The notes: generated by a model not told the origin, from the sequence alone. DNA of 64,000 bases from an uncultured Christensenella sp. (GCA_948466185.1 CAOJZM010000002.1:66573-130572); one strand, 5' to 3'. Positions 1 to 64,000 are shown, numbered from the stretch's first letter. Numbers and translations are program-made.

Positions 1-402
1 GCTGCACTTTTGCATGACACTTTAGAGGACACATTTACCTCTTATCGTGAACTTATAGATTGTTTTGGAGAAATGGTTGCAAGTATGGTTATTGAACTTA
101 CAACAGCGGACTATATGTGTGATCTTGTCGGCAAAGCAAATTACTTAAAAACTAGGATGTGCATAATGTCTCCGTATGCCTTTATGATAAAACTTTGTGA
201 CAGACTTGCAAACATTATGGATAGTAATAATTTATCGCGTTCAAGACGAATAAAACTCAAAAATGAAACGATAGAAATTCTTGCTTACCTTGAAGAGTAT
301 AAAACTTTAACACCTTCACAGCAAAATCTTATAGATAAAATAAAAGAAGAACTTCAATTTATGGATATCACCCATGAAATTGTGGGGGAAGAAGAGCATT
401 AA
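1..402 (+). CDS. HD-domain protein, Mesh1/small alarmone hydrolase-like (5' truncated by window edge)
   Basis: Frame is open from base 1 (AALLHDTLEDT); HD..ED and IKLCDRLAN motifs typical of the RelA/SpoT hydrolase (HD_4) family. Confidence 0.75.
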   Translation, partial: AALLHDTLEDTFTSYRELIDCFGEMVASMVIELTTADYMCDLVGKANYLKTRMCIMSPYAFMIKLCDRLANIMDSNNLSRSRRIKLKNETIEILAYLEEYKTLTPSQQNLIDKIKEELQFMDITHEIVGEEEH

Positions 403-526
403 AAATATGTGAAAAAGAATGACCAACATTCTTTTTTTTGTTGTGTTTTTATTCTGTGACAAGTTCTTGTAAAAAATAACATGTTATGTTATAATTAACT
501 ATATAATAACATTTTTAGGAGAAAAT

Positions 527-1687
527 ATGGCGGTATTAAGGAAAATGGGGAAAATATTGCCTCATAAACTTACATTCAGAATATCAAAAACTGGAGAGGC
601 AAGAAGTGGTGCAGAGTTATATAAAAGGCGTAACAGTCGCAGCTATCGTGGGTTGATGCAGTATGTAACATGGAATAAACTTATGACGGGGGAGATAACT
701 CCAAATATCTTAAGTCAATATGGCAATGGTTGTTTGGTTTGGCTAAGTCCAAAAGAGTATTTTGGGGATAACTATCCCGAGAGAGCGGACAAGTTAAATC
801 CAAAGTTTGTTTTAGGAAAAACTGGTTTTATTTATTATACAAGTATTGAAGAATACAGAAAGTTTCCTCCACTTGAAAATTGGAAGGAATTGTATGAATT
901 GGAAACTAAGGGGAAACGAGAGAATGACAATTCATGGGTAGGCGATTATTGTTTGAATATTAAAAATACCAGCCATAAGAAGATTTCTGAAATCTGTAAG
1001 GATTCTGAGGCAAAGAAATCAGATATAGATATAAATATGATATTGCAAAACTATGGCGTTGAACTTCCATCTAAAAAACTTCCTAAACAATGTGGCATAG
1101 GTAACTATGACTACGATTATGCAAATGAGGAAATGATTGAAAATGTAAAGCTTCAGATGTTATACATGGCGTTAGCATGTGAGGATTCAAATGGACAAAA
1201 TTTTAAAAGTTATTTAAAAAGCAATTATCAAAAATTATTGACGGAAGGTAAAGACGCAACGTTTGTAAAGAATATAAACTCTAATAATTATGATAAAATG
1301 TATGATGAGTTTTTCTTGGAACTTAAGCAGGAATGTGAGGAAAAAAGGCTATTAAATTTTGTAGAACTTCAGAAGGTGAATGCTTGGAACACAACTTTAA
1401 ATAGGCCAATTTGCCCATTGTGTGGTAAAACTATGACTTCAAATGATTTTTTTCAAGCCATTGAACAAGCGGAAGGAAGAAAGGTGCAAGATAATACACA
1501 ACGTGCCATTGTCCTTATGCATATAAATGCCTTGCGCTCGGGGCAGCTTAATCACAGGATTTATAATCTTGGGTGGGGACATAATTTTTGTAATGCAATT
1601 CAGGGTGATAAAAATATTGAGGACACCATAGCAGAGCTAAAGCGGGTTGTGGAGACTTTCGAAAAAAATACTGGACATATTGGTTAA
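527..1687 (+). CDS. Type II restriction endonuclease, BstXI-like (HNH-type)
   Basis: KTG...YKRRNSR N-terminal block, CPLC, and H-x-NALRSGQLNHRIYNLGWGHNFCN C-terminal block recalled from the RE_BstXI family; adjacent DNA MTase; AGGAG RBS. Confidence 0.75.
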   Translation: MAVLRKMGKILPHKLTFRISKTGEARSGAELYKRRNSRSYRGLMQYVTWNKLMTGEITPNILSQYGNGCLVWLSPKEYFGDNYPERADKLNPKFVLGKTGFIYYTSIEEYRKFPPLENWKELYELETKGKRENDNSWVGDYCLNIKNTSHKKISEICKDSEAKKSDIDINMILQNYGVELPSKKLPKQCGIGNYDYDYANEEMIENVKLQMLYMALACEDSNGQNFKSYLKSNYQKLLTEGKDATFVKNINSNNYDKMYDEFFLELKQECEEKRLLNFVELQKVNAWNTTLNRPICPLCGKTMTSNDFFQAIEQAEGRKVQDNTQRAIVLMHINALRSGQLNHRIYNLGWGHNFCNAIQGDKNIEDTIAELKRVVETFEKNTGHIG

Positions 1688-1711
1688 ATTTGAGGCAATA
1701 AAAAAGAGGAT

Positions 1712-3790
1712 TTATTCATCCTCTTTTTTTAAATTTTTATTTGCAAGATTATAATAATTCTCATTAATTTCGTAACCTATGCCAAGTTTGTTGTTTTGTT
1801 TGCACCATAAAAGTGTTGTTCCGCTGCCAAGGAATGGGTCCAGTAGATATTTGTCCTTTTGAAGATAGGGGCTTACTAAATTTACTAATTTTATAGGGTA
1901 TGGGGCGGTGTGATTATATATGTTTTCTCCTTTTGAGTTTATCTTAAACACCGGGTTTATTTCAGCAATATTTTTATGGTTACTTCCATGCCCGTTTTTA
2001 TTGAAAACAAATATATGTTCATAACAGTTTATACACTTTACATAACCGCTAAAAAGGTTTACTGTTGAATTTCTTTTGGATTGTACTTCGCCTTTGTCCC
2101 AAATAATATTTTCAACTAAATTAAATCCTATTATTTCAAATATCATGCAAGAAAGGAATCCTAATGGTAAACGTCTATTTGACATTTGAGAAGTTATGTA
2201 TATGTTGTCCTCGCCTACGATGTCGCCTATATTATATAGATAATTAGCGTTATCTGTTAATGTATTATACACTGCAGTAGCATTTATCATCATATCAATT
2301 AAATATAACAATAAGTTTTTCCACTGAGAATATTCTCGAGCGTTATAATATGGGGGTGATGTTATTGCCGTTCCGACTTGATTTGGCAAAAGCCGCTTTA
2401 TTTCAAGGGAGGAATTACCATAATTAATTGAAATTGTTGATCCTATCTTTTTTCTGCCTATTGTTTTATCTATAAGATTAAATATCTTGGTAAATAGTTG
2501 AACTATTGGAAGGTCAGAATATGTTTTTGAATATTTTTCTGGCAGAGTAAATTGTTCATCTTGTAATGAGAAAACATTTCGATTGTAGAGTATTCTGTCG
2601 TGGTCTATGATATTGTAGGTTAATATTTTTTCTTCGCCCCAAGTGTAATATTTTAATATCATTTCTAGCCAGTTTGCATTTTCATTAAAAATATCCCTTC
2701 TCCATAGGCCATATAATTCATTTGTTATTTTGTTATTATTGTTATTTTCTTCAAGTTTAAAATTTCGATATACGCTATATTCATCGAAGCGTTTGCCTCT
2801 TCCAGACTTGCTTCGGTCTTGACAATTTGGATTCAGGCATTCAAAACTTCTTAAAAACATTTCAGGATAGGAGTTTTTCGCTTGATGGGTTGACATGCAG
2901 GAAGGGCAAGGTACAGCAGTTTCATCATGGTAGATTTTTTTCAAAGTTACAATTATGGTGTTTTGATTTTTTTCAATGAAGCAATCTTCAAATTTATATC
3001 CTGTTGAAATTCCTTCGTAAAATTTTTCAGCGATATTAGCTGAAGGATTATTGGGGAATCGATTGTTTATAAAATCTTGTAAGACCTTGATTTGATTTTT
3101 CTTTTTAAAAGGATAGTATTTATTCTGATACTGTATAAAATTTTCTGCATAAAGGGTGGTTTGGTAAACAGTTTTCCATGTTATGTCATTGTTGTTTTTA
3201 TCAAATATTTGTCCATCAAACACAAGAAACATATAACGATAATTTTCAAGTTTATTGTAAAGAGAAGCAATTAAATTAAATATGTATTGATTGTTATAGT
3301 CATGATTTTTGAAATCTTCTTGATTTATTTTTAGGATAATTGAAGAGTAGTCAAACAATTTTTGACGTTTGCTTTCATAATATTTCATCCATTCATCTTT
3401 GAATGAAACTGTGGAAATATTATGATTTTGAATATTGATATACTTTTGCTTTATTGAATTAAGAATTTGATTAGAATCATATGTTTTTAGGCGTGCAATT
3501 ATATCTTTGCATACCATATCGATATCGTCAAGTGTATAGTTTATTGTTGGAAAAGATTGAATGTCATATGCTAATAATATCTCTTCATTGCCATAATAAA
3601 AATAATTTCTCAAAGCTTTTCTTTCTATGGTATTAAAAATTCTATTGTTGTTTTTTTGTTCGCGTTTATATATTGCAGTAAGTTGTTTATCAAAATATCT
3701 AGTAGTGTCAAAAAGTATTTTGGTCAGTAAGGAGTCTTCGATGTCAGTTTCAAGCATCTGTTTTATCTGGTTTAGATTCGTATTTGGCAT
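1712..3790 (-). CDS. DNA amino-methyltransferase (N4-C/N6-A, beta class) with long N-terminal extension
   Basis: Motif IV ITSPPYYN precedes motif I LLDPFLGSGTT; H-x-APYP; CPSC...CLNPNC Zn-like segment in the N-terminal half. Confidence 0.88.
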   Translation of the reverse strand: MPNTNLNQIKQMLETDIEDSLLTKILFDTTRYFDKQLTAIYKREQKNNNRIFNTIERKALRNYFYYGNEEILLAYDIQSFPTINYTLDDIDMVCKDIIARLKTYDSNQILNSIKQKYINIQNHNISTVSFKDEWMKYYESKRQKLFDYSSIILKINQEDFKNHDYNNQYIFNLIASLYNKLENYRYMFLVFDGQIFDKNNNDITWKTVYQTTLYAENFIQYQNKYYPFKKKNQIKVLQDFINNRFPNNPSANIAEKFYEGISTGYKFEDCFIEKNQNTIIVTLKKIYHDETAVPCPSCMSTHQAKNSYPEMFLRSFECLNPNCQDRSKSGRGKRFDEYSVYRNFKLEENNNNNKITNELYGLWRRDIFNENANWLEMILKYYTWGEEKILTYNIIDHDRILYNRNVFSLQDEQFTLPEKYSKTYSDLPIVQLFTKIFNLIDKTIGRKKIGSTISINYGNSSLEIKRLLPNQVGTAITSPPYYNAREYSQWKNLLLYLIDMMINATAVYNTLTDNANYLYNIGDIVGEDNIYITSQMSNRRLPLGFLSCMIFEIIGFNLVENIIWDKGEVQSKRNSTVNLFSGYVKCINCYEHIFVFNKNGHGSNHKNIAEINPVFKINSKGENIYNHTAPYPIKLVNLVSPYLQKDKYLLDPFLGSGTTLLWCKQNNKLGIGYEINENYYNLANKNLKKEDE

Positions 3791-3813
3791 TTTGACTCCT
3801 TTATAAACTAAAT

Positions 3814-3889
3814 TGGTGTTCCCGGGGCGATTCGAACGCCCGACCCTTCCTTAGGAGGGAAGTGCTCTATCCTGCTGAGCTACGGAAAC
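3814..3889 (-). tRNA. tRNA-Arg(CCT)
   Basis: Reverse complement GTTTCCGTAGCTCAGCAGGATAGAGCACTTCC-CTCCTAA-GGAAGGGTCGGGCGTTCGAATCGCCCCGGGAACACCA folds as a cloverleaf with encoded CCA. Confidence 0.96.
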
Positions 3890-4008
3890 ATAAAAATATC
3901 GCGAAAATATTTCGCTAATAAAGTATATCATATTATGATTAGAAATACAATTAATATTGTTGCTAATTTGATTTTTTTGTGTTAATATAAATTCATAGGA
4001 GGGCCAGC

Positions 4009-4392
4009 ATGTCAAAATTTTTTAAGATTTTGTTTAGAATTGGAACTTCGCAGGAAATGGCCAGACAGATTAAGTCTGATCCAGTAAAAAGAGAAAAAAG
4101 CATTAGGTTTGGGATTCTGTCGATTATATTGTCTATATTTGCATTTGCATGTTCTTGTTTGATGCTGTTATTTGGTTCAATTCAGGATTCAGCGTTACTT
4201 ATTTTCCTTATGATAATAATTATTGCTCTTGGCGTTGCAGGGCCCGTGATACTTTTGATTGATTCACTGATTTATTGTATTACCCAATTAACAATTAATA
4301 AAAAATGGGTTACTTGGCTTGCAGTTGTTGTACTTGTGTTGGCATTTGCTGGAAGTATCTTTATGATATTGCATGGATTTAATACTATTTAA
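4009..4392 (+). CDS. Small membrane protein (about 3 TM helices), unknown function
   Basis: AGGAGG RBS; three long hydrophobic stretches. Confidence 0.7.
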   Translation: MSKFFKILFRIGTSQEMARQIKSDPVKREKSIRFGILSIILSIFAFACSCLMLLFGSIQDSALLIFLMIIIIALGVAGPVILLIDSLIYCITQLTINKKWVTWLAVVVLVLAFAGSIFMILHGFNTI

Positions 4393-4418
4393 AAAAGAAC
4401 GGGGCTCCGTTCTTTTTT
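4391..4418. terminator. Bidirectional intrinsic terminator
   Basis: AAAAAAGAACGG-GGCT-CCGTTCTTTTTT between convergent genes. Confidence 0.8.
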
Positions 4419-4419
4419 A

Positions 4420-7400
4420 TTATTTTTGCCAACATGCGTACAGGGTTACGTCGCCAGTGACAGTGTAGGCTGTGATGCCGCTGCCGCCAGTTGTTCCATT
4501 TTCCCAAGCAGAAGTACCCCAAGATGTCGCGGTAAATGTCTTTTTATCAAATCCAAAGTCTGTGAGGTATCCTTTCATGGTAGGGCGGTATTTTGCTTGA
4601 GTAAGGTCAAGTGTTGTTCCGTCAAGAATCCATTCTGCCTCTGGTGTGAAGGATGCTTCTGAAGCCCAATGTCCATTAGGGTAAACAAGACTCCCAGCTT
4701 GACTATTGGTTCTATATTGACGGGTGTCAAAGGTGACAAGGTAATAGTTTTTAAAATCTTCATATACATTTGAAATTAAACTTAAATCATGGTTTGCCAT
4801 TGTTGTATAGGTATATTTTACTCCATTATCAGTATAACCGTCAAAGGTGTAATACATTCTTTTATACAGATGCCCGTCTTTATAGGTATCAAATTCATAA
4901 GCGTTTTGTTCTGGTAAAGTAAATGACTGATCTTGGTACAATTCAAGTGTCACTGTGTGAGATGTATGCGTAAATTTGCCATCTGCAAGCATTTCTTTTG
5001 TATAATAAGTGTAGGTTAAATTGTACTTATTACGGATATAAAGGGTAAGGTCGCTATTTGGCATAGTATCCGGCAGGTTGACCTGACAGGTATAATCTGA
5101 ATCCAAATACCATTGTGTATTTTCGTTCACTTTTATTGTGGAAGGTAGTGTAATCTTGCCATCTGGCTCAATTCGAGTTGTATAAACTTCATTGTTTGCA
5201 TCAATAATCTTTAAAACTCTTTCATGTGTAATTTTAATTATATTCCATTTTGCATATATTGTTTGATTATGCTCTGGCATTATATCATTAAAAGGAGAAT
5301 TAAATTCTGGATCCAAAAACCAGCCAGCAAAACTATAAGTCGTTGATACCCCGTTTTTATTTATTATGAAATCGCTGGTGTCGTAATCGGCTGTAATATT
5401 TGCGGTGCTGTAAGAGTTGTAAACTTCAACTGAGTCTTTTTTTGCCCCTACGCCGGTATCAAAGGAAAGGGTGTATTTTGTTACTGTGTTGACAGCTTCA
5501 AATTTTGCATAAAGTTTATCACTATAGGTTGGAATATAAGTTATTGAATAGCCATCTTCATCAAACCAGCCAGCAAACTCCATTGTAATCTTTTGATTGT
5601 TAACTTCGACATCATAGGTCTTATCAAAGTTGACATCTTTTAACTTTGTTCCAACACGAGCATACTGAGAGTCAATTTTTATATTATTAACATAAAACTC
5701 AACGGTGCGGTAGCTTTCTATGCAGTCCCACTTGGCGTATATAGTTATATCCTTGTTCGTTATAACTCCTTCTTTATATTCAGTTCCTTTTGTGAACTTG
5801 GAAGAGGTGTACCATCCGACAAATTGAAGGACGTCTTTATCAGTTACTGTTGACTGTTCGAAAGTGGAGTAAGTTGGCAGGGTGAATGTTGTTCCAGTCT
5901 TTCCTGTGACACTTGGTATTGATTCTTGAGTATTTGTGACGAAGGTTACGGTAAACTCGCGTTCTTTTGATTGTTTCCATTCACCATTATAGGCGTCCAT
6001 TTCTACATTTTCGTTATATTCATAGGTATTTATATATTGATGTAAGCCCTCAAAATCAATAGTTTCACCTATATTGATAAGAGAGAGGTCTTCTGAATTC
6101 ATATCCAGTTGTATACCTGAAGCAAGAGGCATATTCATATTGAAGGTGATTAGACCGATATAATTTTTATTGCCAGTGCTTTGATTGTTTATTAGACCAA
6201 GGCCTATAGACATAGTCCCCATTTTAGAATCGCCGGTCAGTTCTTCCATGTTAAGTTCAATGGTGTATTTTTCATTATTGTTGACTGAAAAACTTTTAAT
6301 TACATTCCCAAGGTCAACATCGTGTTCTTTTGAAAGCGTCTCACGTATAGCGTTGATTATGCTGTCACTAAATCCTAATCCATATTGGACATAATAAAGT
6401 ACATCAGAGAAAACTGTATCAACATCTGCCTTTAACTTCTTTTCATAGATACGGTTTGAAGAGGCAAAAACGGGCACTTCTTCATGGCGATAGAAATAAA
6501 CATAATTGTCTTTGTAATATATGGTAAGGATACGATTTAAGCCGGCATAAATGCCGCTTGTTGTATTGCCAAATTTGTAAGGAACGTCATCATTTACGCC
6601 CGGCACAACAGGAATGCTGGAGCCTTTTGTTCCTAACACAATCATAATTTCTGGTTTTCCATCAATAAGTTTAAGTTTGATATTAACAGGTATATTCCAG
6701 TCAATATTAATGCCGACAACTTCCATTTTAAGTTTTAATGACCCGCTGATTTCAAAGTCTTGAATTTCAGCTGTGTTGATCATTGCTTTAATAAGCTCAT
6801 TGGCCCCTGAAATATCAACGTAATTTTTGCTTGTGTCGGGGGTGGTAACGCCGTTGAACTTTGCAAAGTCTATATGAAGATTAAAATGCTCTTCATTTGA
6901 AACTCCAGTATATAAATTTTTAATGTCAAGAGAGACAAGCTTGTTGCCATCGGTTACAAGTGTGATCGGCATGTTTTCAGCCCTTTCATTTGAAGAAATC
7001 TTGCTTCCATCCAGAATTATTTCAAGAGTATTACCACTTACTGAAATGGATTTAAATAATTCAATTATAGACAGTGAATTACCATTGATATTATTCAAGC
7101 CAGAGGCTTTGAGACTGTTAATGTCAAAATCATTACCATTTGCGATATCTTGCAAGAATGGAAGTATGCTTGGATCTATTCCAATCATTTTCATAATGAT
7201 GACAAGGATTTCGTTTAAGTCGTTAGTGTTCATCTTGAGTTTTAATCCGTTGTAATCTACGTAGAGGAAATCTTCATAAACGCTTGCCTCTGCGTCCATT
7301 TCCATTTTGCCAGTCATTTTGAAATTGCCATAGAATTGTAATTTATTTGTAAGGTCAACTTGAAGTCCGACAGTTGCATTATATGTTATATCTTTTTGTT

Positions 7401-9951
7401 CAAAGACCTGTGCATTTGCAATAAAGTTATATTGTTTTGTTTCGATATAATTTTTTATTATCTTAACAAAAGGTAAAAGTTCAGATATATTAAAGTAATC
7501 TCCGCTTAATTCAATGCTTGAAGGATAATCGTTTAGAGTAAGTTCGCAATTTAAATCCTTTGTGGTAATAGTTATTCCATTAACTTTATCTTGAGCGTAA
7601 CTTACTGATGCACTAAAGTTTGTCAGAGTAAGCTCAAGAGCCGAGTCAGTTAATTTAATATTAAAATCCTTTAATAGTTGTTTGAAGTCGATATTTGATG
7701 CTGAATTTTGTATTTCTCCAAACTTTCCTATTAAGCCATTAAGCATTTCTGATAAATCAATGCCAAATTCTTCTTTAATAAAGTTTGTCACTGTGTCGAT
7801 ATCTGAAATAGCAAAACTTAACTTAAGATTTGCAAGTTCAATAAATAGGGTGTCATTAAGGAATTTAACTTGAATTTTCATTCCGTCGATTTTGGTTTCT
7901 GCAAAAATGGAAATTCCAGATTTGTCATAATTGATAGAACCCACAACTTGATATTTATCGTAATTTAGATTAATACTTGCATAGACTGTTTGATTTTCGA
8001 TAAGGTTCAACACAGAAGATGCAATATTTAAAACTTTTGTGACAGATTGATATTGTGTGGTGTCGATTGTTGGAAGTGTTATGTTTTCAGTGTCAGCGTT
8101 TAAATCAAGTGAGGCACTGAAGCCATTTATATTTAAACTAAGTCCATTAAGATATTCATCATAGGTTATTGTCAGCAAGGAATCGTTGTAAAGAAGAATT
8201 GAAATGCCTCCATCAATTTCTTCAAGTTTTTTGATGAACAGAGGGTTCAGATTTTTATCTAGAAGGATTTTAATTTGCTCTATCAGTTCATCCATATTAA
8301 ATTCTTGGAAAGTTATATTAAATGAGCGTGAGAGGAAATCTTTAATAGAGTCAATGTCGTCAAGACTTGCATAAAGTTTTAAATCTTTAAAGCTTAAATA
8401 TACCGAATTGTTGATGATGTCAATGCTGAACTTTTCTTGATATATATAGGTTTCAAGGTGAGCATTAAAACCTTCTTTATTAATTACTGTAAAGTAGAGG
8501 TCAAGCTTTTCATTTTCATTTAAGTTTAGGGTTGCCTTGCCCGTAAATCCTTCAAGTCTACTTGTATTTATTGCCGCATTTATTGTAGGGATTATTCTCG
8601 CAAGATCTATATATGTTTCAGCGTTTGAAGACAACATGTAATCTTGTGGCTGGGTGACAGTCAAGGCTGCACTAACTCCAAAACCTTCAAAACCTATCGT
8701 AGAAAGATTAGTATTGTTAATTCCAAAACTTATCATGCCGATGTCTCTGAGGGTAAGGATATAATTATTTCCATGTTTATTAAACTCTTGAATAATACTT
8801 AAATCAATTTCAGAAGGATTTGTACTGTCTTGTTTATTATTCCCAAAGTCGATTTCGGAAATAACATCAAAGAGGTTGTTATTTTTAAGTGCATCAAGGA
8901 TGGCAACTATTTGCTCGACAGGAACATCTAAACTAAATTGATTTTTTAAAAGATTAGAGATTAAATTGACATCGCTTAGTGCAAATTTTAGGTATATATT
9001 GCCAAATTCAAAGTATATGACATTATCCTTAGCAATAAAACTGAAAGGGGTATCCATAACTTCAGTTTCAAACTTTGCTGACATATCAGTAAGGTTTGCA
9101 CTGAAATTTCCATTGAGTTGCAAATTTTTATATGCAAGGTCTAAGTCAAAGGATATTTTATCCTGATCAATGTAGTTAAGTACTGCTCCTGCAACGCTGA
9201 AAAGATTGCTTGCGTCAATAAATTCTGATGATTCAGGCTCTTCAACTTCAACAACGTCTGGGTAGGATAGGGTGGAGGAGAGGGCTATACTTGTGCCCTC
9301 GGAAATGGTTGTTTTTGGAAGCAGCAACTCTTTAACGCTGTAGTTAAGGTCACATATAAGTTGTATTTGACCAACAACAGGAACCTTGATATTAAGGGTA
9401 ATGGTGTCTTCTCCCTTGGTTTCAGTCAGGTCAGACAACATTCCAAGAATCGTATTAGGGTCAAGGGAAGAAAGGTCAAAACCAAGGTCAGGGATTTCAA
9501 TTTTAAGTATTGATAAAATTTGATTTAAAGACTGCCCTATGTTATTGGTTTCAATTTTAAATTTTCCATTTAAAACTTCGATATATGCCGTTCCATTAGT
9601 ATAGCTAAACAAAATATCAAAACTTTGCTCTTCTAATACAACGGTAAGTGCGCCTTCAGTTGAAAGATTTTCAAGCCCAGAGTCAAGGTCAAGCCTTGCG
9701 TCAAGTATAATATCAAAAGCACTTGTTGGAGTTTCAACATTCACATCTAGGTTCACATCAAGGGCTTTGACAAGTGTTAAACTGTCAAATATGTGGGAAA
9801 TTTGTGGAGCTATATATATTTCTTCATTTCCTCCATCGGGTTTAGCATCATTTGATAAAAAGATTATGCCTACCGCTGTGCCAAGGGTGATAAAGATATA
9901 GACTAAAGCATAGCCGATAATTTTGCTGATTTTTTTAATAGCTTTTTTCAT
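4420..9951 (-). CDS. Giant membrane-anchored surface protein: N-terminal TM, about six ~200-aa beta-rich repeats, C-terminal InlB B-repeat (Flg_new)-like domains
   Basis: N-terminal basic + hydrophobic anchor; repeated N-x-(I/V/L)Y-x-x-F-x-N/D-LKL..D motif; C-terminal repeats with FxGWY/F...TIYAKW typical of Listeria-Bacteroides repeats. Confidence 0.75.
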   Translation of the reverse strand: MKKAIKKISKIIGYALVYIFITLGTAVGIIFLSNDAKPDGGNEEIYIAPQISHIFDSLTLVKALDVNLDVNVETPTSAFDIILDARLDLDSGLENLSTEGALTVVLEEQSFDILFSYTNGTAYIEVLNGKFKIETNNIGQSLNQILSILKIEIPDLGFDLSSLDPNTILGMLSDLTETKGEDTITLNIKVPVVGQIQLICDLNYSVKELLLPKTTISEGTSIALSSTLSYPDVVEVEEPESSEFIDASNLFSVAGAVLNYIDQDKISFDLDLAYKNLQLNGNFSANLTDMSAKFETEVMDTPFSFIAKDNVIYFEFGNIYLKFALSDVNLISNLLKNQFSLDVPVEQIVAILDALKNNNLFDVISEIDFGNNKQDSTNPSEIDLSIIQEFNKHGNNYILTLRDIGMISFGINNTNLSTIGFEGFGVSAALTVTQPQDYMLSSNAETYIDLARIIPTINAAINTSRLEGFTGKATLNLNENEKLDLYFTVINKEGFNAHLETYIYQEKFSIDIINNSVYLSFKDLKLYASLDDIDSIKDFLSRSFNITFQEFNMDELIEQIKILLDKNLNPLFIKKLEEIDGGISILLYNDSLLTITYDEYLNGLSLNINGFSASLDLNADTENITLPTIDTTQYQSVTKVLNIASSVLNLIENQTVYASINLNYDKYQVVGSINYDKSGISIFAETKIDGMKIQVKFLNDTLFIELANLKLSFAISDIDTVTNFIKEEFGIDLSEMLNGLIGKFGEIQNSASNIDFKQLLKDFNIKLTDSALELTLTNFSASVSYAQDKVNGITITTKDLNCELTLNDYPSSIELSGDYFNISELLPFVKIIKNYIETKQYNFIANAQVFEQKDITYNATVGLQVDLTNKLQFYGNFKMTGKMEMDAEASVYEDFLYVDYNGLKLKMNTNDLNEILVIIMKMIGIDPSILPFLQDIANGNDFDINSLKASGLNNINGNSLSIIELFKSISVSGNTLEIILDGSKISSNERAENMPITLVTDGNKLVSLDIKNLYTGVSNEEHFNLHIDFAKFNGVTTPDTSKNYVDISGANELIKAMINTAEIQDFEISGSLKLKMEVVGINIDWNIPVNIKLKLIDGKPEIMIVLGTKGSSIPVVPGVNDDVPYKFGNTTSGIYAGLNRILTIYYKDNYVYFYRHEEVPVFASSNRIYEKKLKADVDTVFSDVLYYVQYGLGFSDSIINAIRETLSKEHDVDLGNVIKSFSVNNNEKYTIELNMEELTGDSKMGTMSIGLGLINNQSTGNKNYIGLITFNMNMPLASGIQLDMNSEDLSLINIGETIDFEGLHQYINTYEYNENVEMDAYNGEWKQSKEREFTVTFVTNTQESIPSVTGKTGTTFTLPTYSTFEQSTVTDKDVLQFVGWYTSSKFTKGTEYKEGVITNKDITIYAKWDCIESYRTVEFYVNNIKIDSQYARVGTKLKDVNFDKTYDVEVNNQKITMEFAGWFDEDGYSITYIPTYSDKLYAKFEAVNTVTKYTLSFDTGVGAKKDSVEVYNSYSTANITADYDTSDFIINKNGVSTTYSFAGWFLDPEFNSPFNDIMPEHNQTIYAKWNIIKITHERVLKIIDANNEVYTTRIEPDGKITLPSTIKVNENTQWYLDSDYTCQVNLPDTMPNSDLTLYIRNKYNLTYTYYTKEMLADGKFTHTSHTVTLELYQDQSFTLPEQNAYEFDTYKDGHLYKRMYYTFDGYTDNGVKYTYTTMANHDLSLISNVYEDFKNYYLVTFDTRQYRTNSQAGSLVYPNGHWASEASFTPEAEWILDGTTLDLTQAKYRPTMKGYLTDFGFDKKTFTATSWGTSAWENGTTGGSGITAYTVTGDVTLYACWQK

Positions 9952-9963
9952 ATCTTCCTCCTT

Positions 9964-11166
9964 TTAATATGGCATTGTGACTGGGCAGTTGAATGAATAG
10001 TCGGTTGAGAGTGTGCCGTTGCATGTCGCAGGTATTCCGTATTTTACAACATAAATTTCATTAATGTCTGTGTGTACAAAATTCCATTCGTCATCTAAAT
10101 ATATGGTCATGGTTATTTCGGAAAATTTTGGACTTGATGCAAGCCCGCTTGTTAGCATAACTTGTTTATGATAGTTAATAGCCCCTAGAACTGGGTCGAG
10201 TTTCATTGTGTAGGCGTAAACTGGTTTATCATTATAGGTTGTAAATTCAATTTGAATATCCCCTTCATTAAGCACTGTTTTGGAAGAGACAACGTATGGA
10301 CTTAACCTGTCAGGCAAACTGCCGTTCAGTCCAACAAACTCGTTTGTCGTGTATTTTTTGTTTTCGCCATTCCAATCGGCACTTTCATCTTGAATGTTTG
10401 TTCCATGAATAAGGTTGACATTGTTTGAGCCCTTTTCATGCACTGCACAGATTGCAACAGTCATAAGCCCTTTGCTTTGACTTGTCAATTCATACTTTTT
10501 TCCATCATAAGCATGAACGCTGTATACAGATTGAGTGGCAATTGTGGCAACTTTCCCTCTTCCCACTGCCAAATAAGAACTTGCAAGGGAAGCCTTATAG
10601 GTGGCAAGTATAAAATTTTGGCTTGCGGAGAAGTTGAGTGGGCTTTTATGTTGTGCTTTTAAGCTTAACGCAAAATTTCGCAGTTCACTTTCAGTAGGAT
10701 TATCCCTGCCAAGAGCATTTGCAAGTATTAAATTCGTATTATCAAGGTAAGGCTCTTCGCTTTCAGGATAGTTTACTTGTGTCTGGCTGTCTGCGTAGTT
10801 TTTATACCATCCTCCTAGAATAGAACCAGTCACCACGCCTAAAATAAGTATGCAGGCCAGATTGAATACCCGTCTTTTCCAAGAAGTCTTCTTTCTTGAC
10901 TGAAGCTTTTTAGAAGGTGAGAATAGGGTGCTTTTTAAATCTTGGTCACGTTTAAGTTTTTGATATGGTTTTCCTTTGAAAAGTGGTTTTTGTTCTTTTT
11001 CAACCAGTATTGGTTTTAAAACTCTGAGGTCTTCAATTTTTCCAAGCAAAAAATCATCGGGCTGATTTTCAGTCCTAACTTGAATATCATCTTTTTCATT
11101 ATGTATATTAACTTCAGAAAGGTCAGGCGGGGTGCCTTTGCCTTTTTGATTAGATTCGTTATTCAT
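9964..11166 (-). CDS. Single-TM membrane protein with extracellular beta-rich domain; first gene of the operon with the 1843-aa protein
   Basis: Charged N-terminus, one TM (VFNLACILILGVVTGSILGGW); stop lies 12 bp before the next start. Confidence 0.7.
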   Translation of the reverse strand: MNNESNQKGKGTPPDLSEVNIHNEKDDIQVRTENQPDDFLLGKIEDLRVLKPILVEKEQKPLFKGKPYQKLKRDQDLKSTLFSPSKKLQSRKKTSWKRRVFNLACILILGVVTGSILGGWYKNYADSQTQVNYPESEEPYLDNTNLILANALGRDNPTESELRNFALSLKAQHKSPLNFSASQNFILATYKASLASSYLAVGRGKVATIATQSVYSVHAYDGKKYELTSQSKGLMTVAICAVHEKGSNNVNLIHGTNIQDESADWNGENKKYTTNEFVGLNGSLPDRLSPYVVSSKTVLNEGDIQIEFTTYNDKPVYAYTMKLDPVLGAINYHKQVMLTSGLASSPKFSEITMTIYLDDEWNFVHTDINEIYVVKYGIPATCNGTLSTDYSFNCPVTMPY

Positions 11167-11482
11167 TTTCAATCCTATTTAAAGGGGTATAATATCAGTT
11201 AAAAGGTTCAGTAAAACCCTAAGTGTTAATTTATTATTTTGCATTTATCCAAAAGTACTCAGATAAAAGTTATGTATTTTATAATTAATATATATAAATA
11301 TATATCAATCAAATAATAACATAATAACCTATATCTGTCAACAAAAATCAAAGAATTTATCATAAAAATCGTATTTTTCTATTTGGTTTTAAAAAAACTA
11401 CATAATAATGTATAATTATTCAAAATTTGTTTGGTTTATGCAAAAAAATGTGTTATTATGTAAATACATTAGGAGGATTGAC

Positions 11483-12154
11483 GTGGACAAGGAAAGCGTT
11501 ATTGTTGATTTGCATGAAAAAAATATAGGGGTTGAAGGTGAGGAGTTTTATGCCGTTATAGGTGCTTATATTGATAAAATAAATGAACTCAACGGTAAGA
11601 AAACTGAACTGCCAATAACGCTGTTAAAACATGCTAGCAAATATGAAGTGAGCGGTAGTGAGGAAGACAAAAAGGCATTTGAAAAAGAGTTTGGTGATTT
11701 TTTAAAGAAACAAAAGGCAGAGGTGAAACAGGTTTGTGAAAGTTCACAAACCAACAAGGAAAAAGTTGAGGCTTTACATAAAATTGCGATAGAATATGGC
11801 GTTAAACGAAGTTATCAGGAAACTGTATCCAGATGCCGTACTTTCACGGTTGTAAACGAACTATTGGAGCATGAAAAGGCATCCTATGTTGAAAATTATC
11901 AAAATTATTTGGCTCTCCGAGGGATTAAATATGATGAAAAGGCCTTGGAAGAAATGATTAGGAAAAGGGCGGGAAATGTTCAGACTTCAATTGAGACAAT
12001 AAAATCCACTATTAAAGGAAATATTGACAGTGAAGAAGATAAATTTCTTCTGGCCCAAATTAAATTTGTTGGAAGGACGGTTGGCCTTATTGTAGACGAC
12101 AGGTGCCGGATTTTAAATTGTCAGGCTGATTTTGAAGAGGGACAGGCGTCTTAA
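11483..12154 (+). CDS. Hypothetical helical protein
   Basis: AGGAGG RBS before GTG at 11483; uninterrupted ORF; no family recognised. Confidence 0.6.
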   Translation: MDKESVIVDLHEKNIGVEGEEFYAVIGAYIDKINELNGKKTELPITLLKHASKYEVSGSEEDKKAFEKEFGDFLKKQKAEVKQVCESSQTNKEKVEALHKIAIEYGVKRSYQETVSRCRTFTVVNELLEHEKASYVENYQNYLALRGIKYDEKALEEMIRKRAGNVQTSIETIKSTIKGNIDSEEDKFLLAQIKFVGRTVGLIVDDRCRILNCQADFEEGQAS

Positions 12155-12230
12155 CAGGGATAAGGAAGATACTTCTGGTGTAAAGCCAGACAAATATTAT
12201 CAAGAAAGATGAAAAAGTTTGTCAAAATGC

Positions 12231-12259
12231 TTGACATTAGCCTTTATATTATATAAAAT
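12231..12259 (+). promoter_or_regulatory. Sigma-A promoter of rplM-rpsI
   Basis: TTGACA-17 nt-TAAAAT. Confidence 0.75.
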
Positions 12260-12262
12260 AAT

Positions 12263-12340
12263 AACGTCTTAATTTGAGGCGTTTTTTGTTTGCACTAGCC
12301 CCGCGAATAAAATTTGCCAATATAATGCGATAAATTTTGG
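12263..12340 (+). ncRNA. Probable L13 ribosomal-protein leader RNA
   Basis: Stacked hairpins in the rplM 5' UTR, one with a CTAGCCCC loop (TTTGTTTGC-ACTAGCCCC-GCGAATAAA) as in Firmicute L13 leaders. Confidence 0.6.
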
Positions 12341-12348
12341 AGGAAAAA

Positions 12349-12792
12349 ATGAAAACATATATGGCAAAACCAGCGGACGTTGAAAGAAAATGGTACGTTG
12401 TTGATGCAACAAACATCCCTCTTGGAAGAGTGGCAAGCCAAGTTGCAGATATATTGACTGGTAAAAATAAACCAATTTACACACCACATGTGGATACAGG
12501 GGACTTTGTAATTGTTCTTAATTCAGATAAAATTGCTCTCACAGGCAAGAAGCTTGAAGAAAAGAAAATGAGATGGCACACTGGTTACATTGGTGGACTT
12601 AAAGAAGTAGGTTATGACAGGCTTATGGAAACAAAGTCTGACAAGGTTGTTGAAAAGGCAGTTAAAGGAATGCTTCCTAAAACAACTCTTGGAAGAAAGC
12701 AATTCACAAGACTTCATGTTTATAAAGATGGTGTTCACAACCATGAAGCTCAAAAACCTGAAACTATTGTAATTAAAGGAGCAAGAAACTAA
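12349..12792 (+). CDS. rplM: 50S ribosomal protein L13
   Basis: [44 protein letters not shown]. Confidence 0.98.
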
Positions 12793-13205
12793 TGGCAGAG
12801 AAGAAAGTTAAGAAAGAAAACGCTCAAATCATCTCAACTGGCAGAAGAAAAAAGTCAATAGCAAGAGTTAGACTTATGCCAGGAAATGGGAAAATCACTG
12901 TAAACGGCAGAGAAGTTGGAGAATATTTACAACTCAACACACTCCTTTTAATTGCACGTCAACCACTTGAACTTACTGGAACATCTGATAAGTTTGATAT
13001 CAATGTTAAGGTTGTTGGTGGTGGAATTTCCGGACAAGCAGGAGCAATCTGTCACGGTATTGCGAGAGCACTTGTCAGAGTAAGTGAAACTTACAAGAAA
13101 GAGCTTAAAGAGGCTGGACTTCTTACTCGTGACCCAAGAATGAAGGAAAGAAAGAAATACGGTTTAAAGAAAGCAAGAAAAGCATCTCAATTCTCAAAAC
13201 GTTAA
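12792..13205 (+). CDS. rpsI: 30S ribosomal protein S9
   Basis: [49 protein letters not shown]. Confidence 0.98.
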
Positions 13206-13210
13206 TTGGC

Positions 13211-13240
13211 AAAAGTCGCATGCAATGCGGCTTTTTATTT
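13211..13240 (+). terminator. Intrinsic terminator after rpsI
   Basis: AAAAGTCGCAT-GCA-ATGCGGCTTTT followed by a T run. Confidence 0.7.
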
Positions 13241-13374
13241 TACAAGTATATTATATATTAATAACTTTTGTCCTTGAAATATAGGCAATTTTTGCTTTTT
13301 AATAAATTTGTGGAAATTATGATGTTGTTTGTAAATTTTTTAAATTTGATGTATTATATAATAAGGAGGCAATT

Positions 13375-14295
13375 ATGCTTTATGATGTATTAATAATTGG
13401 TGGTGGTCCTGCTGGAATTACTGCGGGTATATATTTGAAACGCGCAAATAAAAAAGTGGCTATTCTTGAAAAATTTGCTGCAGGCGGGCAAATTAATCTG
13501 ATTGGTAAAATTGAAAATTATCTCGGCTTTGAAAGTATTGAAGGAGAGGCTCTTGCAGGTCATTTCGCACGGCATGCAAAATTTTTAGAAATCCCTTTTA
13601 TTCATGAAGAAGCAAAAGAATATGAACTTGATGGAGATATAAAGAAAATTAAAACACGCAAGAATGTTTATGAAGCTAAATGCGTGATTTTTGCTCTTGG
13701 GTGTCATAGTCGTGCCCTTGGCATAAACGGTGAGAAAAAGTTTAAGGGGCGCGGCGTAAGCTATTGTGCAGTATGTGATGGTAATTTTTTTAAGGGGAAG
13801 AATGTGGTTGTGGTTGGATTTGGAGATAATGCTGTTAGCGACGCACTTTATCTTGCTGACATCTGCCAAAAGGTATATTTGATGACAGACAGGAAAATGC
13901 AACTTTTTATGCATAATGAAGAGGAGCTTAAGTCAAACAATATAACAGTTCTTCATAATGCTGTTGCAACCGAGATTGAAGGCGAAGAAGCAGTTGAAAA
14001 AATAAAATATTGCGTTAATAGTCAAGATGAACAACTTTTCGTTGATGGGGTTTTTGTTGCGGTGGGACGTAGTCCAGAAACTGAAATGTTGGCAGATAAA
14101 CTTAAACTTGATGATAAAGGCTTTATTATTACCGACCACAAAATGCAAACTTCCTTGCCGGGAGTATACGCATGTGGGGATGTGCGTGCAGATAATATAA
14201 AACAGATTCTGACGGCGTGCGGTGATGGTGTTGTGGCTGCAACTGAAGCAATAAAATATGTTTCATTATTAAATGTCAGAAATCTTAAAAATTAG
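13375..14295 (+). CDS. trxB: Thioredoxin reductase
   Basis: GGGPAG FAD motif, GVSYCAVCDG redox pair, TSLPGVYACGDV. Confidence 0.88.
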   Translation: MLYDVLIIGGGPAGITAGIYLKRANKKVAILEKFAAGGQINLIGKIENYLGFESIEGEALAGHFARHAKFLEIPFIHEEAKEYELDGDIKKIKTRKNVYEAKCVIFALGCHSRALGINGEKKFKGRGVSYCAVCDGNFFKGKNVVVVGFGDNAVSDALYLADICQKVYLMTDRKMQLFMHNEEELKSNNITVLHNAVATEIEGEEAVEKIKYCVNSQDEQLFVDGVFVAVGRSPETEMLADKLKLDDKGFIITDHKMQTSLPGVYACGDVRADNIKQILTACGDGVVAATEAIKYVSLLNVRNLKN

Positions 14296-14372
14296 ATTAA
14301 TTTTTTTGTTTTTGGTATTGACTTGCAGTCCGCTAAATGTTATACTCAAGTGTATTTTAAAAGGATTATATT

Positions 14373-15020
14373 ATGCTGCATAAAAAATTTTCAAAATTAG
14401 ATAAAGATTATATTATTTTACATTCAAAGTACCTTGTTGATAACAATAAACAAGCTTATTTTAATAGAATTGAGAAACTTGCATCACTTGGTCAGCTTAA
14501 TGCTATTCAGGACTTTTATAAGTTTCGTGATGAAGTCAAGGGTAACGGCTATGTTAATGAGAAAGTTGAAGAGCATGTAAAACATTTTATAGATGACTAT
14601 TTTATCAATTTTGAAGAAGCTTATGCCTTGTTGTTAAGGGAAGGGCAGACGGGTGACAAAGAATATGTTTTTGATGTTGTCAATAAAGAATTTAAGGATC
14701 AATTTTTTAATGATAGATTTGTTGCATGTGTTATTGCTGAAAGGGGTTTAGAAATTTATCACGAATTAGGAGATAGTAAAACCACCGCAACTCAAGCAAA
14801 TTTTAAAAATATGCGAGGAGTTTTAAAAGAAGGATTGCTATACTTTAAAAATAATGAGTTAACAGGTGAGAAGTATGATATTATGAGTTATGTTACCACA
14901 CTTTATAGCCTTCGCTGTGTTAAAAATAAAACTCATTTACAAGTTAAACGTTGTTATAATAATCTTAATCGACTTGCAAACAAGCCGCTCAGTCAAAATT
15001 ACGAAGATGAAAATGTTTAA
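14373..15020 (+). CDS. Hypothetical protein
   Basis: 215-aa ORF with its own TTGACT-17-TATACT promoter and downstream hairpin terminator; no family recognised. Confidence 0.6.
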   Translation: MLHKKFSKLDKDYIILHSKYLVDNNKQAYFNRIEKLASLGQLNAIQDFYKFRDEVKGNGYVNEKVEEHVKHFIDDYFINFEEAYALLLREGQTGDKEYVFDVVNKEFKDQFFNDRFVACVIAERGLEIYHELGDSKTTATQANFKNMRGVLKEGLLYFKNNELTGEKYDIMSYVTTLYSLRCVKNKTHLQVKRCYNNLNRLANKPLSQNYEDENV

Positions 15021-15121
15021 TAAAATATATTTAAAAGCACCAAAAAAATGGTGCTTTTTTTATAACTAAAGATTCGAGTTTTTCTATAAAAATAGTGTTT
15101 AAGATGTCAGGTTGTGTTAAT

Positions 15122-16309
15122 TTATTCATGTGGGTTTTTGCTGTTATTGATAAATTTGGCTTTATCACTTGCAAGTGATATGGCTCCATACTTTTCATTA
15201 ATTTTATTTATTGACGCGGATAAATCGCTTTCATTTTCAAACATAGACAGTTGTTTTGCATTATCTGGACAAAAGTCAGATGTACGTAATCTGATGGAGC
15301 GTATTGGAATGCTATATTTCCAAAAACTATCCAAAAGTTTCAGGCCTTCTGATGCTAATTTTTTTATGTCGTGTGTGGAGGATATCTTTCTGCTTTTGCC
15401 AAACCTTTCCATTTTGTAAGTTTTTACACTTATGCCGATCGTATTTGCAAAAAGGCCATGCTTAACAAGTCTTGCTGACACTTTTTCTGCAAGAAAGGCA
15501 ATGACAGAAATTATTTCCTCCCGGGATGTTATGTCCTTTAAAGTGGTGGTGCCATTACCAATACTTTTTGGTGGCGGAAGTTTATAATAGTTGCATACGG
15601 ATTCAAATCTCTCGCCCAATAGACTTTCTTTGAGGTGGACACCGGTTATACCCATTATATCTTTGAGGTAATCATCTGGAAGAGTTACAAATTCGCCGAT
15701 GGTTGTTATATTCATATTCTTAAACTTTTTTTCAAGGCGGTGACCGATACCAATGATTGAACCAAGTGGAAGGTTGTATGTTTGTTGCTTAAAGGAAGAG
15801 TGCGGAATAATAGTGGTGGCGTTAGGCTTTTTCAGGTCTGAACCAAGTTTTGCAAATATTTTGGAAAATGACACACCTATTGAAACAGTAAAGCCAAACT
15901 GGGTTTGAACTTTTTTTCGTATTTCATCTGCTATTTGTTGACCATTTTTGCCTAGGTAATTTAAACTGTCTGTAACATCTAACCAACATTCATCAAGCCC
16001 CAACGGTTCTACAAAATCGGTGTAGCAAAGGTATAATTCATGTAGTTTTTCAGAAATCTCCTGATATAAATCATAGTGGGGTTGCAAAACTACAAGCTCG
16101 GGACATAAATTCTTGGCTTCCCAAATGACCTGTCCCGTCTTAACACCAAATTTTTTTGCGATCTCATTTTTGGCAAGTATCACTCCAGTACGTTTCTTGG
16201 GATTTCCTGCAACTGCCACTGGTTTATTAAAAAGTTCCTGTTTCGACGCACATTCCACAGAGGCAAAAAAATTATTTACGTCTGAATGTAAGATTGTCCT
16301 CTCTTTCAT
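15122..16309 (-). CDS. dinB: DNA polymerase IV (Y-family)
   Basis: ILHSDVNNFFASVE, AKKFGVKTG, GLDECWLDVT, AKLGSDLKKP. Confidence 0.93.
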   Translation of the reverse strand: MKERTILHSDVNNFFASVECASKQELFNKPVAVAGNPKKRTGVILAKNEIAKKFGVKTGQVIWEAKNLCPELVVLQPHYDLYQEISEKLHELYLCYTDFVEPLGLDECWLDVTDSLNYLGKNGQQIADEIRKKVQTQFGFTVSIGVSFSKIFAKLGSDLKKPNATTIIPHSSFKQQTYNLPLGSIIGIGHRLEKKFKNMNITTIGEFVTLPDDYLKDIMGITGVHLKESLLGERFESVCNYYKLPPPKSIGNGTTTLKDITSREEIISVIAFLAEKVSARLVKHGLFANTIGISVKTYKMERFGKSRKISSTHDIKKLASEGLKLLDSFWKYSIPIRSIRLRTSDFCPDNAKQLSMFENESDLSASINKINEKYGAISLASDKAKFINNSKNPHE

Positions 16310-16364
16310 TTGATTTAATGTCCCTTTTTGTTGTATAATTAGGCTATGTAAAAAGAGGAGTTTT

Positions 16365-17291
16365 ATGCGAACCTATGTTTCCCAAAAAGGATTAAGGAAC
16401 AGTTATTGTGATAGTTTAAAATCGTTTTTATTTCAGCATTTTCCATTGCAAGAAGTGGTTAAAATTAGGGCGCTGCCTATTAACGATGATGAGGATAGAT
16501 GGCTATGTGAGTATAGTGTTATTAAAAACTTGTTTGCTGGGGTGAGAGAATTAAATCTTGGATGCAAATACGCCAATAATGCAATCTATATGCTGGATAA
16601 ATATGGGTTGAGTGGGAATGCTGTGGTGCAAGAAACTATTGATTTGCCGGAAATTACGGATAGAGTGATTTTTCATGTGGTGGATGTGTTAGCATATAGT
16701 GAAAATGAACTTCAGGATATAGCCTTAAAACTGGGTCGAAGTAAAGTGCCGGTTATGATTACATATGGACGAAGTTTAAATGAAATGGGCAGTATTGATA
16801 AAGAGTATGGGCAGTCTCCAGCCACATTTTTGGAAAGCTTAGGCTTTTTGGATAGAGAATGCTTTATATTAGGAGGAAATTATCTTGACAAGGACGACTT
16901 GATGTTACTGGCCTCCTATGATGCCAAAATCATTGTTTCACCCAGATCGGATATGCTTGTTGCACGTGGGTTTATCAATCTTTCTCCGCTAGTCTCTCAA
17001 AATATTGAAATTTTGTTTGCTAGCGATGAATATCCCGAGGTGGATATGATAAGCGAAGTGGAACTTGGATGCGGACAAACGGGGAATTTAATGACCAGCT
17101 CCAAATATGCTGAACCTTCAAAGCTTGTGCTTAACGTATTGAAAGAGAAATTGAGCATAGATGATGAAATTCTTCATAGGGTTATCAAACTGGATGAGGA
17201 TTTGACAAAGGAAAATACCATGGTTAAGCTTCGTTATTATGAACTGGAGAAAAAATTAATAAAAATATTTAAGGAGAAATTATGGAAATAG
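16365..17291 (+). CDS. Amidohydrolase-superfamily-like protein (divergent)
   Basis: C-terminal half resembles MTA/SAH deaminase-type amidohydrolases (YGQSPATFLESLGFL, IIVSPRSDM, LFASD); overlaps the tex start. Confidence 0.55.
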   Translation: MRTYVSQKGLRNSYCDSLKSFLFQHFPLQEVVKIRALPINDDEDRWLCEYSVIKNLFAGVRELNLGCKYANNAIYMLDKYGLSGNAVVQETIDLPEITDRVIFHVVDVLAYSENELQDIALKLGRSKVPVMITYGRSLNEMGSIDKEYGQSPATFLESLGFLDRECFILGGNYLDKDDLMLLASYDAKIIVSPRSDMLVARGFINLSPLVSQNIEILFASDEYPEVDMISEVELGCGQTGNLMTSSKYAEPSKLVLNVLKEKLSIDDEILHRVIKLDEDLTKENTMVKLRYYELEKKLIKIFKEKLWK

Positions 17292-19438
17292 TACAAGAAC
17301 TTGCCTCTGAGTTTGGCTTAAAACTCGAATATTCACAAAATATAATCAACTTGATTGATGAAGGATGTACAATCCCATTTATTGCACGTTATAGAAAGGA
17401 AATGCACGGAACTTGTGATGACCAGACTTTGCGTGAATTTTCGGATAGGCTTAAGTATCTTAGAAATCTTAATGCTGAGAAAGAAAAGGTGGAAAAGACT
17501 ATTACAGAACAGGGGAAATGGACGGAGGAACTTGCGACTGCTCTTTCACAGGCTCGAACTATGACTGAGGTTGAGGATATTTATAGGCCATATAAACCAA
17601 AACGTAAAACAAGAGCTTCAGTTGCAATTGCAAAAGGTCTTGAGCCTCTTGCTGATATTTTGCAAGCACAATCAAAATCTTTTGTTATTATGGAAGAAGC
17701 AAAGAAGTTTATCACTGAGGAAGTGAAAACAGTGGAAGATGCTCTTGCAGGTGCGAAAGATATTCTAGCTGAAAGAATTTCTGACGATGCCGAACTTCGC
17801 AAAGTGTTACGTGAATATATAGCAGAGAAGGCGACCATTTCATGTGAACTTGTTGAAGGGGAGAATAGTGCAACCTACGAAACTTATGCCGGCTTTAAAC
17901 AAGAAGTTAAAAATATACCAAGTCATAGAATTCTTGCAATCAATCGCGGCGAAAATGAAAAATGCCTTAAGGTTTGCATAAATGTTGAGCAAGAAAAATG
18001 TTTAAATATCATTAACAAAAGTTTTAAGAAAAATAATGAGGATACCGATGTTTTAATGAACGAGGCTATTGCTGACTGTTTTGAAAGACTCCTATTTCCT
18101 TCCCTTGAAAGAGAATGTCGAAACAATCTCACAGACCGGGCAAACGAGCAGGCAATAAAGATGTTTGAAGTGAACTTGAAGCCTCTTCTTATGGAAGCCC
18201 CACTTAAGAACAATATTATCCTTGGACTTGACCCAGCATACAGAACTGGCTGCAAGATTGCGGTTATAGATAAGCATGGTAATGTGCTTGATACCACCGT
18301 TATTTATCCAACGCCTCCGCAATCTAAGACGGAGGAAAGTATTGCAAAATTAAAAGTTTTAATTGAAAAATATAATGTTGATATCGTTTCTATTGGAAAT
18401 GGAACAGCATCAAAAGAGGCAGAAATATTTGTTGCAGAACTTATAAAACATGTTTCTCGTCCAGTAAGTTATGCTGTGGTGAGTGAGGCCGGGGCCTCAG
18501 TATATTCAGCGTCGAAACTTGGTGCCGAAGAATTTCCAGACTATGACGTATCGTTAAGAAGTGCGGTGTCAATTGCACGTAGGCTTCAGGATCCACTTGC
18601 CGAGCTTATTAAGATTGATGTTAAATCAATTGGTGTTGGTCAGTACCAACATGACATGCCTCAGAACCGCTTAACAGAAGTTTTAACGGGTGTTGTTGAG
18701 GATTGTGTAAACTCGGTGGGAGTTGATCTTAACACCGCTTCTCCAAGCCTTCTTTCCTATGTGTCTGGGCTTAATATGTCAATCGCAAAGAATATTGTTG
18801 CGTATCGTGCAAAAGCGAAAGGAATAAAAAATAGAGAAGAACTTTTATCTGTGTCAAAACTTGGGCCAAAAGCATATGAGCAATGTGCTGGCTTTTTAAG
18901 GGTTGTTGGTGGAAATGAAATACTTGATAACACCGCTGTGCATCCAGAAAGCTATGACGCAACAAGAAAACTTTTGAAACTTTTCAACCTGAGCGAAGAA
19001 GATATTAAAAATAACAACCTTGTAGAGCTTCCAAACCTTGTCAGAGCAAAAGGGGAAGATAAGGTTGCTAAAGAGATTGGTGTTGGAACTCCAACCTTAA
19101 ATGATATAGTGAATGAACTTTTGAAACCGGGTAGAGATATTCGAGAAAGTATGCCAAAGCCAATTTTAAGAAGCGACATTCTATCAATGGAAGATTTAAA
19201 GGAAGGAATGGTGCTTAGCGGAACTGTTCGAAATGTAATTGACTTCGGTGCTTTTGTGGATATAGGGGTGCATCAAGATGGGCTTGTGCACATCTCTCAA
19301 ATTTCTGATTCATTTATTCGTCATCCATCGGAAGCACTTAAAGTTGGGCAGCATGTGGAGGTTAAAGTCCTGTCTGTTGACCCAGTAAAAAAACGTATTT
19401 CCTTAACGATGAAGGGAATAGAGAAAAATGAAGATTAA
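17282..19438 (+). CDS. tex: Tex RNA-binding transcription accessory protein
   Basis: TIPFIARYRKE, GLDPAYRTGCK, SIARRLQDPLAELIKI, C-terminal S1 domain. Confidence 0.95.
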   Translation: MEIVQELASEFGLKLEYSQNIINLIDEGCTIPFIARYRKEMHGTCDDQTLREFSDRLKYLRNLNAEKEKVEKTITEQGKWTEELATALSQARTMTEVEDIYRPYKPKRKTRASVAIAKGLEPLADILQAQSKSFVIMEEAKKFITEEVKTVEDALAGAKDILAERISDDAELRKVLREYIAEKATISCELVEGENSATYETYAGFKQEVKNIPSHRILAINRGENEKCLKVCINVEQEKCLNIINKSFKKNNEDTDVLMNEAIADCFERLLFPSLERECRNNLTDRANEQAIKMFEVNLKPLLMEAPLKNNIILGLDPAYRTGCKIAVIDKHGNVLDTTVIYPTPPQSKTEESIAKLKVLIEKYNVDIVSIGNGTASKEAEIFVAELIKHVSRPVSYAVVSEAGASVYSASKLGAEEFPDYDVSLRSAVSIARRLQDPLAELIKIDVKSIGVGQYQHDMPQNRLTEVLTGVVEDCVNSVGVDLNTASPSLLSYVSGLNMSIAKNIVAYRAKAKGIKNREELLSVSKLGPKAYEQCAGFLRVVGGNEILDNTAVHPESYDATRKLLKLFNLSEEDIKNNNLVELPNLVRAKGEDKVAKEIGVGTPTLNDIVNELLKPGRDIRESMPKPILRSDILSMEDLKEGMVLSGTVRNVIDFGAFVDIGVHQDGLVHISQISDSFIRHPSEALKVGQHVEVKVLSVDPVKKRISLTMKGIEKNED

Positions 19439-19512
19439 TGACTTCTCTGTTACAGAAATACAATATATTGTAATTAGTACGCTTGCATACTAGCTAAATA
19501 TTGGAGGTTAAA

Positions 19513-19689
19513 ATGTCAAAGTGCCCATATTGCCTTACAACTTATAAAGAAATTATGCAAACAGGCTTTGTGGGCTGTGAGCATTGTTATCAAGAAATAC
19601 CTGAGCTTCAAGAAGCCCTTGACAAACTTTATGGAGACAAAAGACATAAGGGGCGAAGATTAAAAAGAGGTGGAAATGGAAGTTTATGA
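19513..19689 (+). CDS. mcsA: Miniature McsA-like zinc-finger protein
   Basis: CPYC...GFVGCEHCY...LYGDKRHKG matches the second Zn finger of McsA; lies directly before mcsB-clpC; GGAGG RBS. Confidence 0.75.
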   Translation: MSKCPYCLTTYKEIMQTGFVGCEHCYQEIPELQEALDKLYGDKRHKGRRLKRGGNGSL

Positions 19690-20683
19690 TGATATTGCAA
19701 TTTCTTCCCGTATTCGCCTTGCACGTAATGTTAAGGGTGTGAAATTTTATATCAAACTTGATAATGACGAGGACGCAAAGCAAATAGTTAAAAGTGTTAA
19801 ATTGGTGTTAGATAGATTTGACTTATTTAATTTTTTAACTCTTAAAAATCTTTCATTAAGTGAATGCAATGCACTTTTTGAGCAACATTTGATAAGCCAC
19901 GAGCTTATTGCAAATAAGGACATATCTTCGGTGGCAATCAGCGAAGATGAAAAGGTCATTGTTATGATAAATGAGGAAGATCATATTCGTGAGCAATGCC
20001 TTGAAAGCGGCTTTAATCTTTTAAAGCCTTATAAAAGACTTCGGGCTATAGACGATGCAATCCTTGGTGAACTTGACATCGCTTTTGATGAGCGATTCGG
20101 TTTTATAACTGCAAGCCCTTCCAATCTTGGCAGCGGTATGCGTGCTTCAGTTATGCTTTTTCTTCCAGCCCTTGAGCGTGCTGGAAAAATCAATGAGCTT
20201 TTTGACAGAGCAGGAAAAAATGGTCTTACCATTCGCGGTATTTATGGTGAGGGAAGCAAGAACGAAGCAAGCTTTTATCAGATATCAAATCAAGGCAGCC
20301 TTGGCAAAAGTGAAGAAGAAATTATTGATGATGTGAGCGAAATTATATACCAAATTTGTAATGAAGAAAAAGAAATGCGTGATTATTATATGCTGAGTGA
20401 ACGGGCAGAAATTAACGATGAGGCATTAAGGGCTTATGGTACACTTGTAAATTGCTATATGCTGAGTGAAAGCGAGATGATGAGGCTTTTATCTAAGGTT
20501 AAATTTGGAAGCAGTCTTGGTTTTCTTGATATTCTAGATATTGACAAATTCCAAAAACTTTACTACGAAGGAGGAAGTGCAAACCTTAAAGAAATTTTTG
20601 GTTTTTCTGATACAAAAAAGGAAAACATATTAAGAGCGGAGTATATATCTAAAAAGATAAAAAGTCTTGTTAAACGGAGGTAG
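19676..20683 (+). CDS. mcsB: McsB-family ATP:guanido phosphotransferase (protein arginine kinase-like)
   Basis: SSRIRLARN, MINEEDHIR, GMRASVML, RGIYGEGS, YQISNQ; operon position. Confidence 0.9.
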   Translation: MEVYDDIAISSRIRLARNVKGVKFYIKLDNDEDAKQIVKSVKLVLDRFDLFNFLTLKNLSLSECNALFEQHLISHELIANKDISSVAISEDEKVIVMINEEDHIREQCLESGFNLLKPYKRLRAIDDAILGELDIAFDERFGFITASPSNLGSGMRASVMLFLPALERAGKINELFDRAGKNGLTIRGIYGEGSKNEASFYQISNQGSLGKSEEEIIDDVSEIIYQICNEEKEMRDYYMLSERAEINDEALRAYGTLVNCYMLSESEMMRLLSKVKFGSSLGFLDILDIDKFQKLYYEGGSANLKEIFGFSDTKKENILRAEYISKKIKSLVKRR

Positions 20684-20688
20684 AGGGA

Positions 20689-23124
20689 ATGAATTATCAA
20701 AGTGGAACATTTTCAGACAGCATTGAGAAGGTGATAAAAAACGCAAGTAAATTTGCACTCAGATTTGGAAGCAACCTTGTGGGAAGCGAACATATTTTGT
20801 ATGGACTTGTATCGGTGCGTGAATGTCTGGGAGCAAAATTTTTGGCAGAGGAAGGGGTAACCGAACCAGCACTCTTTGAGTTTTTTGAGGAAAATTCGCC
20901 AGAGGATAATCTATTTGGTGATGAGGTTGAACTTACCCCAAGAACCAAGGATTTGTTTAGGATTGCACAGCAGATTGCTCTGCAGTTGAATCACTCATTT
21001 TTGGGCACCGAACATCTTTTGCTTGCACTGCTTTCAAGTCCAAGTTCGGTTGCATATAAAATTCTTGTAGGTCAATTCGGAGTGGATGTTGACGCCCTCC
21101 GAAACAAACTGGTTTCGGTCATGCGGCAAAATCCTTCAAAAGAAGAGAAGAAGGAAAATAAGCAGTCAGGAAGCACTCTTCCAGAAAAGCTTTTGGATAT
21201 GGGCACGGATATAACACTAAAAGCCAAAGAACATAAACTTGACCCTGTGATTGGCAGGGAAGAGGAAATTGAACGTGTGGTTGAAATTCTATGCAGAAAA
21301 ACAAAAAACAATCCCGTTTTGATTGGCGAGGCAGGGGTTGGTAAAACAGCGGTGGTAGAAGGCCTTGCACAAGCGATTGTCAGCGGTAATGTGCCTGAAA
21401 TACTTAAAGACAAGGTTATATACTCTCTCGAAATCGGGGGGCTTATGGCGGGTACAAAGTATCGAGGTGCAATGGAGGAAAAACTTAAAGACGCCATAGA
21501 AACCATTATTTCAAGCAAGAACATAATTGTTTTTATTGATGAAATACACACGCTTGCACAAGCAGGAAGCGAAAAGGGGGAAACTTCGCCTGCCGATATG
21601 CTTAAACCATATCTTGCACGTGGAGAGTTGCAAACCATTGGAGCAACAACCACTGACGAATATCGCAAGTTTATCGAAAAGGATAAAGCCCTTGAAAGAC
21701 GTTTTCAACCAATCATAGTTAATCCACCATCTGTTGAGCAAACTATTCAAATTTTGAAGGGCCTCCGTGATGCGTATGAAGCATTCCATAAAATCACAAT
21801 CACCGATGAAGCCATTGAAGCGGCTGCTGTTCTTTCTGACCGATATATTATGGATAGAAGCCTGCCAGATAAGGCCATTGACCTTATTGATGAGGCAAGT
21901 AGCAAGGCAAAAGTCAATTATACAGTAAAACCTCAACCAATACGAGATATTGAAGAAAAGATAAAATCACTTTCAGCGAGCCGTGATGAAGCGTCACTGC
22001 AGCGTAACTATGAAAAAGCGGCAAAGTTGCAATCTGAGATTATCAATCTTGAAAATGACCTTAAAAAGAAGAGTGATAAACTTAATATTAAACAAAAATC
22101 AGCGATTCAGGCTATTGGTGCAAATGAGATTGCTGAAGTTGTTGCAAAATGGACAGGAATACCGGTTACCAGAATAACAGAAAGCGAGAGGGAAAAACTT
22201 ATACATCTTGAAGATATTCTTCATAAACGTGTTGTTGGACAAAATGAAGCGGTGGAAGCGGTTGCTAAGGCGATAAGACGTAGTCGCGTTGGCTTGCAGG
22301 ATTCTAAACGCCCAATTGGGTCATTTCTCTTTATGGGACAGACGGGGGTTGGTAAAACCGAACTCAGCAAAGCGATAGCCGAGGCAATGTTTGATGATGA
22401 GAATAATATTGTGCGAATCGATATGAGTGAATATATGGAGTCGCATACGGTGTCTAAACTTATTGGGGCACCTCCCGGATACGTGGGCTTTGACGAGGGT
22501 GGTCAACTTACCGAAGCAATACGCCGCCGACCTTATAGTGTTGTTCTTTTTGATGAAATTGAGAAGGCTCATCCCGATGTCCTCAATTCTCTGCTTCAAA
22601 TCTTGGATGATGGCAGACTTACCGACGGGCAGGGACGAACGGTTAGTTTCAAAAACACAATCATTATAATGACAAGCAATCTTGGTGCAAAAGAGGTGAA
22701 AGAGCACCATAAATCTTTAGGCTTTGTTGATGGGCAGAAAGAGGAAGAGGTTGATTCCAAGAAAATCTATATGGATGCTTTGAAACGTAAGTTTAAACCT
22801 GAACTTGTCAACCGTATTGATGTTATTTGCATCTTTGATACTTTGTCACAAAATGATCTTATCAAGATTGCAAAAATTCTTATAACAAACATTAATAAAC
22901 GCTTGAAAGAAAAGAATTTATCTATCAAGATGACTGAAGAAGCTTTTGAATATATTGTTTCTCATGGCTCTAACGTTGAATATGGTGCAAGACCCCTTAA
23001 AAGATACATTCAACAGGAGATTGAGGACCAAATCGCTGAAAAGATACTGCTTGGCGAATTGAAAAATGCGGGCTGTATTGTCATTGATGCGAATGAAAAT
23101 GGACTTAATTTTGTTTCGGAATAA
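20689..23124 (+). CDS. clpC: ATP-dependent Clp protease ATPase ClpC
   Basis: Clp N repeats, two Walker A motifs (GEAGVGKT, GQTGVGKT), UVR middle domain, GAPPGYVG. Confidence 0.95.
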   Translation: MNYQSGTFSDSIEKVIKNASKFALRFGSNLVGSEHILYGLVSVRECLGAKFLAEEGVTEPALFEFFEENSPEDNLFGDEVELTPRTKDLFRIAQQIALQLNHSFLGTEHLLLALLSSPSSVAYKILVGQFGVDVDALRNKLVSVMRQNPSKEEKKENKQSGSTLPEKLLDMGTDITLKAKEHKLDPVIGREEEIERVVEILCRKTKNNPVLIGEAGVGKTAVVEGLAQAIVSGNVPEILKDKVIYSLEIGGLMAGTKYRGAMEEKLKDAIETIISSKNIIVFIDEIHTLAQAGSEKGETSPADMLKPYLARGELQTIGATTTDEYRKFIEKDKALERRFQPIIVNPPSVEQTIQILKGLRDAYEAFHKITITDEAIEAAAVLSDRYIMDRSLPDKAIDLIDEASSKAKVNYTVKPQPIRDIEEKIKSLSASRDEASLQRNYEKAAKLQSEIINLENDLKKKSDKLNIKQKSAIQAIGANEIAEVVAKWTGIPVTRITESEREKLIHLEDILHKRVVGQNEAVEAVAKAIRRSRVGLQDSKRPIGSFLFMGQTGVGKTELSKAIAEAMFDDENNIVRIDMSEYMESHTVSKLIGAPPGYVGFDEGGQLTEAIRRRPYSVVLFDEIEKAHPDVLNSLLQILDDGRLTDGQGRTVSFKNTIIIMTSNLGAKEVKEHHKSLGFVDGQKEEEVDSKKIYMDALKRKFKPELVNRIDVICIFDTLSQNDLIKIAKILITNINKRLKEKNLSIKMTEEAFEYIVSHGSNVEYGARPLKRYIQQEIEDQIAEKILLGELKNAGCIVIDANENGLNFVSE

Positions 23125-23228
23125 ATCAAAATATAAAACAGCAACTGTATTTGTTGCTGTTTTTGTATTGTTTCTGATATTGACTTTGTTTTTATATCAT
23201 GATATAATTTTGTTAGGAGAAAAGCCAG

Positions 23229-23822
23229 ATGAGAATTGAATACGGTGTGTTGCTTGATGGATATTGGAATATTGACAAAAACGTTCCATTTATCTCGCCA
23301 ACTAATGTACATACTATAGGCGCAAGGGCATTTGAAAGGGCTTATGATCTTAAAAAAGTCATTTTGTTGAATAAAGTAAGATTTATTGATACGCGTGCCT
23401 TTTCTGAATGTAAAAATCTGTATTCTGTCTGCGGTGAAGAAGTTCAAAGGATTGGTGATGGGGCGTTTCTGGGTTGTGAAAAACTTGTTGAAACAAATTT
23501 CAAACATGTAAAAAATATTGAACACTTTGCCTTCGCAAATTGCAAAGCCTTGCAATCTTTATATTTCCCTATTGTTGAGAGGATTGGAGCTTATGCTTTT
23601 ATAGGATGCGAAAGTTTGCAGGTGATGCATTTGCCAGAAACACTGAGATCAATAAGTAGCCATGCCTTTATGTGCTGTAAAAATTTAAGAAAGATTTATA
23701 TTCCGACAAACGCAATTGTGGAAGAAAATGCTTTTGAAGAATGTCCGAAGGGGCTTGAAGTTGTAAGGTATAGACCCCAAAGAGAAGCTAATAGAAAGAT
23801 GAATGATAGTGAGCATAGTTAA
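23229..23822 (+). CDS. BspA-type leucine-rich repeat protein (no signal peptide)
   Basis: Repeated IG-x-x-AF-x-x-C-x-x-L units. Confidence 0.85.
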   Translation: MRIEYGVLLDGYWNIDKNVPFISPTNVHTIGARAFERAYDLKKVILLNKVRFIDTRAFSECKNLYSVCGEEVQRIGDGAFLGCEKLVETNFKHVKNIEHFAFANCKALQSLYFPIVERIGAYAFIGCESLQVMHLPETLRSISSHAFMCCKNLRKIYIPTNAIVEENAFEECPKGLEVVRYRPQREANRKMNDSEHS

Positions 23823-23937
23823 AAATCAGCCAAGTCCATGGCTGATTTTTTAATAAAGCTTTTTATAAAAGACGATGAAATTGCTTTGAAAAAGTTTTAT
23901 TATTTGTTATCATAAATATATATAAGGAGGTAAATAT

Positions 23938-24474
23938 ATGAAAGTTGAAATCATTGAAAGAGGGAACTACAAGGCCAGCCAAAGACTTAAAAAAATTGTG
24001 GCAGATAAGTTAAATAAACTTGATAAATATTTCGATGAAGAGGCAAGAGCAAAAGTTATATGTCTTAAACAAGACAAGAAAGAAAAACTTGAAATCACGA
24101 TCACAAGCAAGGGCTTTCTTTATCGCAGTGAGGTGATAAGCCCAAATATGTATGACAATATTGACCTTGCACTTCCAAAACTTGAAACACAAATTGTTAG
24201 AGCAAGAGATAAGAAAAAAACAAAAACCAAGAAAAGTGTAAAATTCATGGAGGTCGTGCCATTTGAGTTCTTAAAAGAAGAGCCAGAAGAGCTTCCAGAA
24301 GTGTTTAAGAAAAAGACCTTCTCTCTTGACCCAATGCTTATTGACGATGCAAGATATGCAATTGAAAGACTTGGACATGATTTCTATGTGTTCTTAAATG
24401 CTAAGACTGGCAGAGTGAATGTCATGTATAAACGTAAAGACGGTAAACTTGGTCTTATAGATTTAAAATATTAG
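23938..24474 (+). CDS. hpf: Ribosome hibernation promoting factor (long HPF)
   Basis: KLNKLDKYF, MYDNIDLALPKLETQI, C-terminal LGHDFYVF...VMYKRKDGKLGLI. Confidence 0.92.
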   Translation: MKVEIIERGNYKASQRLKKIVADKLNKLDKYFDEEARAKVICLKQDKKEKLEITITSKGFLYRSEVISPNMYDNIDLALPKLETQIVRARDKKKTKTKKSVKFMEVVPFEFLKEEPEELPEVFKKKTFSLDPMLIDDARYAIERLGHDFYVFLNAKTGRVNVMYKRKDGKLGLIDLKY

Positions 24475-24486
24475 GAGGATAAAACT

Positions 24487-24726
24487 ATGTCAGGAAAAGA
24501 AAAGCAAAAGACAATTGCGGAAGTTGTGTGTGGGGCACTGAGCGGCGTTATTATGATACTTTGCGTGCTTGCATACTTAATTGTGGGCTTTACTGTGGGC
24601 GTATGGCATCCATACTGGCTGATTATTGTTGGTGGAGGATTATTCACAGCGATTATGAACATTGTTGCCGGCCTTGTGAAAGACGTAAAGCAAATTAAAG
24701 CCAATGAAAACAAAAAAGATGAATAG
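24487..24726 (+). CDS. Small 2-TM membrane protein
   Basis: AGGAGG RBS; two hydrophobic helices around WHPYW. Confidence 0.65.
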   Translation: MSGKEKQKTIAEVVCGALSGVIMILCVLAYLIVGFTVGVWHPYWLIIVGGGLFTAIMNIVAGLVKDVKQIKANENKKDE

Positions 24727-24750
24727 AAAAAAATAGATGGTGTTACGTAG

Positions 24751-25257
24751 ATGAAATTGGAAATTTTTAAGAATAAAAAACAACTTTATGATTGGCTGGA
24801 TATTGCTAAATACTCAAATTATCCAGAAAGTGAAAAAGAAAATAATATAAGAATTAGCCATTCTTTTTTGAAAGAAATAAAAACAAGTTTTTATTTTACA
24901 AGAAAATTTCATAAAAGCATCTGCATTAATGATGGCTTTTCAATTTTGTTAGCATTAATAAATGAGAAAAAAGAAATAATTGGCACAGCAACGATACGCA
25001 AAGATTATCATAAATCTTGTGCTTGCCAAATTAATAATGTTGCTATAAAAAAAGAATATAGAAGGCAGGGATTGGGACAAACTTTAATACACGAAATAGA
25101 AAAGTTTGTTGCTGAGCATTCTGAATATAAGTTAATAACTTTGACAACAGGATGTTCGAGGGGGTTTTACGAAAATATTGGAATGACATTAGCTGGAATC
25201 CTTAAATTTGAAGACTGTGAAAGATATTTCTTTTATAAAAATATAAATCGAACATAG
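24751..25257 (+). CDS. GNAT-family N-acetyltransferase
   Basis: VAIKKEYRRQGLG acetyl-CoA motif; GFYENIGM. Confidence 0.85.
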   Translation: MKLEIFKNKKQLYDWLDIAKYSNYPESEKENNIRISHSFLKEIKTSFYFTRKFHKSICINDGFSILLALINEKKEIIGTATIRKDYHKSCACQINNVAIKKEYRRQGLGQTLIHEIEKFVAEHSEYKLITLTTGCSRGFYENIGMTLAGILKFEDCERYFFYKNINRT

Positions 25258-25355
25258 ATATTTTGTATTCAAAAAAAACAACTCGTGAAACGCCGAGTTG
25301 TTTTTTGAGTTAACTGTTTTTTTAAAAGACGAAATAAAAAAGTGACGTTTGCCAC

Positions 25356-25628
25356 TTATTTTGATTTTTTTAAGTCGTCTAACATTTTTGCATAGTGTGC
25401 TTTCTTGCGGTTTGCACTGTTTGTGTGAATAACATTGTCTTTTGCAGCAGCATCCATTAAAGATACAACATCTTTGTAAGCGTTTTCTGCAAGGGCAACA
25501 TCTTTGTTTGAAACTGCAAGTTTAAATTTCTTTGCATAGGTTGAAATACGAGACTTGATTGCCTTGTTTTCAGCAGTTTTTTTCTCGATAACTTTAACTC
25601 TTTTTTCAGCAGATTTAATATTTGGCAT
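25356..25628 (-). CDS. rpsT: 30S ribosomal protein S20
   Basis: MPNIKSAEKRV...VIHTNSANRKK; AAGGAG RBS before the ATG at 25628. Confidence 0.96.
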   Translation of the reverse strand: MPNIKSAEKRVKVIEKKTAENKAIKSRISTYAKKFKLAVSNKDVALAENAYKDVVSLMDAAAKDNVIHTNSANRKKAHYAKMLDDLKKSK

Positions 25629-25727
25629 AATGTTCTCCTTAATAAATTTCTTAGGCAGTATATCATAAAGCAGGGGAATTTGCAAGCAAAATTTGATATT
25701 TTTTTATAAATTGTTCAAATTAATTTT

Positions 25728-26498
25728 ATGTTTGATTTAATTGATGAAAGTGGAAAGGATTTATCCCAGTATGGATATGCTGTGAAAACTCTTCCATGTG
25801 GCGATGCAAGCCTTGCATATTTGAAGGTTGACAGCCATGAAAAAGCGGAGCGGCTTGGCTTTTTCATGGGGGAATATTTTATCATAAACGCCCAAAAACT
25901 TTTGGAAAAAGACTATAAGAGTTTGGATTATCTTTCTGGCGTCTGTGCCAATGCATTAAAGCAGATTATAGAGCAAAAGTTGAATAATAAAAAGCACCAA
26001 AGGTGCTTACTTGTTGGGCTTGGCAATCCGGATATCTTGGCAGACTGCCTCGGTAAATCAGTGCTTGACAATGTGGATATTGAGGGCAAGAAAAATGTGT
26101 TTAAATTCTGTCCCAATATTTATGCACTCACGAATATTGAAACCTTTGATTTTGTCAGCTTTGTTCAAAATGGGGTTGGGGCCAACCTTATTATTGTGAT
26201 TGATTCACTTGCAACAAATGAGATTTCTCGTCTTGGCTGTTCCATACAAATAACCAGCACGGGAATTGCTGCGGGCAGTGGAGTGGGTGCAAAAAACAAA
26301 CGTATTTGTGAAGAAAATTTGGGGGTTCCCTGCATATCAATAGGAGTACCATTTATGATGTTTGCAAACTCGCTGGCTTCTGACGCACCGAAAGACCTGC
26401 TGTTGTCGCCAAAGGATATTCATGAAAATGTTGATGTTATGGCGTATATAATTGGCAAAGCAATAAATGAAATGTGGGGCACAAATGATGGAAAATAA
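25728..26498 (+). CDS. gpr: GPR spore germination endopeptidase (short form)
   Basis: LLVGLGN..ILADCLG, IIVIDSLA, IQITSTGI..GSGVG, LGVPCISIGVP, SPKDI; divergent from rpsT as in other Firmicutes. Confidence 0.85.
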   Translation: MFDLIDESGKDLSQYGYAVKTLPCGDASLAYLKVDSHEKAERLGFFMGEYFIINAQKLLEKDYKSLDYLSGVCANALKQIIEQKLNNKKHQRCLLVGLGNPDILADCLGKSVLDNVDIEGKKNVFKFCPNIYALTNIETFDFVSFVQNGVGANLIIVIDSLATNEISRLGCSIQITSTGIAAGSGVGAKNKRICEENLGVPCISIGVPFMMFANSLASDAPKDLLLSPKDIHENVDVMAYIIGKAINEMWGTNDGK

Positions 26499-26504
26499 CC
26501 CTTT

Positions 26505-26738
26505 TGTCATCCCGACTAGAATGCATTATATCTCTTTTATCATCTTGACAAAATTTTTTTAAAAAGTATTTCAACCAGAATTTTAAAATGTCATCCCGAC
26601 CGAAGTGGAGGGATCTTTTTTAAGTACGCTAGATCCTTCGACTCCACTGCGTTCCGCTCAGGATGACAGTGCGGGCTTGAACGTTGTCATCCAGACCAGA
26701 ATTTATAAAATGTCTTCCCGACCGAAGCGGAGGGATCT
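26505..26738. repeat. REP-like palindromic repeat cluster (TGTCATCC...GGATGACA type)
   Basis: Full hairpin unit 26589-26668; partial units start at 26505, 26685 and 26711; ~45-bp direct duplication at ~122-bp pitch. Confidence 0.75.
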
Positions 26739-26758
26739 AAAAGGACGATATAAAATTG

Positions 26759-26962
26759 TTATTCAACTCTTCCTGCGATATAGTCAAGACTAACTTGAAA
26801 ATAGTCAGCAAGCACAATAACCGCATCTAAGTTTGGCACACGCTTATTTAATTCCCAGTGACCAATTGCTCCTTTGGATATACCACACTCTTTTGCAAGT
26901 TGTACTTGTGTCAAACCTTTTTCTTCTCTTAACTCTTTTAATCTTTCTGGAAATTTGTTCAT
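26759..26962 (-). CDS. XRE-family HTH regulator
   Basis: RLKELREEKGLTQVQLA...IGHWE...P...LADYFQVSLDYIAG. Confidence 0.9.
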   Translation of the reverse strand: MNKFPERLKELREEKGLTQVQLAKECGISKGAIGHWELNKRVPNLDAVIVLADYFQVSLDYIAGRVE

Positions 26963-26986
26963 ATTTTTCTCCTTTTATAAGATTTT

Positions 26987-27058
26987 ACTACAAATGTAGC
27001 CAAAACGTTTGACAGGATCCAAATGTATGCGTATACTATCAAAGACTACAAATGTAGT
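26987..27058. promoter_or_regulatory. Three operators (ACTACAAATGTAGT consensus) at 29-bp pitch overlapping a sigma-A promoter
   Basis: ACTACAAATGTAGC at 26987, GATCCAAATGTATG at 27016, ACTACAAATGTAGT at 27045; TTGACA(27009)-17-TATACT(27032). Confidence 0.75.
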
Positions 27059-27084
27059 CAACAAAAATAAAGGGAGGTGAGATT

Positions 27085-27285
27085 ATGGATGCAAATTTTA
27101 GATTAAAGGAGGTCAGGCGTTCGAAGGCGATATCGCAAAAAGAACTTGCACAGCGAATAAATGTTTCGCAGGCTACTATTTCAAAGTGGGAAAACAAATT
27201 TATGGAGCCGAATTTGTTAAGGCTTGTTGACCTTGCTCTTGCTTTGAAAGTGTCGACTGATTATCTTATAGGACTTAAAGACTGA
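27085..27285 (+). CDS. XRE-family HTH regulator
   Basis: RLKEVRRSKAISQKELA..INVSQATISKWE...P...LALALKVSTDYLIG. Confidence 0.9.
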   Translation: MDANFRLKEVRRSKAISQKELAQRINVSQATISKWENKFMEPNLLRLVDLALALKVSTDYLIGLKD

Positions 27286-27326
27286 TTTCTTTGCATTAAA
27301 ATTAAATTATTACAAACACTTGGAAT

Positions 27327-27896
27327 ATGGATAGTTTATATTACCTTATTCCAATGTTTTTTATTATCCTTTTAACTGTCCCGCTCTTTATTCAACTGCG
27401 GGTTACTTTTCGTCTTGAAGATTTAAGCGGGGTCATTTGCCTATATATTTTTAAAATTAAAATTGTGTATTATATGTATCAGATTAAAGGTAAGAAGATT
27501 ATTCTGCAAAATGAGAAAAAGACCAAAGTAAAAGAGTTTGATTTTGACCCTAGTCAACTTGTTATTGCGCAAATCTTCAAAGCACAGCTTAAGGATAAAA
27601 CGCGGGTAAAGGAACTTTTTGTTTTTTACAACATTGGACTTGGCGACGCATTTTTATCCAGCATGGTTGGAGGTCTTATCAATGTCGGCGTACTAACCTT
27701 TTTCACAATGCTCAAAAACACAAGGCCTACGGCTTCAATGGGAATTTATGATACCATTTCTTACAACCGAGAAGTGTTTGAAGTTGCAGGGAAAGGAAGT
27801 GTCAGCATTTCTTTATTTGATGTTGTATATTCTTTGATAATGTCGGTTATTCTAATTAAGAAACTTGCGAAAGGAAACAAGGGGGAAAGAGCATGA
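27327..27896 (+). CDS. YtfI-like sporulation membrane protein (DUF2953-like)
   Basis: N-terminal TM, IGLGDAFLSSM motif, position upstream of ytfJ. Confidence 0.65.
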   Translation: MDSLYYLIPMFFIILLTVPLFIQLRVTFRLEDLSGVICLYIFKIKIVYYMYQIKGKKIILQNEKKTKVKEFDFDPSQLVIAQIFKAQLKDKTRVKELFVFYNIGLGDAFLSSMVGGLINVGVLTFFTMLKNTRPTASMGIYDTISYNREVFEVAGKGSVSISLFDVVYSLIMSVILIKKLAKGNKGERA

Positions 27897-28288
27897 AAGT
27901 TTACACAAATAATGAAACAATTTCAAATTTAATTGACGGAGCTATGGATAAACTTAAAGGTATTATCGATACAAGCACGGTCATCGGTGAGCGAGTGGAA
28001 ACCCCAGATGGCACCGTTATTATACCTATTTCCAAGGTTAGTGTTGGATATGTTGTGGGCGGAGGTGAATATGCTGACCTGTCTTCAAGAAGGGTGGCAA
28101 ATCATTTTCCAATGGCCGGTGGAAGCAGTGGTGGTATGAGTGTAACGCCGGTTGGATTTTTAATAGAAGCGAAAGGTGATGTTCAATTTATCAATGTTGA
28201 GAATAAATCACTTTATCAAACAGTTCTAAATATGTTCAATGCTTTTTTGGTTAAAGCAGAAAAGGATGTAAGTGATGAAGAAAACTAA
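27893..28288 (+). CDS. ytfJ: Sporulation protein YtfJ/GerW family
   Basis: DTSTVIGERVETPDGTVIIPISKVSVG..GGGE, GGSSGGMSVTPVGFL. Confidence 0.9.
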   Translation: MKVYTNNETISNLIDGAMDKLKGIIDTSTVIGERVETPDGTVIIPISKVSVGYVVGGGEYADLSSRRVANHFPMAGGSSGGMSVTPVGFLIEAKGDVQFINVENKSLYQTVLNMFNAFLVKAEKDVSDEEN

Positions 28289-29441
28289 ATCTATTTTATC
28301 ATTATCCCTATGTGTTTTCTTCGCATTGGCGTTTTTCTTAACTGCAATCTGTGGGTCATTGCTTTTAATCATGCAGCCGGCAGTAAAACTTACAAGTGCT
28401 GAAAGCTATACGTCAGCTAAAGCGATGTGTGTCATGGAAGCAAGCAGCGGCAGGGTGCTTTACAGCAAAAACATGGATGCCCAATTACCTATGGCAAGTA
28501 CCACAAAAATAATGACAGCCATAACCGCTATTGAAAATTGCAATGACCTTGATGAAAAATTTGAGATATCACCCAAAGCGGTTGGCATAAGTGGAACAAG
28601 TTTATATCTACGTAAAGGAGAAGCATTTTCTATTCGGGAACTTCTTTATGGATTAATGCTTATTTCTGGCAATGACGCCTCGGTGGCAATTGGAGAACGC
28701 GTTGGTGGAAACTGTAAAAACTTTATTGAGATGATGAACAGTACTGCGAAGAAAATCGGTGCGACAAATTCACACTTTGACAATACCCATGGTTTAGACT
28801 CTAAAACTCATTATACAAGTGCTTATGATCTTGCATTAATCACAAGCTATGCATTCAACAACGAAGTGTTCCGTGAGATTGTCAGCACCAAGAACACCAA
28901 AATTGTCAATGCTGAAGGCAAGACCAGATATCTCAAGAATAAGAATAGGCTTCTAAACAGCCTTGATGGGTGTAACGGCGTTAAAACTGGTTTCACTGAT
29001 GACGCTGGAAGATGTTTGGTTTCAGCTTGCGAGCGTGACGGCATGCAACTTGTGTGCGTGGTTTTAAATTGCGGGCCTATGTTTGAAGAAAGTGCAAGCC
29101 TTCTTGAAAGAGGATTTGCAGAATACAAAATGGTGGATATAACAAAAGATTATGACTTTGCAAAATTTGTGAAAATGGAAGATGGTATAAAGGAATTTGT
29201 GGAGGTTGGCACAAAGGAAAACTTCTCTTATCCAATGAGGGAAGGGGAAGAAAAGAAGATTGCTTACATCTATAAACTTCCAATCAGTTTGCCTAGTCCG
29301 GTTGAAAAAGATAAAGAAATCGGAGAAGTAAAAGTTTATTTCGGTAATGACTTGCTATTTTCTGAAAAAATATATACAATGGAAGATGTAAGGGGAAATA
29401 CCGTTTGGGAGAAAATTAAGGATATCTTCAAAAATTGGTAA
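28272..29441 (+). CDS. dacB: D-alanyl-D-alanine carboxypeptidase (S11, DacB/DacF-like)
   Basis: MASTTK (SxxK), SGN, KTG motifs; signal/anchor peptide. Confidence 0.85.
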   Translation: MMKKTKSILSLSLCVFFALAFFLTAICGSLLLIMQPAVKLTSAESYTSAKAMCVMEASSGRVLYSKNMDAQLPMASTTKIMTAITAIENCNDLDEKFEISPKAVGISGTSLYLRKGEAFSIRELLYGLMLISGNDASVAIGERVGGNCKNFIEMMNSTAKKIGATNSHFDNTHGLDSKTHYTSAYDLALITSYAFNNEVFREIVSTKNTKIVNAEGKTRYLKNKNRLLNSLDGCNGVKTGFTDDAGRCLVSACERDGMQLVCVVLNCGPMFEESASLLERGFAEYKMVDITKDYDFAKFVKMEDGIKEFVEVGTKENFSYPMREGEEKKIAYIYKLPISLPSPVEKDKEIGEVKVYFGNDLLFSEKIYTMEDVRGNTVWEKIKDIFKNW

Positions 29442-29454
29442 GTATGATTGTTAC

Positions 29455-30162
29455 ATGAGATTAAATAAATTTTTAAGTGGAAGCGGTGTCGCTTCAAGAA
29501 GAAAAGCAGACGAATTAATTTCGCAAGGTAAAGTTTCGGTTAATGGCAAGGTTGTAACCGAACTTGGTACTCTTGTCAGAGAAAAAAAAGATAAAGTTTG
29601 TGTTGAGGGGAAAGAGGTTAAACTTCCTTCCTCTTTTGTCTATATAAAACTAAATAAGCCTAAGGGTTATGCTTGTACAGCAAGTGACGAGAAGGGAAGA
29701 AAGACTATTTATCAGTTAATTAAATGTGAAGAAAGACTTTTTTCTGTTGGTAGACTTGATTATGACACTGAAGGCCTTTTGCTTCTTACCAATGACGGCG
29801 ACTTTGCAAACGCAGTTATGCATCCTTCTTTTCAAATAGAGAAAGAATACCGTGTCAATGTGGAAGGAGAGGTTAAGGAGAGTGAACTTGCCGTTATGCG
29901 TGCAGGGGTGGTTGTTGATGGCGTGAGAATGCCAGAAGCAAGGGTAAAATGGCTTGGATATGAGAATAAAGTGACAAAGCTTTCAGTTGTTATAGACGAG
30001 GGACAGAATCGTCAGATAAGGCGTATGTTTGAGGCCATTGGAAAATCAATCAAACTTTTAAAACGTGTGCGAATTGGGGATGTTAAACTTGGTGGGCTTA
30101 AGCGAGGAGATTATCGCGATTTGACCACTGAAGAACTTAATAGTCTTGTGAGGGGCAGATGA
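29455..30162 (+). CDS. rluB: rRNA pseudouridine synthase (RsuA/RluB family)
   Basis: S4 domain MRLNKFL..SRRKAD, LNKP, VGRLDYDTEGLLLLTNDG, EGQNRQIRRM. Confidence 0.88.
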   Translation: MRLNKFLSGSGVASRRKADELISQGKVSVNGKVVTELGTLVREKKDKVCVEGKEVKLPSSFVYIKLNKPKGYACTASDEKGRKTIYQLIKCEERLFSVGRLDYDTEGLLLLTNDGDFANAVMHPSFQIEKEYRVNVEGEVKESELAVMRAGVVVDGVRMPEARVKWLGYENKVTKLSVVIDEGQNRQIRRMFEAIGKSIKLLKRVRIGDVKLGGLKRGDYRDLTTEELNSLVRGR

Positions 30163-31370
30163 GAATAGCGATAATCGGAGCGGGTGCGGCTGGACTATTT
30201 GCTGGTGGACACTTGGCACGGTTTGGCGGAGATGTTACCATTTTTGATGGGAATGAAAAGTGTGGAAAAAAACTTTTTATTACTGGTAAAGGCCGATGTA
30301 ATATAACTAATGCATGCGATCGGGAAAACTATTTAAACAATGTGGTTCGTGGGCAGAAGTTTATGTATGGTGCAATATCCAAGTTTTCCTCCTCAGATTG
30401 CATGGAATTTTTTGAAAGCCAGGGCGTTCCATTAAAAATTGAAAGAGGGAATCGCGTTTTTCCGACATCTGATAAGTCTAGTGACGTTATAAAGGTTTTG
30501 CAAAAATTTTGCGAGAGTGCTAAAATAAAGTTGAAGGAGAAGGTTGTTGCAATTTCACAAAAGGGAGATTGTTTTTTAGTTAAGACATCAAATGCGGTTT
30601 ACAATTTTGACAAGGTTATCATTGCAACTGGAGGCTGCAGCTATAGTGCGACAGGAAGTGAAGGCGATGGCTATAAATTTGCCAAAATGCTTGGCCACAG
30701 TGTTGTAAAGCCTTGCCCTGCACTAGTTCCCATTGAACTTGATGAGCGGGTGGGGATATTGCAAGGCTTGCCTCTTAAAAATGTAACCCTTCATGCTGAT
30801 GCGGATGGACAGCACTATAGCCAGTTTGGAGAGATGTTGTTTACTGATATCGGTATAACTGGCCCTATTGTACTTAGTATATCAAGTTATATAAATAGAG
30901 CAAAAACTGTAAAATTATATCTTGATTTAAAACCAGCATTAAGTTTGGAGCAGCTTGATGTAAGGCTTCTTAGAGATTTTGATGAAGGGAAAAATAAGTC
31001 TTTGTTCAATATTATGAGGGGACTTCTGCCCAAAAATTTTATTGAGTTATTCTTGTCCAAAGTTGAAATTGACGCAGGCAGAAAAATAAATTCAATTACT
31101 GCACAGGAGCGTGCAAGAATTGTTAAATTGTTAAAACGCTTCCCTCTTGCATATAAAGGTTTATATCCTATTGAGGCGGGTATTGTTACAAGCGGTGGAG
31201 TGGAATTAAAAGAAATTAATCCGAAAAGTATGGAAAGTAAATTGCATAAAGGGTTGTATTTTATAGGTGAGGTTCTGGATATTGATTGCTTGACTGGGGG
31301 ATTTAATTTGCAAACCGCATTTGCAACAGCCTATACCTGTGCAACAGCGATAATAAAGGAGGGGGTATGA
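30159..31370 (+). CDS. HI0933/BaiN-family flavoprotein
   Basis: GAGAAG, GKKLFITGKGRCNITN, IIATGG, VTSGGV, TGGFNLQ. Confidence 0.9.
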   Translation: MRIAIIGAGAAGLFAGGHLARFGGDVTIFDGNEKCGKKLFITGKGRCNITNACDRENYLNNVVRGQKFMYGAISKFSSSDCMEFFESQGVPLKIERGNRVFPTSDKSSDVIKVLQKFCESAKIKLKEKVVAISQKGDCFLVKTSNAVYNFDKVIIATGGCSYSATGSEGDGYKFAKMLGHSVVKPCPALVPIELDERVGILQGLPLKNVTLHADADGQHYSQFGEMLFTDIGITGPIVLSISSYINRAKTVKLYLDLKPALSLEQLDVRLLRDFDEGKNKSLFNIMRGLLPKNFIELFLSKVEIDAGRKINSITAQERARIVKLLKRFPLAYKGLYPIEAGIVTSGGVELKEINPKSMESKLHKGLYFIGEVLDIDCLTGGFNLQTAFATAYTCATAIIKEGV

Positions 31371-32011
31371 TTTATAGATTAGCACAAATTTTGTTTTGGT
31401 GGTTTTTTAAATTGTTCTATCCAACCAAGGTGGTTGGAAGAAAAAACATGCCTAAAGGTGCAGCAATAATTTCTTCCAATCATACTTCAAATTTTGATGC
31501 TATTTTGGTTGTGCTCAATACTTGGGAGAAAAAGTATTTTCTAACAAAAAAAGAATTGTTTAAAAATAAATTTATGTCCTTTCTGCTTAGAGGGATGAAT
31601 TGTATCAAAATTGATAGGCAATCCACTGATATCACTGCTATTAAGCAAAGTTTGAAGGTCCTTAAAGACGGTAAAAAATTATTTATCTTTCCAGAGGGGA
31701 CAAGAAATAAAAGTGATAATCTGGAACTTGGCGAAGTCAAGCAAGGGGTAAGCATGTTTGCTATTAAAGCGAAAGTCCCTATTGTGCCAATGTATATTAG
31801 CCGTAAGCCCAAGATTTTCCATAAAACTATTATTACCATAGGAGAGGCTTTTGAGCTTAACGATTATTATGGCCAAAAAGCCAATGAAGAGGTGCTTGAC
31901 CGCGCGAGTAAAATTGTTACCGAAAAAATGAAATTACTTCAGGAACAAGCTATAGAGTTTTCAAATAAGAAAAAAACAAAACGCAAAAGAAAAATAATAA
32001 AAGAAGCCTAA
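31367..32011 (+). CDS. plsC: 1-acyl-sn-glycerol-3-phosphate acyltransferase
   Basis: NHTSNFD (HxxxxD), IFPEGTR, VPIVP. Confidence 0.9.
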   Translation: MIYRLAQILFWWFFKLFYPTKVVGRKNMPKGAAIISSNHTSNFDAILVVLNTWEKKYFLTKKELFKNKFMSFLLRGMNCIKIDRQSTDITAIKQSLKVLKDGKKLFIFPEGTRNKSDNLELGEVKQGVSMFAIKAKVPIVPMYISRKPKIFHKTIITIGEAFELNDYYGQKANEEVLDRASKIVTEKMKLLQEQAIEFSNKKKTKRKRKIIKEA

Positions 32012-32027
32012 TTTTCGTAGGCTTCTT

Positions 32028-32462
32028 TTATTGTTCCAACTCTTTGCTAATTGTTTTAAGCAGTTTGTAATCTTTGTTTATAATTTCTTTTCTGTCCTTA
32101 CTCCAGTCCGCATTCTTGTTTGGCTCTGCAAGGGAGAATATTCTCGATTTAATTTCATTGTTAGGTAAATTTACATAAAAAATATTTTCATTATTGTAAT
32201 CGGTTAGTTCTTTGGTAATACGATTAAAAAGCATAAACATTTTGTTTGCTTTTAAAGCACTCCTTACAAATGTAAATAACCCTTTTTTGCAAAGCCCTTC
32301 ATTCTCATAATCATTAAGTTTTAAATAAATGGCATCCAAAGCTTTTGAAAATTCATATTCAGATTCACGTGCGGAGTTGTTTTCAAGTTTAGCAATATGT
32401 CTTTGTAATTTAGCAGCATACTCATGTGCTTTTAATATTGAACGCTTATTTTCTTCTTTCAT
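32028..32462 (-). CDS. Hypothetical protein
   Basis: ORF with its own TTGACA-17-TATAAT promoter and GAGG RBS. Confidence 0.6.
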   Translation of the reverse strand: MKEENKRSILKAHEYAAKLQRHIAKLENNSARESEYEFSKALDAIYLKLNDYENEGLCKKGLFTFVRSALKANKMFMLFNRITKELTDYNNENIFYVNLPNNEIKSRIFSLAEPNKNADWSKDRKEIINKDYKLLKTISKELEQ

Positions 32463-32555
32463 GGCAAAAACCTCTCTTGATGGGAGTTATTATACTTTTT
32501 ACAAGTAGTTTTGTCAATACTCTAAACCTAATAACTCCAAACAATGAAAGATTGT

Positions 32556-33029
32556 TTACTGATTCTCTCTTTTTAATTCTTTTTCGTGTTTAGCAAGGGA
32601 TGAAATTATTCCCTCAAGATTAACTTTTTCGCCTTTGATTTCTTTTTCATAAAAAAGTATGACCCGTGCTTTTTCTAACAATTTGTTTCCGCCAAGACTT
32701 CCTATTACGTCAGCAAGCAAGGCTTTGGATTGTGAGGTTTGTGTAAATTCGGACAAATTCATAATATCTTGAAGTGTAGAAAAATCTTTTATATATTGCT
32801 CTTTGGTTATGTGATTTTTTATTTCAAGGTTTTTATTATTCATGGCAATTATAACCACGTCAATTGCCGACAGGGCGGTAGTGTTGATTTTTTCCCCAAC
32901 TTTATTGATTATATAAGTTTCGCAGGCTTTTTCTGCATAAGGTGCGTGTGCTATTTGTGCACCGAAGTCAAGTAATCCCTGTTCTTCATCGATTTCTTCT
33001 TGTGTTTTTCTATATATTTTTGTTTCCAT
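32556..33029 (-). CDS. Hypothetical protein
   Basis: AGGAGG RBS before the ATG at 33029 (METKIY...). Confidence 0.6.
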   Translation of the reverse strand: METKIYRKTQEEIDEEQGLLDFGAQIAHAPYAEKACETYIINKVGEKINTTALSAIDVVIIAMNNKNLEIKNHITKEQYIKDFSTLQDIMNLSEFTQTSQSKALLADVIGSLGGNKLLEKARVILFYEKEIKGEKVNLEGIISSLAKHEKELKRENQ

Positions 33030-33048
33030 ATTATTTCCTCCTGATTTG

Positions 33049-33076
33049 ATGTTATCATATCCCCCCCCCGTGTCAA
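33049..33076 (-). promoter_or_regulatory. Promoter with G9 homopolymer in the spacer
   Basis: Minus strand TTGACA-C-GGGGGGGGG-ATATGA-TAACAT (16-nt spacer, TG extended -10). Confidence 0.6.
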
Positions 33077-33170
33077 GTGTTTTCGAATAAAAACAAATAT
33101 TTTTCAATCCGCCTTAATAATTTGACTTTTAATTGTTATTTTGGTAATCTAAATATAAAGTGAGAAAAAA

Positions 33171-34205
33171 ATGAGTGATAATTTTAATTTAGATATGATT
33201 GATAAAACCTTTACAAACTATAAAAAGGGGCAAATGTTTGATGGCGTGGTTGTTATTAAGCGAGATGATGGTGCGATTTTCAACATTGGCGGAAAAAATG
33301 ATGCCTTTATACCCAAGGATGACTTTGATGATTTTGACGGCTTGAAAATAGGGGATAGGTTTAAAGTTGTAATAACCAATAAAAAGAATGAAGAAGGAAT
33401 GATTGAGGTGTCAAAGCGTCTTGCTGATGACAAAGTGCTTGCAACCCAAAATGCACAGAAACTCAAACTGGGCAGCACTTTTAGTTTTGTTGTTGCTGGC
33501 AATAGAGATGGCGGGCTTGTTTCGCGAATGGGAGATTATGAAATCTTTATTCCTGCTGATGAAATCTTTGTCGATGGAGCAAAAGATGTAAGGCGTCTTG
33601 TTGGGAAACAGTTTGAAGCCACGGTTACCGAAATCAATCGTGAAGATAAAGCTATAATTGGAAGTATAAAGCTTCTTTCTGAGCAGATAAGAAAGACGAA
33701 TGAAAGTTTATTTTGGAATTCAATCTTTATCAATAAGCTTGTAAAAGGGAAGGTTAAAAAGATTATGCCTTATGGGGCCTTTGTTGAGGTGGACGGGATT
33801 GATTGTTTTCTGCATATTTCAAACATCTCATATTCTCGCCTTTCAAACCCAAGCGAAGCGATAAAAGAAGGGGAAGAATATACCTTCAAAGTGATTGAAC
33901 TGGACAGGGACAATAAGAAGGTGGCTTTAAGCCTTAAAGCGTTGCAAGAGAGTCCAAATGCGCTTGCAATAAGAGAATTGCAGGTGGGGCAAACTTACAG
34001 CGGAACGGTGGTAAAAATACTTAAATTTGGAGCGATTATAAAACTTGAAAATGGAGCGAGCGGGCTGTTGCACATTTCAAATGCCACAGAGGATAAACAA
34101 AAACAGATTTATGAAATTGTCAAACTTGACCAAAAAGTTGATGTGATTGTGTTTTATAAAGATGAAGAGGAAGAAAAGGTGTCTTTTGCTCTTGTAAATC
34201 AGTAG
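33171..34205 (+). CDS. rpsA: 30S ribosomal protein S1-like (four S1 domains)
   Basis: Tandem S1 repeats (YGAFVEVDGIDCFLHISNIS, FGAIIKL..GASGLLHISN); usual position after plsC. Confidence 0.8.
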   Translation: MSDNFNLDMIDKTFTNYKKGQMFDGVVVIKRDDGAIFNIGGKNDAFIPKDDFDDFDGLKIGDRFKVVITNKKNEEGMIEVSKRLADDKVLATQNAQKLKLGSTFSFVVAGNRDGGLVSRMGDYEIFIPADEIFVDGAKDVRRLVGKQFEATVTEINREDKAIIGSIKLLSEQIRKTNESLFWNSIFINKLVKGKVKKIMPYGAFVEVDGIDCFLHISNISYSRLSNPSEAIKEGEEYTFKVIELDRDNKKVALSLKALQESPNALAIRELQVGQTYSGTVVKILKFGAIIKLENGASGLLHISNATEDKQKQIYEIVKLDQKVDVIVFYKDEEEEKVSFALVNQ

Positions 34206-34279
34206 AATCAATATAATGTAGGTAATATTCGCATACTTCATACAATATTTGGTGGTAGTATGCGTAAGTTGCCACAAAT

Positions 34280-34318
34280 GCTGATGTTGCACAGTTGGTA
34301 GTGCATTCGATTCGTAAT
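34280..34318 (+). pseudogene. 5' half of host tRNA-Thr(CGT) (attL side)
   Basis: GCTGATG-TT-GCACAGTTGGTAGTGC-A-TTCGA-TTCGTAAT then abrupt switch to AT-rich sequence; pairs exactly with the 3' half at 43625-43670. Confidence 0.92.
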
Positions 34319-34410
34319 AATATACTTTACCATTTGTTTTGTAGCACCTAATATATTATAATATAATATATTAAGGCACTTTTTGAGATAAAATTTTAAC
34401 CTTTAAAATC

Positions 34411-34426
34411 AAAAGTGTAATAGAAA
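34411..34426 (+). repeat. Putative integrase arm-type site, left end
   Basis: AAAAGTGTAATAGAAA, identical to 43460-43475. Confidence 0.65.
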
Positions 34427-34472
34427 TGTAAAAAAGGTTGTAAAAACTTAACTCTGGGGTTATCCCCAATAT

Positions 34473-34548
34473 GCTGATGTAGCACAGCAGGTAGTGCGAC
34501 GCATTCGTAATGCGTAGGTCGAGAGTTCGAACCTCTCCATCAGCTCCA
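34473..34548 (+). tRNA. Element-borne complete tRNA-Thr(CGT)
   Basis: GCTGATG TA GCAC AGCAGGTA GTGC G ACGCA TTCGTAA TGCGT AGGTC GAGAG TTCGAAC CTCTC CATCAGC T CCA; all four stems pair. Confidence 0.96.
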
Positions 34549-34568
34549 AATTATTTTTAGAGGTTGTA

Positions 34569-35462
34569 ATGAAAATAAATCGAAAATGGGAAAGTATAAA
34601 CCTGTCTGCTTGGATAGTGTCAGTTATTTTACTAATACTATTTTTTGTTTTGGCTATGCTATCTCATTTTAAAGTTAGACTGGAAGAGGATATAGAAAAT
34701 ATTTTTTGGGGACTGACAGGTGTCTTTGCAAGTTTTTTCTCAGCTTTCTTTATAGCATGGGTGGTTGATAAACAATCGAATGATAGCGAACAAGCAAGAA
34801 TAGATAGGATTAGGTCTTATTATTTAGATAAACCTATAAATAAAGTTAAGAGTTTTCTTTCGCTAATCACGAGTCCTTGTGAAGATTATTGTGGAAATTT
34901 CAAACCTTATTTTATCGCTGGCAAATTAAATTTTGATAATCTTATTTGGAATTTTAATTTTGTTTTCCAATTAAAGTATTTAGTCAAGAAAAAAGATTTA
35001 GTTAATTACAAAAGAGAAATAACAGTGGATAAAGGCATAAGCCAAGTGATTTCAGGTAGCGAAGTAGTATCACATGTGGATATTATTTTAGAAGACTTGA
35101 AATCTATTGCAGATTTATTTGAAAAACTTTCAAAAGATATGGAAGAACAAAATATTTTTAATAAGATAGAAATTTTTAATAAGCAAGAAATTTCTATGGC
35201 AAAAGAATTGTATCAGCGTTATGTAAGTAATAATGATTTAACAAAAATTATGCACTATGAATTATTTGACGATTTTCTAAAATCATTAAATGCTATTGTT
35301 GATTATTATGATATAGAAATTGAAGAATGTGCTGTGGGCAATATGCTTAAATCACTTGTTAAGTCATTAGACAAAGTTCCAAATATGATCAAAGACGTAG
35401 AAGATAAAATAGTTGCAATTAGAGAAAGTGCAGAAGAATACATTAAGTCAAAATTTATATAG
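34569..35462 (+). CDS. Element cargo: 2-TM N-terminus plus helical soluble domain, unknown function
   Basis: GAGG RBS 20 bp after the tRNA; two hydrophobic helices in the first ~65 aa. Confidence 0.65.
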   Translation: MKINRKWESINLSAWIVSVILLILFFVLAMLSHFKVRLEEDIENIFWGLTGVFASFFSAFFIAWVVDKQSNDSEQARIDRIRSYYLDKPINKVKSFLSLITSPCEDYCGNFKPYFIAGKLNFDNLIWNFNFVFQLKYLVKKKDLVNYKREITVDKGISQVISGSEVVSHVDIILEDLKSIADLFEKLSKDMEEQNIFNKIEIFNKQEISMAKELYQRYVSNNDLTKIMHYELFDDFLKSLNAIVDYYDIEIEECAVGNMLKSLVKSLDKVPNMIKDVEDKIVAIRESAEEYIKSKFI

Positions 35463-35507
35463 TTTGCAACACATAAATAGGACATTAAATATTAATGACC
35501 TTTTTTA

Positions 35508-36047
35508 TTATACCTTTCTTGGTCGTATACTTTCAATATCGGGCAAAAAATTATCATCAAAAGGTTGTGGGTTATCTTGTGTTGGCTGTTCTTCTTGCTT
35601 TCGTTTTTCGCTCGCTTGTGCTTCTTCAAAGGCTTGTATGAGGTTGTTTGTATAGTCTTTTGAAAATGGGTTAGTAACATATTCAATGTTTTGAAACTGC
35701 AACTCTTGTCCTTTGTAGTTCTCAGTTTTAAAGATTGTCAAAAAGCAATAAACATATTTATTCAAAAAAGTTTTATCAAAGTCAATCTCTATGTTTTCAT
35801 CTGGTTTGTAGCGATAATTAATTGCTTTTCTCAATTTGTTGTAACGCCAATTAAACTTGCCTTGTGGATGCACATGAAACTTATTATCACATATCAAAGA
35901 GCCTTTATGGCTACCACTAATAAGTTCAATTGTGATTTCAAATTGCTTTGCACTAATATCTAATAAATCAATTTTAACTATTCTCGCCAAGACACCTTTT
36001 TCTTCAATAGGTGTCTTGGTTATTTCTCTTCCTAATAATTCAAACAT
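35508..36047 (-). CDS. Putative phage-type single-stranded DNA-binding protein (DUF669-like)
   Basis: GGAGG RBS before the ATG at 36047; beta-rich core and acidic Pro/Gln tail (QPFDDNFLPDI); family call is inference. Confidence 0.45.
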   Translation of the reverse strand: MFELLGREITKTPIEEKGVLARIVKIDLLDISAKQFEITIELISGSHKGSLICDNKFHVHPQGKFNWRYNKLRKAINYRYKPDENIEIDFDKTFLNKYVYCFLTIFKTENYKGQELQFQNIEYVTNPFSKDYTNNLIQAFEEAQASEKRKQEEQPTQDNPQPFDDNFLPDIESIRPRKV

Positions 36048-36048
36048 A

Positions 36049-36642
36049 TTAAATTGCCTCCTTGTATTTATTTTGAAATTTCTCAATTTTTTTAAGTTTA
36101 TTGAAAAGTTTATTTTTGGTTGATTGAATATCATCAGTGTTTGCTAATGAATTAAAGATTAAAAAGTCGTCATGTTTATATTTGGTTGTTTCTTGTTCTT
36201 CTTGGCTTACTTGCTTTTTGAATAGCAGTAAAAAGTCTATTATCTCGCTAACATTACAAATTGGGTTACAAATCGGCTCACAATACAATGGCCATAGATA
36301 TTTCATAGCAAAGTTTTTCATAAACATATGGTCTTGTTTTTTGCTACCAGTTTTGATTGCTATATAAATAATCATTTTACCATCATCTAAAAATCTTGGC
36401 CATATACAAAAGTATGAGTCAGTTAAAAGTTCCAAAGCGTCATCAATAAAACTTTCTCTGCACATAAAGTATTCAGCCCATGAGTTAGATTGAGAATCAA
36501 TCTTTATCAAAGTTGCATTTTCAAGTATTGGGTTAATGATTTTTAGTTTATTGATTTCATTGTCAATATAACTAATCAATTCGGTTTTAGTAAAGTACTC
36601 ACTTTTAGGACATTGAGCGAGGTCCATTTTTGTATTTTTCAT
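36049..36642 (-). CDS. Hypothetical element protein
   Basis: AAGGAG RBS; ends 1 bp before the next start. Confidence 0.6.
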   Translation of the reverse strand: MKNTKMDLAQCPKSEYFTKTELISYIDNEINKLKIINPILENATLIKIDSQSNSWAEYFMCRESFIDDALELLTDSYFCIWPRFLDDGKMIIYIAIKTGSKKQDHMFMKNFAMKYLWPLYCEPICNPICNVSEIIDFLLLFKKQVSQEEQETTKYKHDDFLIFNSLANTDDIQSTKNKLFNKLKKIEKFQNKYKEAI

Positions 36643-36736
36643 ATAAAAATCTCCTTAATATTTTTCTAAAAATTGACACTAAAAAAGCATGTAGAGTGAA
36701 AATGAACCCTATTAGTTTTTTAGTTATAAAGTGATA

Positions 36737-36776
36737 TTGACAACGCATATCAAGTCAGTTATAATATGCGTGTCAA
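36737..36776. promoter_or_regulatory. Palindromic promoter site; + strand consensus promoter aimed antisense into the integrase gene
   Basis: TTGACA(36737)-17-TATAAT(36760) inside the inverted repeat TTGACA(A)CGCATAT...ATATGCGTGTCAA. Confidence 0.6.
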
Positions 36777-36800
36777 AATTAAATGATAGTTAATAAATAA

Positions 36801-38213
36801 TTAATTAACACCACATAAGAAATTATTGTATGTCATAGACGCTTGTTCTTGTTGTCCTTGTAAAACATGCGTGTAGACTTGAAGTGTGAACGCTTCACTG
36901 GTATGACCTAAAATTTGAGATACAACTTTGATAGGTACACCACTATTAAGCATCAATGTAGTAGCAGTGTGGCGTATGCTATGACATGGTACATGCTCAA
37001 ATCCATGTTTTATTTCAAATTTGGTTACCCATTGTGTGAGCGTGCAAGGATTAATGACATTGCCATTTTCTTGTAAGAATAAAAAGTCAGTATCAGCCCA
37101 TAAATCTCCATGCAAAAGTTTTTGTTCTTGCCACCAAGTTATATATTCATTCAAAATTTCTGCTAACATTTTAGGCATAAACAATGTTCTTTTTGATGTC
37201 TTTGTTTTTGGACTTTTAATTTTAACACCAAACTGACTGCCAGCATAAATGCAATTTCTATTGACTGAAAGTGTATTGCTATTAAAATCAATATCATTTT
37301 TGCAAAGACCTGCAATTTCGCCTTTTCTTAAACCTAACATTATTAAGATTGATAGTACTGCTTTCTTTCGTAAATCTTGTTCGTTTAAAATGCATTGAAC
37401 AAATCGCTTTGCTTCATCTTCGCTAAATATAGTTTTCTTTTTAACATTGCCAGTAAGTTTTTTAGTGTATTCTTTGGTTGCATAATTGTGATCTATTAAA
37501 AGTCTACGCTTTGCTTCTGATAGTATCATAACAAGTGTGGTTCTAATTCCAGCAATTGTTGCTTTTGAATATCTACAACTTGTTGTCGTTATATCAAAAT
37601 ATTTGTTTATAGGAACTCCAAAATATTTACAAATTGATTTTGCTGTTGTCATGCTTACTTGATTTCCAACATTGCTTGCCATTCTCAAAGTTAGTCGGTG
37701 AATTCCTATTTGTTCAGCAATCTCATGTTGGTATAATTCACTTTCTGTTATGAGTTCCTTAATTGATTTCTTAACGATAACAATTTGCTTTTCATATGTG
37801 TTCGCAGAAAGAGAATCATAAAAGTTTTGAATTAAGTTTGGTCCAATATTTTTAAGTTGATAATCTTTGAAGAAGGGGATTATAACGCTCAAATGTTGCT
37901 TTGCACCTTTGTAATAAGTGTAAGAGTCTGGGTTTCTAATCAAAATGCTATCAAGCCATTGATTAGCAAAGTCCACAAACATAATATTATTTTCAATTGT
38001 GCGAATACCTTTTGAAAGTTTTTCAACTTCTTCCTCAAATTCATATTGTGCTTTCTTTAAAAAGTGTTCGGTTTCTTTTTTAGAAAGGTTTGGTTGTACC
38101 TTAATGGTTTTTGTATAGTTTTTATGCTTGCCACTATATGTGTCTTTTCCACTGCAAATAAGTCGGTAACTGATTAGTTCGCCATTTTTGTTTTTTCGTT
38201 CTTCTACATACAT
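36801..38213 (-). CDS. int: Tyrosine integrase with inserted XRE-like HTH
   Basis: Catalytic residues GLRKGE (R), KSPKT (K), HSIRH (HxxR), LGHT, VYTH (Y); arm-binding-like N-terminus; internal HTH segment. Confidence 0.93.
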   Translation of the reverse strand: MYVEERKNKNGELISYRLICSGKDTYSGKHKNYTKTIKVQPNLSKKETEHFLKKAQYEFEEEVEKLSKGIRTIENNIMFVDFANQWLDSILIRNPDSYTYYKGAKQHLSVIIPFFKDYQLKNIGPNLIQNFYDSLSANTYEKQIVIVKKSIKELITESELYQHEIAEQIGIHRLTLRMASNVGNQVSMTTAKSICKYFGVPINKYFDITTTSCRYSKATIAGIRTTLVMILSEAKRRLLIDHNYATKEYTKKLTGNVKKKTIFSEDEAKRFVQCILNEQDLRKKAVLSILIMLGLRKGEIAGLCKNDIDFNSNTLSVNRNCIYAGSQFGVKIKSPKTKTSKRTLFMPKMLAEILNEYITWWQEQKLLHGDLWADTDFLFLQENGNVINPCTLTQWVTKFEIKHGFEHVPCHSIRHTATTLMLNSGVPIKVVSQILGHTSEAFTLQVYTHVLQGQQEQASMTYNNFLCGVN

Positions 38214-38416
38214 ACTGGCACCTCGCTTGGTTCACTATTTAGAAATCTAACAAGGTCATCAAAGTTAACATGCAATTTATTTCCACTCATAAAATGCTTA
38301 ACTAAATTTTGTTCACATAGTTGCCTAATATACCACTCGCTTATTGAAGTGCCTTCATCAAGTTTCAATAGTTCTTTTTTACATTCAGCAACAGTTCTAA
38401 TTTTTGGTATTGACAT
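38204..38416 (-). CDS. Excisionase-like small winged-helix protein
   Basis: 70 aa, overlaps the int start; ISEWYIRQLCEQNLV..F.SGNKLHVNFDDL pattern typical of Xis-type proteins. Confidence 0.7.
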   Translation of the reverse strand: MSIPKIRTVAECKKELLKLDEGTSISEWYIRQLCEQNLVKHFMSGNKLHVNFDDLVRFLNSEPSEVPVCM

Positions 38417-38749
38417 AATCTTTTCTCCTTTAATTCATGGTTATTATAATTCGGTGTTTTTTAAAAAGACACCACTGGGCGAAACTTTTTTCAAAAAGTT
38501 TCAAATTTTTTAATCAAGCATTTCATTTCTTAAAGTGGAATAAGAAACTCGGTAACTTTGGTTAACAAATTTCAACTCGTGTTTATCATAATTTCACCTC
38601 GCTTTGTTTTCTCTTGTGGGTTGCAACCTTATTGAGATGCCTCAATTTTATGATAAACTAGTTCGAAAGTAAAATCTGTGTCAAAAAACATAAGATTTGG
38701 TTTGTTTTTATGGCTTTAAAGTTGTATAATGTATTTTAGAGGTGTAAAT

Positions 38750-39418
38750 ATGGGAAATCAAAAAGTTATAATATTAGAAGATAAAGTCAAAAAAGAAGAA
38801 ATTATAGAAGAAGAGGAGAAACACAAATTAACAGATGGTGAATTAAAAGAAAAGTTTATAACTAAATTAGAAAGTTTAATGAAAAAGGCCAAGATCAAAA
38901 AATATAAAATGGCTGAATATATGAAAATTGATAAACAAACTTTTTATAATTGGTTTGGAAAGAAAAAAGAAGTGCCTAATTGGATTATTCAAATGTATCG
39001 CATGAATGTTTATTTGTATAAACAAAAAAAATTAAATTATAACCCACTTATGCTTTTTAATGATAAGTTTCAGCAACTACAAACTCAACAAATTGAATCA
39101 TATAAAGAAGTTTCAAAAGTGAATATGAATTACATGATAAAAATGGATAAAAACACTACACTTTATTTTGGTAGGAGTAAACATGGCAGTATTGATTTTA
39201 GATTGCTTTTTTCAAATGGTAACTTATATGACTTGCTTTATGACTTAAAATTAAATTATTGTGATTTACCACCTAATGAAAGGAATAAAGGTATAGGTAA
39301 AAATTCTGTGAGCAGTATGAAAGATAGACTTTTTGAATTTTTTACTGAATTTATTATTACTCATAAAAACGAAAGAGGTAAATTTAAATATTTAATGAAA
39401 GATGGTTGGTTTGAATAG
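38750..39418 (+). CDS. HTH-containing regulator, divergent from xis-int
   Basis: KKYKMAEYMKIDKQTFYNW HTH; GAGGTG RBS; terminator hairpin near 39428-39461. Confidence 0.65.
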   Translation: MGNQKVIILEDKVKKEEIIEEEEKHKLTDGELKEKFITKLESLMKKAKIKKYKMAEYMKIDKQTFYNWFGKKKEVPNWIIQMYRMNVYLYKQKKLNYNPLMLFNDKFQQLQTQQIESYKEVSKVNMNYMIKMDKNTTLYFGRSKHGSIDFRLLFSNGNLYDLLYDLKLNYCDLPPNERNKGIGKNSVSSMKDRLFEFFTEFIITHKNERGKFKYLMKDGWFE

Positions 39419-39548
39419 TAAAAAATAAGAGTCTCCAAAAATGACATTTGGGGACTCTTTTTGTTTGGTTAATATATTTTATTAGAAAGATTATTTGTGT
39501 GTCTTTGGGGTTACTCTGGTGTCTTCTGGTTGAATTGTGGGGTTATGG

Positions 39549-39716
39549 TCATAAAGATAAAAGAGAGATTAGTTCTTTAATCTTTGCCATATTGTGAGTT
39601 TCAAGTGCGATTTGAATTGTTTCGTTCAATTTGTCTTTTATTAGGTTTGACAAGATTTCTATCAAATCATTTTCAAATGTTTTTGTGTCATTAAACTTTT
39701 TTTGTTCCATATTCAT
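39549..39716 (-). CDS. Small hypothetical protein (55 aa)
   Basis: AAAGGAG RBS before ATG; helical composition. Confidence 0.45.
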   Translation of the reverse strand: MNMEQKKFNDTKTFENDLIEILSNLIKDKLNETIQIALETHNMAKIKELISLLSL

Positions 39717-39951
39717 TGCTCCTTTTAAATTTGGCTCGCCATGATTATTATAATTCGCTATTTCAAAAAAGGACAACAAGTGGAGCAAGTTTACATAAAA
39801 AATAAAGTATTCCAAATTTTAATTCTGGGACACTTTATTAGCAAGTATATATATTTTATTAAACAAACTATTTCCGTTAATTCTGGGTATATCTGGTTAA
39901 CTCTGGCGATATTCTGTGCATAAAAAAAAGACTATTCAATTTGAAATAGTC

Positions 39952-40248
39952 TTATTTTTTGCTTTCATTTAATATTTTTTGTTTGCTCATAAACTTAACA
40001 AGAGAATTGCACATTTTAATCAATTTTTCTTTTGACACAATTCTATATGTTGCTATACAATCTACTGCATTTTGTAATATTAAATTTTTCATTACAAGGT
40101 CAGCGTCATCATAACTAATATTATATAATCTTTGTAGAGCAGTGATAGATATAATATCAACATTTCCTAAATCTTTAATATCAAGTTGTGGGACTTTCTC
40201 TTTAATGGTTATTTTAATTTGTTTATTATCATCTTTTACAAGTTTCAT
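39952..40248 (-). CDS. Small protein with FtsK-gamma-like winged helix
   Basis: ISITALQRLYNISYDDADLVMKNL resembles the FtsK gamma consensus SxSxLQRxxxIGYxxAxxLxxxL. Confidence 0.55.
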   Translation of the reverse strand: MKLVKDDNKQIKITIKEKVPQLDIKDLGNVDIISITALQRLYNISYDDADLVMKNLILQNAVDCIATYRIVSKEKLIKMCNSLVKFMSKQKILNESKK

Positions 40249-40340
40249 ATTATTTGCTCCTATCTCTTTTAATGCATTACAATAAATTTAGCTTAATAAA
40301 AAAGACCACATAACTGTGGTCGAATTTTTAATATAGTTTG

Positions 40341-42011
40341 TTATTTAATTTCTGATATTATTTTATCAACTGCTTTGTTGTATGTTTGTTCATCAATAAC
40401 ACCTAATTCTTTCAAGTGTTTTAATTCATTGATTTTGCTTTCTATACTATTTGATGGAGTATATTGAGATTTCATTGATTGTTGTGTTTGTGCAAATTGT
40501 GGATTAGGTTGAATATATTTAGAATGACCAGCATGTTCTGCATATTTATTTTGATCAACAAAGTTAGGTAAGCATACAACAACAATTTCTAATACAAATG
40601 ATACTATATTTCCACTAAGTATTGAGAAAACGATGAAACAAATTTGCTTTGATTTTGTATTTAAAACGCCTTCTGGTCTAACAGGGCTTTTAATAAGTAA
40701 TGCACTAAAAACTATTGTACAAACTGATGTTGCAAGAAATATAATTCCAGGAATTAAGAAAGGTAAAGCAAAAGAAATCAATCCTGCAGCGGCAAATGCT
40801 CCTGCTAATATTATACCCTCAATAAATAGGTATAATGAAGTTGCTAACATTCCAGTTCCAGATACCACTCCGAATATACTAGCAACTAATTCTAATATTC
40901 TTTTTGTTTTGTTATAAATCATATTTTTTTCTCCTTTTATATACTTGTTTTTTCCGCTGATTTTTATATCAGTATTTATTGAGTTATTATTACTTGCATT
41001 TTGCTCATCTTCAATCTTGATTGATATTCGATTTTCAGCAATATCTAACTCTAACATTTGAAATGCTTCTTTTATGCTTTCTGCACCTTTATAAATATAA
41101 TCTAAAAGTAGTTGTGCATACTTTGCTTGCGATATTGAAATAATGTTTATCTTGTAAATTTGATTATAAATATCTGCAATTTTTCTATGGGTTTTATTGA
41201 TATTGTCAACATATTCCTTGAGTAAGATAGGGTATTGTTCGACATTATATTTTTTGTTTTCTTCAATCTCATTTAATGCTACTTTATAATTTAATTGGTC
41301 TAATAAAAATTTAGTTTTATGTTTAAAGATTAATACAACTCCAAGACCTATCACAGCAATCGAAAAAAATGAGAGTATACATTCTAACATTGTGTTAAGA
41401 CCATAACTGCCAATGTTTATACAAGCACATAGAAGAACGGGACAAATACACATAAAAGTTGTAGATAAAATTGACACATACTTTTTAGAAAATTTGTCAA
41501 TAAACTTTTGTTCTTTTTTTGTAATTTCAATATTATTTTGACTAATAATTTTTTTACATTTTTTTGTTGTTGCAATTTTATCCAACAAAACTAATCCAAT
41601 AGTAAAAATTATAATAGCAATTATAGTTATAAAACGACTTAACATAAATAGAATGCTATTTTGTCCATCTAAATATTCCCTACAATTGTCAGCAATAGAT
41701 AAAAGAATCCAACTTACAATATATATAGAAGAAGATAATATAAACATAATAACACTTAAAATATTATTTTTCTTTTTAGGTTTTTTTGGTGGCTCTTCTG
41801 ATTTCTTTTCGGGTTTTGAATCTTCAACTTTTGTCTTTTCGTCAATAGATTCTATATCAGCAATTTTGACTTCTTTATTCCAATCTATATTTGGGTCTCT
41901 AATATCATAAATTGCTGATTTACTCAATTCTTGTAATTCAATCCAGTGATTCGCTACTTGCTTTAACTTTTCTTTGGTTTCTTGCAAATTAGTTTCTTTG
42001 GTTTGTGCCAT
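40341..42011 (-). CDS. Multi-TM membrane protein with C-terminal SHOCT-like domain (apparent two-gene fusion)
   Basis: Two TM clusters; terminal INELKHLKELGVIDEQTYNKAVDKII; internal AGGAG + in-frame ATG at 40922. Confidence 0.65.
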   Translation of the reverse strand: MAQTKETNLQETKEKLKQVANHWIELQELSKSAIYDIRDPNIDWNKEVKIADIESIDEKTKVEDSKPEKKSEEPPKKPKKKNNILSVIMFILSSSIYIVSWILLSIADNCREYLDGQNSILFMLSRFITIIAIIIFTIGLVLLDKIATTKKCKKIISQNNIEITKKEQKFIDKFSKKYVSILSTTFMCICPVLLCACINIGSYGLNTMLECILSFFSIAVIGLGVVLIFKHKTKFLLDQLNYKVALNEIEENKKYNVEQYPILLKEYVDNINKTHRKIADIYNQIYKINIISISQAKYAQLLLDYIYKGAESIKEAFQMLELDIAENRISIKIEDEQNASNNNSINTDIKISGKNKYIKGEKNMIYNKTKRILELVASIFGVVSGTGMLATSLYLFIEGIILAGAFAAAGLISFALPFLIPGIIFLATSVCTIVFSALLIKSPVRPEGVLNTKSKQICFIVFSILSGNIVSFVLEIVVVCLPNFVDQNKYAEHAGHSKYIQPNPQFAQTQQSMKSQYTPSNSIESKINELKHLKELGVIDEQTYNKAVDKIISEIK

Positions 42012-42178
42012 ATACACTCCTTGATACAAGTAATTATAACATACAATTCGATAAAAGTAAACAATATTGAGAATATTTCAATATTATATTGAAAATGCGT
42101 GTATTTTACCAGTTTTGTTTCAAGTAGTATAAGTTGCTCCATATTTTATAATTAAGATAGCATTTTGGAGGTTAAAAT

Positions 42179-42478
42179 ATGGATAAACAAGACTTGATTT
42201 TTAAGATAAGCACTATTCGCACAAATGCAAACTTATCTGCAAGAAAGTTATCACTAAATATTGACATGCACGATAGTTATATAAATAGGCTTGAAAGTCA
42301 AAAAGATTTCTTGCCAAGTATGGAAGTGTTTTTTAAGATACTTGAAGAATGTAATTGTTCTGCTGAAAAGTTCTTTTATCATGACTACAACAACTATGAA
42401 AGTGATATGGAGATTTTAGAAAAGTTTAAGAGTTTGAGTGAAGATAAGAAAAAAGCATTATTAGAGTTTATAAAATAA
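42179..42478 (+). CDS. XRE-family HTH regulator
   Basis: IRTNANLSARKLSLNIDMHDSYINRLE...PSMEVFFKI; GGAGG RBS. Confidence 0.85.
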   Translation: MDKQDLIFKISTIRTNANLSARKLSLNIDMHDSYINRLESQKDFLPSMEVFFKILEECNCSAEKFFYHDYNNYESDMEILEKFKSLSEDKKKALLEFIK

Positions 42479-42493
42479 AGTAGTCGGTTTTGA

Positions 42494-43291
42494 CTACTTA
42501 TTTTTTTGTGGCTTATGAAAATACTGCTTGTCTATGCAAGTGATAATTTCGCCAGTGTTTCGGTCAATAAACTTATGTTTATCACTAAAACAATAAAGAT
42601 TGTTGCCAGTTTCTTTTATGCTGTCTTTATTTGCTTTGTCAAGTATATCACAAACACCTTGCTTATTTGTGGTTATCTCATGCTTATTTGAAATTGGAAA
42701 ATCTTTGCTATTAGATATGATTTGCACAAATTGTGGTAGTTTGGTGTATGTGGGGTTATCTGGGTTTATATTTTCGGTTTTAGGCTGTGTTATATAATCA
42801 ATAACACCATAAGGCTCAGTTGCTATTTGAAAGTCTATAAAACCTTGTTTCCAACTCTTTTTAACCCATGTTTTAGTAAAGTTTTTTGGTATTTCATTTT
42901 TAAACATTAAAATCAAATGTATATGAAAATGAATGTTATCTTCAAAAGATTCAATGGCACGAATATAAAAGCACTTACCAAAGTTTCTTTTGATACATAA
43001 CATAAAAGATTGAAATTTCTTTTTTAATTCAGTTCATAACATTATATTTGAAGTAGTTAAAGTTAAAAAGACACATTTATTAGGAACTAAATCAAAGGTA
43101 TATAGTTTGTTTCTAAACTGCTTTAATGTCTTTTCATATTTTTTGGTTGTTATAAAAGGATTGTCTTTGTTTCGTGTTTTAGTGGGTAGTACACGATTTT
43201 TAACAATAGCACCTTTAAAATGATTATAATTTTTTTGAATTACTATTCTATCATTATTATAGATAGTAACTTTGTATTGTTTATTTTTCAT
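42494..43291 (-). pseudogene. HUH rolling-circle replication initiator (Rep) interrupted by one in-frame TGA
   Basis: Motif I (FLTLT) in the 43034-43291 ORF; motif II (HFHIHL) and motif III (DYITQ) in the 42494-43003 ORF; same frame, separated by TGA plus 10 sense codons. Confidence 0.8.
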
Positions 43292-43454
43292 ATTGATTCA
43301 TCTCCATTTATTTTGGTTTATCTTTTTTATTGTTAGAAGTATTGATTTAAATTTTGTTTTATGCTATACTGATAAAAGTTTTAAGAAATGTTCACAAAAA
43401 TGTATATATATATTAAAACAAGTATAGAGTTGGGCATTTAGTAATACGCTTATG

Positions 43455-43482
43455 GTGTAAAAAGTGTAATAGAAAGTGTAAA
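43455..43482 (+). repeat. Putative integrase arm-type sites, right end
   Basis: Three tandem GTGTAA units including AAAAGTGTAATAGAAA shared with the left end. Confidence 0.65.
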
Positions 43483-43624
43483 GAATGTTACACGAATTAC
43501 AAAAGATAAATTGAATAAATAGAAATTTTAGGATTTATTCAAAATATCATTTGGGTTTACACAAGATACAATTTATTAGTACTGTAATTTGGAGTTAAAA
43601 AGATTGATTTTGAATTAAAATATT

Positions 43625-43670
43625 ATTCGTAATCGAAAGGTCGCGGGTTCGATCCCCGCCATCAGCTCCA
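43625..43670 (+). pseudogene. 3' half of host tRNA-Thr(CGT) (attR side)
   Basis: ATTCGTAATCGAA-AGGTC-GCGGG-TTCGATC-CCCGC-CATCAGC-TCCA; TCGAA pairs with TTCGA of the 34280 half. Confidence 0.92.
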
Positions 43671-44762
43671 TATGAACTAAGTAAAAAGTCTTTTTTGAGA
43701 GGAGATAAAATGAAAAAAAATTATAAAGCCTATGAAAAGCCAAAAATGGAACAAGATAGATTAGACTTGCAAACAAAAAACGGTTCAAAATTTACTCAAA
43801 ATATTATTGAGAAAGCATTTGAAGAAATTCCTAAAGATGCCGTTGTAATGGATTTCGGTTGTTTTAATGGAAACTCAACGAAGACCTTTTTTAGTCAAAA
43901 TGAAAATCAATGCAAAAGAATTATAGGTTTAGATTTTGTTGCTGACGCAATAGAGCAAGCAAATAAAGATACGCATGATGGAAAATATAAATTTATTTTT
44001 GCCGATTTAGAATCTTCTGATCTTGAAAAAATAATTTCAGATTGCTTAAAAGTGGAAGGGAAAAAATATATAGACATAGCCTTTATTTCCTATGTGCTTT
44101 TACATTTAAAGAAACCTGAAAAGTTATTGAAGTTAATTGCAAAGTTTTCTGATTGTAATACAGTTGTTATAATTAAGGATACGGACGATGCATTAAAAAT
44201 TTGTTATCCTGGAAACGAGATTTTACAAGAAGAAATAGAGGTGTATTCAAGACTTCGTTTAATTTCTAGATATAGTGATAGATTTATTGGAAGGAAAATT
44301 CCTAAAATGCTTATGCAGGCGGGATTCAAAAATGTCGAGTGTTTTCAATCAAAAGGAACAACTTTGGGAAAAACTTTAAAAGAACGTAGAGATCAGTATG
44401 AAGTTGATTTTTCATATCGAGAGTATCCGGATTTTCCAGAAGTAGACACAGATACAACTGAATTTCAGGCATTAAATAAAAGAAATAAGGAATTATTAAG
44501 AAAGATAAAAAAATTATTTGAAAAAGATGATTTCTTTTATTTAAAATTCACATTTACATTTATCGCAAAAAAATAATGTGTCGCAAAATCAAATGCGAAA
44601 ATCAAAAGCAGACATTATGGAGTGCAAGCCCACAAAATTTTGCCCACAAAATTTTATTTGTTTTTGGCAAAACAAAATCTGCAAATTTCATTTGCAGGTG
44701 GAGCCTATCAGCGTTCTCATTCGCTCACTGAACAGCTCCATATAATCTAAGTAAAAAGTCTT
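43663..44762. mobile_element. One-gene cassette bounded by a 30-bp direct repeat of the tRNA 3' end plus trailer
   Basis: CAGCTCCATATGAACTAAGTAAAAAGTCTT (43663-43692) vs CAGCTCCATATAATCTAAGTAAAAAGTCTT (44733-44762), 28/30 identical. Confidence 0.7.
43710..44576 (+). CDS. Class I SAM-dependent methyltransferase
   Basis: VMDFGCFNG motif I, IIGLD, DIAFISYVLLHL. Confidence 0.85.
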   Translation: MKKNYKAYEKPKMEQDRLDLQTKNGSKFTQNIIEKAFEEIPKDAVVMDFGCFNGNSTKTFFSQNENQCKRIIGLDFVADAIEQANKDTHDGKYKFIFADLESSDLEKIISDCLKVEGKKYIDIAFISYVLLHLKKPEKLLKLIAKFSDCNTVVIIKDTDDALKICYPGNEILQEEIEVYSRLRLISRYSDRFIGRKIPKMLMQAGFKNVECFQSKGTTLGKTLKERRDQYEVDFSYREYPDFPEVDTDTTEFQALNKRNKELLRKIKKLFEKDDFFYLKFTFTFIAKK

Positions 44763-44815
44763 CATTGGATGTTGACACGCAAAATAAAAATTTATATATC
44801 ATAAATGAGGGGTCT

Positions 44816-45229
44816 ATGACAAAGGAAAAAATATTTGAGTTTATTTCAAAACAAAAAACAGCATTTATTTCATCGATTAATGGTGAGGGTTATCCTGTGA
44901 CAAGGGCTATGCTATGTCCAAGGGAAATTGACGGCAATGATATTTATTTTTCAACTAACACATCAAGTAACAAAGTTAAACAATATTTAGCCAACAATAA
45001 AGCCTGCGTTTATTTTTATAAGCGTGGAAGATTTAATTATGAAGGCGTGACAATATTAGGCAGAATGGAGGTTTGTACTGATCAGCCCACCAAAGATAAA
45101 ATTTGGAGGTTTGGTGATAAAATCTTTTACAAAAAAGGAGTGACTGATCCGGATTATTGTGTCTTAAGGTTTACAGGCGAGGAAGTTGAATATTATAGTA
45201 ATTTTAAAATTGAAAAAATAAAGTTGTAA
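44816..45229 (+). CDS. Pyridoxamine 5'-phosphate oxidase-like (general stress protein 26-like) protein
   Basis: GYPVTRAM, YFSTNTSSNKV, NNKACVYF, GVTDPDYCVLRF. Confidence 0.85.
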   Translation: MTKEKIFEFISKQKTAFISSINGEGYPVTRAMLCPREIDGNDIYFSTNTSSNKVKQYLANNKACVYFYKRGRFNYEGVTILGRMEVCTDQPTKDKIWRFGDKIFYKKGVTDPDYCVLRFTGEEVEYYSNFKIEKIKL

Positions 45230-45440
45230 TATGTTATTTTGCATTTTTTAATCCGTTATAAGATGACTGAAAAGATTTTTATTAAGTTTTTGAATGATTT
45301 AATTCACAAGTTGCTGCTTGTGAATTTTTTTATGTAGTCTTTAAAATAGGTGATTAAGAAATTAATATGAAGAAATTTGTTTGTATCTTTTAAAAAAAAG
45401 TGCTACACTCCTTAGTGTTATAACACAAGGAGTTTCAAAT

Positions 45441-46193
45441 ATGAAAAATTTAACTACCCAAATGATATATAGAATTGTCTTATGTTGTATCTCGGCTCTT
45501 GCTGTGATTTTGACTTTTAACATATTCTATGTGGGACAGGGGCCGAATGATTTAACTTGGGAATTTTTGAAATATTATACCAATATTTCGAATTATTTTG
45601 TTTTTGCTGTTTCAGTTATAGTTCTTGCTGATAATGTTAAACGTGTTAGGGCTGGTGAAAAAGAGGGGAGTAATAATAAATTACACAACTTTAAGTTTAT
45701 GACAACTGTAATGATTCTTGTTACATTTCTTGTGTATTGTATATTGTTGGGGAATCCGCTATCTGCTGACTTTTGGCGTAATCTTGGAAATCTTTCCTAC
45801 CATGTTGTTGCACCTATTTTATTCATACTTGATTATTTTCTTTTCGAAAAGAAGAAGAGTGTGTCTATCTTTGCTCCTTTGTTAAGCGTTATCATTCCAC
45901 TTGTGTATGTTTGTTATATTTTTATTCTTGGTGCTGCTGTTCCTGACTTTGAATATCCTTATTTTTTCCTTGATGTAAATAAACTGGGTTATGGCGGAGT
46001 TGTTGTGTGGGTTGTGATCCTTGTGGCTGTATTTATAGTGCTTGGCTATCTTTTATGGTTTTACAACCGATTGGTGAAAGAAAATGGCAAATGGAAATTT
46101 GATATGAAACATCTTCTGTGGTTGCGTAAACCACCAGCAAAAGACATGAAGACAGAAGAAAAGGACTTGGATTCTATAAAAACTATTGAATAA
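45441..46193 (+). CDS. Pr6Pr-family membrane protein
   Basis: YYTNISN, H..AP....DY, YPYFFLD motifs; about 6 TM. Confidence 0.75.
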   Translation: MKNLTTQMIYRIVLCCISALAVILTFNIFYVGQGPNDLTWEFLKYYTNISNYFVFAVSVIVLADNVKRVRAGEKEGSNNKLHNFKFMTTVMILVTFLVYCILLGNPLSADFWRNLGNLSYHVVAPILFILDYFLFEKKKSVSIFAPLLSVIIPLVYVCYIFILGAAVPDFEYPYFFLDVNKLGYGGVVVWVVILVAVFIVLGYLLWFYNRLVKENGKWKFDMKHLLWLRKPPAKDMKTEEKDLDSIKTIE

Positions 46194-46373
46194 AACTATG
46201 TTAACCGATTAAGGCGTAAAGTAAATCATTGGCTTATAGCAGCAAGCTGATGATTTTTTATATTGTCAAAAGGAAAATTAATAAAAAATAAGTTTTGTGC
46301 GATAAACACTTGCTTTTTTGTCGAATTTATTTATAATAAATATTGCATGTATAGGATGTAGGAGAAAGTTATA

Positions 46374-47750
46374 ATGGCTTATATGGATATAGTTAACTTA
46401 ATAATGATCATTTTGGGTGCTTTATTAGCAATTTTTCCAATTCAATATTTTGTTATTTTTCTGTTGGGGATATTATCTAAACCTAAGAAGTTCCCTCAGG
46501 CAGATGAAAAACTTAGGTATGGAATTGTTATAGCGGGCAGGAATGAAGAGAAGGTAATAGGTAATTTAATACAAAGTGTACAGAAAAGTAATTATCCGCA
46601 GGATAAAATTGACATATTCGTTGTGGCACATAATTGTACCGATAAAACAGCACAAATAGCCCGCGAGAACGGTGCGATTGGATATGAATACGACAATCCT
46701 GAAGAAAGAACAAAAGGTTATGCACTTAAATATATTTTTGAGCGCATCAATGAAGATTATGGCATTAAGAGTTATGATGGTTTCCATATTTTTGATGCAG
46801 ATAATGTCTTAGATAACGAATATTTGAATAAAATGAACGATGCGTTTCTTGCCCATGACAGAAAAAATGTTATTATGGGATTTAGAAATTCCAAGAATTT
46901 CGGGGCAAACACTTTAACTTCATTATACGGTGTTTTGTATATATCTGAATGTAGAATTGAATCGGTCGGCAGGTCGGCAATTAATGTTACAACAAGGTTG
47001 ATTGGTTCAGGATATCTTATAAACTCTGAGATGTTAAAAAATGGCTGGGAATCTGTTATTATGTCAGATGATATAGATTTTACAGCAGAACAAGTTCTTA
47101 ACGGAGAAAATGTTGTTTATTGTAGTGAAGCAATGTATTATGACGAACATCCAACAACATTTAAAGCTATGTGGCGGCAAAGATTGCGTTGGGCTAAGGG
47201 AGTAATGCTTGTTGGTAAGAAAAGATATAAAGATCTTTTCAAGAGCATGTTTAGGAGAAAGAAAAAAGGCTCTGTTAGTGAGCCAAGCAAACCACCTTTA
47301 AGGGTTTCCTCCTTGGATTTGATTTTTAAGGTTGTTCCGTTTGCATTTTTAGGCTTGTTAGTTACAATATTGCAAATTATATTAATCGCTTTGGCCCATC
47401 TTTTTGGATATGATGCTGCAACAGTATGGACTGATTGGGCAATATCCTTCGCTATTAATACTGCAATAGGATACGGAATATTAATTATATGTCCAATTAT
47501 GAGTTTTATTTTGGAGCGAAAGAGGATAAAAAATGTTCCTTTCAGGTTAAAAATCACTGCCACTTTAACTTGGCCATTGTTTATTTTACTTCTATTGCCA
47601 TTGCAAGTTGTAGCGATGTTCACCAAGAAATTTTCTTGGAAACCGATTGTGCATACCGATGCATCAAATTTTGAGACATTCAACAATACTAAAAATGTTG
47701 ATATAAAAAATGGAATTCAAAAAACAAATAAAGTAAAGGAGAAAAACTAA
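46374..47750 (+). CDS. Membrane GT2 glycosyltransferase (processive-type)
   Basis: AGRNEE, TKGYAL, FDADN (DxD), SDD, QRLRW (QxxRW); N- and C-terminal TMs. Confidence 0.9.
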   Translation: MAYMDIVNLIMIILGALLAIFPIQYFVIFLLGILSKPKKFPQADEKLRYGIVIAGRNEEKVIGNLIQSVQKSNYPQDKIDIFVVAHNCTDKTAQIARENGAIGYEYDNPEERTKGYALKYIFERINEDYGIKSYDGFHIFDADNVLDNEYLNKMNDAFLAHDRKNVIMGFRNSKNFGANTLTSLYGVLYISECRIESVGRSAINVTTRLIGSGYLINSEMLKNGWESVIMSDDIDFTAEQVLNGENVVYCSEAMYYDEHPTTFKAMWRQRLRWAKGVMLVGKKRYKDLFKSMFRRKKKGSVSEPSKPPLRVSSLDLIFKVVPFAFLGLLVTILQIILIALAHLFGYDAATVWTDWAISFAINTAIGYGILIICPIMSFILERKRIKNVPFRLKITATLTWPLFILLLLPLQVVAMFTKKFSWKPIVHTDASNFETFNNTKNVDIKNGIQKTNKVKEKN

Positions 47751-49459
47751 TGAAAATTGTAATTTTATCAGGCGGTTCAGGCAATGATGCTTTAGTAAAA
47801 GGTTTAAACAAATTATTTGCGGGTAGGGGAATAGAAAATCTTGACGTTAATGTTATTGTTAATGCATATGATAATGGTAAATCTACCGGAGTATGTAGGG
47901 CTTTAACAAATACTTTGGGTGTTTCTGATATCAGAAAGAATCATTCTCGTATGTACGAATCCCTTTATGGTGATAAGGTAAACCCTCAACTTGTTGAATT
48001 CTATAACAAAAGATATAATTTTGAAAAAGGAAAAGAACTTAAACAAGTGTCCGAATTACTCAAGAAATGGGGAATGACTGAATATCAAAAATATGTTAAT
48101 AACTTTTTTGCAAATCCTGACACAAAGAATTATGAATTTAAAGATTTTAGCGTATCAAATATAGTTTACGCACAAATGTTTAAGGAAATTGGTTATGAAA
48201 AAACAAATAAACATTTCTGTGACAAGATGGGGATAAATGATTTCGTTGTTCTCAATTCTTTTGATAACTTGTTTATCAAGGCGCAAACTGAATCAGGATA
48301 TGTTATACAAGATGAGGGCGAAACAGTTTTTTGGAATAATCCTAATGACAAGATTATTAAAACCGTTTACGATGTAAAAACTCGTTTTGGATTAAACCAA
48401 AGGGCAATAGATTTGGTTCAGCAGGCTGATTTGCTTATTATATCCACAGGAACTTTCTGGAGCTCTATTCAACCAACAATTGAATATCTTGACTTCTACA
48501 AACATATCAACACTTCAAATGCAAAGAAAGTTTGGGTTATTAATAATGAAGAAGATGGAGACTCTTTTGGTGTTTCCAGTTTGGAATTTGTTGATTTTAT
48601 GGCGGAAACAGGTCTTGACTTGAAACAATTTACTATCCTCGTTAATGCTGATGCAAGAGACTCAATGAAGCTTACCAACAAGAAATATAATTTTGTTGAA
48701 AAGTCAATGGGGAATAATAAGGGGAAACATGATGGTGATAAATATGCCCGAGCTTTACTAGAAATTTATTATGGACTTGAAAATAAGGATGCATATGACA
48801 AGATTTTATTTGACTTTGATGATACTATTTGGGCAAGAAGCAAAACAGATAGTAATTTAGCTCTTTCAAGCGAAAACATGCAACTTATTAACGATAATCT
48901 CGCTGATAAAGCGGTCATAGTTAGTGGAAATTCATATAACAGCATAAAAGATAAACTTGCTGGAATATATGGGGATAAATTAGAGGGCTTGAAAGTTGAC
49001 ATCTGGGCAGATGCAAATTCATCACTATACAGACAGGATAAACTTGTCGATTTCATGGACAAGTTTGTTCTTGATTCACGTGCAAAAACATGTGTAGATC
49101 AACTGGCAAACGATTATGGATTTACAGTTGAAGAAGTTGGTTATAAAACTGTAAACTACAAGATAAAACCACTCTCGTCTTTAGAGCGTAAACTTTTGGT
49201 TGACTTAATAAAAACTAAATATAAAAAGCATTTTAAAGCTGATATAACCGGAAAAACAACGGTGGATATATTGAGCACAAACAACAGTAAGAAAGGGGTG
49301 TTTGAACACTGTAATTTTGGCAAGCTTAAAACTCTTTTTATTGGTGATGAACTTAAAGATGGCAATGATTCTTCAATTGCAAAATTATGTAATAAAATGA
49401 TAGAAGTAAAGAATGTTGCAGAAACTAATACAATTCTCAAACTTCTTATTGGAGACTAG
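47750..49459 (+). CDS. Fusion of YvcK/CofD-like domain and HAD-IIB (PMM-like) domain
   Basis: MKIVILSGGSG, AYDNGKSTG, SDIRK, ADLLIISTGTFWSSI; then LFDFDDT, IVSG, DI...K, FIGDE..GND. Confidence 0.8.
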   Translation: MKIVILSGGSGNDALVKGLNKLFAGRGIENLDVNVIVNAYDNGKSTGVCRALTNTLGVSDIRKNHSRMYESLYGDKVNPQLVEFYNKRYNFEKGKELKQVSELLKKWGMTEYQKYVNNFFANPDTKNYEFKDFSVSNIVYAQMFKEIGYEKTNKHFCDKMGINDFVVLNSFDNLFIKAQTESGYVIQDEGETVFWNNPNDKIIKTVYDVKTRFGLNQRAIDLVQQADLLIISTGTFWSSIQPTIEYLDFYKHINTSNAKKVWVINNEEDGDSFGVSSLEFVDFMAETGLDLKQFTILVNADARDSMKLTNKKYNFVEKSMGNNKGKHDGDKYARALLEIYYGLENKDAYDKILFDFDDTIWARSKTDSNLALSSENMQLINDNLADKAVIVSGNSYNSIKDKLAGIYGDKLEGLKVDIWADANSSLYRQDKLVDFMDKFVLDSRAKTCVDQLANDYGFTVEEVGYKTVNYKIKPLSSLERKLLVDLIKTKYKKHFKADITGKTTVDILSTNNSKKGVFEHCNFGKLKTLFIGDELKDGNDSSIAKLCNKMIEVKNVAETNTILKLLIGD

Positions 49460-49461
49460 AA

Positions 49462-50178
49462 ATGACTTACGGACTAATCATTGCAGCTGGCAATCAATCG
49501 CGGTTTAAAAGTGAAACCCCAAAGTCCCTTGTTGATATAAACGGTGAAACATTATTACAAAAAAATATAAGAAATATGGCACCTTTTTGTGACAAAATTT
49601 ATGTTGTTTGTTCTTACAATAATGAGCATTTCTTTACTTGTGAAAATAAGATCGTAATTGAATCGGGCAAGGGAAGTGGTGATGCTGTATGGCAAGCACT
49701 GGAAAAATTGGAAATACAGCAAGGCGACTCATGTTTTATATTATGGGGAGATTGTTTTCAATCTAAAAGAATATATGAAACTGTTAAATCCGAAGATGAT
49801 CGGGTATCGGCTTTGATTCCTTGTGTTTTTGAGGAAAAGCCGTATGTTCAAATAATACCTCAAGGTAAAGATAAGGTTTCTGTGCATTTCTCAAAATTTA
49901 ATGAGTCAATTACATCAGGATTTCATGATTTAAGTTTGTTCTATTGTCAGGCTTATGAGTTGTTAAATTGCCTCAGAATGCTTCGTTCAAAGATTACTGA
50001 CAAGTACGGAAACTATATTCATAAACATGGAAACGAAATGGAGTTTTTGGATGTGTTTAATGAAACTCCTATAAGGGCAAATTGCGTGGAAATCGAAGAT
50101 TATAAAGATTTCTCATTCAACACTGTGCAACAACTTGCGGAACTTATTGAACGTGATGAATTTTCCGAAAACCAATAA
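49462..50178 (+). CDS. Nucleotidyltransferase (NTP_transf family)
   Basis: IIAAGNQSRF...PKSL, GKGSGDAV, ILWGD, SFNT. Confidence 0.85.
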   Translation: MTYGLIIAAGNQSRFKSETPKSLVDINGETLLQKNIRNMAPFCDKIYVVCSYNNEHFFTCENKIVIESGKGSGDAVWQALEKLEIQQGDSCFILWGDCFQSKRIYETVKSEDDRVSALIPCVFEEKPYVQIIPQGKDKVSVHFSKFNESITSGFHDLSLFYCQAYELLNCLRMLRSKITDKYGNYIHKHGNEMEFLDVFNETPIRANCVEIEDYKDFSFNTVQQLAELIERDEFSENQ

Positions 50179-50305
50179 AGTTTAAAAACTGTTTATATTA
50201 TTTCTGTAAATACATTTTTGATAAGAAAATGTTTTAGTGGTGATTGTTGAAATAGTTATATAAATAAAAAGGAGATAAAATTATCTCCTTTTTTGTTAAA
50301 TGTTG

Positions 50306-51358
<1,053 letters not shown>

Positions 51359-51469
51359 TCACATAGTATTCTGCTATTTAGTAAAATGTTTATTTATTAT
51401 TTTCAAAATGTAGAGCTTATTGACAAAGTAATCAAATTAATGTTAAACTTTAAAAGTTAGGGCAAAACT

Positions 51470-51844
51470 ATGAATACATTAAAAAATAGAATAATTCATT
51501 ATATTAACGATAGATTTTATGTGGAGCCAGAATACTTATGGAGCAAATATCCTGAATATGCTGTTTTTAGGCATAAAGATAATAACAAATGGTTTGCTGT
51601 TATTTTATTAGTGAAAAAATGTAAACTAGGGTTAGATGGTGAGGAAATGGTCTATATTTTGGATATTAAAGGGGATTCAATTATTAATGGCTCTTTAATT
51701 ATGAATGATGGCATTTTCCCCGGATATCATATGAACAAGCAAACTTGGTTATCTGTGTTATTAGATGGAACTGTAATGTATGAGACAATATGTGATTTGC
51801 TTGAAATGAGTTATGATTTAACGAAAAATAAAACAACCAAATAA
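51470..51844 (+). CDS. MmcQ/YjbR-family protein
   Basis: PEYAVFRH..NNKWFA, PGYHMNKQTW, SYDLT. Confidence 0.88.
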   Translation: MNTLKNRIIHYINDRFYVEPEYLWSKYPEYAVFRHKDNNKWFAVILLVKKCKLGLDGEEMVYILDIKGDSIINGSLIMNDGIFPGYHMNKQTWLSVLLDGTVMYETICDLLEMSYDLTKNKTTK

Positions 51845-51947
51845 AAATAATGTTGGATATCCTATTTATTTGACTTTTAGTTCAATTTTATGATAACTTA
51901 AATATGTGGTTATTTTAAAAGTTGAAAACAAATAAAGGAGTAAACAA

Positions 51948-53483
51948 ATGAAAGTTGCTATTACCGGAGTTACTGGGAATATGGGGAAACAAGTTTTAAA
52001 CGAACTTGTTAAATTGCCAGAATTGGAGTTTAAGCTTCTTATACTTCCTGATGATAGAAGGATTAAAGAAGTCAAAAAATCGAATAAAAAAAATTTAAAT
52101 CGAATTGAAATAATATTAGGAAATATTGCAGATAAGGCAACATGTGAAAAATTGGTTGAAGGGGTGAGCTATGTTGTGAACATGGCGGCTGTAATTCCTC
52201 CACATTCTGACCAGCATCCTCATAAAGCTATTGAGTGTAACGAAAAGGGAGTAGATACTCTCGTTTCTGTTATTGAAAAGATGGAAGAACAACCTAAACT
52301 TATTCATATATCAACCTTAGCTCTATATGGCAACCGTAATGAAAAACGACCTTGGGTCAGAGTTGGCGACCCACTTCTTGTCAGCCCTTTTGACATCTAT
52401 TCTGCAACCAAACTTCGCGGGGAGTTTAGAGTGCTTGAAAGTGATATAAAAAACTTTGCAGTCATTCGTCAGACTGCAATGCTTCACAATAATATGCTCA
52501 GCGACAATATGAGTGATGGACTTATGTTTCATACCTGCTTTAATGCACCGCTTGAATGGTCGACAGCAGAAGATTCTGGACTTTTAATTGCAAATATTAT
52601 TCGCTGTGATATGAAACAAGATTTATCTAAAAAGTTCTGGCATAAGTGCTTCAATCTTGGCGGAGGACTTTATAACTGCGTTACTGGTTATGATGTGCTT
52701 AATGATGGTTTTCAAATGATAGGAGGATCTGTTAAGGACTTCTTTGAACCTCAGTTTAATGCAACAAGAAATTTTCATGGTACATGGTTTTACGATAGCA
52801 AAGTGCTTGATGACCTCTTCCATTATCAAAGACAAAGTACTGCGGATTTTTGGAAACAGTTTGAAAAGAACCATAAGATATTTAAGGTGGGGAAGATAGT
52901 TCCGAAAGGACTTATTAAAAAGTTTGCAATTAAAAGACTTTTTAAAAGCCCAAACTCTGTGGCTTATTGGAAAAAGCATAAGGATAGTGCAAGACTTTAT
53001 GCGTATTTTGGAGGGGAAGATAAATATGATGGAATATCAAGCGACTGGTCTAAGTTTAACCTTTTAATCGAAAATAAAGGGATGAATGGCGAAAAGCTTG
53101 ACCTTGCGAAATTAAAAGATCCAAAGAACGCAAATCTTGTTGACATTGGCTATGACCCAAATAAAGAGGTTGGGATTAAAGAACTTAAAAATATCGCTGA
53201 AATGCATGGTGGAAAATTATTGTCTAAAAAATGTAATAGTGTTTTAGATAAATTGCAATGGCAAAACAGTGATGGGGAGACATTTACAGCACGTGCATAC
53301 ACAGTTATGGCTGGGCATTGGTGGAACCCAACTTATATTTCAAATTGTTGGGATTTTGATCGCCTTGCAAAGAAGGATAAAATTTACGCTCAGGCTTGGT
53401 ATGACAGCCATGGAGAAAATGAAGATAAGTTTTATTATTACGATGAAAATTTTGATGCAAAATTTGAGGATATAAAAAAATGA
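51948..53483 (+). CDS. NAD-dependent epimerase/dehydratase-family protein with C-terminal extension
   Basis: TGVTGNMG, MAAVIPP, YSATK (YxxxK). Confidence 0.82.
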   Translation: MKVAITGVTGNMGKQVLNELVKLPELEFKLLILPDDRRIKEVKKSNKKNLNRIEIILGNIADKATCEKLVEGVSYVVNMAAVIPPHSDQHPHKAIECNEKGVDTLVSVIEKMEEQPKLIHISTLALYGNRNEKRPWVRVGDPLLVSPFDIYSATKLRGEFRVLESDIKNFAVIRQTAMLHNNMLSDNMSDGLMFHTCFNAPLEWSTAEDSGLLIANIIRCDMKQDLSKKFWHKCFNLGGGLYNCVTGYDVLNDGFQMIGGSVKDFFEPQFNATRNFHGTWFYDSKVLDDLFHYQRQSTADFWKQFEKNHKIFKVGKIVPKGLIKKFAIKRLFKSPNSVAYWKKHKDSARLYAYFGGEDKYDGISSDWSKFNLLIENKGMNGEKLDLAKLKDPKNANLVDIGYDPNKEVGIKELKNIAEMHGGKLLSKKCNSVLDKLQWQNSDGETFTARAYTVMAGHWWNPTYISNCWDFDRLAKKDKIYAQAWYDSHGENEDKFYYYDENFDAKFEDIKK

Positions 53484-54376
53484 AAGTTTTAATATGCTAT
53501 TTTTCTGGTACGGGAAACACACGTAGGGTTGTAAATAAGTACGCAGATTGTTTAAAACAAAAAGAGGTTGATGTTGATGTATATAAAATAGAAGATGTGT
53601 TATATAATTCAAATCAATGGCCTGTCAACTTTGATGAATACGACATGGTAGGTATAGGTTATCCTGTTCATGCGTTTAACGCACCATCTATTGTTATTGA
53701 TTTTGTAAAGCATATGTCAAAACAAACAAATGAACATAAGGCATTTATTATTAATACTTCTGGAGAGCCTTTAAAACTTAATAATATTTCTTCTATTAAG
53801 ATAAGGAAATTGTTAAAAAAACGCAACTATGAAGTTACTAACGAATTTCACTATTGTATGCCATATAACATTATTTTTCGCCATACTGACCTTATGGCAT
53901 ATAAGATGTGGAACTATGCAGAAAGCTTGATTCCTATGGATTGTGACACACTTTTGAGCGGAAATAAAACAAAACTTGGCTATGTGCCTATGGGTCGTCC
54001 TCTTGCTTGTATATTCAGAGTGGAACATTGGGGTGGACGTGTAAATGGAAAACGATATAAGGTAAGTGAAAACTGCATTAAGTGTCAGATGTGTGTAAAG
54101 ATTTGTCCAACCCATAATATAACTATTGAGAATGGTGAATTTAAGTTTGGCAAGAATTGCCTTATGTGCATGCGCTGTGCACACCTTTGCAGCAGGGATG
54201 CAATTAAGATTGGATGGTTTAATAAATGGAAAGTGAATGGAACATATAATTTCCAAAAGCCTACAGAAGAGGAAGAAAACAAACATAAAAGGTATTGCAA
54301 AAAGGCATATGAGAGATACTTTACCGACTGTGAGCGTCGGCTTGGACTATTGAAAAATGATAAACAGAAAAAATAA
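53480..54376 (+). CDS. EFR1-family flavodoxin-ferredoxin fusion
   Basis: YFSGTGNT; CIKCQMCVKICP and CLMCMRCAHLC 4Fe-4S motifs. Confidence 0.88.
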   Translation: MKVLICYFSGTGNTRRVVNKYADCLKQKEVDVDVYKIEDVLYNSNQWPVNFDEYDMVGIGYPVHAFNAPSIVIDFVKHMSKQTNEHKAFIINTSGEPLKLNNISSIKIRKLLKKRNYEVTNEFHYCMPYNIIFRHTDLMAYKMWNYAESLIPMDCDTLLSGNKTKLGYVPMGRPLACIFRVEHWGGRVNGKRYKVSENCIKCQMCVKICPTHNITIENGEFKFGKNCLMCMRCAHLCSRDAIKIGWFNKWKVNGTYNFQKPTEEEENKHKRYCKKAYERYFTDCERRLGLLKNDKQKK

Positions 54377-54408
54377 AAGTGGGAGCCCACTTTTATTTTT
54401 ATAAATGA

Positions 54409-54474
54409 ATGTAAATAATACTTGACATTTAAAAACAATTAGCTTATAATGATAATGTAAAGTAAACTTTACGT
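54409..54474 (+). promoter_or_regulatory. Sigma-A promoter with two related palindromic operators
   Basis: TTGACA(54422)-17-TATAAT(54445); ATGTAAATAATACTTGACAT and ATGTAAAGTAAACTTTACGT. Confidence 0.6.
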
Positions 54475-54497
54475 TTGATTTCAATAGGGAGGTTGAT

Positions 54498-54830
54498 ATG
54501 GAAAAGAAAGAAATATTGGAGAAGGCATCAAAGAAAAAGGCATTAATTGGTGAAATGGAAAACCAGAAAATTGGCAAGATTAACTGGATTTCTATGATGG
54601 TTGCGTCTATTGTTGCGGGTGGACTTTGCATTGCACAAGGGGCACTTGGCTATCCTGCAGGTGTTTATGCAATTCTTGCAATATTCTCAACTTGGTCCTG
54701 CGTGTTTTATACTCTTCAATACTTTGTTGCAAAAAGGCCTTGGGGGGTACTTATAGGTGCTATTTTAACAGGGCTTGCTGCAATTGGCTTGATTATTTGT
54801 TTTATTCTTGCTAATATATACGCATGGTGA
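54498..54830 (+). CDS. Small 3-TM membrane protein (DUF6442-like)
   Basis: MEKKEILEKA...EME N-terminus, 3 TMs, paired with an XRE regulator. Confidence 0.65.
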   Translation: MEKKEILEKASKKKALIGEMENQKIGKINWISMMVASIVAGGLCIAQGALGYPAGVYAILAIFSTWSCVFYTLQYFVAKRPWGVLIGAILTGLAAIGLIICFILANIYAW

Positions 54831-54835
54831 AGAAT

Positions 54836-55045
54836 ATGAATAATGATTTAATCTTAAAGAATAACTTAAGGGAAGCAAGGGTGCAAAAAAGACTTTCACA
54901 AGAGGAACTTGCAAGACAGGTGGGAACAACAAGGCAAACGATAATAGCAGTAGAAAAAGGACAGTTTAATCCATCCGCTAAACTTGCATTACTTTTATGC
55001 TTTGCACTGGATAAAACTTTTGAGGAGTTATTCTATTTCGACTAA
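54836..55045 (+). CDS. XRE-family HTH regulator
   Basis: NNLREAR..LSQEELA..VGTTRQTIIAVEKGQFNPS.KLA...FEELF. Confidence 0.9.
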   Translation: MNNDLILKNNLREARVQKRLSQEELARQVGTTRQTIIAVEKGQFNPSAKLALLLCFALDKTFEELFYFD

Positions 55046-55150
55046 TTAAAGAAGACTCATTATAAGGGTCTTTTTTAATTAGTTTGACTTAGATACTAAG
55101 TTATGATAAAAAATAAATATAAAAAAATTTAAAAATAATATAAAAAACCC

Positions 55151-55181
55151 TTGACTCTCCAGTTTGCTGTAATGTTAATAT
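55151..55181 (+). promoter_or_regulatory. MerR-type promoter (19-nt spacer)
   Basis: TTGACT-19 nt with CAG...CTG dyad-TAATAT upstream of the MerR gene. Confidence 0.65.
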
Positions 55182-55202
55182 GGGATCAAGCAAGGAGGAA
55201 AT

Positions 55203-56216
55203 ATGCTAAAAATAGGTGAAATTTCTAAACTTTTAAACCTTCCAGTTAAGACAATTCGTTATTGGGAAGAGTTTGGCCTTTTCAAACCTTCATATGTTGA
55301 TGAGTATACCGGTTATCGTCAATTTGATGAAAAGGATATTGAAAGACTGAGTCAGATTCTTTATTTGAAGGATTTGGGATTTGAGCTTAAAGAAATTAAA
55401 AATCTGGATGAAAAAGTTGTAGCAAATAAAACTAGAACTTTACAAAGCAAGATTGCTCATCTAACAAATAGTCTCAAAGAAATTGCCTCTTTGCAAAAAG
55501 ATAAAAAGGGGGAATTTATTATGAAAAATTTTGTAAATGATGAAAACGCGATAGGACATTGGAGACTCTTAGGCCTTGCAGATTCTATGGAAGAGGCAAA
55601 AGCATTAAAGTTAAGACACAACCATGATTTTAAAATCGAAGAGATGTATTTAATGGAAAATGGCAAGGAGTATTGGGTGCTTGCTTGGACGAAAGGTGCA
55701 ATCTTTATTAACGGTCGTAAAAATCCTTATGAGATTGTGGGGGATAAAATGATTGTTTCTATTACTTATGATGGCGAAATTGAGGGCTATGCTGTATATG
55801 AAAGGATAGACAACAAAAATCACCAAATTAAAGATTTCTTAAGGGTTGACAAAGTGGATTATCCATTTGTGGTTGACAAAAAAGCACTTGGTGTTTGGAA
55901 AAGTTTTGATTTTATTAGAGATCTAAAGAAATTTGATCCAGATAAAAAAGAGTGGAAAGGTGAGAGTTTTATTAGACAGCTTTCTATTTTAGAAAATGGG
56001 GAGGCATTCTTTGAGTATGACCGTGGACAAATTGCAAAACACACTTGGGCAAAAGGACATCTCTATTACTACTGGGATAAAGATATTGCAACTGATATGA
56101 AGTATTCAATTGTTAAGAAAGGTTCTGATGAATATCTTATCATGGAGTGGAAATCTGGTGACTATCTATATGCTGGAATAATTAGCGGTTATTATGTTTT
56201 CAAAAAAGAGGTATAA
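55203..56216 (+). CDS. MerR-family regulator with two tandem beta-rich C-terminal domains
   Basis: LKIGEISK...KTIRYWE..GL..P..VD..TGYR; repeated G-x-W...W(T/A)KG domains. Confidence 0.88.
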   Translation: MLKIGEISKLLNLPVKTIRYWEEFGLFKPSYVDEYTGYRQFDEKDIERLSQILYLKDLGFELKEIKNLDEKVVANKTRTLQSKIAHLTNSLKEIASLQKDKKGEFIMKNFVNDENAIGHWRLLGLADSMEEAKALKLRHNHDFKIEEMYLMENGKEYWVLAWTKGAIFINGRKNPYEIVGDKMIVSITYDGEIEGYAVYERIDNKNHQIKDFLRVDKVDYPFVVDKKALGVWKSFDFIRDLKKFDPDKKEWKGESFIRQLSILENGEAFFEYDRGQIAKHTWAKGHLYYYWDKDIATDMKYSIVKKGSDEYLIMEWKSGDYLYAGIISGYYVFKKEV

Positions 56217-56217
56217 T

Positions 56218-56589
56218 ATGGTTGACAACATGGAACTTCCATTTAATGCTGATGAGGATCTAATAGGAGCTTGGAAATATTATAACTTTATTAAGTATTC
56301 TGCCAAATTCAGTTTGCTTAAAAGAAAATGGAAAAGTGATAGGGTTGTTGCAGGCTTATATTTTGAGCAGGATGGTTTAGGTAAAATAAACTATTGTGCT
56401 CCTCATAAAATGTCACAAGAAATAAAATGGACTAAAGGTCATATTTTAAATACGAAAGAAGGTTTTGATATGCTGTATACCATTGACACCAAATTTGGCA
56501 AGAAATATCTTTTAATGGAATGGAAGTCAGGAGATTATTTATATAGAAATGAGATTCGCGGCTATTATGTTTTCAAAAAAGAGGCTTAG
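56218..56589 (+). CDS. Stand-alone paralog of the MerR C-terminal domain
   Basis: Shares GxWK, W.KGH, YL.MEWKSGDYLY and YYVFKKE with the preceding protein. Confidence 0.75.
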   Translation: MVDNMELPFNADEDLIGAWKYYNFIKYSAKFSLLKRKWKSDRVVAGLYFEQDGLGKINYCAPHKMSQEIKWTKGHILNTKEGFDMLYTIDTKFGKKYLLMEWKSGDYLYRNEIRGYYVFKKEA

Positions 56590-56641
56590 AAAGCCTCTTT
56601 TTCTACATGTTGTATCAGTTACGCATGCATACTAGCGGTAT

Positions 56642-57109
56642 CTAGTGCGAAATTGCATTTCTCCAATCTTCAATGTTATATCTAGGATTTGCTGAACTTG
56701 TGGACGGCATGCAAAAAATAGGAATGTCAGTTTTATAATTTTCAGTAAATAGATGGTAAGCCGTTTTGCCGTTGCAAAGTATTTTTTCCACCTTGGTGTT
56801 TGGGGGCAAGAGCGGGGCAAATGCACCAGTTTTAATGTTGGATTTTTCAAGTGCATAGTCGGAAGAGCCTTTAAGGTCGCTTTCGATAATCACATCATAA
56901 AGTGCGATATGGTGTTTATGTAAAAAGGATATTTTGGAGGGGATATCGTCCTTGATTTCTTCATTAAAAACCTGTGAGAGCATTTTCCAGAATCGATTTT
57001 GTTTATGTCCATAATAAAAACCCTGTTCTCTGCTTTTAACGCTGGGGAAACTTCCTAAAATTAAAATCTCTGAATCTTTGTCATAAACCGGCTCAAATCC
57101 TTGATTCAT
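56642..57109 (-). CDS. DNA-deoxyinosine glycosylase (UDG superfamily)
   Basis: LILGSFPSVKS, FYYGHKQNRFW, GSSD, CNGKTA, MPSTSSAN. Confidence 0.88.
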   Translation of the reverse strand: MNQGFEPVYDKDSEILILGSFPSVKSREQGFYYGHKQNRFWKMLSQVFNEEIKDDIPSKISFLHKHHIALYDVIIESDLKGSSDYALEKSNIKTGAFAPLLPPNTKVEKILCNGKTAYHLFTENYKTDIPIFCMPSTSSANPRYNIEDWRNAISH

Positions 57110-57219
57110 ATTATCTCCTTTTTTATTTGCCTTTTTACTTGCTGTTTGTTATTATAATAAAAGAATACTAAGTTTTGATTTTTATGTCAAGTTAAGTTGA
57201 ATGAAAGAGGGGGTACAAA

Positions 57220-57900
57220 ATGTTTAATGTTGCAGTTGACGGTTTAGGAGGTTGCGGAAAAAGCACGGTGGCACAAGGTATTGCTGAAAGATTAAAATTT
57301 AAGGTGCTAAACACGGGTGCAATTTATAGAGCTCTGGCATGTGCCTATCTTGATATGGGGCTTGGAGAATTGTCTGATAAGAGGGTTAACGAATTTGCAT
57401 GTGACCTTGCAATAGATGTTTTTTTTGAAGGAAAGGATCAACACGTGATTGTTAATGGTAAGGATTATACTCCTTTTTTACGGAAGGAAGAGATAAGCAA
57501 ATTTTCTTCCATGATTTCTCCATATCCACAACTTCGCGAAGTGGTGAGAAGGGTGCAAAGAGATTTTGCTAAAAAGTATAATTGTATAATTGAAGGCCGA
57601 GGAATTGGAATAGATGTTTTGCCTGACGCAGACTTAAAATTTTTCTTAACCGCTACGCCTGAGGTTAGGGCAATGCGAAGGTATGTTCAAATTAAGGATA
57701 CGCCGAATGCCCCAACTTTTGATGATGTTTTGGCCGACCTTAATGCTCGCGATTATGCTGACGAGCATCGCGAGCATGGAACAAATATTCCAGCAAAAGA
57801 TGCAGTTATTTTAGATACAACAAATTTGACTCTGGAAGAATCACTTGATATTGTTGAAGAAATTGTTCGTAAAAGGATAAAAAATAAAAAGCAATCCTAA
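57220..57900 (+). CDS. cmk: Cytidylate kinase
   Basis: VAVDGLGGCGKST, LNTGAIYRA, IEGRGIG.DVLPDA.LKFFLTA, RDYAD. Confidence 0.9.
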   Translation: MFNVAVDGLGGCGKSTVAQGIAERLKFKVLNTGAIYRALACAYLDMGLGELSDKRVNEFACDLAIDVFFEGKDQHVIVNGKDYTPFLRKEEISKFSSMISPYPQLREVVRRVQRDFAKKYNCIIEGRGIGIDVLPDADLKFFLTATPEVRAMRRYVQIKDTPNAPTFDDVLADLNARDYADEHREHGTNIPAKDAVILDTTNLTLEESLDIVEEIVRKRIKNKKQS

Positions 57901-57913
57901 ATAGGATTGCTTT

Positions 57914-58330
57914 TTAGATTTCTTCATCATCATTATTCTTTTTATAACTTATTATTCTCAACGCGTCTTGATCATTTGTGCATTCATGTGAAAGCAGTGC
58001 GTTAATATATTTATCTTGTATGCTTGTCCCGGCATAGACTTTGGTTGCCATAAATTTTTGTGCAAATTCATTTATTTCTCTGTTATATTCCATCTCTTTG
58101 CCTTTTTTCAAAATGTATATTTCAAAATCATTTTCATAAACAAAAGTGATTGGTTTGTTTGTGTTTCTATTAAAAGCCCAAACGGAGTATGTTTCCTCAT
58201 CTGAATTTGGTATAACTAACCAGTCGTTGCCAAGAAAGTTTTGTATAACAACTTCGGCGAGGTTCTTTGTGATAAATTTATATCTTCGTTTTTGCAAATA
58301 TTTTGGCAGTAAATCGTTATAATCTTCCAT
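57914..58330 (-). CDS. Hypothetical protein
   Basis: GAGG RBS before the ATG at 58330; no family recognised. Confidence 0.55.
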   Translation of the reverse strand: MEDYNDLLPKYLQKRRYKFITKNLAEVVIQNFLGNDWLVIPNSDEETYSVWAFNRNTNKPITFVYENDFEIYILKKGKEMEYNREINEFAQKFMATKVYAGTSIQDKYINALLSHECTNDQDALRIISYKKNNDDEEI

Positions 58331-58384
58331 CTTTTCCTCTTGAGAAGATTTTACCACCTTTATTACTTGTTGTCAAGAGTGAAA

Positions 58385-59122
58385 TTAGAATTTTACAACG
58401 CCGCCAGTTGTGCTGAAACATTCACCAGTAATAAAGTTGGCTTTATCACAGGCAAGGAAATATACAAGATTTGCAACATCTTCTGGCTCCCCAATTCTTC
58501 CAAGAGGGGTGGCGTCAACTATCCATTTTCTGTCTTCCTCATTATATCCTTTGGTCATATTGGTATCAATACAGCCGGGAGCGACGGCATTTACTCGTAT
58601 TCCGATAGGTGCCACTTCGTTCGCGATTGATTTGGTTAGACCAATTATGCCTGCTTTTGCAGCGGAGTAAATGGCTTCGCACTCTCCACCAGTAAGTCCA
58701 TATATAGAAGCAACATTCACAATGTTGCCATGTTTTTGTGCTGTCATATGTTTTAATATTTCTCTATTAACCAGAATTGTACCTCGAAGATTGACATTTA
58801 AAATATCGTCAATTTCCTTGGTTGATTTTTCTGCTAATAATTTGACTTTTTCTGCCTTACCCGCATTGCATACTGCAACATCTATGTAATCAAAATCTGA
58901 AAATATTGTTTTAATGCAATCCGAAATTTCCTTATCATTTGTTTGGTCGAGTTTGTAAGACTTTACTTCAACGTTGAATTTTTTAAGTTCTCTTTCTAAT
59001 GCTTTGGTGCTATGACTATTATAGGTTAGTGCAACATTATATCCGTTTTTCGCAAATTCTCTTGCACATGCTGAACCAATTCCTCCCGACGCACCTGTAA
59101 TTAATGCAGTCTTTCTTAACAT
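58385..59122 (-). CDS. SDR oxidoreductase (FabG/YmfI-like)
   Basis: TGASGGIG, CNAG, YSAAK, NAVAPG.IDT.M. Confidence 0.85.
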   Translation of the reverse strand: MLRKTALITGASGGIGSACAREFAKNGYNVALTYNSHSTKALERELKKFNVEVKSYKLDQTNDKEISDCIKTIFSDFDYIDVAVCNAGKAEKVKLLAEKSTKEIDDILNVNLRGTILVNREILKHMTAQKHGNIVNVASIYGLTGGECEAIYSAAKAGIIGLTKSIANEVAPIGIRVNAVAPGCIDTNMTKGYNEEDRKWIVDATPLGRIGEPEDVANLVYFLACDKANFITGECFSTTGGVVKF

Positions 59123-59934
59123 ATCCAACAAACTCCTATTGCCGGTCCGATGTGTGCAGCGACGACTGGACCAACTTCTCCTTCATAAGTAGGGACATTA
59201 AACATTCCTTTTAACTTATTTTTTAACAGGTCAAAAAATTTGCTGTTTGCAATATGAATTATAAATAATCTTTTAATATTTTTTGGAATCATCGATATAA
59301 GTTCAGCGATCGCCTTATTAGTACCGATTACTTTTTTTGCACAGTTAAGATTACTTTGGTTAAAAGTGAGAATTGGCTTTAACTGAAGTAGATTTCCAAT
59401 GGTTGCACTAAGCTTACCAATTCGTCCACCACGCTTGAGATATTCAAGACTATCGGGGACAAAAGTTACTTGACTGCCAATTTGAAGTTTTGCTATTTCT
59501 TGTATGATTTCATCTCTGCTCATTCCTTTATCAATCATTTCCTTGGTTTCCATGATAAGTCCCCAAGTGGTTTGACAACAATTTTGTGAATCAATAACTG
59601 TTATTTTTTCAGGGAATTTACATTGACTTTTCGCTAGATTTGCAACGCTGTTGGTTCCAGATAGCACGTATGAAATAGTATAAACGATAGCCTCATCTCC
59701 ATTGTCAATAATTTTGTTGTAGGTGTCTATGAATTGCATTAAAGAAGGTTGGCTGGTTTTTGGGAAGATCTTTGTCCTTGTAAATTTTTCAAAGAATGAC
59801 TCGTATGAGCCTGGAAGCCCTTCATCAAACTCTTCGTCATCATACAGTATTCTTAGGGGAATGACGGTGATATCATTTTCTTTAAGATATTCAAGTGGAA
59901 TATAGGCAGTTGAGTCAGTAATTATTTTTATCAT
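59116..59934 (-). CDS. DegV-family fatty-acid-binding protein (FakB-like)
   Basis: IITDST, PKTSQP, LSGT, LEYLKRGGRIG, HIGP. Confidence 0.92.
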   Translation of the reverse strand: MIKIITDSTAYIPLEYLKENDITVIPLRILYDDEEFDEGLPGSYESFFEKFTRTKIFPKTSQPSLMQFIDTYNKIIDNGDEAIVYTISYVLSGTNSVANLAKSQCKFPEKITVIDSQNCCQTTWGLIMETKEMIDKGMSRDEIIQEIAKLQIGSQVTFVPDSLEYLKRGGRIGKLSATIGNLLQLKPILTFNQSNLNCAKKVIGTNKAIAELISMIPKNIKRLFIIHIANSKFFDLLKNKLKGMFNVPTYEGEVGPVVAAHIGPAIGVCWIC

Positions 59935-60156
59935 ATTGTCTCCTTTTAAGTATTTTAACACATCTTTTATTTTTCTCCTAATAACTTTTATAAGTATATT
60001 ATTTTATGTTGATTTATGTTTTCAAATAGCAATAATTCTTTAAATTTAGACATGTAGATGGTCGGCTTTTTACAATTTAAATGAAAAACTTAGTTAAAAA
60101 AAGAATTAAACTGAGGTTGTTTCAGTTCAAAAGTAATTTCTTTTTTATTATAGTTA

Positions 60157-61074
60157 TTATTTCAAGTAACCCCTGATAATTAGTTCTTCAGCTTCCTCAT
60201 TTGTAAGGCCCAAGGTTTTTAATTTCAATATTTGATCGCCAGCTATTTTGCCAATCGCCGCCTCATGCACAAGTCGGGCATTAACATCTTTTGCAAGTAT
60301 CTTAGGCGTGGACTCAATTGTTGCATTATCAAGAAGTATACCATCACATTCTACATGGCCAAAGCATTCATTTTTGCCAATTATATTAGAAAGGAATTTC
60401 TGTTTAGATTGATTTTTAGCGACTGAACGGCTGATAATATTTATGCTTGAATTGGCTCCAATTAAGTTTGCAGTAAAGCGGGTTATTGCTGTTTGATTTT
60501 CAGTTGTTAAAATTTTTTCGGTAATATTTAATTTCGCTTTTGCTTTAAGGCGGGCAGTGGTAACTCGGTTTGAATAAGTAACCCCACCAAGTTGAAAGGT
60601 CTCCATTTCAAATTCACTTGTCTCATCCATGTATATTTTTGTAATGGGATTTAAAATTTTGCCTGTTTCTTGTTTTCCTATTCCTAAATGTTTTTCGATA
60701 TATTTAACTTTACTTCCTTTTCCCAAATGGAAGGTGTGAATGCCATTATGACTGCTAGGGTTGTTGGACGTGTTGTGTATTCCGCATCCTGCCACAATAA
60801 TAATCTCTGCATTTTCGCCAATGTAAAAGTCATTATATACAAGGTCATTAAAGCCGCCCATGGTTACTATAACTGGGATATGAATACTCCTGTTTTTAAC
60901 ATTTGCTTGGACGGTTATATCTATTCCGCTTTTATCTGTTTTTGAAATGATTTCAACTTCTGAGTCAGAATGGCGACCGATACTTTCGCCATTTTTTCGT
61001 ATATTATAAATGCCTTGTGGAACTTCGTGCAAGTTAGTTATTTGAGTTAAAAGTTCTTTATCCACCTTATTCAT
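60157..61074 (-). CDS. SufB/SufD-family Fe-S scaffold (SmsB-like)
   Basis: IVAGCGIHN, YIEKH, GHVECDGI, HEAAIGKIAGDQI.KL.TLGL. Confidence 0.85.
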   Translation of the reverse strand: MNKVDKELLTQITNLHEVPQGIYNIRKNGESIGRHSDSEVEIISKTDKSGIDITVQANVKNRSIHIPVIVTMGGFNDLVYNDFYIGENAEIIIVAGCGIHNTSNNPSSHNGIHTFHLGKGSKVKYIEKHLGIGKQETGKILNPITKIYMDETSEFEMETFQLGGVTYSNRVTTARLKAKAKLNITEKILTTENQTAITRFTANLIGANSSINIISRSVAKNQSKQKFLSNIIGKNECFGHVECDGILLDNATIESTPKILAKDVNARLVHEAAIGKIAGDQILKLKTLGLTNEEAEELIIRGYLK

Positions 61075-61786
61075 TTTTGCCTCCGTTTAACCTTCCGCAA
61101 TTTTCATATTTTTTAATTCTGTTTAACAGTTTCTGTTTAGGCCCATATTCTAAAGGGCGAGAAGGGCTTAAAATAAGGATATTGTCAGATATATCTAATA
61201 TTTTTTGTTGATGGCTTACGATTATCACTGTCTTGCCTTTTAGTTTTTTAAATATGTTTATAAGTGCGTCAAAACTCCACAGGTCAATGCCAGCTTCAGG
61301 TTCATCAAACAGAAATACATCGCCGCCTTTTGCAAGAGCAATAGCCAGTTCAATGCGTTTCAATTCTCCACCAGACAGTGTGTCGTCAAGTGGGCGATTA
61401 AGATAATCCCTTGCACATAAGCCGACCATAGAAAGATATTCACAGGCATTTGGTACATTGCTCTCTTTGCGGCTTGCTGTGTCAAGTAAATCTTTTACAG
61501 TCAATCCTTTAAATTTCACGGGTTGTTGAAATGCTAAGGTAAAGCCGTTGTTCGCACGGTAAGCTGTGTCAAGTTTGGTTATGTCTTGTCCATTATATAT
61601 AATTTTTCCACTTGTTGCCAATTCTAGTCCCATGATAAGTTTTATAAGAGTGGATTTTCCACTCCCATTTTGGCCAGTTATAACAGTGATTTTCTTGTCT
61701 TCGATTTTTAAATTGACATCTTTAAGAATTTGTTTTTCTTTTCCTTCTTCAAAAACGCTATAATTGATATTTTTTAATTCTAACAT
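61067..61786 (-). CDS. SufC-like ABC ATPase (SmsC-like)
   Basis: GQNGSGKST, AFQQP, LSGGELKRIE, FDEPEAGIDL; overlaps the scaffold gene. Confidence 0.85.
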   Translation of the reverse strand: MLELKNINYSVFEEGKEKQILKDVNLKIEDKKITVITGQNGSGKSTLIKLIMGLELATSGKIIYNGQDITKLDTAYRANNGFTLAFQQPVKFKGLTVKDLLDTASRKESNVPNACEYLSMVGLCARDYLNRPLDDTLSGGELKRIELAIALAKGGDVFLFDEPEAGIDLWSFDALINIFKKLKGKTVIIVSHQQKILDISDNILILSPSRPLEYGPKQKLLNRIKKYENCGRLNGGKNE

Positions 61787-61863
61787 GGATAAATAATACA
61801 ACTTTGTTTTTATTTGGTCAAATATTTTCGCACTTTTCCCAAAGTCATAAAATATAAATTACT

Positions 61864-62517
61864 ATGTTTGAAATTTATAAATTATTTGATACGTCTCATA
61901 CAAGAGCGAAAGAGTTAATTAAATATTTTACCTTCGTTTCCATGACTAAAATTGGTATGCTCATTGAAGTTGTTTCAAGAAATTTAGATAAAAATGAATT
62001 TAAAGAAGTGCTTCCGGGAGTTTTGGTGCATAAAGATGCCAGCATAGCAAAAAATGCTGTTTTATGCGGTCCTTGTATAATTGATGAAGGAAGTGAGCTA
62101 AGAACAGGTGCATATATTAGAGGAAATGTTATGGTGGGAAAGAATTGTGTTGTCGGAAATTCAACAGAACTTAAAAATTCAATTCTTTTTGATAATGTTC
62201 AGGTGCCGCATTTTAATTATGTTGGGGATAGTATTTTGGGCTATAAAGCACATTTGGGGGCAGGAGCTATTATTTCAAATGTAAAATCTGATAAGGGATT
62301 TGTTGTTATAAGAAATGAGGGATGCGACATTCATACCTATCTGCGTAAATTTGGTGCACTTGTAGGCGATAATGCTGAAATTGGATGTAATAGTGTGTTG
62401 AACCCAGGCACAATCATAGGGAAAAATACAAATGTGTATCCACTTTCATCTGTTAGGGGTGTTATTCCTGAAAATTGTATTTATAAAGGAAAGAACGATA
62501 TAATTGAAAAAAGTTAG
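61864..62517 (+). CDS. Hexapeptide-repeat acyltransferase (GlmU C-terminal-like)
   Basis: AYIRGNV.VG..CVVGNSTELKN, PHFNYVGDSILG, GCNSVLNPGT. Confidence 0.82.
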   Translation: MFEIYKLFDTSHTRAKELIKYFTFVSMTKIGMLIEVVSRNLDKNEFKEVLPGVLVHKDASIAKNAVLCGPCIIDEGSELRTGAYIRGNVMVGKNCVVGNSTELKNSILFDNVQVPHFNYVGDSILGYKAHLGAGAIISNVKSDKGFVVIRNEGCDIHTYLRKFGALVGDNAEIGCNSVLNPGTIIGKNTNVYPLSSVRGVIPENCIYKGKNDIIEKS

Positions 62518-62522
62518 CTAAG

Positions 62523-62843
62523 CTAACTTTTTTTGATCTTCTTTTTTGGAATGGGTGTTATCTTTTCTAAAACATGAACAACATCCAGAGAAAGTTCAAT
62601 ATCCTCTATATCAAGGATATAATGCTCTTTGGCACCAGCATATGGAATGCCGACCTCTGAATTTTGTAATAAATCTTCAAGCGGGGGTAATTTTTTAACA
62701 TAGACGGTGTTGTTGCAAACAAGAAGCAAGGGTTTATCATTTACATAAACCATGTATTCCCCAAACATCTTTTTGTATCTAACTGACCCTATGCACGCAA
62801 TTTGTTCGCAAACAAACTCAATATACTCTTGTGAAGTTGCCAT
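62523..62843 (-). CDS. TfoX N-terminal domain protein
   Basis: MATSQEYIEFVCEQ, YKKMFGEY, PYAGAK. Confidence 0.82.
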   Translation of the reverse strand: MATSQEYIEFVCEQIACIGSVRYKKMFGEYMVYVNDKPLLLVCNNTVYVKKLPPLEDLLQNSEVGIPYAGAKEHYILDIEDIELSLDVVHVLEKITPIPKKKIKKS

Positions 62844-62845
62844 TA

Positions 62846-63298
62846 TTATTTCTCCTTATTATTTAAATCTGAGTTTTTATAACTGATTATGATATGGCAA
62901 GTGCCAAATATTATTGCAAATACAATTAATGGTATGGAAGTTATCATTATGCCGCAAAATAAAAACAGAAGGGTAGGTGTGATAGACAGCCATAATGCTT
63001 TTGTTCGGCTGTTGTTCTTATGAAATATTATCCATCCTAAATAATAAATGACCAATATAGCTCCGCCAATTGTTAAATAGAATATAAAAGCATTATTGAA
63101 CCAGAAACCAAAATATGTGCAAGGAATATTAAAAACCATAAATAGCATACAAGCATATCTTCCGATTTGTTCTAAAACGTGTAGTGGCTTGTTGCTGAAA
63201 TCATTATAAGAGATGTTTTTATTAAATATTGTCCAAATTATATTGGGTATTAAAATCATCACAATTGCAATAAGTCCATAATAGTTAAACCATAACAT
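62846..63298 (-). CDS. Membrane protein, unknown function
   Basis: About 5 TMs; IPNIIW and LEQIGR motifs. Confidence 0.65.
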   Translation of the reverse strand: MLWFNYYGLIAIVMILIPNIIWTIFNKNISYNDFSNKPLHVLEQIGRYACMLFMVFNIPCTYFGFWFNNAFIFYLTIGGAILVIYYLGWIIFHKNNSRTKALWLSITPTLLFLFCGIMITSIPLIVFAIIFGTCHIIISYKNSDLNNKEK

Positions 63299-63463
63299 AG
63301 TCCTATTTTACTGATTTTTTTGCCAAAAATCAAATTTATAGGGGATAAAACAGTAAAATTAACATGATTGTAACAAATATTTTTAAAAAAATATAAAATG
63401 ATTATGTCTTTTAAAGATAAACTTGCAAAAGGTTAATTTTTTTGAAAAAAGTTGCAAAAATCC

Positions 63464-63492
63464 TTGACATATTTCCTCTTTTATTATAAAAT
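63464..63492 (+). promoter_or_regulatory. Sigma-A promoter of the tRNA cluster
   Basis: TTGACA-17-TAAAAT with upstream A/T tracts. Confidence 0.7.
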
Positions 63493-63512
63493 GACCTAGC
63501 AAGCATGAATCA

Positions 63513-63588
63513 CGGGGTGTGGCTCAGTTGGTAGAGTGCGTGGTTTGGGACCATGAGGTCGGGGGTTCGAGACCCTCCACCCCGACCA
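63513..63588 (+). tRNA. tRNA-Pro(TGG)
   Basis: CGGGGTG...CGTGG-TTTGGGA-CCATG...CACCCCG-ACCA cloverleaf. Confidence 0.96.
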
Positions 63589-63622
63589 TAACTTGTAAAA
63601 GTTGATTGATGTTTTGCAGTTT

Positions 63623-63699
63623 GGACCTTTAGCTCAGTTGGTTAGAGCAACCGGCTCATAACCGGTCGGTCCGGGGTTCGAGTCCCTGAAGGTCCACCA
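63623..63699 (+). tRNA. tRNA with CAT anticodon, most likely Ile2 (lysidine)
   Basis: GGACCTT acceptor stem, ACCGG-CTCATAA-CCGGT; resembles Firmicute tRNA-Ile2 rather than initiator or elongator Met. Confidence 0.9.
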
Positions 63700-63735
63700 G
63701 GGTTTTGCCCAAATTTAAATTTTTGCCACGGTTGT

Positions 63736-63812
63736 GGCCCGATAGCTCAGTTGGTTAGAGCGCTAGCCTGTCACGCTAGAGGTCGAGGGTTCGAGCCCCT
63801 TTCGGGTCGCCA
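63736..63812 (+). tRNA. tRNA-Asp(GTC)
   Basis: GGCCCGA...CTAGC-CTGTCAC-GCTAG...TCGGGTC-GCCA cloverleaf. Confidence 0.96.
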
Positions 63813-64000
63813 TATGAAAAAACGCTTGCTGTTTTTCAGAGAATTTAAACCATTGCTTTTAAGGTAAATATTTATCGCAATTAATATGCGACAAAACGCC
63901 AACAAAATGTAATGGAGTGCGATTTCGTTTGGTCGCAAGAGACGGAAACTTGCGATCTGACCGTAAAAATTTAGAAATAAATTTTGAGGTTTTAAAGCAA

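Follow-up and report, generated by a model that had tools for sequence, protein, structure and literature searches.

A small non-phage integrative element splits a tRNA-Thr(CGT) gene and carries a complete copy of its own

What becomes of a tRNA gene that is split by an integrative element when neither junction restores it? The question is raised by a locus in a stretch of 64,000 nucleotides (hereafter the window) from an uncultured Christensenella sp. (GCA_948466185.1), where two halves of a tRNA-Thr(CGT) gene flank an element of 9.3 kb (34319-43624, Table 1). The 5' half contains the acceptor arm, the D arm and the 5' arm of the anticodon stem with its loop, and the 3' half contains the loop, the 3' stem arm, the variable loop, the T arm and the acceptor with CCA. 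The sole sequence common to both is ATTCGTAAT. When joined in silico, the halves give a 76-nt tRNA-Thr(CGT) with all stems paired. ARAGORN called no tRNA at attL or attR. Rfam had no match at attL, and its tRNA match at attR was partial and, at 23.3 bits, below the gathering score of 29. The element also encodes a complete tRNA-Thr(CGT) gene, hereafter the spare, which lies 154-155 bp in from the left junction and points the same way as the split gene. The initial annotation, made from the sequence alone, had described halves overlapping by 9 nt that join into a tRNA of 76 nt, two junctions without a rebuilt tRNA, and a complete gene about 155 bp inside the left end. Slicing and ARAGORN, with Rfam for the junctions and the spare, confirmed this description.

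We propose, with a probability of about 0.85, that a non-phage integrative element broke the tRNA-Thr(CGT) gene and replaced it with its own complete copy, in the manner of tRNA-dependent lysogeny. What we observed directly is the split gene, the absence of a rebuilt tRNA, the spare, the gene content of the element and the recurrence of the layout in relatives. The attB overlaps a host tRNA gene, and the element encodes a tyrosine integrase (Pfam) and a tRNA of the same anticodon, as in tRNA-dependent lysogeny. The 9-bp core is also of the short type (about 8-17 bp) that rebuilds no functional tRNA. Downstream of the attL core we found AT-rich arm DNA and no 3' half, which departs from the classical arrangement where the tRNA is restored. 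The host's single tRNA-Thr(CGT) gene followed the S1-protein gene, and its anticodon loop would have been the site at which the integrase recombined a lambda-like attP, made of arm repeats flanking the 9-bp core on both sides. As attP has only the 7-nt loop and its closing pair in common with this gene, the gene stays split at both junctions. The complete gene beside attP, 155 bp inside attL, would make up for the loss. Precise excision would restore the host gene, and the close linkage of spare and attP would make both travel together. Integrative plasmid-like or mobilisable elements would use this strategy throughout one genus of small-genome gut Clostridia. Break-and-replace integration through a minimal core and a whole replacement tRNA had been the central proposal of the initial annotation, and our analysis supports it.

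Table 1. Features of the element and its borders (positions in the window)
Feature	Position	Strand	Evidence or remark
S1-domain (rpsA-like) protein, 344 aa, host flank	33171..34205	+	Pfam S1, E 5.7e-40
Split host tRNA-Thr(CGT), 5' half	34280..34318	+	Last 9 bases (34310-34318) are core copy 1, attL
Left arm (P' arm of attP)	34319..34472	+	Conserved AT-rich block with GTGTAA-like repeats and hairpin
Three GTGTAA-like repeats, left arm	34414-34445		Putative arm-type integrase sites
Hairpin, left arm	34454-34469		
Spare, complete element-borne tRNA-Thr(CGT)	34473..34548	+	ARAGORN; Rfam RF00005, 70.1 bits
Variable cargo ORF, 297 aa	34569..35462	+	Hydrophobic N-terminus by reading; no family
Two conserved backbone ORFs, 208 aa (35508-36134) and 197 aa (36049-36642)	35508..36642	-	
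Tyrosine integrase, 470 aa	36801..38213	-	Pfam Phage_integrase, E 8.6e-25, and SAM-like N-terminal domain
70-aa ORF overlapping the integrase start	38204..38416	-	Possibly excisionase-like, from position only
HTH regulator, 229 aa	38729..39418	+	Weak Pfam HTH_26 and CI-repressor HTH matches, below cut-offs
Small backbone ORFs, 88 aa and 98 aa	39549..40248	-	No family match
Variable cargo, 562 aa, membrane protein by reading	40341..42029	-	Weak DUF2207_C, 30 bits (cut-off 33)
HTH_3 regulator, 99 aa	42179..42478	+	Pfam HTH_3, 30.1 bits
Putative rolling-circle (HUH) Rep, one frame with in-frame TGA at 43034-43036	42494..43291	-	Profile match
Right arm (P arm of attP)	43450..43624	+	Three GTGTAA repeats at 43454-43482, putative arm-type sites
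Split host tRNA-Thr(CGT), 3' half	43625..43670	+	First 9 bases (43625-43633) are core copy 2, attR

The S1-protein gene was syntenic with tRNA-Thr(CGT) at 10 of the 11 relatives' loci. The initial annotation had called for a relative with the intact locus after rpsA; in G118 an intact tRNA gene follows the rpsA homologue (82% amino acid identity of the S1 protein) and differs from the rejoined host gene at three positions. A methyltransferase gene (43695-44576) adjoins the right side of the element. It had no match in five relatives with this query and so was of no use for anchoring synteny, for which we relied on the S1-protein gene and a short stretch of downstream flank. As a control against chance, the test for upstream halves was run over all 38 tRNA genes of the genome; besides this gene it picked out a single further case, a genuine one, on contig C7. 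A repeat search recovered both half-to-spare pairs at 80% identity. The 18-nt word spanning the left junction had 4 matches in a viral collection and 59 in a metagenome collection, and blastn showed all 63 to be otherwise unrelated to the element. Contigs of runs X1, X3, X5 and X6 contained neither an element-skipping joint nor a back-joint over 33500-44500, a comparison that does not address mobility, since contigs drop rare forms.

The element has an arm at each end. In the left arm, 85 of 174 alignment columns were invariant among five elements from five genomes, which target Thr-CGT or Lys-CTT. As the arm adjoins these differing host 5' halves, it is element DNA. The GTGTAA-type motif was not enriched over the whole window (12 matches for 11.3 expected); the clustering of the repeats at both ends of the element and their conservation in relatives suggest that they are arm-type sites. 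The integrase matched PF00589 (87.9 bits) and PF14659 (29.3 bits), as expected for the lambda type, and R296, H411, R414, H437 and Y447, which we take to be its catalytic set, were invariant in a three-way alignment.

We compared the remaining genes mostly with those of the element in G014, which targets Lys-CTT. Its ORFs at the same places were 84% and 32% identical to the 208-aa and 197-aa ORFs (no Pfam or PHROG family), 83% and 96% identical to the 88-aa and 98-aa ORFs, and 100% identical to the HTH_3 regulator. The 70-aa ORF, which matched no family, was 71% and 45% identical to the ORFs at the same position in the elements of G014 and G016. The cargo varies. The 297-aa ORF, with a weak tail-chaperone match (E 0.0026, PHROG/Pfam scan), had no match in the element of G014 and was replaced by 792 other letters in a copy about 97% alike from run X5. 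The place of the 562-aa ORF is taken by a BspA-type LRR protein in G014, and its middle part was replaced in run X5. Translated with an X at the TGA, the Rep matched REP_ORF2-G2P across the stop (PF23343, 34.9 bits, cut-off 27.8), and Rep_1 just under its cut-off (32.1 bits against 33.2). The TGA breaks the frame both in the window and in G014; hence, autonomous replication may be impaired. Pfam and PHROGs gave no capsid, portal or terminase match for any of the scanned ORFs. The lack of structural and packaging families, the size of 9.3 kb and the Rep_1/G2P-like Rep set the element apart from temperate-phage carriers and support the earlier view of it as small and non-phage, with a Rep that is probably of the HUH type. 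A satellite lifestyle is possible.

The initial annotation had suggested searching integrase homologues for same-anticodon tRNAs next to split host tRNAs. The integrase family was present in 54 of the 154 genomes of the genus (E ≤ 1e-40). Outside the three initial loci there were 68 further matches, of which 60 loci were taken in and eight partial ones (at most 318 aa) left out. Within 4.5 kb past the 3' end of the integrase, 38 of the 60 loci encoded a co-oriented complete tRNA and 22 did not. We searched for halves with an anticodon-loop anchor followed by global alignment. A 5' half ending in the anticodon loop was found 117-241 bp upstream of the spare in 32 of the 38 tRNA-bearing loci, always with the spare's anticodon, as the anchor was the spare's own loop and detects same-anticodon halves only. 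In the other six a 5' half could not be made out clearly: L125 breaks off at the core, L157 is a borderline case, and none was seen in L131, L171, L176 and L179. The isoacceptors were Thr-CGT, Thr-GGT, Arg-ACG, Arg-CCT and Ile-GAT, or six in all with Lys-CTT in G014. Far-end 3' halves were matched in, e.g., L126, L127, L130, L135, L136 and L180. The target anticodon tracks the integrase tree (a quick tree), with 16 changes against a mean of 29.1 when shuffled, and none of 200 shuffles was as low. Elements whose integrases are 96% identical can carry differing spares with the anticodon unchanged.

Could the junctions be artefacts of assembly, with chimeric joins at one or both ends? The genome is a metagenome assembly of 14 contigs, and the contig of one relative (L019/L125) breaks exactly at the core. 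Yet run X5, which comes from a different study than run X1, yielded a contig of 16,984 nt with the same junctions, reading from the 5' half through an element about 97% alike to the 3' half, and the same layout recurs at the 32 of 38 loci from other genomes. We therefore regard an artefact as barely credible. It is also very improbable that the element integrated in the classical way, in which case the gene at 34473 would be the regenerated host gene (a host 5' part with an element 3' part) and the half at 34280 an older relic. Most tRNA-targeting elements do regenerate the gene (PMC4383910, in the part used here), and relic fragments exist at this locus in relatives, e.g., two 3' fragments in L005. 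Against this, the 155 bp that separate the 5' half from the complete gene are element DNA, also present in Lys-CTT-targeting relatives. The outer halves fit each other perfectly and match the intact native gene of G118, whereas each half of the spare is co-adapted to its partner within the spare and to neither outer half.

The spare itself invites other readings. It is the sole Thr-CGT gene in the 14 contigs of the genome and is presumably expressed and charged; a strict promoter scan of 34150-34650 gave no promoter on the + strand. The genome also encodes tRNA-Thr(UGU), whose anticodon can read ACG, and in 339 long ORFs ACG accounts for 8.4% of the Thr codons, or 4.85 of every 1000 codons. 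This spare may thus be helpful rather than essential. That it is a dispensable passenger here, the loss of tRNA-Thr(CGT) being tolerated through ACG reading by tRNA-Thr(UGU), seems unlikely to us given that a complete gene of the same anticodon lies beside attP in 32 of 38 loci, over six isoacceptors with that of G014. The replaced isoacceptors include Arg-ACG, which is usually the sole reader of CGU, CGC and CGA, and the anticodon is kept even where the spares of elements with 96% identical integrases differ. The initial annotation had also described stems that are altered but still paired around an identical anticodon loop. The alignment bears this out: spare and rejoined host gene differ at 17 of 76 positions (eight in the anticodon stem, four in the T stem, one in the T loop, two in the D loop, and one each at positions 9 and 26), and the anticodon and T stems of the spare remain paired. 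Its further suggestion that these stems were recoded under selection against self-targeting or tRNA-cleaving toxins is improbable. Four of the five anticodon-stem pairs do differ, host halves and spares are often dissimilar (identity 0.39-0.65 in many Arg-CCT cases), and in L127 the spare loop is one base off the core (CTCGTAA for TTCGTAA), which could block strand exchange. Nonetheless, in the sister species G002, where this site is free of any element, the native tRNA has the same downstream flank as the 3' half in the window and is identical to the spare at all but 3 of 76 positions. It follows that the stem versions are natural variants that were inherited, not a rewrite specific to the element. 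The 5' half of the spare equals that of the split gene in L173 and L180 (97% identity in L130 and L158). In run X6, an element about 97% alike is flanked on each side by 21 letters that read as a third stem version, so stem sequence seems not to define the target, and in G161 a spare was itself used as a target. As the loops of host and spare are identical, nucleases that read the loop would not be evaded. G002 is the kind of element-free relative, with a native tRNA like that at 34473, that the initial annotation had named as counting against it: recoding loses its support, but the element-borne status of the spare stands, because the 155-bp left arm is element DNA shared with tRNA-Lys-targeting relatives. 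Self-attack on the spare may instead be avoided through its fixed short distance to attP.

With break-and-replace integration as the preferred reading, some loci show that replacement is serial, i.e., that new elements break the spares of resident elements. In G161, a second member of the family is integrated inside the spare of the first. Contig C7 of G000 has three stacked 5' halves. On this contig lies a second element, which encodes an unrelated integrase (25% identity) and a MobL relaxase, with the same layout at tRNA-Thr(GGT). Each of the three 5' halves gave an ARAGORN call when joined to the single 3' half. Hence, this test does not discriminate between them, and pairing was assigned from stem complementarity. 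More tentatively, and with odds somewhat below even, such elements might drive the turnover of tRNA genes in these genomes of roughly 1 Mb, each newcomer splitting the resident copy, often an earlier spare, and installing its own. The host's only gene for several anticodons would then be element-borne, and stacks of dead 5' halves would record the succession. The native tRNAs of sister species, like that of G002, would share recent ancestry with spares, with transfer in either direction, and the spare would guard the left end of the element against loss other than by precise excision.

These elements resemble known integrative mobilisable elements with a rolling-circle Rep or MobL, which are small and encode an integrase, regulators and a Rep or relaxase with variable cargo. 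The likeness concerns size, gene set and variable cargo, and the C7 element has MobL. Our literature search found no description of Rep or MobL elements of this kind that split a tRNA and supply a whole replacement. Relative to classical Islander-type islands and prophages, the common features are the tyrosine integrase, the tRNA target and the displaced far-end fragment. In those elements the displaced segment is contiguous with the core and the gene is regenerated at one junction (PMC4383910, same part), whereas neither holds here. Standard island finders look for a regenerated tRNA and a displaced fragment, and would therefore put the ends of these elements in the wrong place or overlook them. 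In genome annotation, the element-borne tRNA would pass as a host gene.

The closest parallel is tRNA-dependent lysogeny, named and demonstrated in actinobacteriophages (Fionnbharth K4, cluster L, CQ2, DL and Gaia; Guerrero-Bustamante and Hatfull, mBio 2024, PMC10865867, of which part is used here). This matches the expectation in the initial annotation that compensation by an element tRNA was known from temperate phages. The mechanism is thus already known, so far shown only for some bacterial viruses as far as this source goes. Phages and window element both have a tyrosine integrase, an attB in a tRNA gene, a short common core that rebuilds no tRNA (8-17 bp in the phages, 9 bp here), putative arm-type sites flanking the core and a tRNA of the same anticodon. 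In both groups close relatives switch target and spare together. The carriers differ, being tailed temperate phages in PMC10865867 and here a 9.3-kb element with a putative rolling-circle Rep and without structural genes. The need for the spare was established by experiment in the phages and is deduced here. In Fionnbharth, phage gene 37 and the tRNA overlap, and a promoter of the tRNA's own has been demonstrated (PMC10865867), while the spares described here share the orientation of the split gene and keep a fixed distance of 117-241 bp to the core. The part of PMC10865867 used here makes no mention of nested or serial replacement or of stacked 5' halves, as seen in the present loci. Among Firmicutes, prophage Lj965 of Lactobacillus johnsonii reportedly does not rebuild its tRNA and encodes potentially complementing tRNAs (PMC10865867, PMC3714127, both in part). 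Compared by description only, it differs in being a prophage with several tRNA genes.

What is new is the non-phage carrier, the position of the co-oriented spare 117-241 bp inside attL in 32 of 38 relatives, and serial replacement. The mechanism described in actinobacteriophages in 2024 thereby extends to uncultured gut Clostridia and to integrative elements that are not viral. Within a single genus the layout is the rule and not a curiosity, given the 54 of 154 genomes with the integrase family and the 32 of 38 tRNA-bearing loci. The nested and stacked cases preserve a legible history of invasions that followed one another at a single locus, and suggest a route to abrupt changes of tRNA gene sequence between sister species. 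For bacteria that are difficult to manipulate genetically, attP, int and tRNA could be combined in a cassette of about 2-4 kb as a compact tool for integration, of the same kind as that proposed for mycobacteria from the actinobacteriophages (PMC10865867).

Two parts of a tRNA-Thr(CGT) gene flank a 9.3-kb element in the window, and a complete gene with the same anticodon, which we call the spare, lies just inside the element's left end. The only sequence common to the two parts is ATTCGTAAT, the core. When the halves were joined in silico by a script that slices the sequence, ARAGORN called a 76-nt tRNA-Thr(CGT) with every stem paired, as the initial annotation had proposed for the empty site. 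No tRNA was called by ARAGORN at either junction, and the right one (attR) gave a partial, sub-threshold tRNA match with Rfam (23.3 bits). The spare differs from the rejoined gene at 17 of 76 positions, mostly in the anticodon and T stems, and pairing is kept in both stems. The 14 contigs of this genome (G000, rated 98.55% complete) contain no other Thr-CGT gene. A control search for upstream halves across the genome's 38 tRNA genes flagged only the spare and one other real case. The first description of the locus is confirmed: split halves, no tRNA rebuilt at the junctions, and a whole copy inside.

Features of the split tRNA-Thr(CGT) locus and of the element (positions in the window)
Feature	Position	Remarks
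5' part of tRNA-Thr(CGT), through end of anticodon loop	34280-34318	upstream of complete gene
Element	34319-43624	between the tRNA halves
Complete tRNA-Thr(CGT) (spare)	34473-34548	sole tRNA in region (ARAGORN); 70.1 bits, gathering score 29 (Rfam)
Tyrosine integrase, 470 aa		Pfam, E 8.6e-25
70-aa ORF		overlaps start of integrase gene
Two HTH proteins		encoded in element
Several small conserved ORFs		without family, in element
Two variable ORFs		in element; read as membrane proteins
Rolling-circle Rep		minus strand; single frame, in-frame TGA at 43034-43036
Three GTGTAA-like repeats, right arm	43454-43482	
3' part of tRNA-Thr(CGT), loop to CCA	43625-43670	9.3 kb away from 5' part
SAM-methyltransferase gene	43695-44576	directly right of 3' part

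Misassembly of these junctions is very unlikely, because a 16,984-nt contig from a separate study (sequencing run X5, from a study other than that of run X1) spans the 5' half, an element about 97% alike, and the 3' half. In this copy 792 other letters stand in place of one cargo ORF, and a 562-aa ORF is also replaced in its middle. The intact locus expected in relatives after the S1-protein (rpsA-like) gene is present in genome G118. There the gene (82% amino acid identity) precedes a tRNA-Thr(CGT) with three differences from the rejoined host gene, so that an intact natural target exists. A search with the methyltransferase gene to the right of the 3' half matched nothing in five relatives, and the sequence beyond the tRNA may be variable in its own right.

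The integrase has its residues R296, H411, R414, H437 and Y447 invariant in a three-way alignment. With an X at the stop, the Rep matched REP_ORF2-G2P above the cut-off and Rep_1 just below it. Families of capsid, portal, terminase and tail proteins were absent from the element ORFs scanned with Pfam and PHROGs, except for one weak tail-chaperone match (E 0.0026) on a cargo ORF. We read this gene content as that of a putative integrative plasmid-like or mobilisable element, possibly a phage satellite by lifestyle. Its GC content is somewhat below that of the left flank.

A sister element is present in genome G014, with 64% identity in the integrase, 94% in the Rep and 100% in one regulator. 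This element sits inside a split tRNA-Lys(CTT) with the core ACTCTTAAT, has the same left-arm sequence as in the window, and encodes a complete tRNA-Lys(CTT) 166 bp inside. Left arms were aligned for five elements, each from a different genome; three of the elements target Thr-CGT and two Lys-CTT. Of the 174 columns 85 did not vary, among them an AT-rich block and three GTGTAA-like repeats. The right arm of the window's element has three more of these repeats, and we infer that the repeats of both arms serve as arm-type integrase sites in an attP like that of lambda. The Rep of the sister element (L013), a 94-99% identical copy, has a TGA in frame at the same codon; a defect common to both copies and programmed read-through are possible explanations. 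In place of the 562-aa ORF of the window, the sister element encodes a 682-aa BspA-type leucine-rich-repeat protein with Listeria-Bacteroides repeats (L013, 13599-15647), which suggests that the backbone shuttles surface proteins.

We found this integrase family (E ≤ 1e-40) in 54 of the 154 genomes of the genus, with 71 matches. Three of these loci were already analysed, and 60 of the other 68 were taken; the remaining eight, incomplete matches no longer than 318 aa, were set aside. A complete, co-oriented tRNA was located within 4.5 kb past the 3' end of the integrase gene in 38 of the 60 loci, and 32 of these 38 had a 5' half upstream of it. A 5' half was counted if its anticodon was that of the complete gene, its end fell in the anticodon loop at a distance of 117-241 bp upstream of that gene, and its identity to the 5' part of any one complete tRNA in the library was 0.8 or higher. 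This finder, keyed on the spare's own loop, is blind to a half with a different anticodon. In the six failing loci, one half was borderline (L157, identity 0.74), one contig stopped exactly at the core (L125), and the spare-loop finder detected no 5' half in L131, L171, L176 and L179. The targets in the survey were Thr-CGT, Thr-GGT, Arg-ACG, Arg-CCT and Ile-GAT, to which G014 and L020 add Lys-CTT. A scan of genome contigs from MAGs titled uncultured Clostridia or Christensenella gave the same picture of the layout. The target anticodon tracks the integrase tree, a quick tree from which three rows with stops or short length were dropped: it requires 16 changes, against a mean of 29.1 in shuffled data, and none of 200 shuffles was as low.

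A clade of near-identical family integrases (L137-L141, in G151, G150, G161, G060 and G141) has no tRNA within 4.5 kb. Extra tRNA 5' fragments, cut off within the D loop and each with its upstream flank duplicated, occur in L014 (G016:C2, around 7600-7640) and upstream of the 5' half in L020; these may reflect a further type of event at the genes concerned. Downstream of an intact tRNA-Thr(CGT) gene, L005 (G024:C24) has the final 32 nt of this tRNA twice more, about 200 bp apart (2488-2519 and 2687-2718). The two copies resemble fragments displaced by classical integrations at this hot spot, or else a repeat array there.

Several genomes record successive insertions. On contig C1 of G161, a host 5' half and the left arm of element 1 come first, and then the spare of element 1, split by element 2. 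Between the 5' half of this spare and the core with its 3' half lie element 2's left arm, complete spare and integrase, and element 1's integrase comes last. Therefore a spare has served as target for another member of the family. Two family integrases lie about 3-9 kb apart on one contig in five further genomes, and L025 has two 5' halves in succession. In L022 an attP-like junction (position 19585 of the reverse complement) joins an element's right end, the core and the left arm of a second related element, which points to tandem insertion at tRNA-Arg(ACG). Genome G000 itself has, outside the window, a second break-and-replace element at tRNA-Thr(GGT) (C7:25760-39400, L199). Three 5' halves of this gene are stacked about 100 bp apart, followed by a complete gene, and the single 3' half, 13.5 kb away, has stems that fit the outermost 5' half. 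The integrase of this element is only 25% identical to that of the window, and the element also encodes a MobL relaxase, a Schlafen-type helicase, a D12 methyltransferase and a YpsA/SLOG protein. The strategy thus spans more than one integrase family and includes a bona fide mobilisable element.

The initial annotation regarded the stems of the spare as recoded for self-immunity or for evasion of tRNA-cleaving toxins. This idea is not supported, and selection of this kind seems improbable to us. The closest relative searched, G002 (S1 protein 86% identical in amino acids), lacks an integrase of the family here; the best matches in its genome, on another contig, are 25-27% identical. Its native tRNA-Thr(CGT) shows only three differences from the spare and has a downstream flank resembling the one that follows the 3' half in the window. 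Any two tRNA-Thr(CGT) genes of the genus differ at 2-24 of 76 positions. The stems of the spare are hence best seen as a natural variant of a sister lineage, and the spare was either captured from a host of that lineage or passed to one. Further against self-immunity, the 5' half of the spare is identical to that of the split gene in L173 and L180 and 97% identical in L130 and L158, the spare and host loops are the same in the window, and in run X6 an element about 97% alike abuts 21 loose letters per side, readable as a third stem version. The sole observation in its favour is the spare loop of L127, one base off the core. A constraint imposed by the very short distance between attP and spare is a possible alternative to self-immunity. 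The Arg-CCT genes of the genus, as read by us, comprise at least four structurally different types, which occur as targets and as spares; these genes and the tRNA-Thr(CGT) genes above are those of L002-L012 and L185-L198.

G000 also has a tRNA-Thr(UGU), and ACG makes up 8.4% of the Thr codons in 339 long ORFs; a spare for Thr-CGT may be advantageous rather than essential. The tRNA-Arg(ACG) is usually the only reader of three codons. The constant pairing of target and spare over six isoacceptors, including Arg-ACG, argues for selection on complementation. In a strict scan of the interval from the 5' half to the spare, neither a promoter nor a terminator was found on the plus strand, and transcription by read-through from the host tRNA promoter is a possibility only.

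Break-and-replace integration with an element-borne tRNA, the part of the initial interpretation that stands, is already known in phages. Guerrero-Bustamante and Hatfull (mBio 2024, PMC10865867) describe it under the name tRNA-dependent lysogeny: tyrosine integrases use 8-17-bp cores within tRNA genes, the tRNA is not rebuilt, viable lysogens require the phage-borne cognate tRNA, and close relatives switch target and spare. The same authors suggest that it may occur more widely, citing prophage Lj965. Mesorhizobium prophages are mentioned elsewhere (PMC12429752), and a disrupted gene can be complemented by prophage tRNAs, according to another article (PMC3714127). In the literature covered, which included few subscription journals, we found no report of break-and-replace by non-phage elements, of a fixed spare adjacent to attP, or of nested replacement. 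Whereas the carriers in tRNA-dependent lysogeny are phages, the element of the window is non-phage by gene content. Four aspects are new here: a carrier other than a phage, a module in which attP and spare are fixed together, genus-wide use over six isoacceptors, and the record of serial replacement.
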